In this document: positions 1-39,971 of the stretch, piece after piece
How the letters are laid out: every line of letters starts with the position of its first letter
How positions within the stretch are numbered: the first letter of the stretch is position 1
Virus record (IMG/VR): IMGVR_UViG_2718218453_000003
Coordinates: 1-39,971 of that record
Reading direction: 5' to 3' (one strand)
DNA length: 39,971 bases
From: a virus
Taxonomy: Duplodnaviria > Heunggongvirae > Uroviricota > Caudoviricetes
Program-made: the position numbers and the translations under genes
The notes under the pieces: generated by a model
What the model was told of the DNA's origin: nothing
What the model saw: the letters and a program-made list of their open reading frames with translations, nothing else
The model's database searches: none

Positions 1-798
1 TTAATGAACATTCGTCGCCGAAAACGAGTCTGTATCATTAGCGTGATGCAGTCTCTGCAAAGGATCTTGTTGATAAAATTGGCAGAAACGTTGCCACAAT
101 GAAGGGAAACGAGGAGCAAAAAGTTCTGGGGCGCTAAAGAAATATTCAGAAAGTACGGCAAAACATTCAGCAGGATCACTGGCAGCATAAGCATCAATGC
201 TCGCCGCATTCTCGCCAACCAATTCGATTTCTTCCTGAATGTTGTTCATTGCAGCATGAAGATCGTGTTCCCAGCCAGCAACCTCACGCAACGGAATAAA
301 GGGAACTCCGCTGGCGCGATCGCCGTTACGGGTGTCCAGCTTATGAGCGACTTCATGAATAATCAGGTTAAAACCAGAAGCATCAAAAGAATCTTGTATA
401 TCCAACCAGTTCAAAACGATAGGCCCTTGCTGCCAGCTCTGACCTGACTGAACAATACGTTGGTTATGCACCAGACCGATATCGTCTTCCCATTCATCAT
501 CGACCACAAATGGCGCAGGATAAATTAAGACTTCATGAAAACCATCCAGCCATTCCAGTCCTAACTCCAGAACGGGTAGGCAAAATAGAAGTGCTATCCG
601 GCAGCTTCTTAATGAATCCAGTTCAAAGCCCTGTAAAGGAACAAGCCGCTTTTGCTGTAAAAAACGTTCGGCAAGAGTGACTAATTTGCTTTGTTCCTGT
701 TCCGTCAGACCCGTTAAAAGGGGGATCGATAGTGCTTCCTGCCAGGGAAGGGCAGTTTGATGTGCTGATTCTTGTACTTTCCAGGGCCACTTAATCAT
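1..798 (-). CDS. mtfA: Mlc titration factor A / zinc-dependent peptidase MtfA (265 aa), host chromosomal flank
   Basis: ORF 1..837 trimmed to the Met of [14 protein letters not shown]...; HEVAH zinc-binding motif; length matches recalled MtfA. Confidence 0.9.
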
Positions 799-891
799 CG
801 TTTTGCTCGCAAACTCGTCACTTGAACAAAATTGCACGGACAGGGACTGTTAAAATGCCAAATTTCCTGGCATCATGGCAACCATCTGAAC

Positions 892-981
892 GGAGAGATG
901 CCGGAGCGGCTGAACGGACCGGTCTCGAAAACCGGAGTGGGGGCAACTCCACCGGGGGTTCAAATCCCCCTCTCTCCGCCA
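892..981 (+). tRNA. serU: tRNA-Ser (anticodon CGA), 90 nt with long variable arm and encoded CCA; prophage integration target
   Basis: GGAGAGATGCCGGAGCGG...GGTTCAAATCCCCCTCTCTCCGCCA; anticodon loop CTCGAAA; integrase gene immediately adjacent. Confidence 0.9.
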
Positions 982-1026
982 AAATTCAATCACTTATACA
1001 TCATTAAGTCAGTGACAAAAATCACA

Positions 1027-1063
1027 CTTGGAATTACTTGGAATATTTTCTTGGAATATTTTC
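1027..1063. repeat. Three direct CTTGGAAT repeats (1027, 1037, 1050), the last two part of a tandem 13-nt TTGGAATATTTTC; candidate Int arm-type binding sites
   Basis: Direct repeats read in sequence at the int 3' end between tRNA and integrase. Confidence 0.35.
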
Positions 1064-2059
1064 AGGTAACGGGACATCAAGTGTCGGTGAAACTTTAACC
1101 TTCCTGTCATAGATTAGCACTTGCCCTTCGGTTTTGTGACCAGAGAAAAGTTGCTTATCCCGACTGCTTCCTTCATAGTCTGAAATTCCTTTCGCCTTCA
1201 GATCATGAAAGGTGAAGTCGGTTAAAATACCTGAAATTTTGCCTGCGCGATTTCTTGCTTCTACCCACATTTCGTTAAAGCCTTTGTACATATATCGGTT
1301 GCCGTATTGATTGCTGATTACATAGGCGGATGTTGGTAACTGTTTTGCTTTTTCGATCGCCGCCTGTAATCGTGGACTCCATGCTTTTATCTGTTTTTTT
1401 CCTGTTTTCCCTTGCTGGATAAAGATCCCGTCGTTTCCAATCTGCTCCCATTTCAGCGATAACACATCGGAAACCCTCGCTGCACACAGATAGGCAATTT
1501 CCATTGCGATAAAAACAGGAAGAGGTGCAACGCTTAATACTGCCTGGTATTCTTTGTCGGTTACATATCGTTCGCGGTTTTTGGCCTTGAATTTACTTAC
1601 ACCTGCACATGGGTTAGCCTTCACGTACCCTCGCTCATACCCCCAACTGTAAACGCGGGACATACTGCTTTTTTCATGGTTGGCTTGCGTTTTACTCTGT
1701 TCCCCTCTCTTGTCCATGTATCGACGGATGTGTTCTGGTTTTATGGAATCTGCCGGCACCTTACCGAATACGGCAAGCAACTTTTTTTGATGTTGCAGAT
1801 AATCTTTTTGTGTTCTTGGACTGAGGTCACTGTAATAGGCGCTGGCGAGGAATTTTTCCCACAAGCGACCGAATGTCATTGCACGATCGCGATTATTTAC
1901 AGTTTCCTCATACTTTTTCCATAAAGCAGCTAAACCATCCTTGATGGCGGTTAGTGTTACAGATTCTCTGGATGTTGGTTTCCATACATAACTATATTTA
2001 TTTGGGTATACATTTGGAGGTAATTTTTCGTGTTCAGGATTTTTCCTTCGTCTTCCCAT
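1034..2059 (-). CDS. int: Phage integrase, tyrosine recombinase (341 aa)
   Basis: Adjacent to tRNA; C-terminal region with HDLK...GHKTEGQVLIYDR tyrosine-recombinase-like motifs. Confidence 0.9.
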   Translation of the reverse strand: MGRRRKNPEHEKLPPNVYPNKYSYVWKPTSRESVTLTAIKDGLAALWKKYEETVNNRDRAMTFGRLWEKFLASAYYSDLSPRTQKDYLQHQKKLLAVFGKVPADSIKPEHIRRYMDKRGEQSKTQANHEKSSMSRVYSWGYERGYVKANPCAGVSKFKAKNRERYVTDKEYQAVLSVAPLPVFIAMEIAYLCAARVSDVLSLKWEQIGNDGIFIQQGKTGKKQIKAWSPRLQAAIEKAKQLPTSAYVISNQYGNRYMYKGFNEMWVEARNRAGKISGILTDFTFHDLKAKGISDYEGSSRDKQLFSGHKTEGQVLIYDRKVKVSPTLDVPLPENIPRKYSK

Positions 2060-2262
2060 CAGATCGCACCAAAATTCGGCTCTACCTCGCGTGGCGGTAA
2101 AGTTTTATTGCAGGTAAATAGATCCCGGCTGACAATCGGTTTGCCACTACGATTGGTATAGAACGGAAGCCCGTTTTCCATTAACCATTTTCGCTGGTGG
2201 CTTGCATATTTGCAGCCCGTTAATATTAGCAATTCATCTTCGGTTAAAAATAAGCTGCTCAT
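2059..2262 (-). CDS. Excisionase-like small protein (67 aa)
   Basis: Small ORF immediately upstream of int, stop overlaps int start (ATGA); position typical of xis. Confidence 0.55.
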   Translation of the reverse strand: MSSLFLTEDELLILTGCKYASHQRKWLMENGLPFYTNRSGKPIVSRDLFTCNKTLPPREVEPNFGAI

Positions 2263-2320
2263 AGCTATATCTCATAACCGCCGCTAACTATATACGGTTA
2301 GCGGCAATTAGGGTTGAACA

Positions 2321-4762
2321 TTAAAAATCAGCCTGACTCGGGATCAGTTTTTGCCAGATAGCTGAAACGTATTTTGCCTGGTAACGAGCGTCATCAAGTG
2401 CATTATGGCGCTCACCTTCGAATGGAATAGCCGTTCTGGCATCGAAGTCTATGGCTTTCCCCAGCTCAACGATTGTGCGTACATCGCGATCGTTGTAGTA
2501 ACGCCACGGGCAGGGGATCCCCTGCCGTTCGTATGAACGGCGCAAAATCGTGTTGTCGAAGTTGGCTCCATTTCCCCAGACCTGAACAAAAAATTCACCG
2601 GAGTTTTCGTCGATAAATTCCCGCAATTGTAACAGTGCATCATCTAACGGGATTTCATCGGTCATAATGGCAGATTGCGCTTCGCGTGATTGCTTAAGCC
2701 ACCATTTAATGGTGTCCCGATCAATGACTCCGCCAGCAGTTTCCAGATCGATAGTCTTACTAAATTCCGGTCCCATATCTCCGGTTTGCGGATCGAAAAA
2801 TATTGCACCTATTGAGATGATCGGGGCATCAGGATTTTTTCCCATGGTTTCAAGGTCGATCATTAGATGGTCACACGTCCTGCTGGTGGATGTGATTTCG
2901 TGATGACCATTCACCGTAATTAAGGGATCTGCCGTCTCGCCAGTTTTACTATCGCTGGCGTGGTCCTGAGCGCTGCCAGCATTCTCCTTGTGTGGATGTT
3001 CAGCGCCTTCCATTTCCTCCGGATCATTTTCCTGAACTTCAACCTGATTCTCTTCATCGAATGTTTTCTGGTATGTTGCGTCGCCCATCACCGCGCCACA
3101 ATCAGGGCAGTTGCCGCCACCGCTCTGACCGCAGGCGGTGCAGACTTTTTTCGGTTCCTGTTGCGCTACTGGTTCGGATTGTTTCGTTTCTGGCTCGTTT
3201 TGTAACGCATTTGGGCTGTTTTGTTCCGCTTTTTGGTCGTTCCGTTCCGATTCATGCTGGTTCTGGTTCACAGAATCGCGAGTCTGGATCCCCTTGACCC
3301 ATTTCGGATCATTAGGGTCGCTAATCCCCTCAACAAATTCACCACGCGATACAGCAAGTAACTTATCGGCGTCAGGCTGGCTGATATTGGCTGCCTGCAT
3401 AATTTTGTTTACTTCGTCAGCGGTGACTTTTACTTGGTTAGCGGAACTCACCTGCGACTGAGCATCCAGCGACTGCGCGTTCTGGCAATGTTCAGTTGTA
3501 TCCGGTTCCATTGTTTCAGTTGTTGCCTGTTCACCTGCCATTGCGTCAGATGGTTGTGGTTTTTCTTCTTCTGTTTCACGCTCAGTAACCACCTCGCGGT
3601 TAATTTCTTCCAGGATATCTTTTTCCGGCGTATGCCGGGCAGCTGTGAGAGTTTCCTTGCTGGGGTTCTCGTGATCAGTTTCCGTCAAATAGGCGTTGAT
3701 ATACCCCTGAAGGCGTCCCGGGTAGTGATAAAATTCAGGGTGTGCGCTTCGGATAAGTGCAAAAATAGCGGCGCGGGAATAGTCCAGAATACCCGGGGTT
3801 GCACGAAGTGCTGCGGACCATTCTTTGAACGGACTTTCTTTTTTCAGGACTACTTCTTTTGCGCGACGATAAACGCTGCCCGGAATTTCATAAATATTAA
3901 AATCCATCGGAAGTGTGGCTGCTGCAATCTCCACATCCAGTGTGTCGAGGGTGTGTACTAAATTCGGATTGCGATCGGTTTTGTTCCCACCGCCAGCATT
4001 AGCACCGGAAGCCGTGCGGGTGATGCGTGAAACACGATTTCCTTTCATCCACTCTTTTGTCAGCAGACCCCGATCAGTGTAGTGAGCGTCCAGGTATGCT
4101 TCGAAAAAAGCAGTTATTAGTCCCAGGTCTGAATTACCAGGATTAGGGAAAACTTTGTCAGTGTCACGAACCAGTTTGTGGAGGTCGCGAATCTCCAGCG
4201 AGTCGAGCAGACTGGTTTTATGCGAAATAGCCAGGGCAGTAACAGCCGGTAGTTCTTCAGCCCGTGCAATGTGTAATGCCTGGAGTTCGTCGCGTGAAAC
4301 GTGCGTTACTGGTTTTTCGCTGCCGTGTTGAGCAAGCCAACGAATGGGCAGTTCCTGACCGGAGACAGGTAGAAGCATGCTCTCCTCAATCTCAGTCATG
4401 TCTTCGCCGTTGATGTTGGTATTATCAGTGCTGGCTGATTTGTCCTGAACAGAGGGGGAAGGGCCGATAAATGTCATTGTGATGCCATCTTTCCCGCCTT
4501 TTTCATAGCGGTTGCAGAATTCAGTATCAAACACGCCTTCTGGCGGAAGGTCGTCAACAACGGGCAAATTGACGCGGACGGGTTTTTTAAAGTCGTCTTC
4601 ATCATAATCGTTGTCATCCATTGCGGTAATGCAGCGGGAGATTGCAACAGATAATTTTTTTGCTGTAGTCCAGTAAAAACCACCTTTAATTCCTAGGCGT
4701 TTTCTTACTTTGTCATTTTTTGCTTCGCAATATAGTGCAAATTCTTCTTTATCAGTGCTCAT
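2321..4762 (-). CDS. RecE-family exodeoxyribonuclease VIII-like protein (813 aa) with C-terminal DEDDh (DnaQ-like) 3'-5' exonuclease domain
   Basis: N-terminal region resembles recalled RecE N-terminus ([41 protein letters not shown]); C-terminal Exo I DLE (MIDLETMG), Exo II GNGANFD, Exo III HNALDDA; internal [16 protein letters not shown] zinc-ribbon-like motif. Confidence 0.8.
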
Positions 4763-4855
4763 TATTGATAAACCTCATCACAGATTTAAGGGTGAACAAA
4801 TCTCTGCCATTGCTGACATATAAGAATGAAACTGGATATTTATTACGGTGCTGTT

Positions 4856-5047
4856 TTAAAATCCTGCCGGGATTTCGTTATTATCCTGGTGAATAACTTT
4901 ATCGACCGGATAACAGTTGCCTGGAATTTTCTGTTCGGTTGCTGCTGCCATACATTCCTGCATTGTTCTGTGAACACTGACTGCAATATCAACTGGCTCT
5001 CCGGAAACAAGAAAAACCGTCAGAATAAGTGCAAATACTGGATTCAT
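4856..5047 (-). CDS. ydfD: YdfD-like small protein with N-terminal hydrophobic segment (63 aa)
   Basis: Start chosen at MNPVFALILTVFLVSG with AAGGA RBS; start overlaps dicB stop (ATGA); last gene of dicB-type operon; length matches recalled YdfD. Confidence 0.6.
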   Translation of the reverse strand: MNPVFALILTVFLVSGEPVDIAVSVHRTMQECMAAATEQKIPGNCYPVDKVIHQDNNEIPAGF

Positions 5048-5232
5048 TGTGCACATCCTTTTGGCATCAGACGTAAACGGGCCAGCATTGAAACAATGCA
5101 TACTTTATTTAATAACTCCCGTTCGTGTTTTCTTTTGTTAATGGCCTCTTCAGTAAATACAGGATTACTGATAGTGACACCAATTTCAAAACAACCTTCA
5201 GACGTATTAACGTTTGGTAATAACGTTTTCAT
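5044..5232 (-). CDS. dicB: Cell division inhibitor DicB (62 aa)
   Basis: MKTLLPNVNTSEGCFEIGVTISNPVFTEEAINKRKHERELLNKVCIVSMLARLRLMPKGCAQ matches recalled DicB; directly downstream of DicF. Confidence 0.8.
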   Translation of the reverse strand: MKTLLPNVNTSEGCFEIGVTISNPVFTEEAINKRKHERELLNKVCIVSMLARLRLMPKGCAQ

Positions 5233-5406
5233 TATCGCGCCCTCAACAATGAGTTTTGTGATGCGGTGCCTGGTGCCTCCAGGTGACGTTAACCAGTTAA
5301 CAATTAACGCCGGATACAGAGAATCCACCCATAACACTGTTTTTGGTTTTAACTGTTCCGCGTGCGCTTAGCCGCATTCACCGCATCACAAAATTCACTT
5401 TAAAAA

Positions 5407-5459
5407 GGGCGGCAGAGCAGTCACGGAGTAAAACTGATACCGCCAAACGTCACCAGAAA
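5407..5459 (-). ncRNA. dicF: DicF small RNA (ftsZ-targeting sRNA of the dicB operon)
   Basis: Minus-strand sequence TTTCTGGTGACGTTTGGCGGTATCAGTTTTACTCCGTGACTGCTCTGCCGCCC followed by TTTTT matches recalled 53-nt DicF; lies between ydfC-like and dicB. Confidence 0.8.
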
Positions 5460-5800
5460 ATTGATAACAGAGGGCGTTGCAGCGGGGTTGTCACTTAAGC
5501 GTATGGTCAACCTGACAACCCGGTGTCCTCAACGGGGGAAGGAATAACCCCGCCATACTTACCGCCGCGCCATTTCGCGGATTGCCACAACCGGAAGCGC
5601 ACGGTCGACGAAAATTTAACGACAGGCTATCTATGAACCAGCTACCTCGCCGTGCGCTTTCGCGTTATGGTCTGACTTTTCAGGGAAATATCCTTTCAGT
5701 AAACTGTCAGTGCCGGATGCTCACCCGTGTCCGGCGCACGCACTCCACCTCACCCGTGGAGAACTCCTTAATTACTAACCTTAGCTTTGTTGATTAGCTA

Positions 5801-6019
5801 CTAACGCGGGTATGTAATCATTCTGGCAATGCTTAATGCCGCTGCTTTTTCCAGATTGGTGATATCCTGCTCCAGAGCGGACAGATTTTCAGCCTGCTTA
5901 GCCCTGGCTTCATTAGCCCATTTCAGATCCTGCGCTGCATTAATTTTCTGGCGCATCCACTCATAAAGTTCATCATCGGTATAGTCTGGCGCGATGATGA
6001 CGGGTTCTCGTTTCTGCAC
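5801..6019 (-). CDS. ydfC: YdfC-like protein (72 aa), GTG start
   Basis: GTG start preceded by GAGGAA RBS; position and length match ydfC of the dicB operon. Confidence 0.6.
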   Translation of the reverse strand: MQKREPVIIAPDYTDDELYEWMRQKINAAQDLKWANEARAKQAENLSALEQDITNLEKAAALSIARMITYPR

Positions 6020-6048
6020 GCTGATTCCTCGCGGTGCTGTTTCGCTTA

Positions 6049-6177
6049 TCAGCCGTTAGATTTTGCCGAACTGGAAAGCGCCTGTTTAAATTCGCTGAAG
6101 CTGAGAGCTTCTTCGCCTTCGGCAAAGCCTTCGAAGTATTCTTCGTAAGCCTTTTCCATGATTGTGTCGAAATCCAT
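6049..6177 (-). CDS. ydfB: YdfB-like acidic small protein (42 aa), not in ORF track
   Basis: Hand translation MDFDTIMEKAYEEYFEGFAEGEEALSFSEFKQALSSSAKSNG; start 3 nt after ydfA-like stop; length matches recalled YdfB. Confidence 0.5.
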   Translation of the reverse strand: MDFDTIMEKAYEEYFEGFAEGEEALSFSEFKQALSSSAKSNG

Positions 6178-6178
6178 A

Positions 6179-6334
6179 TCACCCACCTGAATTTCTTTCC
6201 AGCCAGCGACGCGCTCCAGATTCGGTTTTAAACGTTTTGCTTTTGGTATACGTCATTGCGGTGAAGGTGCCGTCCTGGTTGGGAAACACGCCGTACACCA
6301 GAGATTCGTTGTTGCCAAGATCGATAGTATCCAT
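6179..6334 (-). CDS. ydfA: YdfA-like protein (51 aa from internal Met; alternative upstream start at 6415 gives 78 aa)
   Basis: MDTIDLGNNESLVYGVFPNQDGTFTAMTYTKSKTFKTESGARRWLERNSGG; TGAGGT RBS before Met at 6334; first gene downstream of PL. Confidence 0.6.
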   Translation of the reverse strand: MDTIDLGNNESLVYGVFPNQDGTFTAMTYTKSKTFKTESGARRWLERNSGG

Positions 6335-6513
6335 GCTGACCTCATTTCCCCTTAACGCCGGGGTAGCGGAACAAAAACCTGCTGCATAGTTATTAAAGTT
6401 GAACCCTGCCGTCATGTTCTTACGCCTCGGGCTGGCTACTTAACCCCTGACCACTGCCTGGTAACTCGAAGTATTGCCCTGCATTCTGTAGGATGGGGTG
6501 AGGGAATGAATGA

Positions 6514-6560
6514 AGTTTAGAAAAACGAACTTTTCAGGTCAATGTTTTTTTATCAAAACA
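6514..6560 (-). promoter_or_regulatory. Leftward early promoter PL (-35 TTGACC 6542..6537, 17-nt spacer, -10 TAAACT 6519..6514) with adjacent palindromic operator TGTTTT-N6-AAAACA (6543..6560)
   Basis: Near-consensus sigma70 hexamers on minus strand between cI stop and ydfA-like gene; 18-bp palindrome shares arms with the OR operator. Confidence 0.5.
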
Positions 6561-6626
6561 TTTTAAGCAGGCAGCTGTTAAGCCATCACCACGATGGCAT
6601 ACAGTTAATCAAATAGATGAGGTTGG

Positions 6627-7265
6627 TTAAATATCTTGTTGAATTTTAAAGCATACGCCCAATATGCAAGATAGATCATCCAGCATAATTGAAGGGTAGC
6701 GAGGATTCGTGGGGACTAAAAGAATATCCGGCCCTTCTATCTCCAGTTTACGAATGACAGGTGTTGTGGTCCCTTTGGGTAAGGCAAGGACAATATTTCC
6801 TGGTTGTACGGTTCGATCGGGATCAATAAAAACTGTTGAACCATTTGGGATGGAAACTCCCCCACCAGATGTTGACATACTGTCACTCTCTAGAACAACT
6901 GCAAAGGTATTGACCGGGATTTCTCCGACAAGCTGCACACAAGAGGTTATTGAGGAATTTTTCATATAATCACTCCAGCTTGCTGCCTGCTGAAGTGATA
7001 GTAGCGGAACCGTTTTTATCGGCGGTAAAGATAGATCAAGCGAATCACCTGTATTTAACTCTCCTCCATTAAGAAGCCAATTTTCGTTTACTTTCAATAT
7101 TTTTGCCAGTGAACTTATGTAACGCGAGGACGGCGCTCCTCCACCGTTCATCCATTGACTTACGGAGCCTTTTGATGCGCCAGTGCCATTGACAAGGTCT
7201 TTGCCTTTCAGGTTTAGCGCATGCATACGTTGGGTTATGCGTTCAGATATAGTTTGCTTGCTCAT
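6627..7265 (-). CDS. CI-like prophage repressor (212 aa): N-terminal HTH, C-terminal S24 LexA-like autopeptidase domain
   Basis: N-terminal HTH-like region, C-terminal ESDSM serine motif and downstream Lys; divergent from cro-like gene; no SD, start codon inside operator. Confidence 0.9.
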   Translation of the reverse strand: MSKQTISERITQRMHALNLKGKDLVNGTGASKGSVSQWMNGGGAPSSRYISSLAKILKVNENWLLNGGELNTGDSLDLSLPPIKTVPLLSLQQAASWSDYMKNSSITSCVQLVGEIPVNTFAVVLESDSMSTSGGGVSIPNGSTVFIDPDRTVQPGNIVLALPKGTTTPVIRKLEIEGPDILLVPTNPRYPSIMLDDLSCILGVCFKIQQDI

Positions 7266-7328
7266 GTTTTGATTTTAAAACACAGATGGTTTTGTTTCTT
7301 GACTTTTTTTGGTTTTGATTATTAAACT
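7265..7328. promoter_or_regulatory. OR region: palindromic operator TGTTTTGATTTTAAAACA (7265..7282), rightward promoter PR (-35 TTGACT 7299..7304, -10 TAAACT 7323..7328) overlapped by a second operator-like site (7311..7328)
   Basis: Read directly; divergent cI and cro-like genes flank it. Confidence 0.55.
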
Positions 7329-7356
7329 TTTGACGTTCAGTTTTATGGAGCGACTC

Positions 7357-7587
7357 ATGAAAAAATCAGAAGTATTAGGCTATTTTGGCGGAGTTGTTAA
7401 AACAGCCGCAGCTCTAGGAACGTCAAAAACCACAGTCAGCATGTGGGGGGAAGAGGTTCCGTGGAAATGGGCGTTGCTAATTCAGGCAGTCACTGCCGGG
7501 GCGCTCAAATATGAGTTACACATACCGACGGTTGTCATTCCCGGTTCTGATCATAATCCGCCTTCTAACCAAGGGGGGGATTCATGA
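7357..7587 (+). CDS. Cro/DicC-like (YdaS-family) small HTH regulator (76 aa)
   Basis: Start at MKKSEVLGYFGG with GGAG RBS; divergent from repressor; YFG...W...VP pattern similar to recalled DicC. Confidence 0.8.
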   Translation: MKKSEVLGYFGGVVKTAAALGTSKTTVSMWGEEVPWKWALLIQAVTAGALKYELHIPTVVIPGSDHNPPSNQGGDS

Positions 7588-8009
7588 AAATCAAGCATGA
7601 ACACATCCGCATGGCGATGAATGCCTGGGCGCATCCGGACGGCGAAAAAGTACCGGCTGCGAAAATTACCAAAGCGTATTTCGAGCTGGGAATGACGTTC
7701 CCGGAACTGTATGACGACAGCCATCCGGAAGCCCTGGCTCGCAATACCCAGAAAATTTTCCGCTGGGTAGAGAAAGACACCCCTGATGCAGTTGAAAAAA
7801 TTCAGGCGTTGTTACCAGCGATCGAAAAGGCAATGCCACCTTTGCTGGTGGCCAGAATGCGCAGCCACAGTTCAGCTTATTTTCGGGAGCTGGTGGAGAC
7901 GCGGGAGCGACTGGTGAGAGACGCTGATGATTTTGTCGCAGTGGCAATCGCCGGTTTCAATCAGATGAACCGTGGTGGCCCGGCAGGAAATGCTGTGGCA
8001 GTACATTGA
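7584..8009 (+). CDS. YdaT-like protein (141 aa), CII-position regulator
   Basis: MKIKHEHIRMAMNAWAHPDGEKVPAAKITKAYFELGMTFPELYDD resembles recalled Rac YdaT; ATGA overlap with cro-like stop. Confidence 0.7.
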   Translation: MKIKHEHIRMAMNAWAHPDGEKVPAAKITKAYFELGMTFPELYDDSHPEALARNTQKIFRWVEKDTPDAVEKIQALLPAIEKAMPPLLVARMRSHSSAYFRELVETRERLVRDADDFVAVAIAGFNQMNRGGPAGNAVAVH

Positions 8010-8080
8010 CTGACAATAGCCATATCGAATCGCTTCCGGCAACTCGTGAGTAAAAAGATTCGGTATCAGAAGAGGTGAGT

Positions 8081-9151
8081 ATGGCTAACGCCTGGCTCAG
8101 ATTATGGCATGACATGCCAAATGACCCTAAGTGGCGAACAATTGCCAGGGTGTCAGGGCAGCCAATTGCAACAGTGATGGCAGTGTATATCCACCTCCTG
8201 GTGAGCGCGTCACGAAATGTCACGCGAGGTCACATTGATGTCACGACAGAAGATTTAGCAAGTGCGCTCGACGTGACAGAAGAGGTAATTGATTCAATTT
8301 TGCAGACGATGCAGGGGCGGGTACTTGATGGTGATTTAATCACTGGATGGGAAAAACGCCAGGTGCTTAAAGAGGACAACGGCAATATTTCGCAAACCGC
8401 AAAATCTCCGGCAGAGCGCAAGAGGGCGCAGCGAGAGAGGGAAAGAAAGCGGGAACAAAATGGCGATTGTCACGGCGCGTCACGAAATGTCACGCACATG
8501 TCACGACGAGTCACGACAGATAAAGATACAGATAAAGATACAGATCAAGAAGATCAAAACACTATGGTCCATGGCGTAAAAAACGCCACGAACCAGGCAG
8601 GGGATGTTCAGACCGTCAATCCTGGTCAGCCAGCAGGCACGACACCGGAAGCCGATTCAGCGTATGCGCTGAAAGCCGATTCGGGCGCTGTGCAGCAGGT
8701 GATGACCCCAAGGCCGGAACAATCACACCAACTGCAGCAGCCTGAAGCCGATTTCGCCATTCAGCGGGAAGCCGATCGGGTAGTCCCGGAAAACACCGGG
8801 CTGTCTGTGGGACGAGTGGATTATCCGGATGTGTTCGAACAGGTCTGGCGGGAGTACCCGTTGCGTGCCGGAGCAAACCCGAAGAAATCCGCTTTCAGTG
8901 CATGGAAGGCCAGATTACGCGAGGGGGTGCCACCAGAGGCCATGCTGGATGGCGTGAGGCGTTACGCAAGATACTTGGCGGCTACCGGGAAAACGGGAAC
9001 GGAATTTGTTCAGCGAGCGACGACGTTTTTTGGACCGGACCGGAATTTTGAGAACCCCTGGTTGCTCCCGGTAAGCGGCACGAACAACCAGCGTTGTGTG
9101 AATCATATTTCTGAACCGGATAACGAAATTCCGCCGGGCTTCAGGGGGTAA
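8081..9151 (+). CDS. Replication initiation protein, lambda O-like role, YdaU-like N-terminus (356 aa from ATG 8081; GTG 8075 alternative)
   Basis: Position after cro/CII-like genes; gene body contains two iteron arrays and an AT-rich tract as in lambda O; GAGG RBS. Confidence 0.65.
   Translation: MANAWLRLWHDMPNDPKWRTIARVSGQPIATVMAVYIHLLVSASRNVTRGHIDVTTEDLASALDVTEEVIDSILQTMQGRVLDGDLITGWEKRQVLKEDNGNISQTAKSPAERKRAQRERERKREQNGDCHGASRNVTHMSRRVTTDKDTDKDTDQEDQNTMVHGVKNATNQAGDVQTVNPGQPAGTTPEADSAYALKADSGAVQQVMTPRPEQSHQLQQPEADFAIQREADRVVPENTGLSVGRVDYPDVFEQVWREYPLRAGANPKKSAFSAWKARLREGVPPEAMLDGVRRYARYLAATGKTGTEFVQRATTFFGPDRNFENPWLLPVSGTNNQRCVNHISEPDNEIPPGFRG
8210..8246. repeat. Iteron-like array 1: GTCACG/GTCACA at 8210, 8220, 8230, 8241 (10-11 bp phasing) inside the O-like gene
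   Basis: Direct repeats read in sequence. Confidence 0.6.
8469..8560. repeat. Iteron-like array 2: five GTCACG repeats at 8469, 8479, 8489, 8500, 8510 followed by AT-rich tandem GATAAAGATACA tract; candidate ori
   Basis: Direct repeats at helical periodicity followed by AT-rich tract. Confidence 0.6.
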
Positions 9152-9191
9152 GTGTTAATTTCTGGTCATGAGGTAATTTTCAGGAGGGCTT

Positions 9192-9428
9192 GTGGCAAAA
9201 GTTTTTACACAAGAAGAGCGGGAAAAAATTAAAGGACAGGTTGTTGAACTCGTACGCCAGAGTGGGCGCGAGACGTTACGACAACTGGAAACTAAAACTG
9301 GGGCAACAAGATATCTGATGAGCGAGATTAATTATCAGGAAGGGTATGAAACGGCGGGGCAAGCAAAACCAGTGGCATGGCGATATCGCTACGTGAAAAA
9401 AGGCGTTACGGACTTTCAGGGGAAGTAG
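9192..9428 (+). CDS. Hypothetical protein (78 aa, GTG start); reading frame continues past an in-frame TAG to 9632
   Basis: AGGAGG upstream of GTG; protein-like sequence continues in frame after the TAG at 9426..9428. Confidence 0.4.
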   Translation: MAKVFTQEEREKIKGQVVELVRQSGRETLRQLETKTGATRYLMSEINYQEGYETAGQAKPVAWRYRYVKKGVTDFQGK

Positions 9429-9802
9429 TGGTCTGGTGACTGGAAATATGTACCGAAAAAAGAGGATTGTAACGATAGGCCGAACTATGAAATTCAGGCC
9501 TTATTCACTGCCCCGCCAGTCCCGGTTACATCAGAAGAACTGGTTAAAGCTGTGCACTTTTATGAACAACTAAAACGCGAAAATCCACCAGCATCCGGAA
9601 ACCTGATTACAGATTCCCAGATAAGGCAATGAGCTACCTGGCGCAGAACGGGCTGATAAGTATGGGGAATGTTTTACGATGAATATTTAGACTAAAGAGT
9701 TTGTAACGCTATGTAAGTGATTTTTTCTGGTTTAGATATTTATATGTCCGGCCAAATTGAGGTGTGTTTAAATGTAATTGCACATTGATTGTAGGAGGAA
9801 TA

Positions 9803-9982
9803 ATGAAAAACGCATTGCAGTTTTTGTTTGTTGCGTTTTGGTTGTTCGTATCATGTATGCCCATCATCTTCACAGCAAGGTATATGGAAAAAGTTGATGT
9901 TTTGATATTAATATTTGGATATATAAATGCCCTTTTTTTAGGGGTGTTCATGGCGGTCATGTGCATTGAATACTGGCGGTAA
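9803..9982 (+). CDS. Small hydrophobic membrane protein (59 aa, two predicted TM segments) in AT-rich segment
   Basis: AGGAGG RBS 5 nt upstream of ATG; MKNALQFLFVAFWLFVSCMPIIFTARYMEKVDVLILIFGYINALFLGVFMAVMCIEYWR. Confidence 0.55.
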   Translation: MKNALQFLFVAFWLFVSCMPIIFTARYMEKVDVLILIFGYINALFLGVFMAVMCIEYWR

Positions 9983-10037
9983 ATACAGCGAACGCCATTG
10001 GTTTAGTTGGATATTTACTGTGCCGGACAAAAACGGT

Positions 10038-10065
10038 TTGCGGGGAAATCTTAGTTAAGTAGAAT
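10038..10065 (+). promoter_or_regulatory. Candidate hok mRNA promoter (-35 TTGCGG, 16-nt spacer, -10 TAGAAT)
   Basis: Hexamers read in sequence; predicted 5' end coincides with element complementary to the mRNA 3' end. Confidence 0.4.
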
Positions 10066-10124
10066 GACTGCGGGTGCTTGAGGCTATCTGTCTCAGGCAT
10101 GAACACCAAAGGCAGATAGAGAAA

Positions 10125-10204
10125 AGCCCCAGTTAACATTACGCGTCCTGCAAGACGCTTAACATTAATCTGAGGCTCAATCTATGAACGGCAAATCTAG
10201 GTTA
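10125..10204 (-). ncRNA. Putative Sok-like antisense RNA region (candidate promoter -35 TTGCCT 10227..10222, -10 TAACCT 10204..10199) overlapping the mok SD and start
   Basis: Promoter-like hexamers with 17-nt spacer antisense to the mok initiation region; boundaries not determined. Confidence 0.3.
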
Positions 10205-10396
10205 GCCTCTTACGTGCCGAAAGGCAAGGAGAAGCAGGCTATGAAGCAGCAAAAGGCGATGTTAATCGCCCTGATCGTCATCTGTTTAACCGTCATAGTG
10301 ACGGCACTGGTAACGAGGAAAGACCTCTGCGAGGTACGAATCCGAACCGGCCAGACGGAGGTCGCTGTCTTCACAGCTTACGAACCTGAGGAGTAA
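10184..10396 (+). CDS. mok: Mok-like reading frame (70 aa), in-frame N-terminal extension of hok
   Basis: ATG with GAGG RBS; same-frame arrangement as recalled mokC/hokC. Confidence 0.55.
   Translation: MNGKSRLASYVPKGKEKQAMKQQKAMLIALIVICLTVIVTALVTRKDLCEVRIRTGQTEVAVFTAYEPEE
10241..10396 (+). CDS. hok: Hok/Gef-family type I toxin (51 aa), closest to recalled HokD/RelF
   Basis: MKQQKAMLIALIVICLTVIVTALVTRKDLCEVRIRTGQTEVAVFTAYEPEE; TM helix plus conserved RKDLCEV...TGQTEVAVF core. Confidence 0.85.
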   Translation: MKQQKAMLIALIVICLTVIVTALVTRKDLCEVRIRTGQTEVAVFTAYEPEE

Positions 10397-10466
10397 GAGA
10401 CCCGGCGAGGGAGAAATCCCTCGCCACCTCTGATGTGGCAGGCATCCTCAACGCACCCGCACTTAA

Positions 10467-10491
10467 CCCGCTTCGGCGGGTTTTGTTTTTT
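10467..10491 (+). terminator. Rho-independent terminator of the hok transcript (CCCGC-TTCG-GCGGG plus T-run)
   Basis: Hairpin plus TTTTGTTTTTT read in sequence. Confidence 0.7.
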
Positions 10492-10563
10492 CCTAGCATT
10501 CTGGTTTACAATTCGCACGCCAGCCTGAACAACTGGCACCTGCTGCGCCAGCAGAGACAACCG

Positions 10564-10842
10564 ATGGCGCACGATACCAAATTACACAATTCTGATGATT
10601 CTGCCGTCTTTGCCAGCAGGCACGGGCGGCGTTCCCGCACTTTCAAATCTGACTGGTTCCAGCATCCCCCATGCACTGAAGAACAGGCCGAGTGGCTAAT
10701 TCAGTGCTACCGCAGACACGGATACGAGATTAAGAAAGCCCTCAGCCTCGATTATCGTCACTGGATAATCTCCGTCAGGCTTCCTTACTCCGAACGCCCA
10801 CCGCGTCCGTCCCGCACATTCCAGCAACGCATCTGGAGGTAA
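10564..10842 (+). CDS. Hypothetical protein (92 aa); occupies the Qin rem slot between hok and ydfU-like gene
   Basis: First in-frame ATG downstream of the hok terminator; stop abuts DUF968 gene start. Confidence 0.5.
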   Translation: MAHDTKLHNSDDSAVFASRHGRRSRTFKSDWFQHPPCTEEQAEWLIQCYRRHGYEIKKALSLDYRHWIISVRLPYSERPPRPSRTFQQRIWR

Positions 10843-10843
10843 C

Positions 10844-11893
10844 GTGCGGGTATTACTTCGACCTGTTCTGGTACCGGAACTCGGGCTGGTGGTCGTTAAG
10901 CCGGGCCGTGAATCCATGCCGGTATTCCACAATACCCGGGTACTGGTGGAGCCGGAACCGAAAAGCATGCGTAATCTGCCGTCCGGGGTCGTTACTGCCG
11001 TTCGCCAGCCGCTGGTGGAAGACAAAACATTGCTGCCGTTTTTCAGTAACGCACGGGTAATTCGTGCTGCTGGTGGTGCTGGTGCATTGTCTGACTGGCT
11101 GTTGCGCCATATTAAATCCTGCCAGTGGCCACACGGCGATTATCATCACAGCGAAACCGTCATTCACCGTTATGGTACCGGCGCAATGGTGTTGTGCTGG
11201 CACTGCGACAACCAGCTGCGTGACCAGACATCCGAATCACTCGAGCAACTTGCTCATCAAAACCTGTCAGCATGGATGATTGACGTCATCGGTCACGCAA
11301 TAAGCGGTACGCAGGAGCGTGAATTATCTTTGGCTGAATTATCCTGGTGGGCGGTCCGCAATCAGGTGGCGGACGCGCTACCGGAAGCGGTATTACGTCG
11401 TTCGCTGGGGTTGCGTGCGGAAAAAATCCGCTCAATGTACCGTGAAAGCGACATCGTACCGGGAGAGCAGACCGCCACCAGCATACTGAAACAGCGCACA
11501 AAAAATCTTGCACTGTTGCCTCACGCCCACCAGCAACAGAACCCACCACAGGAAAAGACGGTGGTCAGCATTGCCGTTGATCCTGAGTCTCCGGAATCTT
11601 TCATGAAACGACCTAAACGTCGCCGTTGGGTTAACGAGAAATACACACGCTGGGTGAAGACACAGCCGTGTGCGTGTTGTGGTAAGCCAGCCGACGATCC
11701 CCATCACCTGATTGGTCATGGTCAGGGCGGAATGGGGACAAAATCTCACGATATTTTCATGCTACCGCTGTGTCGGGAGCATCACAACGAGCTTCATGCG
11801 GATCCGCTGGCGTTCGAAGAAAAGCATGGTTCTCAGGTTGATTTAATTTTTCGTTTTCTTGATCACGCCTTTGCAACTGGCGTGCTTGGGTAA
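10844..11893 (+). CDS. ydfU: DUF968-family protein (YdfU-like, 349 aa) with C-terminal Cys/His-rich HNH-like motif
   Basis: GGAGG RBS before GTG; C-terminal CACCGKPADDPHHLIGHG...LCREHHNELH; length and position match recalled Qin ydfU. Confidence 0.7.
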   Translation: MRVLLRPVLVPELGLVVVKPGRESMPVFHNTRVLVEPEPKSMRNLPSGVVTAVRQPLVEDKTLLPFFSNARVIRAAGGAGALSDWLLRHIKSCQWPHGDYHHSETVIHRYGTGAMVLCWHCDNQLRDQTSESLEQLAHQNLSAWMIDVIGHAISGTQERELSLAELSWWAVRNQVADALPEAVLRRSLGLRAEKIRSMYRESDIVPGEQTATSILKQRTKNLALLPHAHQQQNPPQEKTVVSIAVDPESPESFMKRPKRRRWVNEKYTRWVKTQPCACCGKPADDPHHLIGHGQGGMGTKSHDIFMLPLCREHHNELHADPLAFEEKHGSQVDLIFRFLDHAFATGVLG

Positions 11894-11905
11894 AAGAGGT
11901 GACTG

Positions 11906-12262
11906 ATGCTCATAGATTTGGTTTTACCTTACCCGCCGACGGTGAACACTTACTGGCGACGCCGTGGCAGCACATATTTTATCTCGGAGGAGGGAAAGCG
12001 TTATCGCCGGGCTGTGGCGCTTATTGTTCGCCAGCAGCGGCTGAAATTAAGCCTGTCCGGAAGGCTGGCGATAAAGGTGATTGCAGAGCCACCGGATAAG
12101 CGTCGTCGCGACCTGGACAATATCCTGAAAGCACCGCTGGATGCGCTGACGCATGCGGGAGTGTTAATGGACGATGAGCAGTTTGATGAAATCAATATCG
12201 TTCGTGGTCAGCCAGTATCTGGTGGACGTCTGGGGGTGAAGATTTACCCCATAATGCATTAA
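11906..12262 (+). CDS. rusA: RusA-family Holliday junction resolvase (118 aa)
   Basis: PPTVNTYWRRRG...DKRRRDLDNILKAPLDALTHAGVLMDDEQ matches RusA pattern; AAGAGGTGA RBS. Confidence 0.85.
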   Translation: MLIDLVLPYPPTVNTYWRRRGSTYFISEEGKRYRRAVALIVRQQRLKLSLSGRLAIKVIAEPPDKRRRDLDNILKAPLDALTHAGVLMDDEQFDEINIVRGQPVSGGRLGVKIYPIMH

Positions 12263-12276
12263 GAGCAGGTCAAAAA

Positions 12277-13098
12277 ATGAAACTGGAAGATTTACCGAAA
12301 TACTACTCCCCAAAATCCCCTGGCCTGACCGATGCATCGGCCTCAACGTCAAAAGATGCGCTGAGTATCACTGATGTGATGGCCGCGCAGGGCATGACAC
12401 AGAATCGGGCTGAGATGGGTTTTTCTGCGTTCCTGGGGAAAATGGGCATCAGTATGAATGACAGGGCGCGGGCAACAGAATTACTGGCAGATTATGCACT
12501 CAGTCGGTGCGATCGTGTGGCTGCGTTGAGAAAACTTCCGGCAGAAATAAAACCGGTAGTGATGCGCATTATGGCTTCGTACGCTTTTGAGGATTATGCC
12601 CGCAGCGCAGCGAGTAAAAAGCAGTGCCCTTGTTGCTATGGGGAAAAATTTATTGAAAGCGTAGTTTTTACAAACAAGGTCCAGTATCCGGATGGTAAGC
12701 CGCCGGTATGGGCAAAGTGTACGAAAGGTGTGTATCCGTCTTACTGGGAAGAATGGAAAAAAGTCAGGGAGGTGGTAAAAGTTGCCTGTCCGGAGTGTGG
12801 CGGAAAGGGTGAGGTTTCCACCGCCTGTAAGGATTGCCGTGGGCGTGGTGTCGCCATTCATCGTGAAGAGTCGGTAAAACGTGGTATGCCTGTTATCAGA
12901 GACTGCCAGCGTTGTGGTGGTCGTGGCTATGAAAGACTACCATCAACGGAGGCATTTAATGCTATATGCGAGGTGACAAACCAGATAACACGCGCGTCAT
13001 GGGAAAAAACAGTTAAGAAATTCTATGATGCGCTGGTGACCCGGTTTGATATTGAAGAAGCATGGGCTGAGCGGCAGTTAAAAAAGGTAACTAGGTAA
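12277..13098 (+). CDS. Late-gene antitermination protein Q (273 aa) with Cys-rich zinc-finger repeats
   Basis: Position upstream of late promoter and tRNAs; CPCC, CPECGGKGE, CKDCRGRG, CQRCGGRG motifs. Confidence 0.75.
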   Translation: MKLEDLPKYYSPKSPGLTDASASTSKDALSITDVMAAQGMTQNRAEMGFSAFLGKMGISMNDRARATELLADYALSRCDRVAALRKLPAEIKPVVMRIMASYAFEDYARSAASKKQCPCCYGEKFIESVVFTNKVQYPDGKPPVWAKCTKGVYPSYWEEWKKVREVVKVACPECGGKGEVSTACKDCRGRGVAIHREESVKRGMPVIRDCQRCGGRGYERLPSTEAFNAICEVTNQITRASWEKTVKKFYDALVTRFDIEEAWAERQLKKVTR

Positions 13099-13103
13099 CA
13101 AGG

Positions 13104-13131
13104 TTGATTTTTCCGGAATCTGTGGTAAATT
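13104..13131 (+). promoter_or_regulatory. Candidate late promoter PR' (-35 TTGATT, 16-nt spacer, -10 TAAATT)
   Basis: Hexamers immediately downstream of Q stop. Confidence 0.5.
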
Positions 13132-13179
13132 CGTCATAACGATGGGCTTTTTATGCCTGACGTTAGAAGAGTTTCTACA

Positions 13180-13205
13180 ACCCGCCGCCGAGCGGGTTTT
13201 TTATT
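13180..13205 (+). terminator. Candidate tR' terminator (ACCCGC-CGCCGA-GCGGGT plus TTTTTTATT)
   Basis: Hairpin plus T-run about 50 nt downstream of the PR' -10. Confidence 0.6.
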
Positions 13206-13241
13206 GCGGAATTAATTACGGACCGTTATTATTCTGCTCCC

Positions 13242-13317
13242 GGCCCTTTAGCTCAGTGGTGAGAGCGAGCGACTCATAATCGCCAGGTCGCTGGTTCAAA
13301 TCCAGCAAGGGCCACCA
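13242..13317 (+). tRNA. tRNA with CAT anticodon, ileX/ileZ-like (tRNA-Ile2, formally Met by anticodon), 76 nt with CCA
   Basis: Cloverleaf checked by hand: acceptor GGCCCTT/AAGGGCC, D-stem GCTC/GAGC, T-arm GCTGG-TTCAAAT-CCAGC, anticodon loop CTCATAA. Confidence 0.85.
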
Positions 13318-13417
13318 TCACAAACCGCCATTAGCTTATCAGGAAGAGCAGACGACACGATAACAGGGTTGTTGGTGCGGGGGCGGGTCCCCGATGGCGG
13401 TCCATTATCGGTATTCA

Positions 13418-13491
13418 GCGTTGTTAGCTCAGCCGGACAGAGCAATTGCCTTCTAAGCAATCGGTCACTGGTTCGAATCCAGTACAGCGCG
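13418..13491 (+). tRNA. tRNA-Arg (anticodon TCT), 74 nt, no encoded CCA
   Basis: Cloverleaf checked by hand: acceptor GCGTTGT/ACAGCGC, anticodon stem ATTGC/GCAAT, loop CTTCTAA, T-arm ACTGG-TTCGAAT-CCAGT. Confidence 0.85.
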
Positions 13492-13631
13492 CTATATTCA
13501 TTCTTCCAGATTCCTTCCGGCAGAGCCTTATACTGAAATATACCTGGCTCAGGATATTGTTGAAAATATTTTATGTTTGTCAAAAATAAAAGTTCTGTTA
13601 AGTATTGATTGAGTGTTTGTTATACGGTCTA

Positions 13632-13958
13632 ATGGTTTTTTCAGCATTAAATATTTATCATTCATATGGTGTGGGTAGAGTGAATATTGATGAGGCGTCG
13701 GGGTGTTTCATCCTTAGGCAGCGTATTGATATAGTCAATGCAGGACGAGCAAAGGCCTTCAGCCGTTTGACAGTTTTGTTCTGTACTCCTGATCGTCTTT
13801 CGGGAAGAGACGTTATTATTCTGAATAGTGATGCTATACAGAGGGTTTGCGATGAGTTCATGGTTGCTAATTCAGAATTATTTGCTCTTGTTCAGGAGTA
13901 CAACAGAATAGCCAGTACCTGTGGTATGGATGAACTTCGGATTACTCATCTGGGGTAG
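13632..13958 (+). CDS. Hypothetical protein in AT-rich island (108 aa from first ATG; start uncertain, ORF track begins at TTG 13605)
   Basis: Long ORF with helical-looking C-terminus; no recognised family; an antisense ORF 13658..13861 also exists. Confidence 0.35.
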   Translation: MVFSALNIYHSYGVGRVNIDEASGCFILRQRIDIVNAGRAKAFSRLTVLFCTPDRLSGRDVIILNSDAIQRVCDEFMVANSELFALVQEYNRIASTCGMDELRITHLG

Positions 13959-14037
13959 ATACATATCTGGATTATCACTTGTTACGGTAAAAAGTGATTG
14001 CTTACTGTTTTTGTGAGTGGCATTGCAGCAGCCGGAT

Positions 14038-14124
14038 AATGTCAGTGCTGGCTGACGGTGTGCTGGTGGCGGGTGTGGTGGTTGTTGCTTTCCCGTTGCT
14101 GAAAAAGAAAACGCCAGACTGTTA
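14038..14124 (+). CDS. Candidate 28-aa hydrophobic peptide MSVLADGVLVAGVVVVAFPLLKKKTPDC
   Basis: Hand translation; hydrophobic core with polybasic tail; weak RBS; speculative. Confidence 0.2.
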
Positions 14125-14348
14125 GCCGGGTATCAGTTAGCGGGAGAAATTTTTAAATACTTCACAATTCAGGCGGTTGACTGTTGTCTGGTTTGCGGGG
14201 AGTTTGTTAAAAGAAACTGGCATGGTGAATCCCCCTGTGCGGAGGGGCAATCAGCGAGTAGGTATATGGGATAATCGCGAATTCAGGTGCTGGTACTGAA
14301 TTCACCGGGAGGCACCCGGCACCATGCAATGGCACATAGCGCCACTCT

Positions 14349-14380
14349 CCAGCCCCTCTCCGGAGGGGCTGTTTATATTG
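14349..14380 (+). terminator. Rho-independent terminator (CAGCCCCTC-TCCG-GAGGGGCTG plus TTTATATTGATTTT)
   Basis: 9-bp GC stem, 4-nt loop, T-rich tail. Confidence 0.6.
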
Positions 14381-14405
14381 ATTTTGTCAGATGTGAGTAA
14401 ACTCC

Positions 14406-14741
14406 TTATGGACTTTGTTGTTTTAGTCCATAAGGACATATTTGCAGAATGCAACGGTTATTAAAGCATTCATTCAATACGTTATCTGTATTTGTAGGGC
14501 ATTCCTGGCTGTTTTTGATTAAATTCCAGAATGTTTTATTGAATGGTACTACGTTGTAAATGGTTACAGGTAGCACTTTGTTATTGAGCATGATACCTGT
14601 GTGAGTCAGTGTAAATATACTTTCAGGAGGTAAGAAAGCATCCGATTGATACCAGATTATTAATTTTACTTTACTCCATATGACTGAAAAAGATATTCCG
14701 CATGATGGCTGGATAACTGTATCAATCACAATCCACTTCAT
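14406..14741 (-). CDS. Hypothetical protein (111 aa) in AT-rich island, convergent with the 13632 ORF
   Basis: AGGAA RBS 5 nt upstream of ATG; promoter-like TTTACA / TATACT upstream on minus strand; no recognised family. Confidence 0.55.
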
Positions 14742-15001
14742 TTAGTTTCCTTGTTTATGCCTTGCTGGTGATGTTCTGAAAAGTATAAATGATATTTTTG
14801 AATGTAAACCATAGAGCAGAATTATTTTTCTGATGTTGTTTATTGTTTATTTAAATGCAGGGTGGTTTATATCTCGTCTTGTAGTTTATCCATGCATATC
14901 TGCTTGATAATCAAGTTTTTATTTAAGGTATGGTTTTGTGTTTTTTCTGTATTACATGTCAGGTATTTTAAAGAATTATTTTTCAGATGGTGGAAAGAAC
15001 C

Positions 15002-15190
15002 ATGGCATTTAAACACTATGATGTTGTCAGGGCGGCGGCGCCGTCAGATCTTGCGGAAAAGCTGACACATAAACTGAAAGAGGGCTGGCAGCCGTTTGGT
15101 AGTCCGGTGGCCATAACCCCTTATACCCTGATGCAGGCGATTGCAGCAGAAGGTGATGTGGTGGTCAGTGGTGCAACTGAGCCGGAGTGA
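15002..15190 (+). CDS. DUF1737-like small protein (62 aa) typical of the slot upstream of lambdoid holins
   Basis: MAFKHYDVVRAAAPSDLAEKLTHKLKEGWQPFG; position immediately upstream of holin. Confidence 0.6.
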   Translation: MAFKHYDVVRAAAPSDLAEKLTHKLKEGWQPFGSPVAITPYTLMQAIAAEGDVVVSGATEPE

Positions 15191-15497
15191 TACTACGTCA
15201 TCGTACTGGCCCGGCATTCCAGGCCATAAAAGACGGTCTGGCAGTGAGACTAAATGCACTGACGCTGACGGATATTACCAAAAATGCAACGTATGGCGTT
15301 GAGATAGAAAGTCTGGTGCTGGAGATAAATACACCGGCATCATCATAAAAAGTGAGCCAGTCAAATGGAAGGTATCGTTAAACTCACCGGTAGTGTCAGT
15401 GGATCGTCTGAGACGCTTGCATGAGTTATCAGAGCCATCAGTAGTTAACTGGTGGCTTTTTTATTGTTGTCAGCTTCCGGATAACGGGAGACGGGGT

Positions 15498-15713
15498 ATG
15501 GACCAGATGGAAAAAATCACAACAGGTGTGTCATACACCACGTCAGCGGTGGGAACGGGCTACTGGTTCCTGCAGTTGCTGGACAGGGTTTCCCCGTCTC
15601 AGTGGGCGGCAATAGGCGTGCTGGGGAGTCTGCTGTTTGGGCTGCTGACATATCTGACTAACCTGTATTTCAAAATCAGAGAGGACCGTCGTAAGGCGGC
15701 ACGGGGAGAGTAA
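15498..15713 (+). CDS. Phage-21-type pinholin (S21-like class II holin, 71 aa) with dual-start motif
   Basis: ...[55 protein letters not shown] closely matches recalled S21; two TM segments. Confidence 0.85.
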
Positions 15714-15717
15714 TTCA

Positions 15718-16068
15718 ATGACTCAAAACTATGAACTGATTGTGAAAGGGATCCGCAATTTTGAGAATAAAGTTACGGTAACTTTAGCGTTACGGGACAA
15801 AAAACGCTTTGACGGTGAAATTTTTGACCTGGACATCTCGCTGGACCGTGTTGAAGGTGCCGCGCTGGAGTTTTATGAGGCAGCAGCCAGAATGAGCATC
15901 AGACAGGTCTTCCTGGATGTTGCTGCCGGGTTATGTGAAGGGGATGAGCAGTCGCCGGAAAAGCGCCCCGTAATTTTAGAGGCGCAGAATGTATGGATAA
16001 CCTACAAAGGAAAGCTACCGGGAAGAATTACTGGTTCTCTGAAGACTCCTCCGGAATCACAACCTTAA
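15718..16068 (+). CDS. Hypothetical soluble acidic protein (116 aa) inserted between holin and endolysin
   Basis: ATG 5 nt after holin stop with GGGGAGAG RBS; no TM segment; no recognised family. Confidence 0.6.
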   Translation: MTQNYELIVKGIRNFENKVTVTLALRDKKRFDGEIFDLDISLDRVEGAALEFYEAAARMSIRQVFLDVAAGLCEGDEQSPEKRPVILEAQNVWITYKGKLPGRITGSLKTPPESQP

Positions 16069-16131
16069 GTCACTGACCGGAACAGATAAACCTGTCCGTG
16101 GGCAGAAACCGATAAATCCTGATAAATATCC

Positions 16132-16665
16132 ATGAACGCAAAAATCAGATACGGCCTGTCGGCTGCCGTTCTGGCACTGATTGCCGTCGGTGCGCCCGCG
16201 CCTGATATTCTCGACCAGTTTCTGGATGAAAAAGAAGGTAACCACACAACGGCATACCGCGATGGGTCCGGCATCTGGACCATCTGTCGGGGTGCCACGA
16301 TGGTGGATGGAAAACCCGTTTTTCCCGGTATGAAACTGTCGAAGGAAAAATGCGACCAGGTCAACGCCATTGAGCGTGATAAGGCGCTGGCATGGGTGGA
16401 GCGCAATATTAAAGTACCACTGACCGAACCACAGAAAGCGGGTATAGCGTCATTTTGTCCCTATAACATTGGCCCCGGTAAGTGTTTCCCGTCGACGTTT
16501 TATAAGCGGCTGAATGCCGGTGATCGTAAGGGTGCATGCGAGGCGATTCGCTGGTGGATAAAAGATGGTGGGCGCGATTGCCGCATACGTTCAAATAACT
16601 GCTATGGACAGGTTATTCGTCGTGACCAGGAAAGCGCATTAGCCTGTTGGGGGATAGATCAGTGA
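16132..16665 (+). CDS. SAR endolysin, T4-lysozyme-like muramidase (177 aa)
   Basis: N-terminal Gly/Ala-rich SAR segment [17 protein letters not shown]; catalytic E...D...T spacing ([16 protein letters not shown]). Confidence 0.85.
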
Positions 16666-17123
16666 GCAGAGTCGCCGCGATTATTTATGCTCTGGTTATC
16701 TGCATCATCGTCTGCCTGTCATGGGCTGTTAATCATTACCGTGATAACGCCACCGCCTACAAAGAGCAGCGCGACAAAAATGCCAGAGAACTGAAGCTGG
16801 CGAACGCGGCAATTACTGACATGCAGATGCGTCAGCGTGATGTTGCTGCGCTCGATGCAAAATACACGAAGGAGTTAGCTGATGCGAAAGCTGAAAATGA
16901 TGCTCTGCGTGATGATGTTGCCGCTGGTCGTCGTCGGTTGCACATCAAAGCAGTCTGTCAGCCAGTGCGTGAAGCCACCACCGCCTCCGGCGTGGATAAT
17001 GCAGCCTCCCCCCGACTGGCAGACACCGCTGAACGGGATTATTTCACCCTCAGAGAGAGGCTGATCACTATGCAAAAACAACTGGAAGGAACCCAGAAGT
17101 ATATTAATGAGCAGTGCAGATAG
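16662..17123 (+). CDS. Rz-like i-spanin (153 aa, GTG start overlapping endolysin stop)
   Basis: N-terminal TM segment followed by charged coiled-coil-like region; embeds Rz1 in +1 frame. Confidence 0.8.
16882..17064 (+). CDS. Rz1-like o-spanin lipoprotein (60 aa) embedded in Rz
   Basis: Signal peptide with lipobox VVVGC followed by proline-rich segment [18 protein letters not shown]. Confidence 0.8.
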
Positions 17124-17154
17124 AGCTGCCCATATCGATGGGCAACTCATGCAA

Positions 17155-17448
17155 TTATTGTGAGCAATACACACGCGCTTCCAGTGGAGTATAAATGCCT
17201 AAAGTAATAAAACCGAGAAATCCATTTACGAATGTTTGCTGGGTTTCTGTTTTAACAACATTTTCTGCGCCGCCACAAATTTTGGCTGCATCAACAGTTT
17301 TCTCCTGTCCAATTCCCGAAACGAAGAAATGATGGGTGATGGTTTCCTTTGGTGTTACTGCTGTCGGTTTGTTTCCAACAGTAAACGTCTGTTGAGCACA
17401 TCCTGTAATAAGCATTGCCAGAGCGGCAGAAAACAACATTTTTTTCAT
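17155..17448 (-). CDS. bor: Bor/Iss-family outer-membrane lipoprotein (97 aa)
   Basis: MKKMLFSAALAMLITGCAQQTFTV...KICGGAENVVKTETQQTFVNGFLGFITLGIYTPLEARVYCSQ matches recalled lambda Bor. Confidence 0.9.
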   Translation of the reverse strand: MKKMLFSAALAMLITGCAQQTFTVGNKPTAVTPKETITHHFFVSGIGQEKTVDAAKICGGAENVVKTETQQTFVNGFLGFITLGIYTPLEARVYCSQ

Positions 17449-17628
17449 CTTATTATCCTGCATTGTTAAAAACGGCAGAATCCTATGTGACAACAATTAA
17501 ACGATAGTTAAATGGATTGATGAAAATTAAAACTATATAGGTGGATGCTCAGCCTATCGGAGGTAGTCAGGATTTGAATGTCAGTCTGTTGTCGGCATTC
17601 TGGCAATGCAATTTGGATAAAGCGGGGA

Positions 17629-17751
17629 TTAAAAAGATAGAGGCGAGCCGGTCAGGTAGAAATGAATCAGGCTCAAAGTGAAGCGGAAAAGGTCTGTGGC
17701 ACAAGCTGATGCAGCCATAATTACAGCCTGATGATTTGTGGAATGAAACAT
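17629..17751 (-). CDS. Candidate 40-aa ORF with GGAGG RBS (MFHSTNHQAVIMAASACATDLFRFTLSLIHFYLTGSPLSF)
   Basis: Hand translation; GGAGG 5 nt upstream of ATG; no recognised family. Confidence 0.3.
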   Translation of the reverse strand: MFHSTNHQAVIMAASACATDLFRFTLSLIHFYLTGSPLSF

Positions 17752-17831
17752 GTTGAACCTCCTTAATTGATGTTATTCGAGTGATGAAGGCATTCTGTCC
17801 TTCTATAGTGTCCAGTAAATCAAACAGGAAA

Positions 17832-17853
17832 CTTGTCCAACGTGTTGGACAAG
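17832..17853. promoter_or_regulatory. 22-bp palindrome CTTGTCCAAC-GT-GTTGGACAAG (perfect 10-bp arms), candidate protein-binding site upstream of the HNH/terminase block
   Basis: Read in sequence; no T-run, so unlikely a terminator. Confidence 0.3.
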
Positions 17854-17973
17854 CCTCTCCATTAGTGAGTTGTATTGATCACAACTCTACAAAGAATTCA
17901 TTACTGGGTAGATGAAAATAGTTTCACTATGAATGGAGGAGGCTATGTCGGTGGCTTCTTCATTGGAGTACAT

Positions 17974-18324
17974 ATGCCCCCACGAATCCCACGCGCCTGC
18001 CGTAAGCGTGGATGTGCAGGTACAACCACAGACAGTTCTGGTTACTGCGATAAACATCGTGGCGAAGGATGGGTACAGCATCAACGCGGACTGAGCCGCC
18101 ACCAGCGTGGCTATGGCTCGAAATGGGATGCCATACGTGCGCGCATACTGAAGCGTGATAATCATCTGTGTCAGAACTGCCTGCGCAATGGGAGAGCCGT
18201 TGAAGCCAGAACTGTGGACCACATCATTCCGAAAGCTCATGGTGGCACGGATGCAGACAGTAACCTGCAGAGTCTGTGCTGGCCCTGTCATAAAGCAAAA
18301 ACAGCGCGCGAACGCATCAATTGA
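17974..18324 (+). CDS. HNH endonuclease associated with terminase (116 aa from internal ATG)
   Basis: Cys-rich N-terminus and HNH motif region VDHIIPKAHGGTDADSNLQSLCWPCHKAKT; GGAG RBS; directly upstream of terminase small subunit. Confidence 0.8.
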   Translation: MPPRIPRACRKRGCAGTTTDSSGYCDKHRGEGWVQHQRGLSRHQRGYGSKWDAIRARILKRDNHLCQNCLRNGRAVEARTVDHIIPKAHGGTDADSNLQSLCWPCHKAKTARERIN

Positions 18325-18471
18325 TAACAGTTCCCATCTGTAGGGGAGGGGCAGGTCAAATCTCTGCAACCCTGGCTGCTCAGTACCGCCGCCTGACCTT
18401 TCCTCGCATCGCCGCAGGTTCGAAAACTTTTTTTTGGAATGTGATTAAATGATTGATAGGTAAAACCGATT

Positions 18472-18954
18472 ATGTCTGGACCCCCGAAAACCCCGCCACG
18501 CCTGCATTTGATACGAGGTAACCCCTCAAAGCGGCCAGTTAAAGACTCCAAAAAAACCGCTAAAAAGGATGAAAAAGGTCTCCCTAAAATTCCGCAACAT
18601 TTAGGGGCGCAGGGGAAGTACTGGTTCAGGCGAATGGCGGAAGAGCTGAATGCGGAAGGGATCATTTCTCAGCTCGATGCACGTGCGCTCGAGTTACTGG
18701 TGGAAGCCTACACCGAATACCGGCATCACTGCGAAATACTCGATGTTGAGGGTTATACCTACCGCACGGAAACGCAGAATGGCGATGTGCTGATCAAGGC
18801 ACACCCGGCTGCTGCGATGAAGGCTGATGCCTGGAAGCGGATTCGGGCGATGCTTGCAGAGTTTGGTATGTCACCGGCAAGCCGGGCGAAAGTAAATACC
18901 GCCGGACCGGATGATGTTGATCCGCTGGCAGAGCTTTTAAAAGCGAGAGACTGA
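18472..18954 (+). CDS. Terminase small subunit (P27/HK97-like, 160 aa)
   Basis: Position immediately upstream of terminase large subunit with overlapping stop/start (TGATG); family assigned from recall. Confidence 0.75.
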   Translation: MSGPPKTPPRLHLIRGNPSKRPVKDSKKTAKKDEKGLPKIPQHLGAQGKYWFRRMAEELNAEGIISQLDARALELLVEAYTEYRHHCEILDVEGYTYRTETQNGDVLIKAHPAAAMKADAWKRIRAMLAEFGMSPASRAKVNTAGPDDVDPLAELLKARD

Positions 18955-20711
18955 TGGCAAAAGTGGCTGACGGGATCCGCTACGCCGAACGTGTTGTTGC
19001 AGGAGAAATTGTTGCTGGCGAATTTGTCCGTCTGGCCTGCCAGCGTTTTCTTGATGATCTGAAGTACGGCGAAGAGCGGGGGATTTATTTCAGTGAACCC
19101 CGTGCACAGCACATCCTTAATTTCTACAAATTTGTACCCCATGTGAAAGGGGCGCTGGCAGGTCAGCCCATTGAGTTGATGGACTGGCATGTGTTTATCC
19201 TCATTAATATTTTTGGTTTTGTCATTCCGCTGGTGAATGAAGAAACCGGGGAAGTTGTCATGCGCAGCGATGGCAGTGGACGCCCGGTGATGGTGCGCCG
19301 GTTCCGGACAGCATACAACGAAGTTGCCCGTAAAAACGCAAAATCAACCCTGTCATCGGGTATCGGTCTGTATATGACGGGGGCAGATGGTGAAGGCGGG
19401 GCTGAGGTGTATTCAGCCGCAACCACGCGTGACCAGGCCAGAATTGTGTTTGAAGACGCCAAAAATATGGTCAGAAAAGCCCGGTCGACACTCGGGCGGT
19501 TGTTTGATTTCAACAAGCTGGCGATTTACCAGGAGCAGAGCGCATCAAAATTTGAACCGCTTTCCTCGGATGCAAACAACCTGGACGGTCTGAACATCCA
19601 CTGCGCCATTATTGATGAGCTGCATGCTCATAAAACCCGTGACGTGTGGGACGTTCTGGAAACGGCAACCGGTGCCCGTCTGCAGTCTCTGTTATTTGGC
19701 ATCACCACGGCTGGCTTTAACAAGGAAGGGATTTGCTACGAGCAGCGCGATTACGCCATTAAGGTATTGCGAGGCTATAACAGCGACGTGGAGGGCGCGG
19801 TAAAAGACGACTCCTACTTTGCGATCATTTACACGCTCGATGAGGGAGATGATCCGTTTGATGAAACGGTCTGGCAGAAAGCGAATCCTGGCCTGGGCAT
19901 CTGTAAACGCTGGGATGATCTGCGTCGTCTGGCGAAAAAAGCGAAGGAGCAGGTCTCTGCGCGGGTGAATTTTTTTACCAAACACATGAATGTGTGGGTC
20001 ACTGCCGAATCTGCCTGGATGGATATGATTAAGTGGGAGAAGTGCGAATACATTGCTCCACAACATGAGCTGAAAACATATCCCATGTGGGTCGGCGTCG
20101 ACCTTGCTCATAAGATTGATATCTGTGCGGCGGCAAAACTCTGGCGAACCGATAACGGACATGTTCATGCTGATTTTAAATTCTGGCTTCCGGAAGGACG
20201 GCTGGAGCGATGCTCGCGGCAGCAGGCAGAACTTTACCGGAAGTGGGCGGAGATGGATAAGCTCATCCTGACGGATGGTGATGTTATCGATCATGCTCAG
20301 ATAAAAAGTGACTTACTGGAATGGATTGGCGGTGAAAACCTCAGGGAACTGGGATTTGACCCGTGGAGCGCAATGCAGTTCAGCCTGGCACTGGCTGAAG
20401 AAGGGATACCGCTGGTGGAGGTTCCGCAGACGGTCCGCAATCTGTCAGAGGCCATGAAGGAAACGGAATCACTGGTTTATGCCGGGCGTTTCCATCACAG
20501 CAATCATCCGGTCATGAACTGGATGATGTCTAACGTTACGGTAAAACCGGACAAAAACGACAACATCTTCCCGAATAAATCCACGCCTGAAGCCAAAATC
20601 GACGGCCCTGTTGCGCTTTTTACGGCCATGAGCCGCTTTCTGGTAAATGGCGGGGGCGTGAATGACTTTCTGTCCACGCTTGATCCTGATGAGGACCTGT
20701 TAATTCTGTGA
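18954..20711 (+). CDS. Terminase large subunit (585 aa)
   Basis: Size and position between small subunit and portal; family assigned from recall. Confidence 0.9.
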   Translation: MAKVADGIRYAERVVAGEIVAGEFVRLACQRFLDDLKYGEERGIYFSEPRAQHILNFYKFVPHVKGALAGQPIELMDWHVFILINIFGFVIPLVNEETGEVVMRSDGSGRPVMVRRFRTAYNEVARKNAKSTLSSGIGLYMTGADGEGGAEVYSAATTRDQARIVFEDAKNMVRKARSTLGRLFDFNKLAIYQEQSASKFEPLSSDANNLDGLNIHCAIIDELHAHKTRDVWDVLETATGARLQSLLFGITTAGFNKEGICYEQRDYAIKVLRGYNSDVEGAVKDDSYFAIIYTLDEGDDPFDETVWQKANPGLGICKRWDDLRRLAKKAKEQVSARVNFFTKHMNVWVTAESAWMDMIKWEKCEYIAPQHELKTYPMWVGVDLAHKIDICAAAKLWRTDNGHVHADFKFWLPEGRLERCSRQQAELYRKWAEMDKLILTDGDVIDHAQIKSDLLEWIGGENLRELGFDPWSAMQFSLALAEEGIPLVEVPQTVRNLSEAMKETESLVYAGRFHHSNHPVMNWMMSNVTVKPDKNDNIFPNKSTPEAKIDGPVALFTAMSRFLVNGGGVNDFLSTLDPDEDLLIL

Positions 20712-20869
20712 AACAGCTTATTACTGATATGACCGGGCTGATCGGTTTCGGTTTGCTCGCTGCTGGCGTTTATCTGTATGCAGGTCTGCCAGCGTCTCTG
20801 ATGCTGTCGGGCTGTTTGTTGCTGCTTTATGCACTGGTGGTGTCCATGAGGAGAAAACATGCTTCTTGA
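20708..20869 (+). CDS. Candidate small membrane protein (53 aa, GTG start) between terminase and portal, not in ORF track
   Basis: Hand translation MKQLITDMTGLIGFGLLAAGVYLYAGLPASLMLSGCLLLLYALVVSMRRKHAS; overlaps terminase stop and portal start. Confidence 0.3.
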   Translation: MKQLITDMTGLIGFGLLAAGVYLYAGLPASLMLSGCLLLLYALVVSMRRKHAS

Positions 20870-22085
20870 TGCTCTGTTTCGCAGTGAGCCTCTGGAAAAT
20901 CCCTCGGTTCCGGTAACCGGAGAGGCCGCTGAGACGGATAATATTTTTGCCCGGGATGTGTATGTCAGTCCGGAAACATCCATGAAGCTGGCTGCTGTCT
21001 ATGCCTGTATTTATGTTATTTCATCCAGTGTGGCTCAGATGCCCCTGCATGTGATGCGAAAAACGAATGAGCATGTTCAGCCTGCACGCGATCATCCGTT
21101 GTTCTGGCTCGTTCATGATGAACCTAATGCCTGGCAGACCAGCTATAAGTGGCGGGAACTGAAGCAGCGTCATGTGCTGGGGTGGGGCAATGGTTATACG
21201 TGGGTAAAACGTAATCGTCGTGGAGAGGTTACCAGCCTTGAATGCTGTATGCCATGGGAAACCACGTTACTTAACACCGGTGGGCGTCATACTTACGGGG
21301 TGTATAACGAAGAGGGTGCATTTGCGGTAAGTCCGGACGACATGATCCATATCAGGGCGCTGGGAAACAATCAGAAAATGGGACTGAGCCCGATCATGCA
21401 GCATGCTGAAACCATTGGTATGGGAATGAGTGGCCAGCAGTATACCAGCGCCTTTTTTAACGGTAATGCCCGTCCTGCCGGTATTATTTCTGTGAAAAAT
21501 GAACTGAACGAACAGAGCTGGGGCAGGCTTAAAAATATGTGGCAGCGGGCGGTGACAGCGCTTCGCAGCCAGGAAAATAAAACCATGCTGTTGCCTGCGC
21601 AACTGGATTACCGCGCTCTGACAGTTTCTCCGGTGGATGCTCAGATCATTGATATGACCAAGCTGAACAGGTCGATGATTGCAGGGATTTTTAATGTCCC
21701 GGCGCACATGATTAATGACCTGGAAAAAGCCACATTTTCGAATATTACGCAGCAGGCGATTCAGTTTGTTCGCTACACGATGATGCCCTGGGTTGCGAAC
21801 TGGGAGCAGGAGCTTAACCGTCGCCTGTTTACCCGTACAGAACGGGCTGCCGGGTATTACGTTCGTTTCAACCTCACGGGGTTGCTCCGTGGGACCCCAC
21901 AGGAGCGTGCGCAGTTCTATCACTTTGCCATTACAGATGGCTGGATGAGTCGGAATGAAGCCAGGGCATTTGAGGATATGAACCCGGTTGACGGTCTGGA
22001 TGAAATGCTGGTCAGCGTAAATGCAGCAAATCCGTTGAATAACTTTAAAGATACGAAAGGCAAAGAGGAAAAGAACGATGAATGA
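20859..22085 (+). CDS. Portal protein, HK97 family (408 aa)
   Basis: Size and position between terminase and prohead protease; family assigned from recall. Confidence 0.9.
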   Translation: MLLDALFRSEPLENPSVPVTGEAAETDNIFARDVYVSPETSMKLAAVYACIYVISSSVAQMPLHVMRKTNEHVQPARDHPLFWLVHDEPNAWQTSYKWRELKQRHVLGWGNGYTWVKRNRRGEVTSLECCMPWETTLLNTGGRHTYGVYNEEGAFAVSPDDMIHIRALGNNQKMGLSPIMQHAETIGMGMSGQQYTSAFFNGNARPAGIISVKNELNEQSWGRLKNMWQRAVTALRSQENKTMLLPAQLDYRALTVSPVDAQIIDMTKLNRSMIAGIFNVPAHMINDLEKATFSNITQQAIQFVRYTMMPWVANWEQELNRRLFTRTERAAGYYVRFNLTGLLRGTPQERAQFYHFAITDGWMSRNEARAFEDMNPVDGLDEMLVSVNAANPLNNFKDTKGKEEKNDE

Positions 22086-22677
22086 CCGTGAAACGCGCTG
22101 TTACAGCGGGGAGGTGCGGGCGGAACAATATGATAATGCCCCGACCCACATTCTGGGGTATGGCTCGGTATTTAACAGTCGTTCAGAACCTCTGTGGGGA
22201 TTTCGTGAAATCATCAAGCCGGGGGCTTTTGATGATGTACTGAATGATGATGTACGTGGCTTGTTTAATCATGATCCTAATTTCATTCTCGGACGAAGTT
22301 CTGCCGGCACATTGTCATTGTCGGTGGATGAACGCGGTTTACGTTATGACATTGTTGCACCGGATACTCCGACTATTTGTGACCTGGTGCTGTCTCCAAT
22401 GTTGCGTGGTGACATTAACCAGTCCTCGTTCGCGTTTCGTGTCGCCCGTGACGGAGAGAGCTGGTATGAAGACGACGAGGGGATTGTTATCCGGGAAATC
22501 ACGCGCATTTCTCGTCTGTATGACGTCAGCCCGGTGACATATCCGGCCTATCAGGACGCAGACTCCGGTGTCCGCTCAATGAAAGCCTGGCAGGAAGCGC
22601 GGGCGAGTGGTGCGCTGAAGAAAGCTGTTAATGAACGAATGGCGCGTGAGCGCCTTTTGACCCTTCTTAATGCATAA
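22078..22677 (+). CDS. Prohead protease, HK97 family (199 aa)
   Basis: Position between portal and major capsid; start overlaps portal stop. Confidence 0.85.
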   Translation: MNDRETRCYSGEVRAEQYDNAPTHILGYGSVFNSRSEPLWGFREIIKPGAFDDVLNDDVRGLFNHDPNFILGRSSAGTLSLSVDERGLRYDIVAPDTPTICDLVLSPMLRGDINQSSFAFRVARDGESWYEDDEGIVIREITRISRLYDVSPVTYPAYQDADSGVRSMKAWQEARASGALKKAVNERMARERLLTLLNA

Positions 22678-22691
22678 GGATACTACTGACG

Positions 22692-23909
22692 ATGAAACTT
22701 CATGAGATGAAGCAAAAACGAAACACCATTGCAAAGGATATGCGTGCACTGCATGAAAAAATTGGTGATAACGCATGGACTGATGAGCAACGGGCAGAGT
22801 GGAACAGGGCGAAAGCTGAGCTGGATGCGCTGGATGAGCAAATCGCCCGTGAAGAAGAGTTGCGCCGTCAGGATCAGGCATATGTGGATGAGTCCGGGCC
22901 GGAAGAGCGCCAGAATAATGAGGCGGAGAACGGGAAAAAGGCGGTGGAAGAGAAGCGTGCTGCGGCATTTAACCGTTTTCTGCGTGCCGGATTTGCAGAA
23001 CTGAATGCTGAAGAGCGTAATCTGATGCGTGAACTGCGGGCTCAGAGTGTAACAACGGATTCTCAGGGCGGATATACGGTGCCCACGCAGATGCGTAACA
23101 AAATCATTGACACCATGAAGGCTTATGGCGGGATTGCCAGTGTGGCGCAACTTCTGACCACATCAACCGGGCAGGATATCACCTGGTCAACGTCTGATGG
23201 CACGACTGAAGAGGGCGAACTGCTGGCGGAAAATACAGCCGCAACGGAACAGGATGTGACGTTCGGGACCGCTATTCTGGGGGCTAAAAAGCTGTCATCG
23301 AAAATAATTCGTGTGTCCAATGAGCTGCTCCAGGACAGTGGGGTGGATATTGAATCTTATCTGGCAAACCGTATTGCCCAGCGTATTGGTCGTGGAGAGG
23401 CAAAATATCTGGTTCAGGGGACCGGAACGGGATCACCGTTACAGCCAAAAGGGCTGGCAGCGTCGGTGACGGGAACCATCCAGACTGCAGCCTCTGCCGC
23501 TTTCACCTGGAAAGAAATGAATGCCCTGAAACATGCCATTGATCCGGCATATCGTGGTGGGCCGAAATACCGCTGGGCATTCAATGATGCCACATTGCAG
23601 ACTATTGAAGAGATGGAGGATGGACAGAAACGCCCGTTATGGCTGCCGGATATTGCAGGCGGTACGCCGGCTACTGTGCTGGGGATCCCTTATGTTATTG
23701 ATCAGGCTATTGACGGGATTGGTACTGGAAAAAAATTCATTTTCCTGGGGGATTTCAACCGCTTTATCATTCGCCGCGTTACTTATATGGAACTGAAACG
23801 TCTGGTTGAGCGTTATGCTGAGTTTGATCAGGTGGCATTTCTGGCTTTCCATCGTTTTGACTGTGTGCTGGAAGATGTGGCAGCCATCAAGGCGCTCACT
23901 GGCAAATAA
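22692..23909 (+). CDS. Major capsid protein, HK97 fold (405 aa)
   Basis: N-terminal coiled-coil delta-like region followed by capsid core; position after protease. Confidence 0.9.
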   Translation: MKLHEMKQKRNTIAKDMRALHEKIGDNAWTDEQRAEWNRAKAELDALDEQIAREEELRRQDQAYVDESGPEERQNNEAENGKKAVEEKRAAAFNRFLRAGFAELNAEERNLMRELRAQSVTTDSQGGYTVPTQMRNKIIDTMKAYGGIASVAQLLTTSTGQDITWSTSDGTTEEGELLAENTAATEQDVTFGTAILGAKKLSSKIIRVSNELLQDSGVDIESYLANRIAQRIGRGEAKYLVQGTGTGSPLQPKGLAASVTGTIQTAASAAFTWKEMNALKHAIDPAYRGGPKYRWAFNDATLQTIEEMEDGQKRPLWLPDIAGGTPATVLGIPYVIDQAIDGIGTGKKFIFLGDFNRFIIRRVTYMELKRLVERYAEFDQVAFLAFHRFDCVLEDVAAIKALTGK

Positions 23910-23930
23910 CCACTCGTTGTTCAGTTACAG

Positions 23931-23953
23931 ACCGCGCCGACGCGGTTTTTTTA
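23931..23953 (+). terminator. Rho-independent terminator after capsid gene (ACCGCG-CCGA-CGCGGT plus T7)
   Basis: Hairpin plus T-run. Confidence 0.6.
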
Positions 23954-23985
23954 TGCCCGCACAGTGTTGCGGGCAGGAGTTTCTG

Positions 23986-24303
23986 ATGGCAGCAATAGTG
24001 GAAAAACTCAGGGCGCAGTGCCGTATTGATACAGATGATGCAACTGATGATGAGTTACTGATGCTGTATTTCCGGGCTGCCTGCCGCAAGGCAGAAAATT
24101 TTATCAACCGTAAGCTTTATGAGGAGACGGTGCCGGAAGGTGATCCTGAAGGGGTGCTTATAGCTGATGATGTTTTGCTGGCGCTCATGTTGCTGGTCGG
24201 GCACTGGTACGAAAACCGGGAAAATTCCTCAGATGTCAGCAAGGCACCAGTCCCGTTTGGTTTTTCTTCTCTGCTGGAGCCTTATCGTTTTATTCCTTTG
24301 TAG
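23986..24303 (+). CDS. Head-tail connector / DNA packaging protein, gp6-like (105 aa from internal ATG)
   Basis: GCAGGAG RBS; position after capsid. Confidence 0.7.
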   Translation: MAAIVEKLRAQCRIDTDDATDDELLMLYFRAACRKAENFINRKLYEETVPEGDPEGVLIADDVLLALMLLVGHWYENRENSSDVSKAPVPFGFSSLLEPYRFIPL

Positions 24304-24311
24304 GAGGAGAC

Positions 24312-24650
24312 ATGCAGGCGGGCAGATTACGTGATCGCGTAATTATTCTGAATGTCACCACCGCCCGCTCTCCGTCAGGGCATCCGGTGGAGACGGTGAC
24401 GGAGGGAGCTACCGTATGGGCAGAAGTTAAGGGTATCAGCGGGAGGGAGATAATCTCAGGCGGAGCAGAAACCGCTCAGGCTACGGTCAGAGTCTGGATG
24501 AGATTCCGGCGCGATGTGACAGCGACTTCACGTCTGAAAGTGCTGACCGGTGCATTTAAAGGGGCCATTCTGGGTATAGAAGGTCCACCAATACCGGATG
24601 CACGCGCTACCCGGCTTGAAATACTCTGCAGCCTGAAGGGGAATGTGTGA
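24312..24650 (+). CDS. Head closure / head-tail adaptor protein (112 aa)
   Basis: Conserved position in HK97-like head module. Confidence 0.7.
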   Translation: MQAGRLRDRVIILNVTTARSPSGHPVETVTEGATVWAEVKGISGREIISGGAETAQATVRVWMRFRRDVTATSRLKVLTGAFKGAILGIEGPPIPDARATRLEILCSLKGNV

Positions 24651-25096
24651 TGGATTTCAGTCTTGATTTTTCCGGCCTGGCGGATATTGCACGGGATTTG
24701 GAGACGCTCAGCAGGGCAGAAAACAATAAGGTTCTGCGCGATGCCACCCGTGCCGGTGCTGAAGTTATGCGGGATGCAGTTGTTGAACGTGCGCCGGAGC
24801 GAACCGGGAAACTGAAGAAAAATGTGGTTGTTCTCACTCAGCGTTCAAAGCGTCGGGGGGAAATTATCTCGGGTGTCCACATTCGCGGACGGAACCTGCG
24901 AACCGGAAACAGTGATAACAGCATGAAAGCCAGCGATCCCCGAAATGCATTTTACTGGCGCTTTGTGGAGCTGGGAACGATAAACATGCCCGCGCATCCA
25001 TTCATTCGCCCGGCTTTCGATACGACAGAGGAGCTGGCGGCGCAGGTTGCCATACAGCGAATGAATCAGGCTATTGATGAGGTCTTAAGTAAATGA
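24650..25096 (+). CDS. HK97 gp10-like tail component (ATG 24650 overlapping upstream stop; GTG 24647 alternative)
   Basis: Position and size; TGATG overlap. Confidence 0.7.
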   Translation: MDFSLDFSGLADIARDLETLSRAENNKVLRDATRAGAEVMRDAVVERAPERTGKLKKNVVVLTQRSKRRGEIISGVHIRGRNLRTGNSDNSMKASDPRNAFYWRFVELGTINMPAHPFIRPAFDTTEELAAQVAIQRMNQAIDEVLSK

Positions 25097-25437
25097 GGGA
25101 GGCCACACTGTATTCCCTGTTGTCTCAGCTGGCCGGAGGACAGGTTTATCCTTATGTGGTCCCGCTGACGGAGGGAAAGCCTGCGGTATCTCCGCCGTGG
25201 CTGGTGTTTTCTGTGGTGTCTGACACGGTATCTGATGTGCTTGATGGGCAGGCTGAATCCAGAATTACCGTGCAGATCGATGTCTGGGCGACAGTACCTG
25301 ATGACGCAGATAATATTCGTGAGCAGGCGCTTGATGCGGTAAGAAAACTGGCACCCTCCGTTATTTCTAAAACGCAGGGTTATGATCCTGACTCCCGTCT
25401 GAGCAGAGCCACGCTTGAATTCCAGGTAATAGCCTGA
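25093..25437 (+). CDS. Tail completion protein, DUF3168-like (114 aa)
   Basis: Position before major tail protein; ATGA overlap with upstream stop. Confidence 0.65.
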   Translation: MREATLYSLLSQLAGGQVYPYVVPLTEGKPAVSPPWLVFSVVSDTVSDVLDGQAESRITVQIDVWATVPDDADNIREQALDAVRKLAPSVISKTQGYDPDSRLSRATLEFQVIA

Positions 25438-25458
25438 GGTCATTAATGATTTTACCCA

Positions 25459-25481
25459 CCCGCCGCTGGCGGGTTTTTTTA
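25459..25481 (+). terminator. Rho-independent terminator (CCCGCC-GCT-GGCGGG plus T-run)
   Basis: Hairpin plus TTTTTTTATTTT. Confidence 0.6.
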
Positions 25482-25497
25482 TTTTCAGGAGACGAGT

Positions 25498-26202
25498 ATG
25501 TCCTCTAATTTTGAGCGTTCGCAACTGACGAAAATTATGATTTCGTCTGCACCGGTAACAGCAGAAACCCTGGATTCTGCCAGCTATCTTGGCCTGAGCT
25601 GTACAATCAAAGAGGTGCAGTTTACCGCAGGACAAAAGCAGGATATTGATGTCACCACGCTGTGTTCTGTTGAGCAGGAAAATATTAACGGTCTTGGGGC
25701 TGCTTCAGAGATTTCCATGTCAGGCAACTTTTATCTGAATGCTGCCCAGAACGCGTTGCGCAGTGCCTATGACAATGACACCACGTATGGCTTTAAAGTT
25801 ATTTTTCCGTCAGGCAACGGATTTACCTTTATGGCAGAGGTGCGTCAGCATACCTGGTCTGCAGGAACCAATGGTGTTGTGGCTGCAACGTTTTCTCTGC
25901 GCCTGAAAGGTAAGCCTGTGCTGACGACAGAGCCGCTGAAAGTGAAGGTCGATTTAAAAAGCACGCTGCGGGTTGCTTCCGGAGCGAAACTTGAAATGGC
26001 GGTTGAGGCTGTGGGTGGTGTGCCGCCTTATTCTTATGCCTGGAAGAAAGGTGGTTCTCCTGTTTCCGGACAGACGGCGGCAACGTTCAGTAAGGCATCA
26101 GCAGCATCCGGTGATGCCGGTGCGTATACCTGCGAGATTTCTGATTCAGCGAGCCCGGTTAACAAAGTGACCTCCACTTCCTGCACTGTAACCGTCAGTT
26201 AA
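25498..26202 (+). CDS. Major tail protein with C-terminal Ig-like domain (234 aa)
   Basis: GGAGA RBS; position before G/GT chaperones; C-terminal region with Ig-like pattern. Confidence 0.75.
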   Translation: MSSNFERSQLTKIMISSAPVTAETLDSASYLGLSCTIKEVQFTAGQKQDIDVTTLCSVEQENINGLGAASEISMSGNFYLNAAQNALRSAYDNDTTYGFKVIFPSGNGFTFMAEVRQHTWSAGTNGVVAATFSLRLKGKPVLTTEPLKVKVDLKSTLRVASGAKLEMAVEAVGGVPPYSYAWKKGGSPVSGQTAATFSKASAASGDAGAYTCEISDSASPVNKVTSTSCTVTVS

Positions 26203-26216
26203 TGAGGATGGATGTG

Positions 26217-26588
26217 ATGACTAAAAATATTCGTAATCTGGCACTGGCAACGATGTCGGGGTTTCGCCATAAAACCGTTGATGTGCCTGAATGGGAGGGA
26301 GCAACGGTTGTGTTACGGGAACCTTCTGCAGAAGCCTGGTTGCGCTGGCAGGAGATCGTTAAAGCAAAAGATGATGAGACACCGTTATCCGTTGCGGAGC
26401 GCGCCCGCCGAAATCTGGAGGCAGATGTTGAACTGTTCATTGATGTTCTGTGTGATACCGGACTGCAACCCGTATTTTCAGAGGATGATCGTGAACAGGT
26501 GATTGCCGTGTATGGCCCGGTGCATGCGCGGCTTCTTCGGCAGTCTCTGGAACTGATCAGTGATGCCGGCGAGGTTAAAAAAAAGTAG
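26217..26588 (+). CDS. G: Tail assembly chaperone G (start ATG 26217; ORF track begins at 26202)
   Basis: Position between major tail and tape measure; ends with slippery A AAA AAG before stop. Confidence 0.7.
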   Translation: MTKNIRNLALATMSGFRHKTVDVPEWEGATVVLREPSAEAWLRWQEIVKAKDDETPLSVAERARRNLEADVELFIDVLCDTGLQPVFSEDDREQVIAVYGPVHARLLRQSLELISDAGEVKKK

Positions 26589-26890
26589 CGCTTCCGGGGA
26601 TGCGTTTTCTGATGATGCTGGCGCTCAGGATGGGGCGCACATTGTCAGAGTTACGCCGGGAAATGTCCGCATCAGAAATCATGATGTGGGCAGAATTTGA
26701 CAGGTTCAGCCCGCTGGGGGACGAACGGGCTGATTTCCGGGCTGCCCAGATTGTTTCAGCTGTTTACGGTGCGCAGGGGGTCAAAGTGTCACTGAATGAT
26801 GCGCTTCTTCAGTGGGAGAAGGAGCAGACAGAAGGCGCTTCAGATCCATTTGCCGGACTGGAAAACGCGCTTTTAATAGTGTCTCAGTGA
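26579..26890 (+). CDS. T: T portion of the G-T tail assembly chaperone, expressed by programmed -1 frameshift at A AAA AAG (26579..26585)
   Basis: Downstream ORF lies in the -1 frame relative to G and is closed upstream by TAA at 26576..26578; heptamer is 3 codons before G stop. Confidence 0.6.
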   Translation, partial: KKVALPGMRFLMMLALRMGRTLSELRREMSASEIMMWAEFDRFSPLGDERADFRAAQIVSAVYGAQGVKVSLNDALLQWEKEQTEGASDPFAGLENALLIVSQ

Positions 26891-26898
26891 GTCAACAT

Positions 26899-26920
26899 AA
26901 CCGCTTCGGCGGTTTTTTTT
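26899..26920 (+). terminator. Hairpin plus T-run (AACCGC-TTCG-GCGGTT plus T8) between T and tape measure gene
   Basis: Read in sequence. Confidence 0.55.
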
Positions 26921-26930
26921 CGTCCGGAGA

Positions 26931-29900
26931 ATGAGTGTGGCGACATTACGTGAACTGATTATTAAAATCTCGGCAAACTCCCGGTCATTCCAGTCAGAGA
27001 TCTCCCGGGCTTCGCGTATGGGGCAGGATTACTACCGCACCATGCAGAACGGAGGCCAACAGTCTGCTGCTGCCTCCCGTGAAATGCGGCGTGCACTGGC
27101 AGAAGTGACGGATCAGATAAATACAGCTAAATCTTCGGCACTGAATATGGCGGGGGCATTTGCCGGGGCTTTTGCTACCGGTCATCTTATTTCTCTCGCC
27201 GATGAGTGGAATTCAGTAAATGCCCGTCTGAAGCAGGCCTCACAGTCCAGTGATGATTTTCAGGCATCACAGCGTGAATTAATGGCGATCAGCCAGAGAA
27301 CGGGGACGGCGTTTTCTGATAACGCCAGCCTTTTTGCCCGTTCTGCAGCTTCCATGCGGGAGTATGGTTACAGTTCTGAGGAGGTACTGAAAGTCACCGA
27401 GGCGATCTCCACGGGCCTGAAATTATCCGGTGCCAGTACAGCAGAAGCCAGTTCGGTGATCATGCAGTTCAGTCAGGCACTGGCGCAGGGAGTGCTGCGC
27501 GGTGAAGAGTTTAACTCGGTGAATGAGAACGGCGATCGTGTTATTCGTGCGCTGGCTGCGGGAATGGGGGTTGCCCGTAAGGATCTGAAGGCCATGGCGG
27601 ATAACGGAAAACTGACCGCCGATAAGGTTGTTCCTGCACTGATTAGTCAGCTTGGGGCGTTGCGTGATGAATATGCAGCAATGCCTGATACTGTTTCATC
27701 CTCTGCAACCAAAGTTGAAAACGCCTTTATGGCCTGGGTTGGTGGTGCGAACGAGGCAAGCGGAGTGACAAAGACACTCTCCGGTGTGCTGAATGGTGTT
27801 GCAGACAATATTGATACCGTGGCTGCTGCAGCTGGCGCACTGGTTGCCGTCGGGGTAGCCCGATATTTTGGCAATATGGCGTCGTCTGCTGGATCTGCAA
27901 CTGCCGGATTAATTACTGCAGCCAGAAACGAAGTGGCTCTTGCTGAAGCGCAACTTCGGGGGACACAGATAGCAACCGCCAGGGCGCGTGCGGCGGTTTA
28001 TCGTGCGCAACAGGCGGTTGTTGCTGCTCGCGGTACCGAAAGGCAGGCCGCAGCAGAAGCGAAGCTGACAGCTGCTCAGGCGTCACTTACCCGTAATATT
28101 GCGGCCAGAACAGCGGCGCAGACAACGCTGAATACTGTCACGTCAGTGGGGAGTCGTCTGTTAAGTGGTGCGCTGGGGTTGGTTGGTGGTGTGCCGGGAC
28201 TCGTCATGCTGGGGGCGACGGCCTGGTACACGATGTATCAGAATCAGGAGCAGGCCAGAGAATCTGCACGCCAGTATGCCGCAACAATCGACGAAATTCG
28301 CCAGAAAACGTCGGCAATGTCGCTTCCTGAAGCGTCAGATAATGAGGAAAAGACGCGGCAGGCACTTGATGAGCAAAACAGGTTAATTGACGAGCAGAAA
28401 AGTAAGATTAAATCCTTACAGGAAAAAATTGCTGGCTATCAGTATGTGCTGGCAAACCCGGGCTGGACAACCGATAACGGTTTTATGATTAACCACATGA
28501 CGTCGGTAAAAACAGTCACAGAAGGGCTTGCAGAAGCAACAAATCAACTGGCAGTTGAACAGTCCCGTCTCACACAAATGCAGGGCAAAGCGCAATCCAT
28601 TCAGGATGTGCTTGCCGGGCTGGAGGAGCGGCGGGTTGCGTTGATCCGTCAACAGGCGGCGGAACAAAACAAAGCGTATCAGTCCCTGTTGATCATGAAT
28701 GGGCAGCATACCGAGTTTAATCGCCTTCTTGGGCTTGGTAATGAATTACTTCAGCAGCGACAGGGGCTGGTGAATGTACCGTTACGGCTACCACAGGCAA
28801 CCCTGGATGATAAACAGCAGACCGCACTGAATAACAGCAAGCGCGAACTGGCTCTGTCCCGCCTTAAGGGGGAAGCGCGTGAGCGTGCTCGACTGGGCTA
28901 TGCTGCGGATGATCTTGGCTTTGTGGGAGAGGCGTATCAGACAGCCAGACAGAATTATATCAATAACTCACTGGATGCCTGGCGAAATAACCAGGCAAAT
29001 AAACCCAAAGCGCATAAAAAGACCGAAGCGGAAAAAACAGAAGATATTTATAAACGGCTGATTAAACAGCAAAAAGAACAAATAGCACTGGCAGGGCAGA
29101 ATACTGAACTGGCTAAGATGAAATATCAGGTCAGTCAGGGCGAATTATCAACCCTGTCAGAAGCGCAGAAAAAAACGCTTTTGCAGAATGCAGCACTCAT
29201 CGACCAGAAAAAGATTCGTGAGCAGCTTGCTGCGTATGAAAGCAGCCTGGCGGACAGTAATGCCAGTACCCGGGCGTCTAACGACGCGCAGTTACTGGGA
29301 TATGGTGAAGGCTCACGGATGCGTGAACGACTCCAGGAAATGTGGAGTATCCGGCATGAGTTTGAGCAGAAAAATAACGAGCTGCTGAGACAGTATCAGG
29401 CCGGAGAAATTGAAGAAGCCCTGTGGAAACAGGAGAAAGAACTGAATAAAAAATATCTGGAAGAGCGTCTCAGCGATCAGCAGGATTATTATGCAAAGGC
29501 CGATGCTTTACGTAATAACTGGAATGCAGGACTCCAGGAGGGGCTGACCAACTGGGCAGACAGTGCCACCGATTATGCTTCGCAGGCGGCAGATGCTGTC
29601 GTTTCCACTATGGACGGACTGGTATCAAATATTTCCGATGCACTGGCCGGAAATGTTGTGGACTGGAGAAACTGGGGGAGTTCAATTCTCCAGGAAGTTT
29701 CAAAAATTCTGATGAATGCGGCCATTGTTAACGGACTGAAGTCACTCTCCGGTGCCGGAGGGTGGCTTGGTACGGTCGGCGGATGGATTTCGGGGGCGGT
29801 GGCAAACGCAAAAGGTGGTGTTTACACATCGGCAAATCTGAGTGCTTACAGTAACACTATTGTGGATACACCGACGTATTTTGCTTTTGCGAAAGGTGCC

Positions 29901-30164
29901 GGGCTGATGGGCGAGGCCGGGCCTGAAGCTATCATGCCACTGACACGGGCAGCGGACGGCTCTCTTGGGGTCAGAGCCATTGGCAATGTGAATAGTGGCG
30001 GGGGGTTTGTTTATTCTCCCGTGTATCACATCAGCATTCAGAATCAAGGGAGCAATGGCGAGATAGATGCGCGCTCAGCCAGGGGACTGGTGGATCTGAT
30101 CGACAGCAGGGTTGTGTCAATTATGCAGTCATCGCGTCGGGATGGAGGATTGTACAGTGCCTGA
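26931..30164 (+). CDS. Tail tape measure protein (1077 aa)
   Basis: Size, position and long Ala/Gln-rich helical sequence. Confidence 0.9.
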   Translation: MSVATLRELIIKISANSRSFQSEISRASRMGQDYYRTMQNGGQQSAAASREMRRALAEVTDQINTAKSSALNMAGAFAGAFATGHLISLADEWNSVNARLKQASQSSDDFQASQRELMAISQRTGTAFSDNASLFARSAASMREYGYSSEEVLKVTEAISTGLKLSGASTAEASSVIMQFSQALAQGVLRGEEFNSVNENGDRVIRALAAGMGVARKDLKAMADNGKLTADKVVPALISQLGALRDEYAAMPDTVSSSATKVENAFMAWVGGANEASGVTKTLSGVLNGVADNIDTVAAAAGALVAVGVARYFGNMASSAGSATAGLITAARNEVALAEAQLRGTQIATARARAAVYRAQQAVVAARGTERQAAAEAKLTAAQASLTRNIAARTAAQTTLNTVTSVGSRLLSGALGLVGGVPGLVMLGATAWYTMYQNQEQARESARQYAATIDEIRQKTSAMSLPEASDNEEKTRQALDEQNRLIDEQKSKIKSLQEKIAGYQYVLANPGWTTDNGFMINHMTSVKTVTEGLAEATNQLAVEQSRLTQMQGKAQSIQDVLAGLEERRVALIRQQAAEQNKAYQSLLIMNGQHTEFNRLLGLGNELLQQRQGLVNVPLRLPQATLDDKQQTALNNSKRELALSRLKGEARERARLGYAADDLGFVGEAYQTARQNYINNSLDAWRNNQANKPKAHKKTEAEKTEDIYKRLIKQQKEQIALAGQNTELAKMKYQVSQGELSTLSEAQKKTLLQNAALIDQKKIREQLAAYESSLADSNASTRASNDAQLLGYGEGSRMRERLQEMWSIRHEFEQKNNELLRQYQAGEIEEALWKQEKELNKKYLEERLSDQQDYYAKADALRNNWNAGLQEGLTNWADSATDYASQAADAVVSTMDGLVSNISDALAGNVVDWRNWGSSILQEVSKILMNAAIVNGLKSLSGAGGWLGTVGGWISGAVANAKGGVYTSANLSAYSNTIVDTPTYFAFAKGAGLMGEAGPEAIMPLTRAADGSLGVRAIGNVNSGGGFVYSPVYHISIQNQGSNGEIDARSARGLVDLIDSRVVSIMQSSRRDGGLYSA

Positions 30165-30498
30165 GCCTGAAGTTTTTAACTGGATCCCCCGTGAGGGGAT
30201 GGAGACGACACGAAAGCCATCAGTTATTACGGTAAAGTTTGGTGACGGATATGAACAGCGACGGGCTGGTGGTCTGAATGCGGATCTGAAAACGTTTAAA
30301 CCGGTATTTCGTGTCACAGATGAATATTCCCGTGCCGCGCTGGACAGTTTTTTATCCCGTCATGCCGGGATTCGTGCTTTTTTGTGGCGTCCGCCAAAAC
30401 ACAACAGGACTGTCCGGGTTGTCTGCAGGGAGTGGAGCATTTCGGATAATGCCATGTATACCGATTTTAACTGTACCTTTGAAGAGGTCACTCACTGA
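30157..30498 (+). CDS. M: Minor tail protein M (GTG start with GGAGGA RBS; ORF track begins at 30112)
   Basis: VKFGDGYEQRRAGGLNADLKTFKPVF...FLWRPP matches recalled lambda M pattern. Confidence 0.85.
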   Translation: MPEPEVFNWIPREGMETTRKPSVITVKFGDGYEQRRAGGLNADLKTFKPVFRVTDEYSRAALDSFLSRHAGIRAFLWRPPKHNRTVRVVCREWSISDNAMYTDFNCTFEEVTH

Positions 30499-31196
30499 TG
30501 CAGGATATACAGCAGGAAACACTCAATGAGTGCACTAAAACGGAGCAATCCGCGCTGATCGTGCTCTGGGAAATTGATCTGACAGAGGTCGGCGGAGATC
30601 GTTATTTCTTCTGTAATGAGCAGAACGAAAAAGGTGAGCCGGTCACCTGGCAGGGGCGGCAGTATCAGGCCTATCCCATTCAGGGAAGTGGATTTGAGAT
30701 GAACGGCAAAGGAGCCAGTGCAAGGCCAACGCTGAAAGTCTCTAATCTGCACGGCATGGTCACCGGGATGGCGGAAGACCTGCAGAGTCTGGTCGGCGGA
30801 ACGGTGGTCAGGCGTAAGGTTTACGCCCGTTTTCTGGATGCGGTGAACTTCGTCAACGGAAACAGTGACGCCGATCCGGAGCAGGAGGTAATCAGCCGCT
30901 GGCGCATTGAGCAGTGCAGCGAACTGAGCGCGGTCAGTGCCTCCTTTGTACTGTCCACGCCGACGGAAACGGACGGCGCTGTTTTTCCGGGCCGCATCAT
31001 GCTGGCTAATACCTGCACCTGGACCTATCGCGGTGATGAGTGCGGTTATCACGGTCCGGCGGTCGCGGATGAATATGACCAGCCGACGTCCGATATCACG
31101 AAGGATAAATGCAGCAAATGCCTGAGTGGCTGTAAGTTTCGCAATAACGTCGGCAACTTTGGCGGCTTCCTTTCCATTAACAAACTTTCGCAGTAA
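30498..31196 (+). CDS. L: Minor tail protein L (232 aa)
   Basis: Lambda L-like; start overlaps M stop; C-terminal Cys cluster. Confidence 0.9.
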   Translation: MQDIQQETLNECTKTEQSALIVLWEIDLTEVGGDRYFFCNEQNEKGEPVTWQGRQYQAYPIQGSGFEMNGKGASARPTLKVSNLHGMVTGMAEDLQSLVGGTVVRRKVYARFLDAVNFVNGNSDADPEQEVISRWRIEQCSELSAVSASFVLSTPTETDGAVFPGRIMLANTCTWTYRGDECGYHGPAVADEYDQPTSDITKDKCSKCLSGCKFRNNVGNFGGFLSINKLSQ

Positions 31197-31201
31197 ATCC
31201 C

Positions 31202-31945
31202 ATGACAGAGACAGAATCAGCGATTCTGGCGCACGCCCGGCGATGTGCGCCAGCGGAGTCGTGCGGCTTCGTGGTGAGAACGCCGGAAGGGGAAAGATAT
31301 TTTCCCTGCGTGAATATCTCCGGTGAGCCGGAGGCGTATTTCCGGATGGCTCCGGAGGACTGGCTGCGGGCAGAAATGCAGGGTGAGATTGTGGCGCTGG
31401 TCCACAGTCACCCCGGTGCTCTGCCCTGGCTGAGTGAGGCCGACCGGCGGCTGCAGGTGCAGAGTGATTTGCCGTGGTGGCTGGTCTGCCGGGGGGCGAT
31501 TCACAAGTTCCGCTGTGTGCCACATCTTACCGGGCGGCGCTTTGAGCACGGGGTGACGGACTGTTACACGCTGTTCCGGGATGCTTACCATCTGGCGGGA
31601 ATTGAGATGCCTGATTTTCATCGTGAGGATGACTGGTGGCGTCACGGTCAGAATCTCTATCTGGATAATATGGAGGCAACGGGGCTGTATCAGGTGCCGT
31701 TGTCAGCGGCGCAGCCGGGCGATGTGCTGCTGTGCTGTTTTGGTTCATCGGTGCCGAATCATGCCGCTATTTACTGCGGCGACGGCGAGCTGCTGCACCA
31801 TATTCCTGAACAACTGAGCAAACGAGAGAGGTATACCGACAAATGGCAGCGACGCACACACTCCCTCTGGCGTCACCGGGCATGGCACGTATCTGCCTTT
31901 ACGGGGATTTGCAACGATTTGGCCGCCGCATCGACCTTCGTGTGA
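31202..31945 (+). CDS. K: Tail assembly protein K (247 aa) with MPN and NlpC/P60-like regions
   Basis: Lambda K-like including HSHP motif region. Confidence 0.9.
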   Translation: MTETESAILAHARRCAPAESCGFVVRTPEGERYFPCVNISGEPEAYFRMAPEDWLRAEMQGEIVALVHSHPGALPWLSEADRRLQVQSDLPWWLVCRGAIHKFRCVPHLTGRRFEHGVTDCYTLFRDAYHLAGIEMPDFHREDDWWRHGQNLYLDNMEATGLYQVPLSAAQPGDVLLCCFGSSVPNHAAIYCGDGELLHHIPEQLSKRERYTDKWQRRTHSLWRHRAWHVSAFTGICNDLAAASTFV

Positions 31946-32490
31946 AAACGGGGGCCGAAGCCATCCGGGCGCTGGCCATGCAGATCCCGGCGTTTCGTCA
32001 GAAACTGAGCGATGGCTGGTATCAGGTGCGCATTGCCGGGCGTGATGCAGGCGAAAACGAATTATCAGCCCGTCTTAATGAGCCGCTGAAAAATGGTGCC
32101 GTGATCCACATCGTTCCGCGTCTTGCGGGAGCAAAAAGTGGCGGTGTGTTTCAGGCGGTGCTGGGTGCGGCGCTGATTGCGGTGGCATGGTGGAACCCTG
32201 TTGGCTGGCTGGGTGCCGCGGCTGTATCGGGTCTGTATGCAGCAGGGGCCAGTATGATCCTGGGTGGTGTGGCGCAGATGCTGGCACCGAAAGCCAGGAC
32301 GCCCACGGCAGCCAGTACAGATAACGGCAAACAGAACACGTATTTCTCGTCACTGGATAACATGGTTGCCCAGGGCAATGTTCTGCCTGTTCTGTACGGG
32401 GAAATGCGCGTGGGATCACGTGTGGTTTCTCAGGAGATCAGCACGGCAGACGAAGGGGATGGTGGTCAGGTTGTGGTGATTGGTCGCTGA
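31843..32490 (+). CDS. I: Tail assembly protein I (215 aa), overlaps K 3' end
   Basis: N- and C-termini match recalled lambda I (MAATHTLPLASPGMARICLYGDLQRFGRR...NVLPVLYGEMRVGSRVVSQEISTADEGDGGQVVVIGR). Confidence 0.9.
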   Translation: MAATHTLPLASPGMARICLYGDLQRFGRRIDLRVKTGAEAIRALAMQIPAFRQKLSDGWYQVRIAGRDAGENELSARLNEPLKNGAVIHIVPRLAGAKSGGVFQAVLGAALIAVAWWNPVGWLGAAAVSGLYAAGASMILGGVAQMLAPKARTPTAASTDNGKQNTYFSSLDNMVAQGNVLPVLYGEMRVGSRVVSQEISTADEGDGGQVVVIGR

Positions 32491-32550
32491 TGCAAAACAT
32501 TTTATATGAAACCGCCTGCGGGCGGTTTTGTCGTTTATGGAGCGTGACGA

Positions 32551-35500
32551 ATGGGTAAAGGCAGCAGTAAGGGGCATACCCCGCGCGAAGCGAAGGACAA
32601 CCTGAAGTCCACGCAGCTGCTGAGTGTGATCGATGCCATCAGCGAAGGGCCGGTTGAAGGTCCGGTGGATGGATTAAAAAGCGTGCTGCTGAACAGTACG
32701 CCGGTGCTGGACAGTGAGGGGAATACCAATATATCCGGCGTCACGGTGGTGTTCCGGGCAGGTGAGCAGGAGCAGTCACCGCCGGAGGGATTTGAATCCT
32801 CCGGCTCCGAGACGGTGCTGGGTACGGAAGTGAAATATGACACGCCGATCACCCGCACCATCACGTCGGCAAACATCGACCGTCTGCGCTTTACCTTCGG
32901 TGTACAGGCACTGGTGGAAACCACCTCAAAGGGTGACAGGAATCCGTCGGAAGTCCGTCTGCTGGTTCAGATACAGCGTAATGGTGGCTGGGTGACGGAA
33001 AAAGACATCACCATTAAGGGCAAAACCACCTCGCAGTATCTGGCCTCGGTGGTGGTGGGTAACCTGCCGCCGCACCCGTTCAATATACGGATGCGCAGGA
33101 TGACGCCGGACAGCACCACAGACCAGCTGCAGAACAAAACGCTCTGGTCGTCATACACCGAAATCATCGATGTGAAACAGTGCTACCCGAACACGGCACT
33201 GGTCGGCGTGCAGGTGGATTCGGAGCAGTTCGGCAGCCAGCAGGTGAGCCGTAATTATCATCTGCGCGGGCGTATTCTGCAGGTGCCGTCGAACTATAAC
33301 CCGCAGACGCGGCAATACAGCGGTATCTGGGACGGAACGTTTAAACCGGCATACAGCAACAACATGGCCTGGTGTCTGTGGGATATGCTGACCCATCCGC
33401 GCTACGGCATGGGGAAACGTCTTGGTGCGGCGGATGTGGATAAATGGGCGCTGTATGTCATCGGCCAGTACTGTGACCAGTCGGTGCCGGACGGTTTTGG
33501 CGGCACGGAGCCGCGCATCACCTGTAATGCCTGGCTGACCACACAGCGCAAGGCGTGGGATGTGCTCAGTGATTTCTGCTCGGCGATGCGCTGTATGCCG
33601 GTATGGAACGGGCAGACGCTGACGTTCGTGCAGGACCGACCATCAGATAAGGTGTGGACCTATAACCGCAGTAATGTGGTGATGCCGGATGATGGCGCGC
33701 CGTTCCGCTACCGCTTCAGCGCCCTGAAGGACCGCCATAATGCCGTTGAGGTGAACTGGATTGACCCGGATAACGGCTGGGAGACGGCGACAGAGCTTGT
33801 GGAGGACACGCAGGCCATTGCCCGTTACGGTCGTAACGTCACGAAGATGGATGCCTTTGGCTGTACCAGCCGGGGGCAGGCACACCGCGCCGGGCTGTGG
33901 CTGATTAAAACGGAACTGCTGGAAACGCAGACCGTGGATTTCAGCGTGGGCGCAGAAGGGCTTCGCCATGTGCCGGGCGATGTCATTGAAATCTGCGATG
34001 ATGACTATGCCGGTATCAGCACCGGCGGGCGCGTGCTGGCGGTGAACAGCCAGACCCGGACGCTGACGCTCGACCGTGAAATCACGCTGCCATCCTCCGG
34101 TACCACGCTGATAAGCCTGGTTGACGGAAGTGGTAATCCGGTCAGCGTGGAGGTTCAGTCCGTCACCGACGGCGTGAAGGTGAAAGTGAACCGGGTTCCT
34201 GACGGCGTTGCCGGATACAGCGTATGGGGGCTGAAGTTGCCGACGTTGCGTCAGCGCCTGTTCCGCTGTGTGAGTATCCGTGAGAACGATGACGGCACGT
34301 ATGCCATCACTGCCGTGCAGCATGTGCCGGAAAAAGAAGCCATCGTGGATAACGGGGCGCACTTTGACGGTAACCAGAGTGGCACGGTGAATGGTGTCAC
34401 GCCGCCAGCAGTGCAGCATCTGACCGCAGAAGTCACCGCAGACAGCGGGGAGTATCAGGTACTGGCCCGCTGGGACACGCCGAAGGTGGTGAAGGGGGTG
34501 AGCTTTATGCTTCGCCTGACCGTGGCAGCGGATGACGGCAGTGAGCGGCTGGTCAGCACGGCCCGGACGACGGAAACCACATACCGCTTCACGCAACTGG
34601 CGCTGGGAAACTACAGGCTGACAGTCCGGGCGGTAAATGCATGGGGACAGCAGGGCGATCCTGCATCGGTATCGTTCCGGATCGCCGCACCGGCAACGCC
34701 GTCGCGGATTGAGCTGACGCCAGGCTATTTTCAGATAACCGCCACGCCGCATCTTGCCGTTTATGATCCGACGGTACAGTTTGAGTTCTGGTTCTCGGAA
34801 AAGCGGATTGCGGATATCAGGCAGGTTGAAACCACAGCCCGCTATCTTGGTACGGCGCTGTACTGGATAACCGCCAGTATCAATATCAAACCGGGCCATG
34901 ATTATTACTTTTATATCCGCAGTGTGAACACCGTTGGCAAATCGGCATTTGTGGAGGCTGTCGGTCGGGCGAGCGATGATGCGGAAGGTTACCTGGATTT
35001 TTTCAAAGGCCAGATAACCGAATCCCATCTCGGCAAGGAGCTGCTGGAAAAAGTCGAGCTGACGGAGGATAACGCCAGCAGACTGGAGGAGTTTTCGAAA
35101 GAGTGGAAGGACGCCAGTGATAAATGGAATGCCATGTGGGGCGTCAAAATTGAGCAGACCGAAGACGGCAAACATTATGTCGCGGGGCTTGGCCTCAGCA
35201 TGGAGGACACGGAGGAAGGCAAACTGAGCCAGTTTCTGGTTGCCGCCAATCGTATCGCGTTTATTGACCCGGCAAACGGGAATGAAACGCCGATGTTTGT
35301 GGCGCAGGGCAACCAGATATTCATGAACGACGTGTTCCTCAAACGCCTGACGGCCCCCACCATTACCAGTGGTGGAAATCCACCGGTATTTTCCCTGACA
35401 CCGGACGGAAAGCTGACCGCTAAAAATGCGGATATCAGTGGCAGTGTGAATGCGAACTCCGGGACGCTCAACAACGTCACGATAAATGAAAACTGTACGA

Positions 35501-35964
35501 TTAAGGGCATGCTGGAGGCGAATCAGGTCAGAGGTGATTTTGTTAAAACAGTATCCAAATCATTCCCGAAAAAGGCTGGTACGTGGGGTAACACGGAAAC
35601 ACCAGACGGGACGGTTACAGTCACCATCAGCGATGATCATAACTTTGACCGTCAAATCATTATTCCGCCCATTATCTTTAACGGTATAGCGTATGACGAT
35701 CCGGGAAGTGGTGATAACCCGGGAGGTACAAGGTACACGGGGTATGGTTTTGAAGTTCGCAAAAACGGCGTATTAATCGCATCCAGAGAAACTAAAGGGG
35801 CGATTCCCGGTAGTTACAGTGCGGTTATTGATATGCCGAGTGGCAGGGGAAGCGTCACTCTGGAGTTTAAGATTTTCCAGAAAGGCAATCAGGGGGCAGG
35901 CAATATCACCGACTGTACGGTGATTGTGACCAAAAAGGCTGCTTCCGGCATCAGTATTCGTTGA
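32551..35964 (+). CDS. J: Central tail fibre / host specificity protein J (1137 aa)
   Basis: Near-identical to recalled lambda J over most of its length; C-terminal region differs. Confidence 0.95.
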
Positions 35965-35985
35965 AATTGTTATAACCCCAATAAA

Positions 35986-36011
35986 GGGCGTCAGGAATGA
36001 CGCCTTTTTTA
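35986..36011 (+). terminator. Rho-independent terminator after J (GGCGTCA-GGAA-TGACGCC plus T6)
   Basis: Hairpin plus T-run. Confidence 0.65.
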
Positions 36012-36034
36012 TTGCAGAAAAGCGAGAGGTAATT

Positions 36035-36634
36035 ATGCGTAAACTTTATGCCGCCATTTTGTCCGCAGCCATTTGTCTGGCCGTATCCGGTGCGCCTGCA
36101 TGGGCGTCTGAACATCAGTCCACGCTGAGCGCGGGGTATCTTCATGCCCGGACGAACGTTCCCGGCAGTGATGATCTGAACGGGATTAACGTGAAATACC
36201 GTTATGAGTTTACGGACACACTGGGGATGGTGACGTCGTTCAGCTATGCAGGAGACAAGAATCGCCAGCTGACCCATTACAGCGATACCCGCTGGCATGA
36301 AGATTCCGTGCGTAACCGCTGGTTCAGCGTGATGGCGGGGCCGTCTGTACGCGTGAATGAATGGTTCAGCGCGTATGCGATGGCAGGCGTGGCTTACAGC
36401 CGTATTTCGACTTTCTCCGGGGATTATCTCCGCGTAACTGACAACAAGGGGAAAACGCACGATGTGCTGACCGGAAGTGATGACGGTCGCCGCAGCAACA
36501 CGTCTCTGGCGTGGGGGGCTGGCGTGCAGTTTAACCCGACCGAATCCGTGGCCATTGATGTCGCTTATGAAGGCTCCGGCAGTGGTGACTGGCGCACTGA
36601 CGGGTTCATCGTGGGTGTCGGTTATAAATTCTGA
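36035..36634 (+). CDS. lom: Lom outer-membrane protein, Ail/Lom family (199 aa)
   Basis: Signal peptide plus beta-barrel-like sequence ending GVGYKF; position after J as in lambda. Confidence 0.9.
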   Translation: MRKLYAAILSAAICLAVSGAPAWASEHQSTLSAGYLHARTNVPGSDDLNGINVKYRYEFTDTLGMVTSFSYAGDKNRQLTHYSDTRWHEDSVRNRWFSVMAGPSVRVNEWFSAYAMAGVAYSRISTFSGDYLRVTDNKGKTHDVLTGSDDGRRSNTSLAWGAGVQFNPTESVAIDVAYEGSGSGDWRTDGFIVGVGYKF

Positions 36635-36660
36635 TTAGCCAGGTAACACAGTGTTATGAC

Positions 36661-36688
36661 AGCCCGCCGGTTCAGGCGGGCTTTTTTG
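36661..36688 (+). terminator. Rho-independent terminator after lom (AGCCCGCC-GGTTCA-GGCGGGCT plus T-run)
   Basis: Hairpin plus TTTTTTG. Confidence 0.65.
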
Positions 36689-36698
36689 TGGGGTGAAT

Positions 36699-39600
36699 AT
36701 GGCAGTAAAGATTTCAGGTGTACTGAAAGACGGCACAGGAAAACCGGTACAGAACTGCACAATCCAGCTGAAAGCAAAACGTAACAGTACCACGGTGGTG
36801 GTGAACACGCTGGCCTCAGAAAATCCGGATGAAGCCGGGCGTTACAGCATGGACGTTGAGTACGGGCAGTACAGCGTTATTCTGTTGGTGGAAGGATTCC
36901 CGCCGTCACATGCCGGGATCATCACCGTGTATGAAGATTCTCAACCCGGTACGCTGAATGATTTTCTCGGTGCCATGACGGAGGATGATGCCCGTCCGGA
37001 GGCACTGCGCCGTTTTGAACTGATGGTGGAAGAGGTGGCGCGTAACGCGTCCGTGGTGGCACAGAACACGGCAGTCGCGAAGAAGTCAGCCGGCGATGCC
37101 GGCACATCTGCCCGTGAGGCGGCAACCCATGCGACTGATGCTGCAGGCTCAGCACGCGCAGCCAGCACGTCAGCCGGACAGGCCGCTTCGTCGGCTCAGT
37201 CAGCGTCTTCCAGCGCAGGAACGGCATCAACAAAGGCTACTGAAGCATCAAAAAGTGCTGCCGCTGCAGAGTCCTCAAAAAGCGCGGCGGCTACCAGTGC
37301 CGGTGCGGCGAAAACGTCAGAAACGAATGCGGCAGCGTCACAAAAATCTGCAGCCACTTCTGCATCCACCGCGACCACGAAAGCGTCAGAAGCTGCCACC
37401 TCAGCCCGGGATGCGGCGGCCTCAAAAGAGGCAGCGAAATCATCAGAAACGAACGCATCATTAAGTGCCAGTAGTGCAGCTTCCTCGGCAACGGCGGCAG
37501 GAAATTCCGCGAAGGCCGCAAAAACGTCTGAGACGAATGCGGATAACAGCGCACAGGCGGCAGCAGACTCACAAACTGCATCGGCAAACTCCGCGACAGC
37601 AGCCAAAAAATCAGAAACCAACGCGAAAAATAGCGAGGCAGCAGCAAAGAGCAGCGAAACCAACGCTAAAGCCAGCGAAACTAATGCTAAATCCAGTGAA
37701 ACAAACGCGGCGAAATCTGCAGCGGACGCACTTAATTATCGCAACCAGGCGCAAGTAATTGTTGGCGATAATATCGGTCTTGGCTCAGCCCCGCGTGATT
37801 GTCCTGATATTTCCGGCAACCCATCAGGGTATATCGGATTTATGCGCATTATGAGTAATGCAAAAGGCTTTCCATCGATTGTATCCGGTGAAAGCAGTCT
37901 TACGGGGTTTATTAGTCAGGTAGATGGAACACCAGCGTATACAGGTGTATTTCAGGGATGGGCTACGCGCTCGCTTTATACTTATCGCTGGAATCCGACA
38001 ATAGGCCCGCAATGGACACGCCACGCTCGCAAAAATGAAGTGGACCGTCTTGACCAATGGAATAGCGAAACATGGTTATATAACCATGATAAATCCATGC
38101 GCCTGGGGTTAACCGGATCAACATGGGGGTGTTACAGCGACACACAAAAAAAATGGATACCGCTTGATGTTTCTCATGGTGGTACTGGTGCGGCAACTAT
38201 TGATGGTGCTAGAACAAATTTTGGCTTAGGTAGGAACAACAGCCCTCAACTTAACAGTCTATTTCTTGATAGATATAGTGATTCGACCAATACATACACA
38301 TCTAGTGGAATTCTCCATACAAGACTGTTAGCAACTGACAGCACTGTGCGTCTTGGTGCTGATATGTATGTTGAAACTTTATCAAATGAGCTAGGTCAAT
38401 TAACAATAAGGTTTACATACGATGGTTCAACTGGTGCTTCAAAATATCTAAACCTTAACTCAGAAGGTAATTTAATTGTAGATAGTGCGATACTGAAATC
38501 AACGGTTGAAAAACCTTTACAAATAAGGAGCGCTAACCCAGCAATAAGATTTAATGAAACAGATCGCCCGGCTAACACGCCTACTTATACTCTCATTGCT
38601 AATGCTGGCGACTGGTTTATTCAGAAACGCGATTATGATGATGCCGGAAGCGTTAGTAACGCAATTGCATATAATTTCGCAAACGACAGAATTGATGTGC
38701 AAAATCTTAAAGCGTCTGGGTTAATTACAGCTAACTCAGGAATCGCAACATTAACAGGTCATGACTGGAACGCTCAGCATACTGATAACGTCGACAAATT
38801 TAGACCAATCGCAGGCAGTACAAACGGCCCGGCAGGCTCTATGGTTCTTGGCGGCATTCATGTTCAATTTAGTAAAAATTATGCTGTGCAGTTCGGAGGC
38901 CGCAATTCCGGTTTTTGGGGAAGAACAATTGAAAATGGAACGACGCAGGAATGGAAGAAATTACTAACAGTAGACGATCTCAATTCATCTACCGATCTTG
39001 CTGTCAGGTCATTAACCACATCTAACCCGATAAAATCTGGCGGAGGGCGGATTGATGTCCTTGGAAGCACGTCAGACTATAGCAAAATGGATTGCTTTGT
39101 ACGTGGGTTTGATAGCACCGGTAATTCTCTCGCGTGGGCGTTGGGTTCATCAGTCGGCGTAAGTAAGATGCTGTCGCTAAAAAATTTCTTTAGCGGAGCT
39201 GAGATACTGTTAAATGGTAATGACGGCGCGGTTCAACTCAAAACAGGTGCTGTTAACGGGGCTACAGCGCAGGCGCTCACTATCAACAGGAATGAGGTTA
39301 ACTCAACTGTTGATTTAACCCTTACAAAACAATCAGGGACTGGCAATCGTTTTGTTTTACAGAACTCAGGTAATGCAGAACTACCGTTTTCTGTCAGGGT
39401 GTGGGGTTCCAGTACTCGACAAAACGTTTTTGAGGTTGGAACGTCTGCTGCGTATCTGTTTTATGCGCAAAAAACGTCAGCAGGCCAGTTGTTTGATGTA
39501 AATGGCGCTATTAATTGCACAACGCTGAATCAGTCATCAGACCGCGACCTTAAAGACGATATTCTCGTTATCAGCGACGCGACGAAAGCAATCCGTAAAA

Positions 39601-39971
39601 TGAACGGATACACCTACACGCTCAGGGAAAACGGGATGCCTTATGCTGGCGTTATTGCACAGGAAGTAATGGAGGCGATACCAGAAGCTGTGGGATCGTT
39701 TACTCATTATGGTGAAGAGTTGCAAGGTCCGACCGTTGACGGCAACGAGCTACGCGAAGAAACTCGCTATCTTAATGTTGACTACGCCGCCGTGACGGGT
39801 TTACTTGTTCAGGTCGCCCGTGAAACAGATGATCGCGTTACCGCGCTGGAAGAGGAAAACACAACGCTACGTCAAAATCTGGCAACAGCACGCACCCGGA
39901 TCAGCACTCTGGAAAATCAGGTAAGCGAACTGGTTGCACTTGTCCGGCAGTTAACAGGAAGCGAACATTGA
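36699..39971 (+). CDS. stf: Side tail fibre protein Stf (about 1090 aa) with lambda-Stf-like N-terminus, Ala/Ser-rich repeat region and C-terminal S74-type intramolecular chaperone domain
   Basis: N-terminus MAVKISGVLKDGTGKPVQNCTIQLKA matches recalled lambda Stf; C-terminal SDRDLKDDI...coiled-coil resembles self-cleaving chaperone domain. Confidence 0.9.
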   Translation: MAVKISGVLKDGTGKPVQNCTIQLKAKRNSTTVVVNTLASENPDEAGRYSMDVEYGQYSVILLVEGFPPSHAGIITVYEDSQPGTLNDFLGAMTEDDARPEALRRFELMVEEVARNASVVAQNTAVAKKSAGDAGTSAREAATHATDAAGSARAASTSAGQAASSAQSASSSAGTASTKATEASKSAAAAESSKSAAATSAGAAKTSETNAAASQKSAATSASTATTKASEAATSARDAAASKEAAKSSETNASLSASSAASSATAAGNSAKAAKTSETNADNSAQAAADSQTASANSATAAKKSETNAKNSEAAAKSSETNAKASETNAKSSETNAAKSAADALNYRNQAQVIVGDNIGLGSAPRDCPDISGNPSGYIGFMRIMSNAKGFPSIVSGESSLTGFISQVDGTPAYTGVFQGWATRSLYTYRWNPTIGPQWTRHARKNEVDRLDQWNSETWLYNHDKSMRLGLTGSTWGCYSDTQKKWIPLDVSHGGTGAATIDGARTNFGLGRNNSPQLNSLFLDRYSDSTNTYTSSGILHTRLLATDSTVRLGADMYVETLSNELGQLTIRFTYDGSTGASKYLNLNSEGNLIVDSAILKSTVEKPLQIRSANPAIRFNETDRPANTPTYTLIANAGDWFIQKRDYDDAGSVSNAIAYNFANDRIDVQNLKASGLITANSGIATLTGHDWNAQHTDNVDKFRPIAGSTNGPAGSMVLGGIHVQFSKNYAVQFGGRNSGFWGRTIENGTTQEWKKLLTVDDLNSSTDLAVRSLTTSNPIKSGGGRIDVLGSTSDYSKMDCFVRGFDSTGNSLAWALGSSVGVSKMLSLKNFFSGAEILLNGNDGAVQLKTGAVNGATAQALTINRNEVNSTVDLTLTKQSGTGNRFVLQNSGNAELPFSVRVWGSSTRQNVFEVGTSAAYLFYAQKTSAGQLFDVNGAINCTTLNQSSDRDLKDDILVISDATKAIRKMNGYTYTLRENGMPYAGVIAQEVMEAIPEAVGSFTHYGEELQGPTVDGNELREETRYLNVDYAAVTGLLVQVARETDDRVTALEEENTTLRQNLATARTRISTLENQVSELVALVRQLTGSEH
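37300..37720 (+). repeat. In-frame degenerate tandem repeats encoding AK(S/T)SETNA units within stf
   Basis: Repeated gcgaaa...tcagaaacgaatgc motifs at about 37310, 37435, 37510, 37610-37715. Confidence 0.5.

Follow-up and report, generated by a model that had tools for sequence, protein, structure and literature searches.

RecE of the K-12 Rac prophage is defined by its C-terminal PD-(D/E)XK 5'-3' nuclease (PF12684). To our knowledge, no function has been assigned for decades to the first ~600 residues of RecE, and full-length RecE improves linear-linear recombineering. The N-terminal domain has been described as having unknown function (PMC11611040). Nucleases of another kind, the DnaQ-like 3'-5' enzymes, also occur in lambdoid Rec modules and usually inhibit homologous recombination (PMC12315714). 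One class in that catalogue of 2025, named after phage Tritos, has a nuclease and no SAP, SSB or anti-RecBCD function, and all its members are Chi-rich (PMC12315714, Table 1); a dependence of these phages on RecBCD-Chi recombination by the host has been proposed. A stand-alone E. coli homologue of T4 DexA, EcD (HREX), is reported to break down T4 genomic DNA in vitro and to give cells protection against T4 (PMC12153337). We analysed a gene that combines the RecE N-terminal region with a DexA-like exonuclease domain, in a stretch of 39,971 nucleotides (the window) that makes up the tailed-phage record IMGVR_UViG_2718218453_000003. The gene belongs to the class already catalogued in PMC12315714.

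The gene lies at window positions 2321..4762 on the minus strand, to which all domain coordinates below refer. The ORF list gives it as an intact frame of 813 aa with an ATG start, and PGAP calls the product 'exonuclease' (WP_069354169.1). The first-pass annotation had described a RecE-like start that leads into a DnaQ-like exonuclease where RecE has a nuclease of its own; both parts of that description held. Pfam placed PF06630 (Exonuc_VIII) at aa 57-189 (E = 6.5e-36), and BLASTP aligned aa 58-616 with residues 50-592 of K-12 RecE at 58% identity. No similarity to K-12 RecE was detected beyond aa 616, and PF12684 (PDDEXK; DUF3799), present at the RecE C-terminus, was absent from the 813-aa protein; the C-terminus is not a standard RecE nuclease. 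The NCBIfam RecE equivalog model NF007259 scored 940.5 bits, below its cutoff of 1269, and reached only aa 1-616, with model positions 1-603 of 877 matched.

Three folded domains precede a long linker. An alpha/beta domain (aa 1-100; 4463..4762) holds the start of the PF06630 match and is followed by a helical domain (aa 128-247; 4022..4381), the block best conserved with Rac RecE (37 of 40 residues identical per 40-aa window). The identity to Rac RecE exceeded 90% in aa 121-240, and the DNA was 92% identical to Rac recE over window positions 3971-4423. The second helical domain (aa 260-380; 3623..3985) is weakly common to Rac RecE and the Tritos/YdfE-type protein. The strongly acidic linker (aa 381-630; 2873..3622) is predicted to be disordered, with pLDDT below 50 over most of its length and a net charge of about -31. 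Both RecE and the Tritos type have this linker, which also contains the module junction; the DNA homology to Rac recE stops at window position 2919. Inside the linker, a CxxC-N7-CxxC motif was found at aa 541-555 (3098..3142), with CTAC at 541 and CPDC at 552, and K-12 RecE carries the same motif (CNAC...CPDC). The cysteine pair had been noticed in the first-pass annotation with a spacing of nine residues, which proved to be seven, and had been taken as zinc-ribbon-like. We downgraded the zinc-ribbon reading because the region is modelled as disordered (pLDDT 30-45) and the motif is not conserved outside Escherichia-type sequences, being missing from most non-Escherichia homologues. A search of the protein for simple clamp-binding and SSB-tail motifs found none.

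The C-terminal domain (aa 631-813; 2324..2872) was assigned to the Rv2179c/DexA family of DEDDh 3'-5' exonucleases. PF16473 (Rv2179c-like) matched aa 632-803 over profile positions 2-177 of 177 (E = 8e-68; 228 bits against a cutoff of 27). The motifs DLE, GNGANFD and HNALDDA, at aa 636, 730 and 786, are placed as had been proposed, and D636, E638, D736, H786 and D791 align with D7, E9, D119, H186 and D191 of DexA, which makes the catalytic pentad complete. The AF2 model of the domain (pLDDT 80-90) has an RNase H-like DnaQ fold. T4 DexA (exonuclease A; PDB 8KEL/8KEN) was the sole PDB sequence match and also the best Foldseek match, ahead of RNase T, Orn and REXO2, all four with probability 1.00. 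Judging by these residues, the domain should remove nucleotides from 3' ends; the 3'-5' polarity is thus a prediction, and DNA is the presumed substrate. The window protein shares with DexA the DEDDh fold and all five catalytic residues, but identity is only ~25% and the DexA-specific loops are absent. Furthermore, DexA and EcD are stand-alone proteins of ~190-230 aa, whereas the domain described here is tethered to ~630 further residues. A higher identity (53-60%) was observed to enterobacterial stand-alone Rv2179c-like exonucleases. Stand-alone Rv2179c-like or DnaQ-like exonucleases of temperate phages (LLS gp34, PhiR46_1, YuA gp41 and those of Erf-SSB-exo modules) resemble the window gene in their early-operon position, often beside xis-int; they differ from it in having no N-terminal region, and a minority of them adjoin Erf, SSB or Abc2.

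The first-pass annotation had also suggested that the gene is the intact form of ydfE, truncated in the K-12 Qin prophage. The position agreed, as ydfE occupies the matching slot directly downstream of ydfD, but the identity of the gene did not: BLASTP of YdfE (pseudogene b1577) against the 813-aa protein gave no similarity (best E 4.1). Instead, YdfE matches the phage Tritos exonuclease of 823 aa, a protein without PF06630, at 99% identity over aa 1-256 of both. The Tritos exonuclease and the window protein share only ~aa 270-813 (70% overall), with 33-40 identical residues per 40-aa block from aa 441 on. These alignments identify K-12 ydfE as the IS2-truncated remnant of a sibling gene of the phage Tritos type (823 aa) in the same operon position, which pairs this C-terminal half with another N-terminal module. 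The full-length ydfE form in Tritos and mEp460 has the linker and DEDDh domain in common with the window protein, as well as the operon order ydfABC-dicF-dicB-ydfD-exo-xis-int, the lack of an annealase and a Chi-rich genome. Unlike the window protein, it begins with ~260 unrelated residues, of YdfE type there and of RecE type here. Literature searches combining ydfE with exonuclease, and Rv2179c with prophage, found nothing relevant.

Taken at the level of sequence, the gene is a mosaic of three modules. It probably arose when modules were swapped inside the common linker. Relative to Rac, the DEDDh head would stand in for the PD-(D/E)XK 5'-3' nuclease as well as for recT, ralR and rcbA downstream of it, and now lies next to xis; relative to Qin and Tritos, it is the N-terminal module that would have been replaced. 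Both types of head were recorded among 79 representative RecE-N homologues of at least 450 aa, of which 20 had a PDDEXK tail and 15 a DEDDh tail. For ten long homologues without an assigned tail, no Pfam C-terminal domain was detected. The diversity of the family was taken from this search of representatives because a search with aa 1-616 returned near-identical E. coli entries only.

The gene is very common in E. coli prophages and already annotated in public databases. The identical 813-aa protein (P0034) was present on 121 contigs in public collections, and at least 80% of the exonuclease gene was recovered in 1233 of 5426 complete E. coli genomes. The E. coli copies are annotated as "exonuclease" or "3'-5' exonuclease", and the PGAP/NCBI names include '3'-5' exoribonuclease'. 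Many records name the RecE-N/DEDDh protein 'exodeoxyribonuclease VIII', a common mis-annotation. The same gene, identical or at 98-100% identity, recurs in many genomes and also in sequenced phages, and fused RecE-N/DEDDh orthologues span ~10 enterobacterial genera. The folded domains showed dN values of 0.002-0.025 (from small counts), and the linker evolved faster than any other segment (dN 0.03-0.08). The reading frame is intact and under constraint.

The exonuclease gene is the last gene of a dicBF-type early-left operon, just before xis-int, and the flanking xis and ydfD-like genes reported earlier were recovered. Downstream, on the same strand, lie a xis-like gene (DUF4224; 2059..2262), 58 bp from the exonuclease stop codon, and a tyrosine integrase gene (1034..2059); the prophage end adjoins tRNA-Ser (892-981) and mtfA. 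Upstream, the same minus-strand operon contains a ydfD-like gene immediately before the exonuclease gene (DUF1482, YdfD family; 4856-5047), dicB (5044-5232) and the DicF sRNA (5407..5458; Rfam RF00039, 76.7 bits). A CI/LexA-type repressor gene (HTH and S24 peptidase; 6627..7265, minus strand) stands at the head of the leftward early region. The DNA at window positions 4771-6372 was 96.6% identical to K-12 Qin ydfA-ydfD, and the match stopped 8 bp before the ydfE start. The locus resembles Rac in the leftward early position upstream of xis-int, as it does in PF06630 and the acidic linker with its CxxC...CxxC motif. It differs from Rac in that neither recT, ralR nor rcbA follows the exonuclease gene, for which the 58-bp distance to the xis-like gene leaves no space. 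The scan of positions 1900-7500 for promoters and terminators gave counts equal to those in shuffled sequences, and says nothing on an independent promoter. PGAP flagged frameshifts in int and cro and an internal stop in the DUF977 gene; the prophage copy may therefore be cryptic.

No annealase was found at the locus, in agreement with the first-pass annotation, and the same was true of its relatives. The PGAP annotation of a near-identical locus listed none, and phmmer with RecT, lambda Bet and P22 Erf found none among all window ORFs of at least 60 aa. Of the window ORFs of at least 120 aa, each is a shadow ORF or falls within a gene annotated as something other than an annealase. In 22 fused loci from ~10 enterobacterial genera, neither RecT, Bet nor Erf was detected within +/-8 kb, and the best 25 of 64 Pfam families among 110 upstream ORFs included no annealase family; with three single-sequence queries and a census of this depth, a rare or novel annealase could be missed. 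The annealase-free synteny is conserved in the sequenced phage genomes Tritos, mEp460_ev081 and vB_EcoS-640R1. In contrast, recT lies directly downstream of the PDDEXK-type recE in Rac and in vB_EcoS-666R9. Of ~55 stand-alone loci, only 5 showed a link to Erf or Abc2, with homologues 56-58% identical to the C-terminal domain: one is part of a tight Erf-SSB-DEDDh module (L045), three lie directly downstream of Erf (L046, L062, L065) and one directly upstream of Abc2 (L048).

The window contains 15 Chi octamers (GCTGGTGG) between positions 2193 and 30272, all inside the prophage, 11 on the plus strand and 4 on the minus strand. Shuffled sequences gave an expectation of 1.57 +/- 1.27, and none of 100 shuffles reached 15; relative to the host density of 1 per 4.6 kb, the excess was modest (P about 0.03). 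The Chi-richer plus strand is the strand of the late genes, and the 11:4 bias is also what chromosomal DNA would show through its leading-strand bias (GC skew). Cryptic prophages gather Chi as the chromosome does. Neither Gam nor Abc2 was found in the window by phmmer, and the PGAP annotation contained no SAP, SSB, Gam or Abc, SSB having been looked for by annotation alone. Without an annealase, Gam or Abc2, and rich in Chi, the prophage therefore fits the 'nuclease-only' (Tritos) class of lambdoid phages.

We consider it probable that the product is a nuclease of modular build from the early operon of a lambdoid (Rac/Qin-like) prophage, a stand-alone 3'-5' exonuclease of the nuclease-only Tritos class. 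In this protein, three folded RecE-family N-terminal domains are tied by the ~250-residue acidic disordered linker to the DEDDh exonuclease. The enzyme would be made on derepression of the leftward early operon ydfABC-dicF-dicB-ydfD-exo-xis-int and would act alone, without an annealing partner. As a mosaic with a DEDDh head and no recT, the locus is therefore not a RecET-type two-component recombinase. It may also cooperate with RecBCD and Chi. An unlikely alternative is that the protein nonetheless serves as the nuclease of a recombination system. The annealase of that system would have escaped recognition, or would come in trans from another prophage or from host RecA/RecFOR, and 3'-5' resection would leave 5' tails that feed annealing or strand invasion. 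The gene does fill the slot of exo-bet in lambda and of recET in Rac, its N-terminal region is common to RecE, and some stand-alone homologues of its C-terminal domain belong to Erf-SSB-DEDDh modules or lie beside Erf or Abc2; moreover, DnaQ-like genes are counted as legitimate Rec-module members (PMC12315714). However, RecT, Bet or Erf accompanied 0 of the 22 fused loci within +/-8 kb, the stop codon lies 58 bp from xis, and the Erf/Abc2 link held for only 5 of ~55 stand-alone loci. Known annealase partners also use 3' tails made by 5'-3' nucleases, which counts against this alternative, as does the usual inhibition of homologous recombination by DnaQ-like 3'-5' nucleases (PMC12315714).

We are similarly doubtful that the protein works as an HREX-type nuclease in anti-phage defence or superinfection exclusion, which would, like EcD, degrade incoming modified (5hmC-type) phage DNA from its 3' ends. 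Expression of dicB, which belongs to this operon, is reported to shield cells against some phages, which speaks for such a role. T4 DexA is the nearest solved relative, and EcD, which protects from T4 (PMC12153337), begins, by its cloning primer, with MIDTET where the window protein has MIDLET at aa 634. Against this, identity to DexA is only ~25%, and the proposed 5hmC-reading residue W152 of DexA corresponds to a tyrosine (Y756). In the alignment (MAFFT), made at that level of identity, D169 of DexA is matched by D772, and the tetramer residue D90, an alanine in EcD, may correspond to an aspartate (D708), with A709 adjacent. PADLOC gave no match for the 813-aa protein, EcD is a different, stand-alone protein, and the gene sits in a repressor-controlled lytic operon rather than in a constitutive, lysogen-expressed cassette. 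The Pfam family takes its name from an RNA exonuclease, so the substrate could be RNA, and the protein would then be a 3'-5' exoribonuclease with true Rv2179c-like activity, trimming phage or host RNAs such as dicF-operon transcripts. The '3'-5' exoribonuclease' names in PGAP/NCBI, the close structural neighbours RNase T, Orn and REXO2 and the presence of DicF upstream in the operon all point that way, but the best match in both sequence and structure is the DNA exonuclease DexA, the N-terminal region is common to a DNA nuclease, and some stand-alone homologues lie inside Erf-SSB modules, which makes an RNA substrate very unlikely. Least credible, to the point of being barely worth entertaining, is that the prophage is decaying and the gene survives in it as a recombinant remnant without function. 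Although the prophage copy contains several pseudogenes and the sibling ydfE of K-12 was truncated by IS2, the frame is open over 813 codons with complete catalytic residues, identical or 98-100% identical copies are found in many genomes and sequenced phages, fused orthologues are spread over ~10 genera, and the folded domains show low nonsynonymous divergence.

The locus represents a natural swap, in which the same RecE N-terminal module is found with a nuclease of opposite (predicted) polarity and without RecT; the role of the N-terminal module can therefore be argued to be independent of RecT and of 5'-3' resection. Tentatively, and as a possibility well short of an even chance, the N-terminal 380 residues of RecE and the acidic tether may together be a self-contained unit, without known structural relatives, that brings interchangeable heads to one cellular target, DNA ends or the RecBCD pathway for example. 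This unit would carry a 5'-3' PD-(D/E)XK nuclease with RecT, a 3'-5' DEDDh exonuclease alone, or no head, and in its DEDDh version the protein may be an accessory, not characterised before, of phage growth that depends on Chi and RecBCD, or else an HREX-like nuclease that acts in exclusion while tethered. The comparison further clarifies the origin of the K-12 ydfE remnant, and the natural variants with a PD-(D/E)XK head, a DEDDh head or no head provide a ready comparison set for experiments.

The ORF at 2321-4762 (- strand) was intact and encoded a protein of 813 aa. Pfam placed PF06630 (Exonuc_VIII) at aa 57-189 and PF16473 (Rv2179c-like 3'-5' exoribonuclease; E 8e-68) at aa 632-803, whereas PF12684, the C-terminal PDDEXK domain of K-12 RecE, was missing. 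This agreed with the first-pass annotation, in which a RecE-like N-terminus was joined to a DEDDh exonuclease replacing RecE's own nuclease, and the three DEDDh motifs it named were located at aa 636, 730 and 786. BLASTP aligned aa 58-616 with residues 50-592 of K-12 RecE (58% identity) and gave no alignment to RecE beyond aa 616. The NCBIfam RecE equivalog covered only aa 1-616 (model positions 1-603 of 877), with a score of 940, below the cutoff of 1269. The exact protein was already present on 121 contigs in public databases with both Pfam domains recorded, and 1233 of the 5426 complete E. coli genomes contained at least 80% of the gene. Its database names include 'exonuclease', '3'-5' exoribonuclease', 'RecE family exodeoxyribonuclease' and 'exodeoxyribonuclease VIII', of which the last two are misleading.

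T4 DexA structures (8KEL and 8KEN) were the only PDB sequence matches to the C-terminal domain. An AlphaFold2 model, built from an input alignment of 16 sequences, had a pLDDT of 80-90 across aa 631-810, and its top Foldseek matches were DexA followed by RNase T, oligoribonuclease and REXO2, every one a 3'-5' exonuclease of the DEDDh type. When the protein was aligned with DexA and with phage homologues that stand alone, D636, E638, D736, H786 and D791 corresponded to the DexA catalytic residues D7, E9, D119, H186 and D191. The domain family was widespread (1291 phage records by tblastn, including T4-like dexA genes). One homologue, annotated as '3'-5' exoribonuclease' in the Klebsiella P2-like phage ST16-OXA48phi5.4 (L008:4004-4570), is probably catalytically dead, judging from substitutions (E to I, D to K, H to C) that affect three of its five catalytic positions.

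The segment preceding this domain (aa 381-630) was modelled as disordered, carried a net charge of about -31 and was the fastest-evolving part of the protein. The cysteine motif reported in the initial reading lies within it (541-555), with CxxC-N7-CxxC rather than the claimed N9 spacing, and most homologues outside Escherichia lack it. For the N-terminal region, confidently modelled, no structural relative was found. When aa 1-616 were searched exhaustively with HMMER against 1.84 billion representative proteins, only 263 clusters were recovered; among 79 representatives of at least 450 aa, 20 ended in PDDEXK, 15 in DEDDh, and 44 lacked a detectable nuclease tail. Tail-less homologues of this region occurred among database proteins P0121-P0270 (e.g., P0129, P0176, P0190, P0197 and P0200), and no Pfam C-terminal domain was found in ten long ones that were checked. 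Some may be cut off at contig ends, and others may be the 'RecE-2' proteins, which are related to RecE and have no nuclease domain (PMC12315714).

DNA homology to Rac recE covered 3971-4423 (92%) and 2919-3571 (75%), ending at 2919 (approximately aa 615). Homology to K-12 Qin (96.6%) covered 4771-6372, from ydfA to ydfD, and stopped 8 bp short of the ydfE start. The gene had been taken for the intact form of Qin ydfE, a proposal that did not hold, as YdfE and the window protein share no similarity. Instead, residues 1-256 of YdfE matched the N-terminus of an 823-aa exonuclease from phage Tritos at 99% identity, and PF06630 was not found in this Tritos protein. The Tritos protein and the window protein shared 33-40 identical residues per 40-aa block in every block from aa 441 to the end. 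Three module combinations therefore exist around a shared linker: RecE-N with a PDDEXK head and RecT present (Rac), YdfE-N with a DEDDh head and no annealase (Qin/Tritos), and RecE-N with a DEDDh head and no annealase (window). Dozens of database entries for the window protein (P0001-P0120) were 'partial', ending at aa 617-730, shortly after the module junction, which suggests that draft assemblies are frequently interrupted at this point since a single genome can carry the N- and C-terminal modules again in other prophages.

Within a leftward early operon of the dicBF type (S24 repressor, DUF1391/ydfB/ydfC, DicF, dicB, ydfD-like, exonuclease, xis-like, int), the exonuclease gene was the final large gene. 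The same arrangement, with no annealase, was present in three sequenced phage genomes, namely Tritos, mEp460_ev081 and vB_EcoS-640R1, the last carrying a 98.5% identical gene that adjoins a different integration module. In contrast, recT directly follows the PDDEXK-type recE in Rac and vB_EcoS-666R9. Scanning one genome per species gave 80 loci, 22 of which encoded the fused protein, in Escherichia, Klebsiella, Citrobacter, Kluyvera, Kosakonia, Enterobacter, Leclercia, Phytobacter, Buttiauxella and other genera. None of these 22 had RecT, Bet or Erf within ±8 kb by phmmer, which upheld the suggestion that an annealase partner is missing. Among 110 upstream ORFs, a Pfam census returned replication and regulator families (YdaT, DnaT, DUF1376, HTH, IstB), with no annealase family in the top 25. 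Five loci with enterobacterial-type copies of the gene or of its domain (L010, L034, L046, L072 and L073) came from assemblies assigned to Veillonella parvula, Geobacteraceae, Actinomycetes, Streptomyces and Chryseobacterium, the L010 copy being 94% identical across the whole protein; contamination during binning or assembly, and not a true host, probably explains these assignments.

An E. coli lambdoid prophage, integrated at tRNA-Ser beside mtfA, makes up the window. Bases 1-28526 differed from strain 190 (NZ_CP020520.1) at three positions; the tape-measure gene, interrupted by IS66 in strain 190, was intact in the window. In the strain 190 locus, PGAP flagged the integrase (window 1009-2059) and cro (window 7357-7600) as frameshifted and the DUF977 gene (window 9192-9632) as carrying an internal stop, the latter confirmed in the window itself. 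The prophage may therefore be defective, though its exonuclease gene is intact. Cargo and moron genes comprised hokD/sok toxin-antitoxin (10072-10396), the iraM anti-adaptor (14406-14741), the iss (bor-like) serum-survival lipoprotein (17155-17448), and tRNA-Ile and tRNA-Arg (13242-13491) downstream of the antiterminator.

Fifteen Chi octamers (GCTGGTGG) were present at 2193-30272, against 1.57 ± 1.27 expected from shuffles, although the excess over host density was modest (P ~0.03). Eleven lay on the + strand, that of the late genes, and ten (seven +, three -) fell between 7844 and 16557, a stretch that starts on the cro side and reaches the lysis genes. Cryptic prophages also acquire Chi sites, with chromosomal leading-strand bias. 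No Gam or Abc2 homologue was found in the window. The 'Tritos' class consists of four phages that encode a nuclease but lack annealase, SSB and anti-RecBCD genes, and each has many Chi sites on the top strand (PMC12315714). The window prophage fits this class, with the caveat that its near-identical copy has PGAP-flagged pseudogenes.

A functionless remnant is contradicted by the intact frame, the wide distribution and the sequence constraint. A recombination nuclease served by an unrecognised or trans-acting annealase is a rival to which some stand-alone homologues (~190 aa) lend support: four lay just downstream of Erf, one of them in a tightly packed Erf-SSB-exonuclease module (L045:6877-8549), and a fifth lay just upstream of Abc2. 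The stand-alone exonucleases of L045, L046, L062, L065 and L048 were 56-58% identical to the C-terminal domain. Activity on RNA is another rival. An HREX-like anti-phage nuclease would accord with EcD, the stand-alone E. coli DexA homologue that is reported to degrade T4 DNA and protect cells (PMC12153337); against it, the proposed 5hmC-reading Trp is Tyr in the window protein, the tetramer Asp appears to be kept in an alignment at about 25% identity, and PADLOC returned no match.

The nuclease-only class and DnaQ-like nucleases of Rec modules were described in 2025 (PMC12315714). The present analysis adds an explicit map of the three-module mosaic, the corrected relationship of the gene to ydfE, a survey in which no annealase adjoined any fused gene, and an N-terminal region predicted with confidence yet without structural relatives. 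The evidence best supports a stand-alone 3'-5' exonuclease, tethered to the N-terminal module of RecE, in a RecBCD-Chi-dependent phage, where we infer the polarity, DNA as the substrate and the RecBCD link. The enzyme would be made upon derepression of the early-left operon, and the phage would depend on host RecBCD-Chi recombination rather than on an annealase of its own.

Follow-up and report, generated by a model that had tools for sequence, protein, structure and literature searches.

How can a prophage replication module initiate when its initiator gene carries two blocks of phased repeats but no helicase loader gene follows it? We addressed this question for a 356-codon gene at 8081–9151 (+ strand; ATG at 8081, taken from the open reading frame list) in the window, by which we mean the whole 39,971-bp stretch of DNA that was analysed. 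Judged from its sequence, the gene almost certainly carries its own origin, made up of two iteron arrays and an AT-rich stretch. We regard as likely the whole model that is developed below, in which an organizer-type initiator acts on this in-gene origin and recruits the helicase; this E. coli lineage probably borrows the loader of its host.

The initiator gene and its candidate origin

The gene had been described in the initial annotation as O-like, with the in-gene origin layout of lambda O. A domain search, which had been proposed as a check, identified the product as an initiator: PHROG 3729 ("replication initiation protein") matched over the full length (residues 1–356 versus profile positions 1–356, E = 1e-255), and NCBI names the protein "phage replisome organizer", in a 98%-identity cluster of 5786 members. 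Homologues of the 356-aa protein begin MANAWLRLW. The whole protein gave no Pfam match at E ≤ 0.01. When the N-terminal domain (aa 1–90; 8081–8350, + strand) was searched against Pfam at E ≤ 10, two matches were obtained, HTH_Crp_2 and PF09681 (Phage_rep_org_N), both sub-threshold; the latter covered the full length of the family and scored below its gathering threshold, and no lambda O family was matched. The domain has the fold of a DnaD-NTD-like winged helix and is the presumed iteron-binding part of the protein. A Foldseek search of the full model against the PDB returned nothing significant (best E = 0.75, to weak winged-helix regulators). Further along lie a disordered linker (aa 130–243; 8468–8809, + strand; pLDDT < 50) and a small helical C-terminal core domain (aa 244–333; 8810–9079, + strand) with the motif TGTEFVQRAxTFFGPDRNFE. 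When homologues were sought with the C-domain by itself, most of the matches were fragments. The profile matches indicate that the protein is of the phage replisome-organizer type, an analogue and not a homologue of lambda O. The lambda-like layout first proposed for the gene was thus borne out, but the homology was not, and one of the two arrays lacks a lambda counterpart.

The two arrays differ in composition and in coding context. Array 1 (8209–8245, + strand) contains GTCACG at 8209, 8219 and 8240 and the one-base variant GTCACA at 8229, with spacings of 10, 10 and 11 bp; it codes for aa 43–55, which take in the last part of a helix and a loop on the surface, and the loop residues 47–51 have pLDDT values below 50. 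Array 2 (8469–8515, + strand) comprises five exact copies, at 8469, 8479, 8489, 8500 and 8510 (spacings of 10, 10, 11 and 10 bp), which fall in reading frames 1, 2, 0, 2 and 0 within the region coding for the disordered linker. The four and five copies at 10–11 bp phasing counted initially are recovered if the GTCACA variant is included in array 1, and the reported distance of about 250 bp corresponds to 260 bp from start to start (a gap of 223 bp). A 19-mer, GCGTCACGAAATGTCACGC, is identical at 8207–8225 in array 1 and at 8477–8495 in array 2. The 39,971-bp window has GTCACG at 25 places, nine of which lie inside 307 bp, a length for which the background expectation is 0.12–0.13 (Poisson P(≥9) ~2e-14). 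The core also occurs in inverted orientation (CGTGAC on the + strand, and hence a minus-strand copy) at 8272–8277. The window and all three GTCACG-type relatives have such a copy at one or both of the gene positions 192 and 202; it is at 192 in P0042 and Pseudomonas phage Marin and at 202 in P0042 and an Aeromonas phage. The inter-array distance is 228–251 bp (~22–24 turns) in six relatives and 183 bp in P0084; because independent lineages are so few, the helical phase between the arrays is not significant and is not claimed here.

Array 2 is abutted, with no gap, by an AT-rich tract (8516–8560), which consists of three tandem copies of ACAGATAAAGAT (8516–8550) followed by GAAGATCAAAAC, in agreement with the tandem tract noted at first. 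Among all 40-mers of the gene, the one that starts at 8520 is the poorest in GC (25%), and the 60-bp GC profile falls to 0.37–0.38 at the tract versus 0.52–0.62 on its flanks; we presume the tract to be the DNA-unwinding element (DUE). Directly to its right lies an inverted repeat, TGGTCCATGGCG-N7-CGCCACGAACCA (8565–8595), which codes for the start of the conserved C-module (NTMVHGVKNATN). This inverted repeat is kept in all relatives with the same C-module, including 75/02 Stx, and at one position of the arms the two sides change together, to C-G in 75/02 Stx and to T-A in four others. Besides array 2, the AT-rich tract and the inverted repeat, the linker-coding region contains in-frame GAAGCCGAT (xAD) repeats (direct repeat D2). 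A scan for promoters and terminators performed no better than on shuffled sequences, and its minus-strand "terminator" call at 8565–8595 is the conserved inverted repeat itself. A scan for DnaA boxes found none near the arrays and one weak site at 9203, with a total across the window equal to chance expectation. Since opening of the lambda origin is not known to need a DnaA box, we counted this absence as neutral.

In the model that we favour, the N-terminal winged-helix domain would bind the core (T)GTCACG(M), repeated every 10–11 bp on one face of the helix; we infer this binding from the covariation and the synonymous-site conservation presented below. At array 2, the abutting 25%-GC tandem tract would serve as the unwinding element, with the conserved inverted repeat next to it, and the location in linker-coding sequence would leave the DNA free to vary in copy number. 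Array 1, located where the DNA-binding domain has a tolerant loop on its surface, would most likely contribute to a wrapped or looped nucleoprotein complex, or else serve copy control. We took the lambda O-some, SPP1 G38P/oriL and iteron plasmids as the models from which these roles are assigned to the arrays.

Conservation of the repeats as DNA

Repeats inside a gene may be mere coding sequence for a repeated or conserved peptide, with no function as DNA. Array 1 does fall within a conserved protein segment (ASRNVTRGHIDVTT), and the 12-bp AT-rich repeat keeps the reading frame, being translated as repeats of DKDT, as such an explanation would have it. The GTCACG copies, however, occupy all three frames (0, 1 and 2) at their 10–11 bp spacing. 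We compared synonymous sites in four homologues, which cover three host genera (phages of E. coli, Aeromonas and Pseudomonas): at codons for identical residues, third positions were invariant in 9 of 10 cases inside the array-1 motifs versus 4 of 52 outside (Fisher p = 3e-7). The linker peptides vary among the E. coli, Aeromonas and Pseudomonas versions, whereas GTCACG is retained in hosts of differing GC content. In divergent relatives the motif switches jointly in both arrays. GTCACG accompanies N-domains that are 74–77% identical to that of the window, GTAACG appears in both arrays at once where the N-domains are 53–67% identical, and the motifs GCGTTCG and AGGGGCT go with more distant or unrelated N-domains; the motif shows no such relation to the neighbouring YdaT gene. 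Because the copies lie in three frames, their synonymous sites are frozen and the motif switches in both arrays together, these comparisons indicate that the GTCACG repeats are DNA elements and not a peptide repeat, and we give the coding-only explanation hardly any credence. With a match to an initiator family and repeats that are not driven by a peptide, the origin reading of the initial annotation stands.

The same architecture recurs throughout the family. Every relative has two phased arrays and then, after array 2, a (GATAAA)n tract of 17–35% GC. Insertions of 7 aa at array 1 in relatives read as extra iterons, iteron copy number differs between close variants and is visible as protein indels, and the indels of the E. 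coli variants fall in the linker (aa 130–243). The coding sequence and the iterons are overlapping codes: depending on the frame, an iteron is translated as VT, (G/C)H or SR, and where C is replaced by A in an iteron, the protein shows an H-to-N substitution.

A function as DNA may be regulatory, and the arrays, array 1 especially, may bind the organizer for autorepression, handcuffing copy control or incompatibility/exclusion, with initiation perhaps taking place elsewhere. The arrays are separated, the AT-rich tract sits beside only one of them, and nothing in lambda corresponds to array 1; iteron plasmids, P1 among them, possess a separate array for control. On the other hand, array 2, the AT-rich tract and the inverted repeat together correspond to the canonical lambda/SPP1 origin signature (PMC7466680, PMC5737612), and no other iteron or AT-rich candidate was seen in the early region. 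In one E. coli variant (P0020) array 2 and the AT-rich tract are gone, which looks like decay rather than design. A purely regulatory role of the arrays is therefore unlikely in our assessment.

Loader loss and a DnaT-like tail

Loader and helicase sequences from relatives, used as tblastn queries against the 40-kb window, revealed no P-like, DnaC-like, helicase or primase homologue (nothing below E = 0.8), so the initial observation that no P-like or DnaC-like gene follows the initiator holds for the entire window. The initiator gene is followed by a 40-bp intergenic junction (9152–9191), at the place where relatives have a DnaC-like loader gene. Such a gene is directly downstream in the seven loci that were examined singly (L002, L004, L007, L008, L010, L011 and L018) and in 15 of 20 species-level loci. 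Nearly all of the divergent relatives examined that share the C-domain have a loader or helicase gene directly downstream, mostly a DnaC-like one. Because relatives with the same C-domain keep the loader, this comparison, which had been suggested as a check for a lost helicase-loader gene, indicates that the loader gene was lost in this lineage by a clean deletion and that the present form is derived from an organizer-plus-DnaC module.

The gene next to the junction is a DUF977 (YdaW/"LygF"-like) pseudogene (9192–9632, + strand) with an in-frame TAG at 9426–9428, the amber-interrupted frame seen in the first reading of the sequence. Pfam DUF977 matches aa 1–41 of this frame and PHROG 660 matches both halves; PGAP labels the gene "internal stop" in strain 4012, and the window gene diverges from the Tritos and Evi versions after ~173 nt. 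As DUF977 is always the next gene in loaderless genomes, its protein might have taken over the role of the loader. DUF977 also follows the DnaC-like gene in the loader-bearing loci L021 and L023, however, and its product is a small protein of the winged-helix type that lacks an ATPase domain. In this window the gene is a pseudogene, and at the Salmonella loaderless locus an unrelated small HTH protein stands in its place, all of which makes a takeover highly improbable. The DUF977 gene is a neighbour of the origin module and not part of it. The suggestion of a remodelled replication module was accordingly right as regards the lost loader, but the amber-interrupted gene and the AT-rich "cargo" are incidental. 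With its DUF977 pseudogene, this prophage may be otherwise defective.

Loss of the loader could also mean that the module is unable to initiate alone, and that a loader is supplied in trans by co-resident prophages or replication is recombination-dependent or regional. It is common for an E. coli genome to contain several lambdoid prophages whose loaders are of the DnaC or P type (PMC2669165), and this region is matched at a median of 2 places per E. coli genome. Phages with O-only modules have been described as unstudied and their replication as "not yet understood" (PMC12315714), and the present prophage has at least one pseudogene. Against such dependence, the same loaderless junction was found in 1556 of 5426 complete E. 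coli genomes (~29%) and in the phage records Tritos and Evi. Evi, which has been described as an isolated coliphage (PMC10910852), has the module with 97.6% identity, and its complete 40-kb genome was found to contain no homologue of a loader or helicase. A second loaderless lineage, with the same tail, is present in Salmonella, and tail and C-core are intact across variants. Given the 1556 genomes and the isolated phage, the loaderless form is a working and widespread configuration rather than a local accident of this prophage, and an inability to initiate alone seems to us quite unlikely, somewhat more so than regulation by the arrays.

The C-terminal tail of the protein, ISEPDNEIPPGFRG (aa 343–356; 9107–9148, + strand), offers a candidate docking peptide for the loader. 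The last 14–24 residues (VNHISEPDNEIPPGFRG) match the tail of host DnaT, VNTVSEPDSQIPPGFRG, and contain the pattern ...SEPDxxIPPGFRG. The tail aligns with positions 156–179 of the NCBIfam DnaT model NF002770 (E = 6.7e-4), the only NCBIfam match of the protein, and with the DnaT chains 6aep, 2ru8 and 9zbt in the PDB (E = 6e-4 to 0.014). The likeness does not extend to whole-protein equivalence, as the score of 19.3 bits against the DnaT equivalog model compares with a cut-off of 201. Neither the window protein nor any of 19 C-domain relatives matched PF17948, the three-helix ssDNA-binding domain of DnaT; sister variants with the same N-domain did match it (P0070, E = 3e-17; an Aeromonas protein, E = 1.3e-16). 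"Primosomal protein I" annotations in phage records overstate the relationship to DnaT. The type of tail varies with the type of partner gene: GFRG tails occur with DnaC-type loaders, EPLD tails with lambda-P-type loaders and other tails with primase-helicases, in a set of interrelated sequences from few independent lineages.

In nearly all relatives, the C-terminal core and tail would hand over to the loader encoded directly downstream. Here, the organizer would recruit host DnaC-DnaB directly through its DnaT-like tail and so mimic host DnaT. Because the loader has been deleted yet the tail is kept, direct recruitment of host DnaC-DnaB is most likely, judging from the sequences; it is the least secure step of the model. 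In the host, dnaT and dnaC form one operon (PMC5778457). All that is reported for the DnaT tail in PMC4132743 is a contribution to cooperative ssDNA binding, and the literature that we searched states no established function for it. It has been proposed that the N-terminal domain of DnaT recruits DnaB/DnaC (PMC13377028), a domain that the window protein lacks.

The tail might instead dock on PriA or another partner of DnaT at the opened origin, with the helicase delivered through the host PriA-PriB-DnaT restart primosome. Such a route would fit the tail shared by DnaT and the window protein, the reported contact of the DnaT C-terminal domain with PriA through a hydrophobic interface (PMC13377028) and the full PF17948 domain in some variants with the same N-domain. 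However, among relatives the GFRG-type tail goes specifically with DnaC-type loader genes and is replaced where the partner is of lambda-P or primase-helicase type, and the window protein has, by sequence, no DnaT three-helix DNA-binding domain. As the type of tail follows the type of loader, the loader rather than the primosome is pointed to as its partner. We rate delivery by the primosome as unlikely, on a par with a purely regulatory role of the arrays, and prefer direct recruitment of DnaC-DnaB.

A broader conjecture, which we advance tentatively and consider more doubtful than probable, is that ...(S/P)xPDxxIPxGFRG is a portable docking motif for DnaC-family loaders, common to host DnaT and phage organizers. 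If so, loaderless lambdoid phages would initiate by DnaT mimicry, with the origin-bound organizer presenting its tail to host DnaC-DnaB, and the replication of "O-only" lambdoid phages would be explained. It would then be the tail or C-terminal region of DnaT, and not its N-terminal domain, that couples the restart primosome to DnaB-DnaC.

Significance and comparison with known systems

That an initiator gene should contain an origin is textbook biology and in itself unsurprising; the origin described here is of a common kind, and the interest lies in the loaderless variant that carries it. The analysis provides a concrete candidate origin, consisting of two arrays, a DUE and an inverted repeat, for a replication module that is very common in E. 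coli prophages. We found no published origin for this module in the literature and no paper describing the iterons of its family. The lineage represents a derived, loader-less form of an organizer-plus-DnaC module, and O-only lambdoid phages have recently been flagged as mechanistically unexplained (PMC12315714). The agreement of tail and loader types and the identity between this tail and that of host DnaT yield a specific hypothesis of helicase recruitment, which also bears on how DnaT recruits DnaB-DnaC (PMC13377028).

Lambda, too, has an inverted repeat to the right of its AT-rich tract. In O of lambda and Stx phages, it is the stretch coding for the inter-domain linker that contains the origin, with direct initiator sites beside an AT-rich tract (PMC7466680). 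Likewise, array 2 and the AT-rich tract of the window are within the linker-coding region of the initiator gene, iteron copy number varies and is seen as in-frame protein indels, as in Stx-phage O (PMC7466680), and the gene is positioned downstream of cro and a cII/YdaT-like gene, as in lambda. In contrast to lambda O, the window protein is non-homologous and has no O-family Pfam match, its iteron is a 6–8 bp core at 10–11 bp spacing rather than a 19-bp inverted repeat, a second array is found inside the region coding for the DNA-binding domain, and DUF977 instead of a P gene comes next.

The G38P/oriL system of SPP1 combines an initiator without an AAA+ domain with repeated boxes and an AT-rich DUE in the initiator's own gene (PMC5737612). 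The window initiator resembles it in having no AAA+ domain and in the boxes and AT-rich tract within its gene, to which binding is predicted. The PF09681 match of the window N-domain, full-length but sub-threshold, and the DnaD-NTD-like fold bear on the relation between the two proteins; the name "replisome organizer" is used by NCBI and by one phage record. Genes for a loader (G39P) and a helicase (G40P) are present in SPP1 itself and absent from the window, and the C-terminal part of the window protein differs from that of G38P and ends in a DnaT-like tail.

Among host systems, the dnaT-dnaC operon (PMC5778457) is paralleled by the relatives, in which the organizer gene directly precedes the dnaC-like gene. 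Unlike DnaT, the window protein has neither the N-terminal oligomerisation domain nor the PF17948 domain, and it is a putative sequence-specific origin binder, whereas DnaT is an adaptor for fork restart. Among phages, O-only modules have been described in 34 of 314 Enterobacterales lambdoid phages, with replication not understood, and the example LLS is described there as a lambda O homologue (PMC12315714). Like them, the window and Evi have only one replication gene and lack a helicase or loader.

The candidate origin is also comparable with those of iteron theta plasmids, with which RepA_N initiators (PDB 4pta) are grouped as a related system. Plasmids with pSC101 RepA, R6K pi, RK2 TrfA or P1 RepA have iterons and use host DnaC-DnaB. 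As in these plasmids, phased iterons lie beside an AT-rich DUE with the initiator in cis, no loader is encoded by the element, and host helicase and loader would be recruited, which for the window is a prediction; two separated sets of iterons are also found in some iteron plasmids. The iterons of the window differ in lying inside coding sequence with no DnaA box nearby, the element is a lambdoid phage, and the recruitment motif proposed for it is a DnaT-like tail.

Iteron arrays and AT tract inside the organizer gene

We located two GTCACG arrays on the + strand of the organizer gene. Array 1 comprises copies at 8209, 8219 and 8240 with a one-base variant, GTCACA, at 8229, and is followed by an inverted GTCACG at 8272; array 2 contains five exact copies at 8469, 8479, 8489, 8500 and 8510. 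Spacing is 10-11 bp inside either array, and the array starts lie 260 bp apart. Of the window's 25 GTCACG sites, nine are packed into 307 bp, where 0.13 would be expected (P about 2e-14). Directly continuing array 2, ACAGATAAAGAT occurs three times (8516-8550), and the gene's lowest-GC 40-mer (25% GC) begins at 8520. The initial annotation was thus correct in describing two blocks with 10-11 bp phasing (four copies, counting the variant, and five) and an AT-rich tandem tract after the second.

It had also raised the alternative that the repeats merely encode a peptide repeat. Copies are found in each of the three reading frames (1, 2, 0, 2, 0 in array 2) and are translated as VT, (G/C)H or SR accordingly. 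We aligned the codons of four GTCACG-type genes, which come from three host genera and a metagenomic relative, and considered codons with an identical amino acid in all four: third positions were invariant at 9 of 10 within array-1 motifs versus 4 of 52 outside (Fisher p = 3e-7). tblastn with the N-terminal 160 aa of the organizer revealed relatives of ~70% identity in Aeromonas phage pAEv1818 and several Pseudomonas aeruginosa phages; pAEv1818 and Pseudomonas phage Marin keep both arrays and the AT tract at equivalent positions, while their linker peptides are unlike those of the window and their C-terminal protein halves are unrelated. These comparisons indicate that the GTCACG repeats are DNA elements and not a peptide repeat. 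The region coding for the disordered linker additionally carries in-frame GAAGCCGAT repeats (PEAD, KAD, PEAD, READ; 8645-8776) spaced by 24, 72 and 24 bp, where E. coli variants show 8- and 32-aa deletions; such distances, all multiples of 3, are in keeping with a slippage-prone repeat at the peptide level, which sets these repeats apart from the iterons.

Immediately right of the AT tract lies a 12/13-bp inverted repeat, TGGTCCATGGCG-N7-CGCCACGAACCA (8565-8595). It is kept in every relative having this C-module, including Shigella phage 75/02 Stx despite its unrelated N-domain, and one arm position is altered on both sides (C-G versus T-A). The repeat overlaps the conserved peptide NT(L/M)VHGxK, and it may belong to the origin or be a mere coding constraint. 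In ori-lambda, the AT tract has a palindrome on its right.

The repeat motif co-varies with the organizer protein, tracking N-domain similarity and not that of the adjacent YdaT gene. Both arrays read GTAACG in the more divergent homologues P0094, P0108 and P0084 (N-domain 53-67% identical), the motif is GCGTTCG in a spring-water phage, and 75/02 Stx has two pairs of AGGGGCT repeats. All relatives compared have a 17-35% GC tract after the second array. Indels between close E. coli variants add or remove iterons, for example NVT-TCHGVSR-RGH, and in-frame variation of a like kind is reported for six-iteron Stx-phage O genes (PMC7466680). The 302-aa E. coli homologue P0020 has a deletion from the first array-2 iterons to the PEAD repeats; because this takes out most of array 2 together with the AT tract and inverted repeat, P0020 is probably an origin-dead prophage copy. 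Marin (locus L005, 3501-4401), a P. aeruginosa phage, shares the N-domain, the two GTCACG arrays and the AT tract; its organizer is annotated as a pair of short ORFs (187 and 116 aa), and a primase-helicase comes next. The origin-binding module has therefore crossed between hosts and helicase systems that are very different.

The organizer protein and its prophage setting

The 356-aa protein gave no Pfam match at normal thresholds. It matched PHROG 3729, 'replication initiation protein', end to end (E = 1e-255), and its N-domain gave a full-length but sub-threshold match to Phage_rep_org_N (SPP1 G38P family). In function the organizer is thus an analogue of lambda O, not a homologue: the initiator assignment of the initial annotation, which called the gene O-like, stands with this correction. 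NCBI names the family 'phage replisome organizer', with 5786 members in the 98%-identity cluster, and an exhaustive search returned 6108 representative homologous clusters (E <= 0.001), the majority sharing the N-domain only. AlphaFold predicted four regions: the N-domain (aa 1-90) and a small helical domain (aa 244-333, the C-core) are modelled confidently, the linker (aa 130-243) is disordered, and the tail is flexible. Array 1 codes for a helix end and a low-confidence loop (aa 47-51), where relatives' insertions fall. In phage records ON470583, LR597642, KF766125 and OL964755 this gene variously goes by 'replisome organiser', 'DNA-binding protein', 'DNA replication protein O' and 'Primosomal protein I'; the last two claim too much homology, since DnaT likeness is limited to a 14-24-residue tail and lambda O likeness is nil.

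The window is most of an E. coli lambdoid prophage, Qin/Rac-like. Over 1.6 kb covering the organizer gene and downstream region, the chromosome of strain 4012 is 99.9% identical, in a dicB-ydfC-ydfB neighbourhood. The early-right operon runs from a LexA/S24-type repressor (6627-7265, minus strand) through a P22-Cro-like gene (7309-7587), a YdaT-like gene (7584-8009) and the organizer gene (8081-9151) to a DUF977 gene (9192-9632), followed by an AT-rich stretch holding a hydrophobic ORF of 72 aa, sok/hokD, DUF968, RusA and Q. The DUF977 gene (YdaW/'LygF'-like) has an in-frame TAG at 9426-9428, an 'internal stop' per PGAP in strain 4012. It matches DUF977 of phages Tritos and Evi over the first ~173 nt only and then switches to a different, PHROG 660-like sequence, marking a mosaic junction. 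Between this pseudogene and sok/hokD lies the AT-rich island (9640-10000, GC 0.22-0.37), whose 72-aa ORF (9764-9982) has no Pfam match. Rfam matches at the gathering score were DicF sRNA (5407-5458, minus strand), sok antitoxin RNA (10072-10246, plus strand, overlapping hokD at 10184-10396), sRNA STnc100 (14191-14380, plus strand) and three tRNA genes (892-978, 13242-13314 and 13418-13491), two of them downstream of Q.

A loaderless module with a DnaT-like tail

DUF977 follows the organizer gene after 40 bp, and tblastn of the window with relatives' DnaC-like, lambda-P-like and primase-helicase proteins gave no match below E = 0.8, in agreement with the initial annotation that no P-like or DnaC-like gene follows. 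An IstB/DnaC-like AAA+ gene lies directly after the organizer in the full-length relatives P0022, P0042, P0084, P0094 and P0108 (46-79% identity), and likewise in 75/02 Stx and the Aeromonas phage. Scanning one genome per species yielded 20 loci with the same C-core; the comparison with relatives proposed earlier found a DnaC-like gene downstream in 15, a primase-helicase in 2, and DUF977 without a loader in 1, a Shigella flexneri locus identical to the window, with 2 loci unclassified. The loader has thus disappeared from the window's lineage.

Of 5426 complete E. coli genomes, 1556 show the organizer-DUF977 junction. The organizer gene is also present in seven phage records; in the two inspected, Tritos and Evi, no loader gene comes after it, and Evi, according to its description a coliphage isolated from infant stool (PMC10910852), has no loader or helicase homologue across its entire 40-kb genome. 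One Salmonella lineage is also loaderless. In a 2025 survey, 34 of 314 lambdoid phages had an O-type gene only, their replication being described as not understood (PMC12315714). The frequency of the junction and the loaderless phages argue that the loss is lineage-wide and functional, not a local defect. The replication module was accordingly remodelled relative to its relatives, as first suggested, but not locally.

The organizer ends in VNHISEPDNEIPPGFRG, a match to VNTVSEPDSQIPPGFRG, the tail at the C-terminus of E. coli DnaT. DnaC-type loaders are found with tails of the ...IPxGFRG or ...PVSGF... type, lambda-P-type loaders with tails of the ...EPLDxEE... type (P0098 from O157, P0115 from Yersinia), and primase-helicases with a third type, NVEPWP. 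Across loci L002, L004, L007-L011 and L015-L038 there were zero mismatched pairings in about 25 phylogenetically non-independent loci. Sister variants that share the N-domain and iterons have a genuine DnaT DNA-binding domain, and in the host a single operon holds dnaT with dnaC directly after it (PMC5778457). The tail is intact in loaderless organizers. On the most economical reading of these sequence patterns, DnaC-family loaders dock on the tail, which would here engage host DnaC-DnaB. As the main alternative, it may engage PriA or another DnaT partner instead. The way in which DnaT recruits DnaB-DnaC is described as an open question (PMC13377028), and for the DnaT tail PMC4132743 reports an effect on cooperative ssDNA binding alone.

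Proposed initiation mechanism

Organizer molecules would occupy the phased iterons of both arrays, the 260-bp interval would be wrapped or looped, and the AT tract (8516-8560) would melt in a supercoil-dependent manner, to judge from the architecture of the sequence, the covariation and the parallels with lambda and SPP1. Tethered by a long flexible linker, the C-terminal core and tail would then bring host DnaB-DnaC to the bubble, a step to which the tail-loader correlation points. Array 1 may serve in origin building or copy control. What the initial annotation observed is confirmed, and its interpretation of an in-gene origin in a remodelled module is supported. The loaderless state together with the DnaT-like tail is the part deserving experiment; the origin itself is an ordinary one. 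Among described types, the protein comes closest to the replisome organizer that has its origin, oriL, inside its own gene (PMC5737612), and the origin differs from the lambda O layout first proposed in having an extra array, array 1.

Follow-up and report, generated by a model that had tools for sequence, protein, structure and literature searches.

Positions 10038-10491 (plus strand) of the virus record IMGVR_UViG_2718218453_000003, of which the whole stretch of 39,971 nucleotides was analysed and is called the window below, raise the question of whether a complete, RNA-regulated toxin gene is present there, and whether the complementarity between the two ends of its predicted mRNA is part of that regulation or an accident of sequence. 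We consider it highly probable that the segment holds a type I toxin-antitoxin module of the hok/mok/sok kind, intact and belonging to the hokD/hokW subgroup. A preliminary description of the DNA had called it a complete hok/mok locus, and every element that it named was found in place (Table 1). The element is already known, being an abundant, ordinary copy of the hok/sok toxin-antisense-RNA module in a lambdoid E. coli prophage, and its anatomy shows no departure from the hok/sok family. All hok/mok/sok sequence elements are found in this copy, the predicted alternative folds form, and conservation and covariation hold; its expression, processing and biological role we infer only, by analogy, and hok/sok function has been demonstrated in the 92%-identical hokW-sokW locus (PMC8621323).

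Two sets of homologous loci served for comparison. A scan of one genome per species gave 53 loci, which, with phage VT2-Sakai added, came down to 41 distinct full-length loci from Escherichia spp., Shigella, Kluyvera, Pseudocitrobacter, Citrobacter, Photorhabdus, Erwinia and Kalamiella. These were aligned with MAFFT, blind to structure, and the resulting alignment (A1) was kept unrealigned to structure as a guard against bias. The second set comprises 75 IMG/VR loci with an identical Hok peptide, corresponding to 66 distinct intact sequences, and all named boxes are conserved among these 66 variants.

Table 1. Features of the hok/mok/sok locus, in coordinates of the window.
Feature	Position	Strand	Remarks
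Candidate hok promoter	10038-10065	+	-35 TTGCGG 10038-10043, 16-nt spacer, -10 TAGAAT 10060-10065; by sequence inspection
hok mRNA, full length (predicted)	10072-10491	+	~420 nt; 5' end placed to ±2 nt; 3' end at terminator T-run
tac element	10072-10083	+	5'-terminal GGGUGCUUGAGG; three alternative partners: anti-tac, fbi, ucb
Anti-tac partner	10090-10100	+	Pairs with 10074-10084 in the nascent transcript; fold of 10070-10122
Predicted Sok antisense RNA	10122-10192 (10192->10122)	-	71 nt by homology; sokW misc_RNA of AP000422.1 maps here
ucb (anti-SD) box	10124-10130	+	AAGCCCC; MFE pairs with mok SD in full-length and tac in 3'-truncated RNA; invariant in 41 loci
mok Shine-Dalgarno	10172-10175	+	GAGG; 8 nt upstream of ATG 10184; invariant in A1
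mok ORF	10184-10396	+	70 codons; in frame with hok, common stop codon
sok promoter	10199-10227	-	-35 TTGCCT 10227-10222, 17-nt spacer, -10 TAACCT 10204-10199
dcb box	10204-10209	+	AGCCUC; pairs with mok SD region 10172-10177 in 3'-truncated fold and in local target hairpin; invariant in A1
hok Shine-Dalgarno	10226-10231	+	AAGGAG; 9 nt upstream of ATG 10241; nearly invariant in A1
hok toxin gene	10241-10396	+	51 aa; Pfam PF01848, 82.9 bits; accession WP_000813254.1
3' UTR stem-loop	10404-10425	+	GGCGAGGGA-GAAA-UCCCUCGCC; in both full-length and truncated folds
fbi element	10446-10458	+	CCUCAACGCACCC; tac complement, bulged C10452; DNA complementarity on to 10461
Intrinsic hok terminator	10465-10491	+	Hairpin 10465-10482, 7-bp GC-rich stem, UUCG loop, T-run

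The toxin gene had been assigned to the Hok/Gef family and credited with an in-frame, mok-like extension, and both assignments stand. The product matches Pfam PF01848 (HOK_GEF) with 82.9 bits against a cut-off of 22, over residues 6-47 of 51, and carries the same RefSeq accession in E. coli strain 190, where the DNA match is 100%, and in K-12 C600. The NCBIfam HokA and Hok-subfamily models score under their cut-offs (E = 6e-13), and we therefore base the name on Pfam, Rfam and the identical accession. The HokD peptide is toxic on overexpression (bioRxiv 10.1101/2025.08.07.668861). A UACG at the Tyr47 codon was considered as a tRNA-like loop and TadA editing site, and the local fold around it is weak (z = +0.5).

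The mok reading frame is the hok frame lengthened by 19 codons, starting 57 nt before the hok ATG. In plasmid R1, mok overlaps hok out of frame. The in-frame arrangement is nevertheless unremarkable, as it is the same in the mokW and hokC/mokC loci. Most of the 41 homologous loci have an upstream ATG 56-58 nt before hok: in some a spacing of 58 nt gives an out-of-frame overlapping ORF of 55-69 codons, and in others a spacing of 56 nt gives a 19-codon ORF. With spacing and frame this variable, the conserved property is translation across the region and no particular Mok protein or fusion. Because mok and hok are in frame in the window, translation of mok gives an N-terminally extended Hok and not, as in R1, a separate peptide, and the coupling step between the two may thus differ in detail from that of R1. 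The common frame and stop codon, present here, in mokW and in the hokC loci, would also suit a different scheme, in which the effective toxin is the 70-aa Mok-Hok fusion from ATG 10184 and Sok is its direct repressor, with no translational coupling; RefSeq indeed calls the long product of the hokC locus 'toxin MokC'. We regard this scheme as unlikely, given that the hok SD AAGGAG hardly varies and neither does ATG 10241, that related loci start mok at 58 or 56 nt before hok and hence in another frame, some of them with an ORF of just 19 codons, and that the 51-aa HokW ORF is toxic by itself (PMC8621323). The 51-aa Hok is the toxin in the reading that we follow below.

The feature that most invites the question of chance is the long-range pairing. 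At the DNA level, as the preliminary description had noted, 10069-10083 (TGCGGGTGCTTGAGG) and 10446-10461 (CCTCAACGCACCCGCA) are complementary; a single bulged C (10452) interrupts the match, and the minimum free energy (MFE) fold of 10070-10491 closes with the tac/fbi helix at -176.5 kcal/mol, compared with -128.8 ± 6.6 for shuffled sequences (z = -7.2). Paired with the 3' partner, the 15-mer reaches a duplex energy of -27.3 kcal/mol and the 12-mer 10072-10083 one of -21.1, values that dinucleotide-shuffled 3' UTRs equalled in 0 and 2 out of 2000 cases, respectively. When both strands of the 40-kb window were searched for the best pairing site of the 12-mer, its own reverse complement aside, that site was fbi. 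The rarity among shuffles and the rank within the window together argue that the 5'-3' complementarity is not due to chance.

Conservation points the same way. Six core tac/fbi pairs are standard in 38-40 of the 41 loci in A1, and at the pair 10075/10455, 27 loci have U-A, 9 have C-G and 3 have U-G, a compensatory exchange between U-A and C-G. Overall, 81% of the tac/fbi cells in A1 are paired; in controls with the 3' partner slid by 1-3 columns this share drops to 40-62%, and the covariation score of 0.162 to 0.057-0.095. The distal half of the helix (columns 9-14) is under-scored, because the Photorhabdus loci are without the bulge and shifted by one column. The 5' element of the Kluyvera, Photorhabdus and Erwinia loci comes in GAGA, GGGC or GAAG variants. 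The outermost pairs, 10070/71 with 10459/60, hold in just 12-16 loci, and position 10069 varies freely among close relatives. One could thus argue from the shortness of the helix (12 transcribed base pairs plus a bulge) and from the lack of conservation of its outer three DNA-level pairs that the complementarity is fortuitous, or merely belongs to the structure of the terminator or UTR and regulates nothing. We give this next to no chance: besides the shuffling and window-wide results, the helix keeps the same aligned position across the loci, with the compensatory change and well above the slid controls, and there is genetic support for the homologous helix in R1 (PMC9841398). Judged on the aligned sequences, conservation effectively refutes a fortuitous origin, and the tac/fbi-type fold proposed in the preliminary description is both present in the MFE structure and conserved; the loss of complementarity among homologues that would have spoken against it, by that description's own standard, was not observed.

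Where the transcript that carries this helix begins can be narrowed from three sides. The preliminary description had placed the mRNA 5' end at 10069; the complementarity does extend from there, and the RNA itself probably starts 2-3 nt downstream, at about G10072. This placement follows from the position of the -10 hexamer TAGAAT, the start of the Rfam model and the lack of conservation of the outermost tac/fbi pairs, and it would leave a transcribed tac/fbi helix of about 12 bp rather than 15. The Rfam family RF01794 ('sok antitoxin') covers 10072-10246 over its full model (1-157), with 110 bits against a gathering threshold of 59; as the match lies on the hok-sense strand, the family describes the hok leader, with Sok encoded in its complement. 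In the loci of Kluyvera, Photorhabdus and Erwinia, the conserved GCGGG is preceded at an equal distance by a TAnnnT hexamer, and among the IMG/VR loci the -10 of the candidate hok promoter is conserved and its -35 variable. A strict sigma-70 scan of both strands over 9900-10600 listed no promoter, a result that we do not take as promoter absence, because the sok hexamers are those of the experimentally mutated sokW promoter. At the other end, the terminator hairpin and T-run are the sole terminator-like site of the region. Upstream of it, the 3' UTR stem-loop keeps its hairpin despite substitutions in both arms, in A1 as well as relative to hokW, and, going by the R1 model, is likely to correspond to the protective 3' hairpin of the processed mRNA.

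The tac element does not have a single partner, and the hok mRNA of R1 offers the model by which its alternatives may be read. In that model, the nascent RNA carries a metastable 5' hairpin; the full-length mRNA is closed, with tac paired to fbi and ucb over the mok SD; and the 3'-trimmed mRNA is open, with tac/ucb and mok-SD/dcb paired, and is both translatable and accessible to Sok, which is unstable, whereas the hok mRNA is stable and 3'-processed and the duplex of the two is cut by RNase III (PMC9841398). The folds predicted for nascent, full-length and 3'-truncated RNA of the window reproduce these three states. Within the first 53 nt of the nascent transcript a tac/anti-tac hairpin is predicted (10074-10084 with 10090-10100); the full-length MFE structure combines tac/fbi with pairing of 10125-10130 to the mok SD region 10172-10177; and in RNA truncated at 10440 the MFE structure pairs 10072-10079 with 10124-10130, and 10172-10177 with 10204-10209. 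The local target hairpin formed by the mok SD and dcb has a z of -3.3. The metastable tac hairpin is 97% paired in the 41 loci, compared with 31-49% in slid controls, and three of its pairs have changed on both sides. A change of U to C at position 10075 goes along with A->G at each of its two partners, 10455 and 10099, and such coupled covariation in the alignment would be expected of a multi-state RNA. No covariation signal comes from the ucb/SD, tac/ucb and SD/dcb helices, because their boxes never vary, and the alignment shows them as conserved without independent covariation proof; invariance of ucb, mok SD and dcb is what one expects of segments that have two partners.

The antisense gene was recognised by homology. 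The preliminary description had pointed to promoter-like hexamers on the minus strand, which are present and identical to those of sokW, and to a candidate antisense RNA near 10125-10192; the sokW feature maps to almost the same interval. The predicted Sok is identical to SokW at 64 of 71 nt and complementary to both the SD and the start codon of mok; its fold (-31.5 kcal/mol, z = -5.3) has a long hairpin between a single-stranded 5' tail and a U-rich tail. Its promoter is weak by consensus (7 of 12 hexamer positions match), yet the hexamers equal those of sokW base for base, and A2 and T6 of the -10 and the TTGCC of the -35 are invariant in the 41 loci. In the sokW system, a -10 mutant (TAACCT->GAGCCG, primer YO-421) unmasked HokW toxicity and sokW supplied in trans restored protection; sokW and hokW RNAs were seen on Northern blots, with effects of rnc and hfq; mitomycin C led, in a RecA-dependent manner, to loss of sokW and appearance of HokW in the inner membrane; and deletion of hokW-sokW delayed growth arrest and halved phage release (Takada et al. 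2021, PMC8621323).

Carried over from the R1 model, the mode of action in the window would be as follows. A stable mRNA of ~420 nt would start near G10072, its 5' tac element being kept during synthesis in the local hairpin with 10090-10100. In the finished RNA, tac would pair with fbi and ucb would cover the mok ribosome-binding site, a closed form that would allow neither translation nor Sok binding. Slow trimming of the 3' end would take off fbi, upon which tac would move to ucb, the mok SD would enter the dcb hairpin and the Sok target would become exposed. The short-lived Sok RNA (10192->10122), made constitutively from the minus-strand promoter, would then pair with this target, blocking translation of mok and hence of hok, and would mark the duplex for RNase III. 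Should Sok synthesis stop, mok and hok would be translated and the 51-aa membrane peptide would depolarise the inner membrane, with prophage induction, loss of the element or a shut-off of host transcription as possible triggers.

One of the closest known systems is hokW-mokW-sokW of the Stx2 phage Sp5/VT2-Sakai (AP000422.1), also carried by a lambdoid prophage, which is 91.8% identical in nucleotide sequence over 10032-10468 and has the same layout of an in-frame 70-codon mok, a 51-codon hok and a 71-nt antisense sok, with identical sok -35/-10, tac, ucb, dcb, SDs and fbi. The homology stops before the terminator, five C-terminal residues differ between the toxins (TAYEPEE in the window, VDYESEK in HokW), and hokW lies near the right end of its phage record, outside the early region, whereas the window copy is flanked by the replication and Q modules. 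Another relative is hokC/mokC/sokC (gef) of the E. coli chromosome, at ~75-82% nucleotide identity, with the same tac, ucb, dcb and fbi boxes and an in-frame mok of 69 codons at 57-nt spacing; it differs in its fixed chromosomal position outside any prophage, in its 50-aa peptide and in lacking an 18-nt insertion in the Sok hairpin region (A1 columns 78-95), for which reason the Sok stem of sokC is shorter. The type system, hok/mok/sok (parB) of plasmid R1, belongs to the same protein family (PF01848) and the same RNA family (RF01794) and has the same set of RNA elements, its described conformations being those reproduced by the predicted folds of the window. Its toxin is similar only at a distance, R1 Hok and HokW being 44% identical (PMC8621323). 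As the carrier here is a prophage, unlike in R1, plasmid stabilisation is not the obvious role for the window copy.

The comparison with K-12 is of a different kind. The toxin of hokD (relF), in the Qin cryptic prophage, is identical to that of the window, and its DNA is 99% identical over 10227-10490, fbi and terminator included; the downstream neighbours are shared (DUF968/ydfU and an antiterminator), and so is the prophage type, with dicB/DicF. In K-12 (C600), however, the homology begins only at 10227, within the hok SD and directly behind relB-relE, so that the hok promoter, tac, ucb, the mok start, Sok and the sok -10 are missing and relBE stands in their place. In the window the hok leader is intact and the relBEF arrangement is absent, tblastn finding no relB or relE similarity anywhere in it (E > 1), in agreement with what the preliminary description had said of both loci. 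Since K-12 has lost everything upstream of 10227, its hokD is the truncated derivative and the window locus the intact form.

For the surroundings of the locus we relied on RefSeq and its annotation of strain 190 (NZ_CP020520.1), whose 100%-identical copy belongs to a lambdoid prophage adjoining tRNA-Ser/mtfA. There, the module is flanked by a DUF977 gene on one side and by DUF968, RusA, antiterminator, tRNA and lysis genes on the other, downstream of cI/cro-like and replication genes and with dicB/DicF on the other arm. It thus sits in the nin-like early-right region of the prophage, with the replication genes on one side, DUF968-RusA-Q on the other and the orientation of both, and its earlier placement inside the early region is a fair one. 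Such loci are common: a 471-nt query was matched over at least 80% of its length, under the annotation hokD, in 3905 of 5426 complete E. coli genomes; the places found number 12,450, with a median of 2 and a maximum of 10 per genome; and 110 entries of phage records carry the locus, including Stx phages, where it is named hokW/mokW/sokW. A recent survey also found Hok enriched in prophages (bioRxiv 10.1101/2025.08.07.668861).

An intact sequence is no guarantee of activity, because chromosomal hokA, hokB and hokC loci have been reported, in work cited by that survey, as unable to mediate post-segregational killing (bioRxiv 10.1101/2025.08.07.668861). The window locus might accordingly be structurally complete and functionally silent, either transcribed and permanently repressed or too poorly expressed to kill, and so passive prophage cargo, a view to which the off-consensus sequences of both the hok and the sok promoter and the merely two-fold change in phage yield upon hokW-sokW deletion (PMC8621323) would lend themselves. 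We think it very unlikely: the regulatory boxes are all kept in the 66 distinct prophage variants and the 41 loci from multiple genera, compensatory changes included, which points to continuing selection on the RNA switch, and the 92%-identical hokW-sokW is active in a lysogen from its native promoters (PMC8621323). As its biological role, we prefer the one demonstrated for Sp5, in which membrane damage setting in earlier upon induction would help the cell to lyse and the phage to be released; the sequence would suit prophage addiction or abortive infection equally well, and the induction role of hokW may not transfer, because hokW sits elsewhere in its phage, outside the early region.

One stretch of the transcript is anything but conserved. 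Among the 75 IMG/VR loci, the most variable part is 10183-10197, which spans mok codons 2-5 and encodes the 5' tail of Sok. At least 10 alleles of this patch occur among loci with identical Hok that are otherwise 92-99% identical; the allele of the window is found in 7 loci, and three alleles are present together in one Shigella flexneri genome (L007, L009, L013). The antisense RNAs of the window and of hokW likewise differ at 6 of their first 10 nt, within these codons, and are nearly identical over the remainder, for which reason the window Sok and SokW may not cross-protect. It is conceivable, though we hold it to be doubtful, that 10183-10197 is a diversifying specificity patch by which co-resident prophages keep private antidotes, forming 'Sok specificity types'.

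A reader given the sequence alone had here picked out a textbook RNA-regulated toxin module, and the new biology is slight. The practical use lies in the annotation of hok/sok loci: at this locus RefSeq labels the 51-aa hokD CDS alone and omits mok and sok, and the antisense ORF that it has over the hok 3' UTR is probably spurious. The window also clearly shows that the relBE-hokD arrangement of K-12 derives by truncation from a complete prophage hok/sok locus. The sole thread perhaps worth more work is the 5' tail of Sok as a possible source of antidote types that do not cross-react within one cell. If this tail did set which hok mRNA a given Sok silences, such types would be analogous to plasmid incompatibility or phage immunity groups, and the Hok of one prophage would be free to fire whatever the state of the remaining copies, up to 10 of which may occur in an E. 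coli genome.

In the alignment of 41 distinct full-length hok loci (A1), which was built without reference to structure, the position of the mok start is conserved and its frame varies. The distance between the mok and hok ATGs is 57 nt in the window (10184/10241), 58 nt in, e.g., L010, L011 and L028-L031, and 56 nt in L050-L052, and mok is therefore an in-frame extension, an out-of-frame overlapping ORF or a 19-codon ORF, depending on the locus. As its frame is not conserved, neither is the Mok protein.

Within the stem running from the anti-SD box (ucb) to the mok SD, we observed an additional, GC-rich hairpin of 18 nt, GCGTCCTGCAAGACGC, which lengthens the Sok hairpin. It is present in hokD/hokW and Kluyvera-type loci, but absent from hokC-type loci and from those of Photorhabdus and Erwinia.

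The Tyr47 codon of hok, UAC, is followed by G, and none of the 41 aligned loci deviates from the resulting UACG. UACG is the motif for A-to-I editing by TadA, with Tyr-to-Cys recoding reported in hokB and, according to bioRxiv 10.1101/2025.08.07.668861, also in hokC, hokD and hokE. A search of the local fold for a tRNA-like loop around UACG gave none that was convincing (z = +0.5).

RefSeq lacks mok and sok at this locus and carries an ORF for a 'hypothetical protein' on the strand opposite the 3' UTR and terminator of hok, overlapping the terminator and fbi (the 3' element pairing with the mRNA 5' end); this ORF is probably spurious. Rfam matched further RNA genes in the window, including three tRNAs.

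Features of the window around and beyond the hok locus
Feature	Window position	Strand	Remarks
Hairpin in Sok stem	10137-10160		A1 columns 78-95
Patch 3' of mok ATG	10183-10197
UACG	10379-10382
WP_308286804.1	10378-10575	-	RefSeq; L002 11349-11546
DicF sRNA	5407-5458	-	Rfam, 76.7 bits
STnc100 sRNA	14191-14380	+	Rfam, 131 bits; 3' of phage tRNAs
tRNA-Ser	892-978		Rfam; adjoins prophage integrase
Phage Ile and Arg tRNAs	13242-13314, 13418-13491	+	Rfam; 3' of antiterminator gene

Photorhabdus and an Enterobacteriaceae genome carry hok loci in tandem, two or three to an array and ~560-630 nt apart (L036 from Photorhabdus temperata, with 5' motifs at 1354, 1983 and 2601, and L028, with loci at 759-1155 and 1321-1717). 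E. coli-type hokD DNA, 90-96% identical, was also found on tiny contigs or records labelled as Acinetobacter idrijaensis (L017, 275 bp), Xanthomonas pisi (L022, 431 bp), a Ca. Scatousia MAG (L055) and Actinobacillus phage vB_Apl-pPE4 (H32), which likely reflects contamination or mis-assignment and not a true distribution.

Immediately 3' of the mok ATG lies a hypervariable patch encoding the single-stranded 5' tail of the predicted Sok. Among 75 viral-contig loci with an identical Hok peptide (within L057-L136), it has at least 10 alleles between flanking boxes that are nearly invariant, and a single Shigella flexneri genome holds three (L007, L009 and L013 in A1). Judged from these sequences, the variation may represent a diversification of Sok specificity.

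Follow-up and report, generated by a model that had tools for sequence, protein, structure and literature searches.

In the uropathogenic E. coli (UPEC) strain CFT073, the prophage gene iraL (c1429) codes for an anti-adaptor of RssB which stabilises RpoS, as established by two-hybrid and pulldown experiments and by assays of RpoS stability (PMC4045071). The gene is transcribed in CFT073 lysogens and regulated by temperature and Fur, and its locus was described by Hryckowian et al. (2014, mBio; PMC4045071). It is part of a prophage at potB, in which Q, the tRNAs, ORF1, a DUF3927 ORF, STnc100, iraL (on the minus strand), the DUF1737 gene and the holin gene follow each other in this order. IraM from the e14 prophage of E. 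coli K-12 and RssC of Salmonella belong to the same family (NF007393) and share with IraL both the target, RssB, and the outcome, stabilisation of RpoS. IraM, which responds to Mg2+ starvation, makes contacts with both domains of RssB (PMC4045071; PMC10844676), and the RssB-IraM structure is available as PDB 8twd (PMC10844676).

Two further systems are related to parts of the locus. In Stx2 phages, an STnc100 element (EcOnc27/sRNA103) is located 75 nt downstream of stx2 (PMC12370729), that is, 3' of the cargo and upstream of the lysis genes. Phage P1 and the Stx-like phage JLK-2012 contain tciA-tciB(-tciC) clusters coding for a TerB-family protein and a DUF3927 protein, the names TciA and TciB having been assigned by homology only (P1 annotation).

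Context and composition of the cargo island

The stretch of DNA analysed here (39,971 nt, in the following the window) represents a lambda-like prophage, whose late operon is arranged in the order Q, pR'/tR', tRNAs, cargo and DUF1737-holin-lysozyme-Rz. The Q gene (12277-13098; PF03589) is followed by a tR'-like terminator detected by the terminator scan (13179-13198), and a profile search identified the DUF1737, holin and lysozyme genes as downstream neighbours of the cargo island. A first-pass annotation, made from the sequence alone, had described this island as separately acquired, AT-rich cargo of unassigned genes. Positions 13200-15300 proved to be colinear with the potB prophage of CFT073, with 97.8% nucleotide identity over 2.1 kb; by this sequence comparison, the island is essentially the published iraL locus of CFT073 and already known. 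CFT073 differs in containing an IS200 element between Q and the tRNAs, which the window lacks, and in an intact middle tRNA-Arg, whereas the one beside the island is degenerate; moreover, the prophage of the window adjoins a tRNA-Ser(CGA) gene instead of potB. Two Rfam matches in this region were dismissed as being below the gathering score, one to Trp_leader at 13099-13205, which merely reflects the tR'-like terminator, and one to Plastid-ycf2 over a tRNA.

The low GC content noted before was recovered in the leader between tRNA-Arg(TCT) and ORF1 (13493..13679, plus strand; 0.31), over iraL (0.34) and at 14742-14986 (about 0.28), compared to a mean of 0.50 for the window (sd 0.057, 300-nt windows), and the iraL block contains the lowest-GC 300-nt windows of the entire 40 kb. 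The description as AT-rich does not extend to the sRNA element between them, which shows a GC content of 0.55. Only weak promoter-like matches were found in the leader, e.g., TTGAAA-16-AAAAAT at 13560-13587, and the promoter scan yielded 6 matches versus 4.8 expected from shuffled sequences. Because this corresponds to the background, we claim no promoter for ORF1 or STnc100; the scan did not find a convincing one for ORF1, tciB' or STnc100.

The proposed separate acquisition of the segment flanked by the Q/tRNA module and the DUF1737-holin cassette was upheld, and the island is AT-rich cargo of the lysogenic-conversion type. We consider it highly probable that it represents a mosaic "moron" island in the late-operon cargo slot of a lambdoid prophage, corresponding to the iraL locus of CFT073, with iraL, STnc100, ORF1 and tciB' in the roles proposed below. 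The terms "unassigned" and "undescribed" had to be given up, since IraL, STnc100 (RF02076) and DUF3927/TciB are recognised and the CFT073 locus has been published; the minor residual left over without a function is ORF1 only.

The iraL gene and its promoter

The minus-strand ORF at 14406..14741 (111 aa) is present as predicted, but it does not lack a recognisable family, as had been stated: it codes for IraL, which belongs to the IraM/IraL/RssC family of RssB anti-adaptors. The protein matches NCBIfam NF007393 with 162 bits (cut-off 121; E 4.7e-48; residues 1-110), is assigned to phrog_4407, and is identical to CFT073 IraL at 109 of 111 positions (98%), the differences being V25I and I98T. The match to K-12 IraM (PDB 8twd; E 8.7e-32) corresponds to about 70% identity over residues 1-78 and about 59% overall. 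Hryckowian et al. defined iraL by a coding region at least 95% identical to that of CFT073, with promoter and upstream region also being conserved; with 99% identity to CFT073 over promoter, UTR and coding sequence, including 260 nt upstream, the gene of the window is an iraL by this definition.

The 5'UTR and the sigma-70 promoter of iraL extend over 14742..14808 (minus strand). The 5'-RACE sequence reported for the iraL mRNA (PMC4045071) agrees with the minus strand at 14743-14774 in 31 of 32 positions, and the mRNA start corresponds to position 14774. The -10 element TATACT (14782-14787) ends 7 nt upstream of this mapped start, which bears out the promoter proposed by the first-pass annotation; the -35-like element TTTACA (14803-14808) is located another 15 nt upstream, and the ATG start codon follows an AGGAA ribosome-binding site. 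Between the promoter and the DUF1737 gene lies an extremely AT-rich spacer (14809..14986; GC about 0.28), a conserved sequence corresponding to the "iraL upstream regulatory region" of CFT073.

Because iraL is oriented opposite to the late genes and is driven by a sigma-70 promoter of its own, its transcription in the lysogen should not depend on Q. Its product would bind to RssB's N-terminal domain and block the delivery of sigma-S to ClpXP, leading to elevated RpoS levels in growing cells. From the 98% identical CFT073 protein, we infer a host-physiology (lysogenic-conversion) function of IraL for this prophage, its target and effect being assigned by homology. The value of the analysis lies mainly in filing the island correctly, as a lysogenic-conversion locus which retunes the general stress response of the host via IraL, RssB and RpoS.

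The STnc100 element

The GC-rich structured stretch between the convergent ORFs is an STnc100-family prophage sRNA of about 190 nt with an intrinsic terminator (14191..14380, plus strand; Rfam RF02076), i.e., a member of the multicopy prophage sRNA family which also flanks stx2. It was recognised by cmscan with 131.4 bits (gathering score 47; E 9e-30) over the full length of the model (positions 1-206), and both published STnc_100 qPCR primer sequences (PMC12370729) occur in the window. All the structures noted in the first pass, i.e., two hairpins (14231-14246, 14278-14302) and the terminator (14349-14380), correspond to consensus helices of the family. In agreement with this, the minimum free energy fold (-75.1 kcal/mol; z = -2.6 versus shuffles) reproduced the Rfam helices, and the terminator scan reported a stem at 14350-14371 followed by a T-run. 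The STnc100 element of Stx2 phages contains the same hairpins and terminator and occupies the same place, but follows stx2AB, whereas ORF1 and tciB' are located upstream of the element in the window; the slot had been correctly equated with that of stxAB in Stx phages.

Among 5426 E. coli genomes, 2860 were found to contain STnc100, at 7867 places in total; the element also occurs in tandem arrays. The cargo upstream of it varies between prophages and consists of stx2AB, tciAB, a tolA-like gene or ORF1, while iraL is located on its other side in the window. Similarity to other phages breaks off inside the element: that to mEp460 ends at 14328, that to JLK-2012 covers 14026-14327, and that to vB_EcoS-733R4 starts at 14162. 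Because STnc100 is multicopy and conserved, it appears to serve as a homology patch where phages may swap cargo modules; this proposal is based on a handful of breakpoints, and those in the three phages together with the varied cargo are consistent with a recombination joint for moron exchange.

We infer that STnc100 acts in the lysogen both as a trans-acting sRNA and as a terminator for transcripts of the upstream cargo. Alternatively, it may be mainly a cis-acting element, i.e., a Q-sensitive terminator or insulator combined with a recombination patch. The strong terminator closing the element, its invariable place at the cargo unit's 3' end, the tandem arrays and the internal breakpoints would all fit such a role, and no validated STnc100 target is reported in PMC12370729, PMC12711010 or a preprint of the Storz lab. 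On the other hand, paralogues accumulate as discrete RNAs, as seen from 11 expressed copies in EDL933, one of which was confirmed by Northern blotting (PMC5331693). STnc100 also overlaps with EcOnc27/sRNA103, an Hfq-bound sRNA located downstream of stx2B in EHEC, whose overexpression altered the transcript levels of fimZ and espA (PMC12711010), and the Storz-lab preprint treats STnc100 as an sRNA which acts by base pairing and is related to PasD. With this literature on expression and Hfq binding, which covers the paralogues of EDL933 and Sakai, we regard a mainly cis-acting element as improbable and retain the dual role in trans and as a terminator.

ORF1, tciB' and the toxin or defence question

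The plus-strand ORF first reported at 13632..13958 represents a real gene without a recognised function, as proposed, but its start had to be corrected. Its frame is open to 13958 from either 13605 or 13632, yet three divergent homologues share the start GTGAATATTGATGA and contain in-frame stop codons upstream of it. Because the homologues start at the equivalent of GTG 13680, we rejected the longer versions starting with ATG at 13632 or TTG at 13605 and define ORF1 as a conserved 92-aa protein (13680..13958, plus strand). It is already catalogued as phrog_2873 (E 9.4e-58, residues 1-92 on profile positions 17-108 of 108; the 16 extra positions represent the non-conserved upstream extension) and as "hypothetical protein" in GenBank. 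The homologues are of the same length and share 63-64% amino acid identity, and dN/dS amounts to 0.19-0.32 in the frame of ORF1, compared to values of about 1 in the two remaining frames, at a dS between clades of about 1. By these substitution patterns, ORF1 is a functional gene under purifying selection.

Of 5426 complete E. coli genomes, 1312 (ca. 24%) contain ORF1. A library of 1.84 billion proteins contained just 19 representatives of its homologues, the distant ones being 91-95 aa long. A genome scan for divergent homologues returned one locus, by which one of the distant homologues was traced to Citrobacter braakii, and mEp460_ev081 was the sole tblastn match among 50,697 phage records. 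PGAP leaves ORF1 unannotated in near-identical genomes, and it is therefore missing from transcriptomics and proteomics tables based on RefSeq; the CFT073 counterpart, c1428, does not appear in that strain's temperature RNA-seq table, and we found no mention of it in the CFT073 literature. Neither this omission nor the idea of STnc100 as a recombination joint alters current understanding. ORF1 does not match any family in Pfam, NCBIfam or PADLOC, and single-sequence and profile searches against PDB sequences returned nothing informative. Its AlphaFold2 model (pLDDT 85.5; helices 3-35 and 50-81) predicts a cytoplasmic antiparallel helical hairpin, for which a fold search yielded only generic coiled-coil matches.

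The 28-aa hydrophobic peptide suggested at 14038..14124 does exist, but only as the C-terminal part of a 43-aa ORF at 13994..14125 (plus strand). This ORF codes for a small membrane protein of the DUF3927 family (PF13064; 95.6 bits, gathering threshold 25; E 1.7e-27; residues 2-43) and belongs to phrog_1470, "TciB-like" (E 7.8e-13). Alignment with TciB of E. coli C311, Citrobacter and JLK-2012 revealed a 5'-truncated gene, here called tciB', whose product lacks the first hydrophobic segment and contains MIAYCFCEWHC in its place. It is 67% identical to JLK-2012 TciB over the shared part, and nucleotide similarity to JLK-2012 begins at 14026. Because the gap between the ORF1 stop and the start of tciB' amounts to just 35 nt, tciA is missing here; the full TciB architecture with two hydrophobic segments and an adjoining TerB-family gene, as in P1, JLK-2012 and Citrobacter, was not encountered. 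The order ORF1-tciA-tciB-holin occurs in Citrobacter braakii and E. coli C311, which represent 2 of the 5 contexts examined; ORF1 is found without tciA in ETEC4075, OkiPb01694 and the window. Thus, ORF1 may ancestrally have been the first gene of an ORF1-tciA(TerB)-tciB(DUF3927) module for membrane stress or exclusion, and tciB' would be a truncated remnant of this module which may no longer be functional. We also considered whether ORF1 is TciC of P1 and rejected this, since TciC consists of 35 aa and no tblastn match to ORF1 was obtained in P1.

As a tentative best guess, ORF1 would be a protein-binding hairpin derived from the first gene of such a module. The more specific proposal that it is a lysogen-expressed gene missed by PGAP, and either still the first part of an ORF1-TerB(TciA)-DUF3927(TciB) superinfection-exclusion or envelope-stress module or a stand-alone hairpin which modulates a host factor as IraL does with RssB, appears unlikely. 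We also regard as unlikely the view that ORF1 and tciB' are decayed leftovers of an older cargo module, so that only iraL and perhaps STnc100 matter. The loss of tciA and of the 5' end of tciB, the degenerate tRNA-Arg nearby, the lack of a clear promoter in the scan and the missing PGAP call are all in line with decay, as are the GTG start of ORF1 and its weak Shine-Dalgarno sequence (GGGTAGA, compared to AGGAG in ETEC4075). The 92-codon frame is intact, however, and its selection across clades, the distant homologues and its presence in so many genomes argue against decay; this evidence supports a function of ORF1, but not of tciB'. We therefore keep to ORF1 as a functional gene accompanied by a remnant.

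The island had also been put forward as a candidate for an undescribed toxin, defence or lysogenic-conversion module. The last of these was correct in that iraL is a lysogenic-conversion gene with its own promoter, while no toxin or defence family was matched. A reading in which the island, or at least ORF1 and the small membrane peptide, forms a so far undescribed module with a toxin, anti-phage defence or exclusion role would draw on the conservation of ORF1 under purifying selection without an assigned function, on its position in relatives, where a TerB-family protein and DUF3927 are encoded directly downstream of it, and on the location in a typical moron and defence hotspot. The ter cluster of R478 is the classic link of TerB clusters to phage inhibition and to resistance against colicins and tellurite. 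Such a link of TerB-domain clusters is also stated in a P1 annotation note. However, the proposed PADLOC search did not return any defence family (PADLOC-DB v2; no match at E <= 0.1 for ORF1, tciB' or IraL), stxAB is not present in the slot between the tRNAs and STnc100, and neither ORF1 nor tciB' matched a toxin-related Pfam or NCBIfam family. Furthermore, of the four elements, iraL and STnc100 are already known and have no relation to toxins or defence, the putative module is disrupted in the window by the deletion of tciA and the truncation of tciB, and ORF1 is modelled as a plain soluble hairpin with no enzymatic or pore-forming signature. Such a module therefore seems very improbable, and we maintain the assignment as a lysogenic-conversion island. 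As a minor observation, the DUF3927 ORF adjoins phage tRNA genes in the window, as it does in P1 and JLK-2012.

Composition and setting of the island

The AT-rich stretch at 13500-14990, which the first-pass annotation had put forward as a candidate for an undescribed toxin, defence or lysogenic-conversion module, is already known and consists of the published iraL locus, a copy of the STnc100 sRNA family and a decayed tciB, leaving that proposal unsupported. The only item without a known role is ORF1, a 92-aa protein that is conserved, mostly left without annotation and predicted to form a helical hairpin. The window represents a lambdoid prophage of E. coli, in which the island is preceded by the gene for the Q antiterminator (12277-13098; PF03589, E 6e-55), a tR'-like terminator detected by a terminator scan (13179-13198), a tRNA gene with a CAT anticodon named tRNA-Ile by PGAP (13242-13317) and a tRNA-Arg-TCT gene (13418-13492). 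It is followed by a DUF1737 gene and the genes for a class II holin, a lysozyme and Rz. The reading of the island as cargo in the slot used by stx was right. In Stx2 phages, STnc100 is located 75 nt downstream of stx2 (PMC12370729).

The AT-richness was confirmed by GC contents of 0.31 at 13493-13679, 0.34 across the iraL ORF and 0.28 at 14742-14986, compared to a window mean of 0.50 (sd 0.057, 300-nt windows), and the lowest-GC windows of the entire 40 kb lie within the iraL block. Further patches below 0.42 were found at 4501-5400, 9451-10100 and 38151-38800, which may represent more moron or accessory insertions. A second AT-rich moron, the iss/bor serum-survival lipoprotein gene (17155-17448, minus strand, GC about 0.39-0.42), is located just past Rz.

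Further features were observed outside the island. The Q protein gave sub-threshold matches to a DnaJ-type CXXCXGXG zinc finger (PF00684, E 2e-6, 28.4 bits vs. a gathering score of 32.7), together with an anti-TRAP-like hit. The segment at 13325-13401 is a degenerate counterpart of the middle tRNA-Arg in the Ile-Arg-Arg trio of the UPEC strain CFT073; its centre is scrambled, both gene ends can still be aligned to CFT073, and it was not called by ARAGORN, Rfam or PGAP. PGAP flagged the DUF1737 gene (within 15002-15348) as truncated with a missing C-terminus, and a 53-aa ORF follows directly (15187-15348), so the lysis cassette may begin with a gene that has been disrupted or split. Rfam matches to sok (10072-10246, with hokD annotated in the identical genome) and to the DicF sRNA (5407-5458, minus strand) fit a Qin/DLP12-like early region, where the CFT073 neighbours are dicB and ydfABC.

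The iraL gene and STnc100

The predicted convergent minus-strand ORF (14406-14741) is present and, judged by its sequence, is iraL, coding for an RssB anti-adaptor. Its product scored 162 bits against NCBIfam NF007393 'anti-adapter protein IraM' (cut-off 121), matched the solved K-12 IraM chain 8twd_A (E 8.7e-32) and is identical in 109 of 111 amino acids to C_RS06710 (c1429, IraL) of CFT073. The coding sequence, UTR and upstream region (620 nt) share 99% identity with CFT073, whose potB prophage has the same gene order as the island. The iraL transcript's 5' end was mapped by RACE to ACATCACCAGCAAGGCATAAACAAGGAAACCA (Hryckowian et al., PMC4045071), a sequence with a single match in the window (14743-14774, minus strand, one mismatch). 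Therefore, the promoter-like TATACT noticed earlier ends 7 nt before the mapped start, with the accompanying TTTACA 15 nt further upstream. In CFT073, IraL binds RssB's N-terminal domain and stabilises sigma-S in log phase (PMC4045071); iraL is transcribed in lysogens of this strain and responds to temperature upshift and Fur loss. Among 5426 complete E. coli genomes, 1446 carry the gene together with its promoter.

The GC-rich structured stretch with its terminator (14350-14380) was recovered as a full-length cmscan match to RF02076 (STnc100) at 14191-14380 (131.4 bits vs. a gathering score of 47, E 9e-30). Both hairpins and the terminator correspond to helices of the consensus structure, and the same helices appear in the MFE fold (-75.1 kcal/mol, z = -2.6). 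Strain EDL933 expresses 11 STnc100 copies, one of them Northern-confirmed (PMC5331693), overlap with the Hfq-bound EcOnc27/sRNA103 is seen for the copy that follows stx2B (PMC12711010), and a 2026 preprint relates STnc100 to PasD. Of the 5426 genomes, 2860 contain the segment, at 7867 sites in total and up to 12 per genome. In near-identical genomes, PGAP places a partial pseudogene for a 'hypothetical protein' antisense to it (about 14207-14335, minus strand), which recurs in STnc100-bearing records and is almost certainly an annotation artefact, a spurious ORF on a structured RNA. STnc100 and iraL converge (14349-14406), with about 25 nt between the sRNA end and the iraL stop codon. Because the hairpin common to both ends has its U-tract solely on the plus strand, iraL transcripts may run into STnc100 antisense.

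The tciB remnant and mosaic structure

The small hydrophobic ORF proposed earlier exists, but it ends at 14125 as part of a 43-aa ORF (13994-14125) that matches Pfam DUF3927 (95.6 bits) and the 'TciB-like' phrog_1470, and it is a truncated, decayed TciB. Full-length TciB of phage JLK-2012, E. coli C311 and Citrobacter braakii contains an extra N-terminal hydrophobic segment and is preceded by the TerB-family gene tciA, whereas in the window the N-terminus is replaced and there is no space for tciA; nucleotide similarity to JLK-2012 starts only at 14026. The Tci names were assigned in the P1 annotation 'by homology' only.

The similarity of other phages to the island starts or stops within STnc100: it covers 13494-14328 in mEp460, which continues with a tolA-like gene, 14026-14327 in JLK-2012, and 14162-14990 in vB_EcoS-733R4 and relatives. 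The entire island is present at a coverage of at least 80% in 863 genomes. From these few breakpoints, STnc100 may serve as a conserved joint for the exchange of cargo modules, and it would act as a terminator closing upstream cargo transcripts in the lysogen.

ORF1

The plus-strand ORF ending at 13958 was also found. Copies with 72-76% nucleotide identity in other prophages encode 92-aa proteins (63-64% identical) with the common start GTGAATATTGATGA and a common end position; differences are enriched at third codon positions, dN/dS is 0.19-0.32 in frame vs. about 1 in the other two frames, and the homologues contain stop codons in the upstream extension of the frame. The common ends, dN/dS values and upstream stops therefore define the gene as 13680-13958. 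By this conservation pattern, ORF1 is a real gene, with no function assigned by any match. It has no PGAP annotation in the RefSeq record of CFT073 or in other 98-100% identical genomes, so RefSeq-based expression tables lack it; the supplement of the CFT073 temperature RNA-seq study has no entry between c1427 and c1429.

ORF1 matched phrog_2873, a family of unknown function (E 9e-58), and no Pfam, NCBIfam or PADLOC model. The family is small, with 19 representatives among 1.84 billion proteins, and its members are labelled 'hypothetical protein' everywhere. ORF1 is contained in 1312 of the 5426 genomes. Among 50,697 phage records, mEp460_ev081 is the sole carrier. The AF2 model (pLDDT 85.5) shows two long helices in an antiparallel hairpin tipped by a short beta turn, for which fold searches returned generic coiled-coil hairpins only.

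C. braakii and E. coli C311 share the gene order ORF1, tciA, tciB and holin, ETEC4075 carries ORF1 alone, and in the OkiPb clade ORF1 has an AraC-family regulator gene upstream and four tandem STnc100 copies downstream. A link of ORF1 to the TerB/DUF3927 module is therefore suggested by these contexts but does not hold in all of them. The E. coli OkiPb01694 region L003 contains five STnc100 copies in one prophage region (1167-1379 and 3139-4118 of L003), four of them head-to-tail immediately behind the ORF1 homologue and upstream of a SASA/NanS-type esterase gene.

Follow-up and report, generated by a model that had tools for sequence, protein, structure and literature searches.

The open reading frame wedged between the pinholin and the SAR endolysin of this prophage is, on sequence comparison, a member of the YdfR/DUF1327 family of prophage genes. 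It lies in the window, i.e., the whole stretch of 39,971 nucleotides of viral DNA that was analysed. The original prediction had described an extra ORF with no recognisable family, and the result for the window amounts to a correction, as the ORF belongs to a family that is already catalogued. The preferred reading of its function, to which a probability of roughly 0.4 is attached, is that of a dispensable, late-expressed cytoplasmic accessory protein that would act on host RNase E, by analogy with the orthologue of E. coli K-12.

The window protein matches the Pfam model DUF1327 (PF07041) with 142.4 bits (E 5e-42; gathering cut-off 25 bits), residues 1-112 aligning with positions 1-92 of a model of 93. 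Identical DNA (100%) is found in E. coli 203740 (NZ_CP025913.1), where the CDS carries the RefSeq name 'YdfR family protein' (WP_000193264.1). The ORF also matches PHROGs 406 and 2091, both annotated as being of unknown function. No membership in an antiholin or lysis family was found, since Pfam, PHROG and NCBIfam gave no label other than DUF1327 or 'unknown function'. The ORF could have proved to be a common annotated lysis accessory gene; it is common and it is annotated, but not as a lysis gene. The PADLOC defence-system models match neither YdfR nor the distant DUF1327 members, nor six ORFs that converge on such genes.

By megablast the gene is matched in 4313 of 5426 complete E. coli genomes (~80%), with up to nine copies per genome, and at least 80% of its length is covered in 1902 of the 5426. 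Much of this abundance comes from cryptic prophages. In phage records tblastn detects YdfR in 101 of 50,697; counted by organism name, all of these are labelled as Stx-converting, Escherichia or Enterobacteria phages, and they include Stx1a and Stx2c converting phages and mEp460. Most E. coli genomes, Stx1a and Stx2c phages included, have a gene of this family within a lysis cassette of the textbook kind. Escherichia-type ydfR genes, with products 74-95% identical to the window protein, also appear under the names Veillonella parvula (L018, a MAG), Bacillota (L020, a MAG) and Enterococcus faecalis (record P0068, by its label). Mis-binning of, or contamination by, E. coli prophage contigs is the most likely cause. 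The K-12 protein (P76160) shares 59 of 74 residues (80%; BLASTP E 2e-45) with the window protein over residues 1-74 and is unrelated beyond them. Its gene occupies the same slot in the Qin prophage, in the order essQ-ydfR-rrrQ-rzpQ.

The features of the region are collected in Table 1. The ORF was found at its predicted place between pinholin and SAR endolysin. The holin stop codon TAA (15711-15713) is followed by four nucleotides (ttca) and then by the ydfR ATG, and the endolysin ATG lies 63 nt beyond the ydfR stop. The ribosome-binding site held to be plausible can be assigned to the GGAG element of the table. Its neighbours, too, are those that had been named: a Pfam P21 holin S, a Phage_lysozyme with a SAR-type N-terminus, and Rz/Rz1. 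The 13-kDa product is acidic and soluble, as had been claimed, with a pI of 5.2, a GRAVY of -0.34 and no transmembrane segment (highest Kyte-Doolittle mean over 19 residues, 1.03). Having no transmembrane segment, YdfR does not fit the membrane-bound antiholins of the holin-isoform type (S21-71/S107).

Table 1. Features of the lysis region and of related loci. Positions are those of the window except where a locus is named.
Feature	Position	Strand	Description
Terminator-like hairpin	15431..15459	+	12-bp stem followed by TTTTATTGTTG; from a consensus scan; just upstream of the holin
Class II S21-type pinholin	15498..15713	+	71 aa; Pfam PF04971 (Phage_holin_2_1, 'P21 holin S'), E 9e-33; PHROG holin
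Shine-Dalgarno GGAG	15705..15708	+	within the final holin codons, 9 nt 5' of the ydfR ATG
ydfR-family gene (DUF1327)	15718..16068	+	116 aa; ATG start, TAA stop
Conserved N-terminal domain, aa 1-76	15718..15945	+	pI 4.7; beta-beta-beta-alpha fold predicted by AlphaFold2
Variable C-terminal tail, aa 77-116	15946..16065	+	pI 9.4; predicted disordered; mosaic; codons from ~16058 are junction DNA
Spacer	16069..16131	+	63 nt; no terminator, no significant RNA structure, no recognisable Shine-Dalgarno sequence for R
SAR-type endolysin (R)	16132..16665	+	177 aa; Phage_lysozyme PF00959; weakly hydrophobic, Ala/Gly-rich N-terminus
Rz i-spanin	16647..17123	+	Pfam Phage_lysis, E 7e-54; GTG 16662, in overlap with the R stop, is the likely true start
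Rz1 o-spanin	16882-17064	+	embedded in Rz; rzoD in the RefSeq twin
bor/iss	17155-17496	opposite strand	just downstream of Rz/Rz1
Tail-context DUF1327 loci	L013 3001-3576; L022 4001-4526; L023 4001-4529; L024 4001-4506; L027 3501-3986		Yersinia-type prophages

The pinholin is annotated as 'class II holin family protein' in the RefSeq twin and has the dual start Met1/Met4, reading MDQMEK in the window (15498-15515), MYQMEK in VT2-Sakai and MKSMDK in SfI (L026 1501-1518). In S21-71 the lysine of the three-residue extension gives the antiholin isoform its extra positive charge; the extension in the window has no lysine. The hairpin ahead of the holin is presumably read through only by Q-modified polymerase. 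At the other end of the cassette the RefSeq twin lists only Rz1 (rzoD) and leaves Rz without annotation, which looks like an annotation gap. Several small genes precede the cassette. Two tRNA genes (13242-13314 and 13418-13491, + strand) lie just past the Q antiterminator gene and are tRNA-Ile and tRNA-Arg in the near-identical RefSeq prophage. Between the Q gene and the lysis genes there is an STnc100 sRNA (Rfam RF02076; 14191-14380, + strand) that scores 131 bits against a gathering score of 47, and the match ends in a terminator-like hairpin (14350-14371). An ORF on the opposite strand (14406-14741), named 'anti-adapter protein IraM' in the RefSeq twin, forms a moron upstream of the lysis cassette, and phage phiSTEC1575-Stx2k has an IraM-like gene at the equivalent place. 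It is followed by a DUF1737 ORF (14987-15190, + strand; Pfam E 1e-16), a truncated pseudogene according to the RefSeq twin, and by a small ORF overlapping it (15187-15348, + strand). The head genes of the RefSeq twin hold IS21-like and IS66-family insertions (L006 23840-25963 and 27132-29830). The window has neither of them at the corresponding places (~23835 and ~25000); its morphogenesis region therefore looks intact and the prophage may be inducible.

The junction between holin and ydfR is constant. In all 16 Escherichia/Shigella loci the ydfR ATG stands four nucleotides past the stop of an S21-type holin, with the same GGAGAG-TAA/TAG junction, and the spacing is the same in the phage records for which both coordinates are listed. 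The ORF was called extra relative to classic cassettes, and a survey of related cassettes agrees: YdfR is missing from the phage-21-like SfI, where S is directly followed by R, and from VT2-Sakai, whose holin is 97% identical and whose endolysin is of the same type. In VT2-Sakai the endolysin ATG fills the very slot of ydfR, reading GGGGAGAGTAA-gctg-ATG as compared with GGGGAGAGTAA-ttca-ATG in the window. This endolysin (leader at L025 2001-2020), which is 90% similar to that of the window, has the GGAG at the 3' end of the holin gene as its Shine-Dalgarno sequence. Because the endolysin of VT2-Sakai sits in the same slot, YdfR is an insertion that captured the holin-embedded ribosome-binding site, and a dispensable one by the same comparison. 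Its optional nature is also seen in the phage records, where 436 have this holin type and 101 have YdfR, so that about three quarters of the holin records are without it.

Downstream of ydfR the endolysin is 91-99% identical in 15 of the 16 loci. The distal part of the spacer (16077-16131, ~55 nt) corresponds to the pre-endolysin leader in loci L003 and L015; the proximal 16-30 nt of this leader are found again in most of the other loci. Compared with L003 and L015, the window is ~290 nt short, and the missing stretch carries an antisense gene of phrog_2411. The spacer has no unusual RNA structure (z = -0.05), and no promoter- or terminator-like site was found on the + strand between 15460 and 16700, although a consensus scan provides only weak evidence on this point. 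As the spacer has neither a terminator-like site nor unusual RNA structure, the simplest reading is that ydfR is transcribed together with the lysis genes; the proposal to this effect is supported, the co-oriented ORF being almost certainly co-transcribed. The 20-nt leader of the window endolysin (16112-16131) contains no recognisable Shine-Dalgarno sequence. In K-12 the stop codon of ydfR and the start codon of rrrQ overlap in ATGA, an arrangement of translational coupling. Takeover of the ribosome-binding site predicts a different endolysin dosage in YdfR-positive cassettes, where endolysin translation should be lower.

The N-terminal domain of YdfR is under constraint. AlphaFold2, used for the structure prediction that had been suggested as a check, returns a confident beta-beta-beta-alpha domain of ~75 residues (pLDDT 78-92 for residues 1-73) and a disordered tail (pLDDT below 50). 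Homologues of 72-76 residues stand alone and clear the Pfam cut-off, and in phage Evi the protein is the 72-residue domain by itself. Over codons 1-72, pairwise Nei-Gojobori estimates for well-diverged pairs give dN/dS values of 0.2-0.45, with dS reaching saturation, and hence purifying selection on the protein. Together with the 142 bits to DUF1327 this shows a real gene and no chance reading frame. Conservation of the domain extends to Yersinia-type prophages, at ~25-30% identity and with an invariant (F/Y)YE motif. The tail follows other rules. Its variation among relatives yields proteins of 72 to 287 aa, and in the same pairs dS is 0.15-0.27 over codons 77-112 versus more than 1.5 for the N-domain. 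Since these codons are far less diverged than the N-domain, an intragenic recombination breakpoint is evident; homology to the L003/L015 type is lost after nucleotide 340 of the gene. Mosaic breakpoints can be placed at the holin/ydfR junction, within ydfR after about residues 76 and 112, and ahead of the R leader. Some members have long unrelated C-terminal extensions (206-287 aa; L008 1501-2307, L010 1501-2292, P0124 and P0135), and P0217 consists of two tandem DUF1327 domains. No Pfam model matches the long extensions.

K-12 YdfR is the family member with the only functional data (Gopel et al., RNA Biol 2026, PMC13232886). With RNase G as bait, a two-hybrid screen yielded a fragment comprising residues 1-72 three times, and the signals of this fragment were stronger with RNase E constructs (PMC13232886). 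The full-length protein was positive in the BACTH assay only against Rne1-597, and Rne1-598 co-eluted with Strep-YdfR from lysates that had received no nuclease treatment (PMC13232886). Bridging by RNA is possible in this co-purification because the lysate was not treated with nuclease, and DNase-resistant nucleic acid does co-purify with K-12 YdfR (PMC13232886). Direct binding of RNA by the YdfR domain is unlikely since the domain is acidic. Overexpression of K-12 YdfR changed few transcripts and left growth unaffected (PMC13232886). The interacting fragment (residues 1-72) coincides with the conserved N-domain and is 80% identical in the window protein, which narrows the functional unit to residues 1-76. 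Binding of RNase E by the window protein would thus be transferred from an orthologue with 80% identity, and against the RNase E reading it counts that the evidence comes from the K-12 paralogue only.

The mechanism that these observations suggest is as follows. A small accessory gene of lambdoid prophages has been inserted at the holin-endolysin junction and is almost certainly transcribed within the Q-dependent late operon, given that no promoter or terminator lies between holin and endolysin. It would be translated from the Shine-Dalgarno sequence embedded in the holin gene, the same element that appears to drive the endolysin in relatives lacking YdfR. The predicted product is a cytoplasmic protein of 13 kDa, made up of an acidic beta3-alpha domain of 75 residues and a basic, disordered tail that varies by recombination. 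If the K-12 data hold for the window protein, the partner of the N-domain would be the catalytic N-terminal half of RNase E (and also RNase G), with RNA co-purifying. Late in infection YdfR may then modulate the action of host RNase E on RNA, such as the long late transcript, and it would be a dispensable fitness factor outside the lysis machinery. As a side effect in cis, an endolysin leader with no recognisable Shine-Dalgarno sequence may lower endolysin translation. The late-expressed accessory protein offered as one of the two original suggestions fits a co-oriented late-operon insertion that SfI and VT2-Sakai do not have.

The wider DUF1327 family is found outside lysis cassettes as well. 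Distant stand-alone proteins of 72-99 aa, with 25-35% identity and two of them labelled Yersinia, all score above the Pfam cut-off. Their genes lie between gpM and gpL (L022, L023 and L027) or between gpI and gpJ (L013 and L024), and no holin is found near these tail-operon copies. The position of distant members in tail clusters argues against a lysis-specific role. The tail-context copies have a common leader, GCCGAAAGGCAGGAGTGAGTT-ATG, irrespective of the tail gene that precedes them. Another arrangement is seen in L029 and L030 (3476-3500), where the last ~25 nt of an S21-type holin gene (…AAGGCTGCGAGAGGAGAGTAG) precede the ydfR ATG behind a PF16080 holin, with a gap of 120 nt; this remnant was therefore probably kept as the ribosome-binding site of ydfR. 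All five tail-context loci fetched have an ORF of 74-110 aa behind DUF1327 that converges on it, and so do about half of the loci in a lysis context. These partners have strong PHROG matches in at least six unrelated families and no match to any Pfam or PADLOC model. In sequence terms DUF1327 has the behaviour of a mobile module of late operons whose cargo varies, the window copy being one without cargo, and in the tail context DUF1327 and the convergent ORF look like a mobile two-gene mini-cassette.

The other role offered for YdfR, lysis timing, is a weaker rival to the preferred reading and is somewhat disfavoured. As a cytoplasmic antiholin-like protein acting in the manner of T4 RIII or P1 LydB, YdfR would bind the basic C-terminal tail of the pinholin through its acidic domain and delay or tune triggering, and the charges of the two (N-domain pI 4.7, basic holin tail) are indeed complementary. 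In Escherichia, ydfR is constantly linked to the S21 holin 3' end (16 of 16 loci and the phage records listed), and a functional tie to the holin could explain this equally well. The holin-YdfR pair is also kept where the downstream endolysin module has been replaced (L007), and the end of the S21 holin gene persists even behind a PF16080 holin. However, the retained holin 3' end is more simply explained as the ribosome-binding site of ydfR itself. Moreover, about three in four phage records with this holin lack YdfR, VT2-Sakai manages without it despite its 97% identical holin and the same R type, holin alleles do not co-vary with alleles of the YdfR N-domain, and the distant DUF1327 genes in tail operons have no holin at all. 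Overexpression in K-12 was without effect on growth (PMC13232886), and there is no match to a PHROG or Pfam family of the lysis category. On balance, control of lysis timing is considered unlikely.

The convergent ORFs raise the possibility that YdfR is one half of a mobile two-gene cassette, in which the late-strand DUF1327 gene would serve, for instance, as regulator or antidote of a variable, lysogen-expressed moron, and the window would hold a 'solo' remnant that has lost its partner. The window does correspond to the L003/L015 arrangement minus the ~290 nt with the phrog_2411 partner, the tail-context copies keep their leader whichever tail gene precedes, and a partner with a strong PHROG match is present in all five tail-context loci (L013, L022, L023, L024 and L027) and half or so of those in the lysis context. 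Yet the partners are unrelated to each other while DUF1327 is conserved, and a specific protein-protein pairing is for this reason unlikely; the many copies lacking a partner, including those of K-12 and the window, are still under purifying selection, and neither PADLOC (for DUF1327 or partners) nor Pfam (for the partners) provides a match. This explanation is improbable as well. The same low standing is given to the view that ydfR hitch-hikes as mosaic filler in a junction that permits recombination, its sole consequence being in cis, where R would be separated from the strong holin-embedded ribosome-binding site and endolysin output lowered. Such a filler would account for the breakpoints at both ends of the gene and inside it, for the wide variation in tail length (proteins of 72-287 aa), for the window R without a Shine-Dalgarno sequence and for an abundance that resides largely in cryptic prophages. 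It does not sit well with an N-domain dN/dS of 0.2-0.45 across saturated synonymous divergence, with a domain and (F/Y)YE motif preserved as far as Yersinia-type prophages, or with the carriage of YdfR by viable phages (mEp460, Stx1a and Stx2c phages). A broader and rather speculative proposal, for which the odds are just as long, extends the RNase E reading to the family. DUF1327 would constitute a hitherto unrecognised effector class of temperate phages whose acidic beta3-alpha domain attaches, late in infection, to the catalytic half of host RNase E/G. It would be carried as a mobile mini-cassette (its own leader, DUF1327 and hypervariable convergent cargo) across at least four slots of lambdoid late operons, and might use RNase E against the colliding antisense transcript of the cargo gene.

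Cassettes that share the same holin and endolysin and either have or lack YdfR constitute natural, isogenic-like controls. Among the closest known systems is YdfR of K-12, which belongs to the same family, occupies the slot between the essQ holin and rrrQ, starts four nucleotides past the holin stop behind the same Shine-Dalgarno sequence and is 80% identical over residues 1-74. It differs from the window protein in its unrelated C-terminal tail and in its length (103 aa in K-12 versus 116 aa in the window). While ydfR overlaps the rrrQ start (ATGA) in K-12, the window has a 63-nt spacer and no Shine-Dalgarno sequence ahead of R. In addition, Qin is a cryptic prophage, whereas the late region of the window prophage looks intact.

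Other phages are known to act on RNase E. T4 Srd binds and stimulates its catalytic N-terminal half, phiKZ Dip blocks its RNA-binding segments and T7 gp0.7 phosphorylates its C-terminal half (PMC4980113). If the K-12 result transfers, YdfR would resemble T4 Srd as a small phage protein that contacts the catalytic half of RNase E, but the two are unrelated in sequence, and no sequence or structural similarity of YdfR to Srd, Dip or gp0.7 was found. Should the link to RNase E prove true in a real infection, manipulation of host RNA decay, as practised by T4, T7 and phiKZ, would extend to lambdoid phages. T4 RIII is a cytoplasmic, soluble antiholin (PMC8385771) and P1 LydB is a soluble antiholin encoded beside the holin LydA (PMC9025707). 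Like these, YdfR is small and soluble, and its gene directly adjoins that of a holin in a lysis cassette; in contrast to them YdfR is missing from most cassettes with the same holin and is found in tail operons, and there is no homology.

Classical morons are expressed in the lysogen and bring along a promoter and a terminator of their own. Unlike the lambdoid morons (e.g., bor/iss and lom), ydfR has no flanking promoter or terminator signals, although this comes from the consensus scan and is weak evidence, and it reuses a ribosome-binding site of the late operon. In other respects it is moron-like: DUF1327 changes position together with its own leader, as one unit, and ydfR is an optional gene between collinear conserved late genes, present here and absent from VT2-Sakai and SfI, where S runs directly to R.
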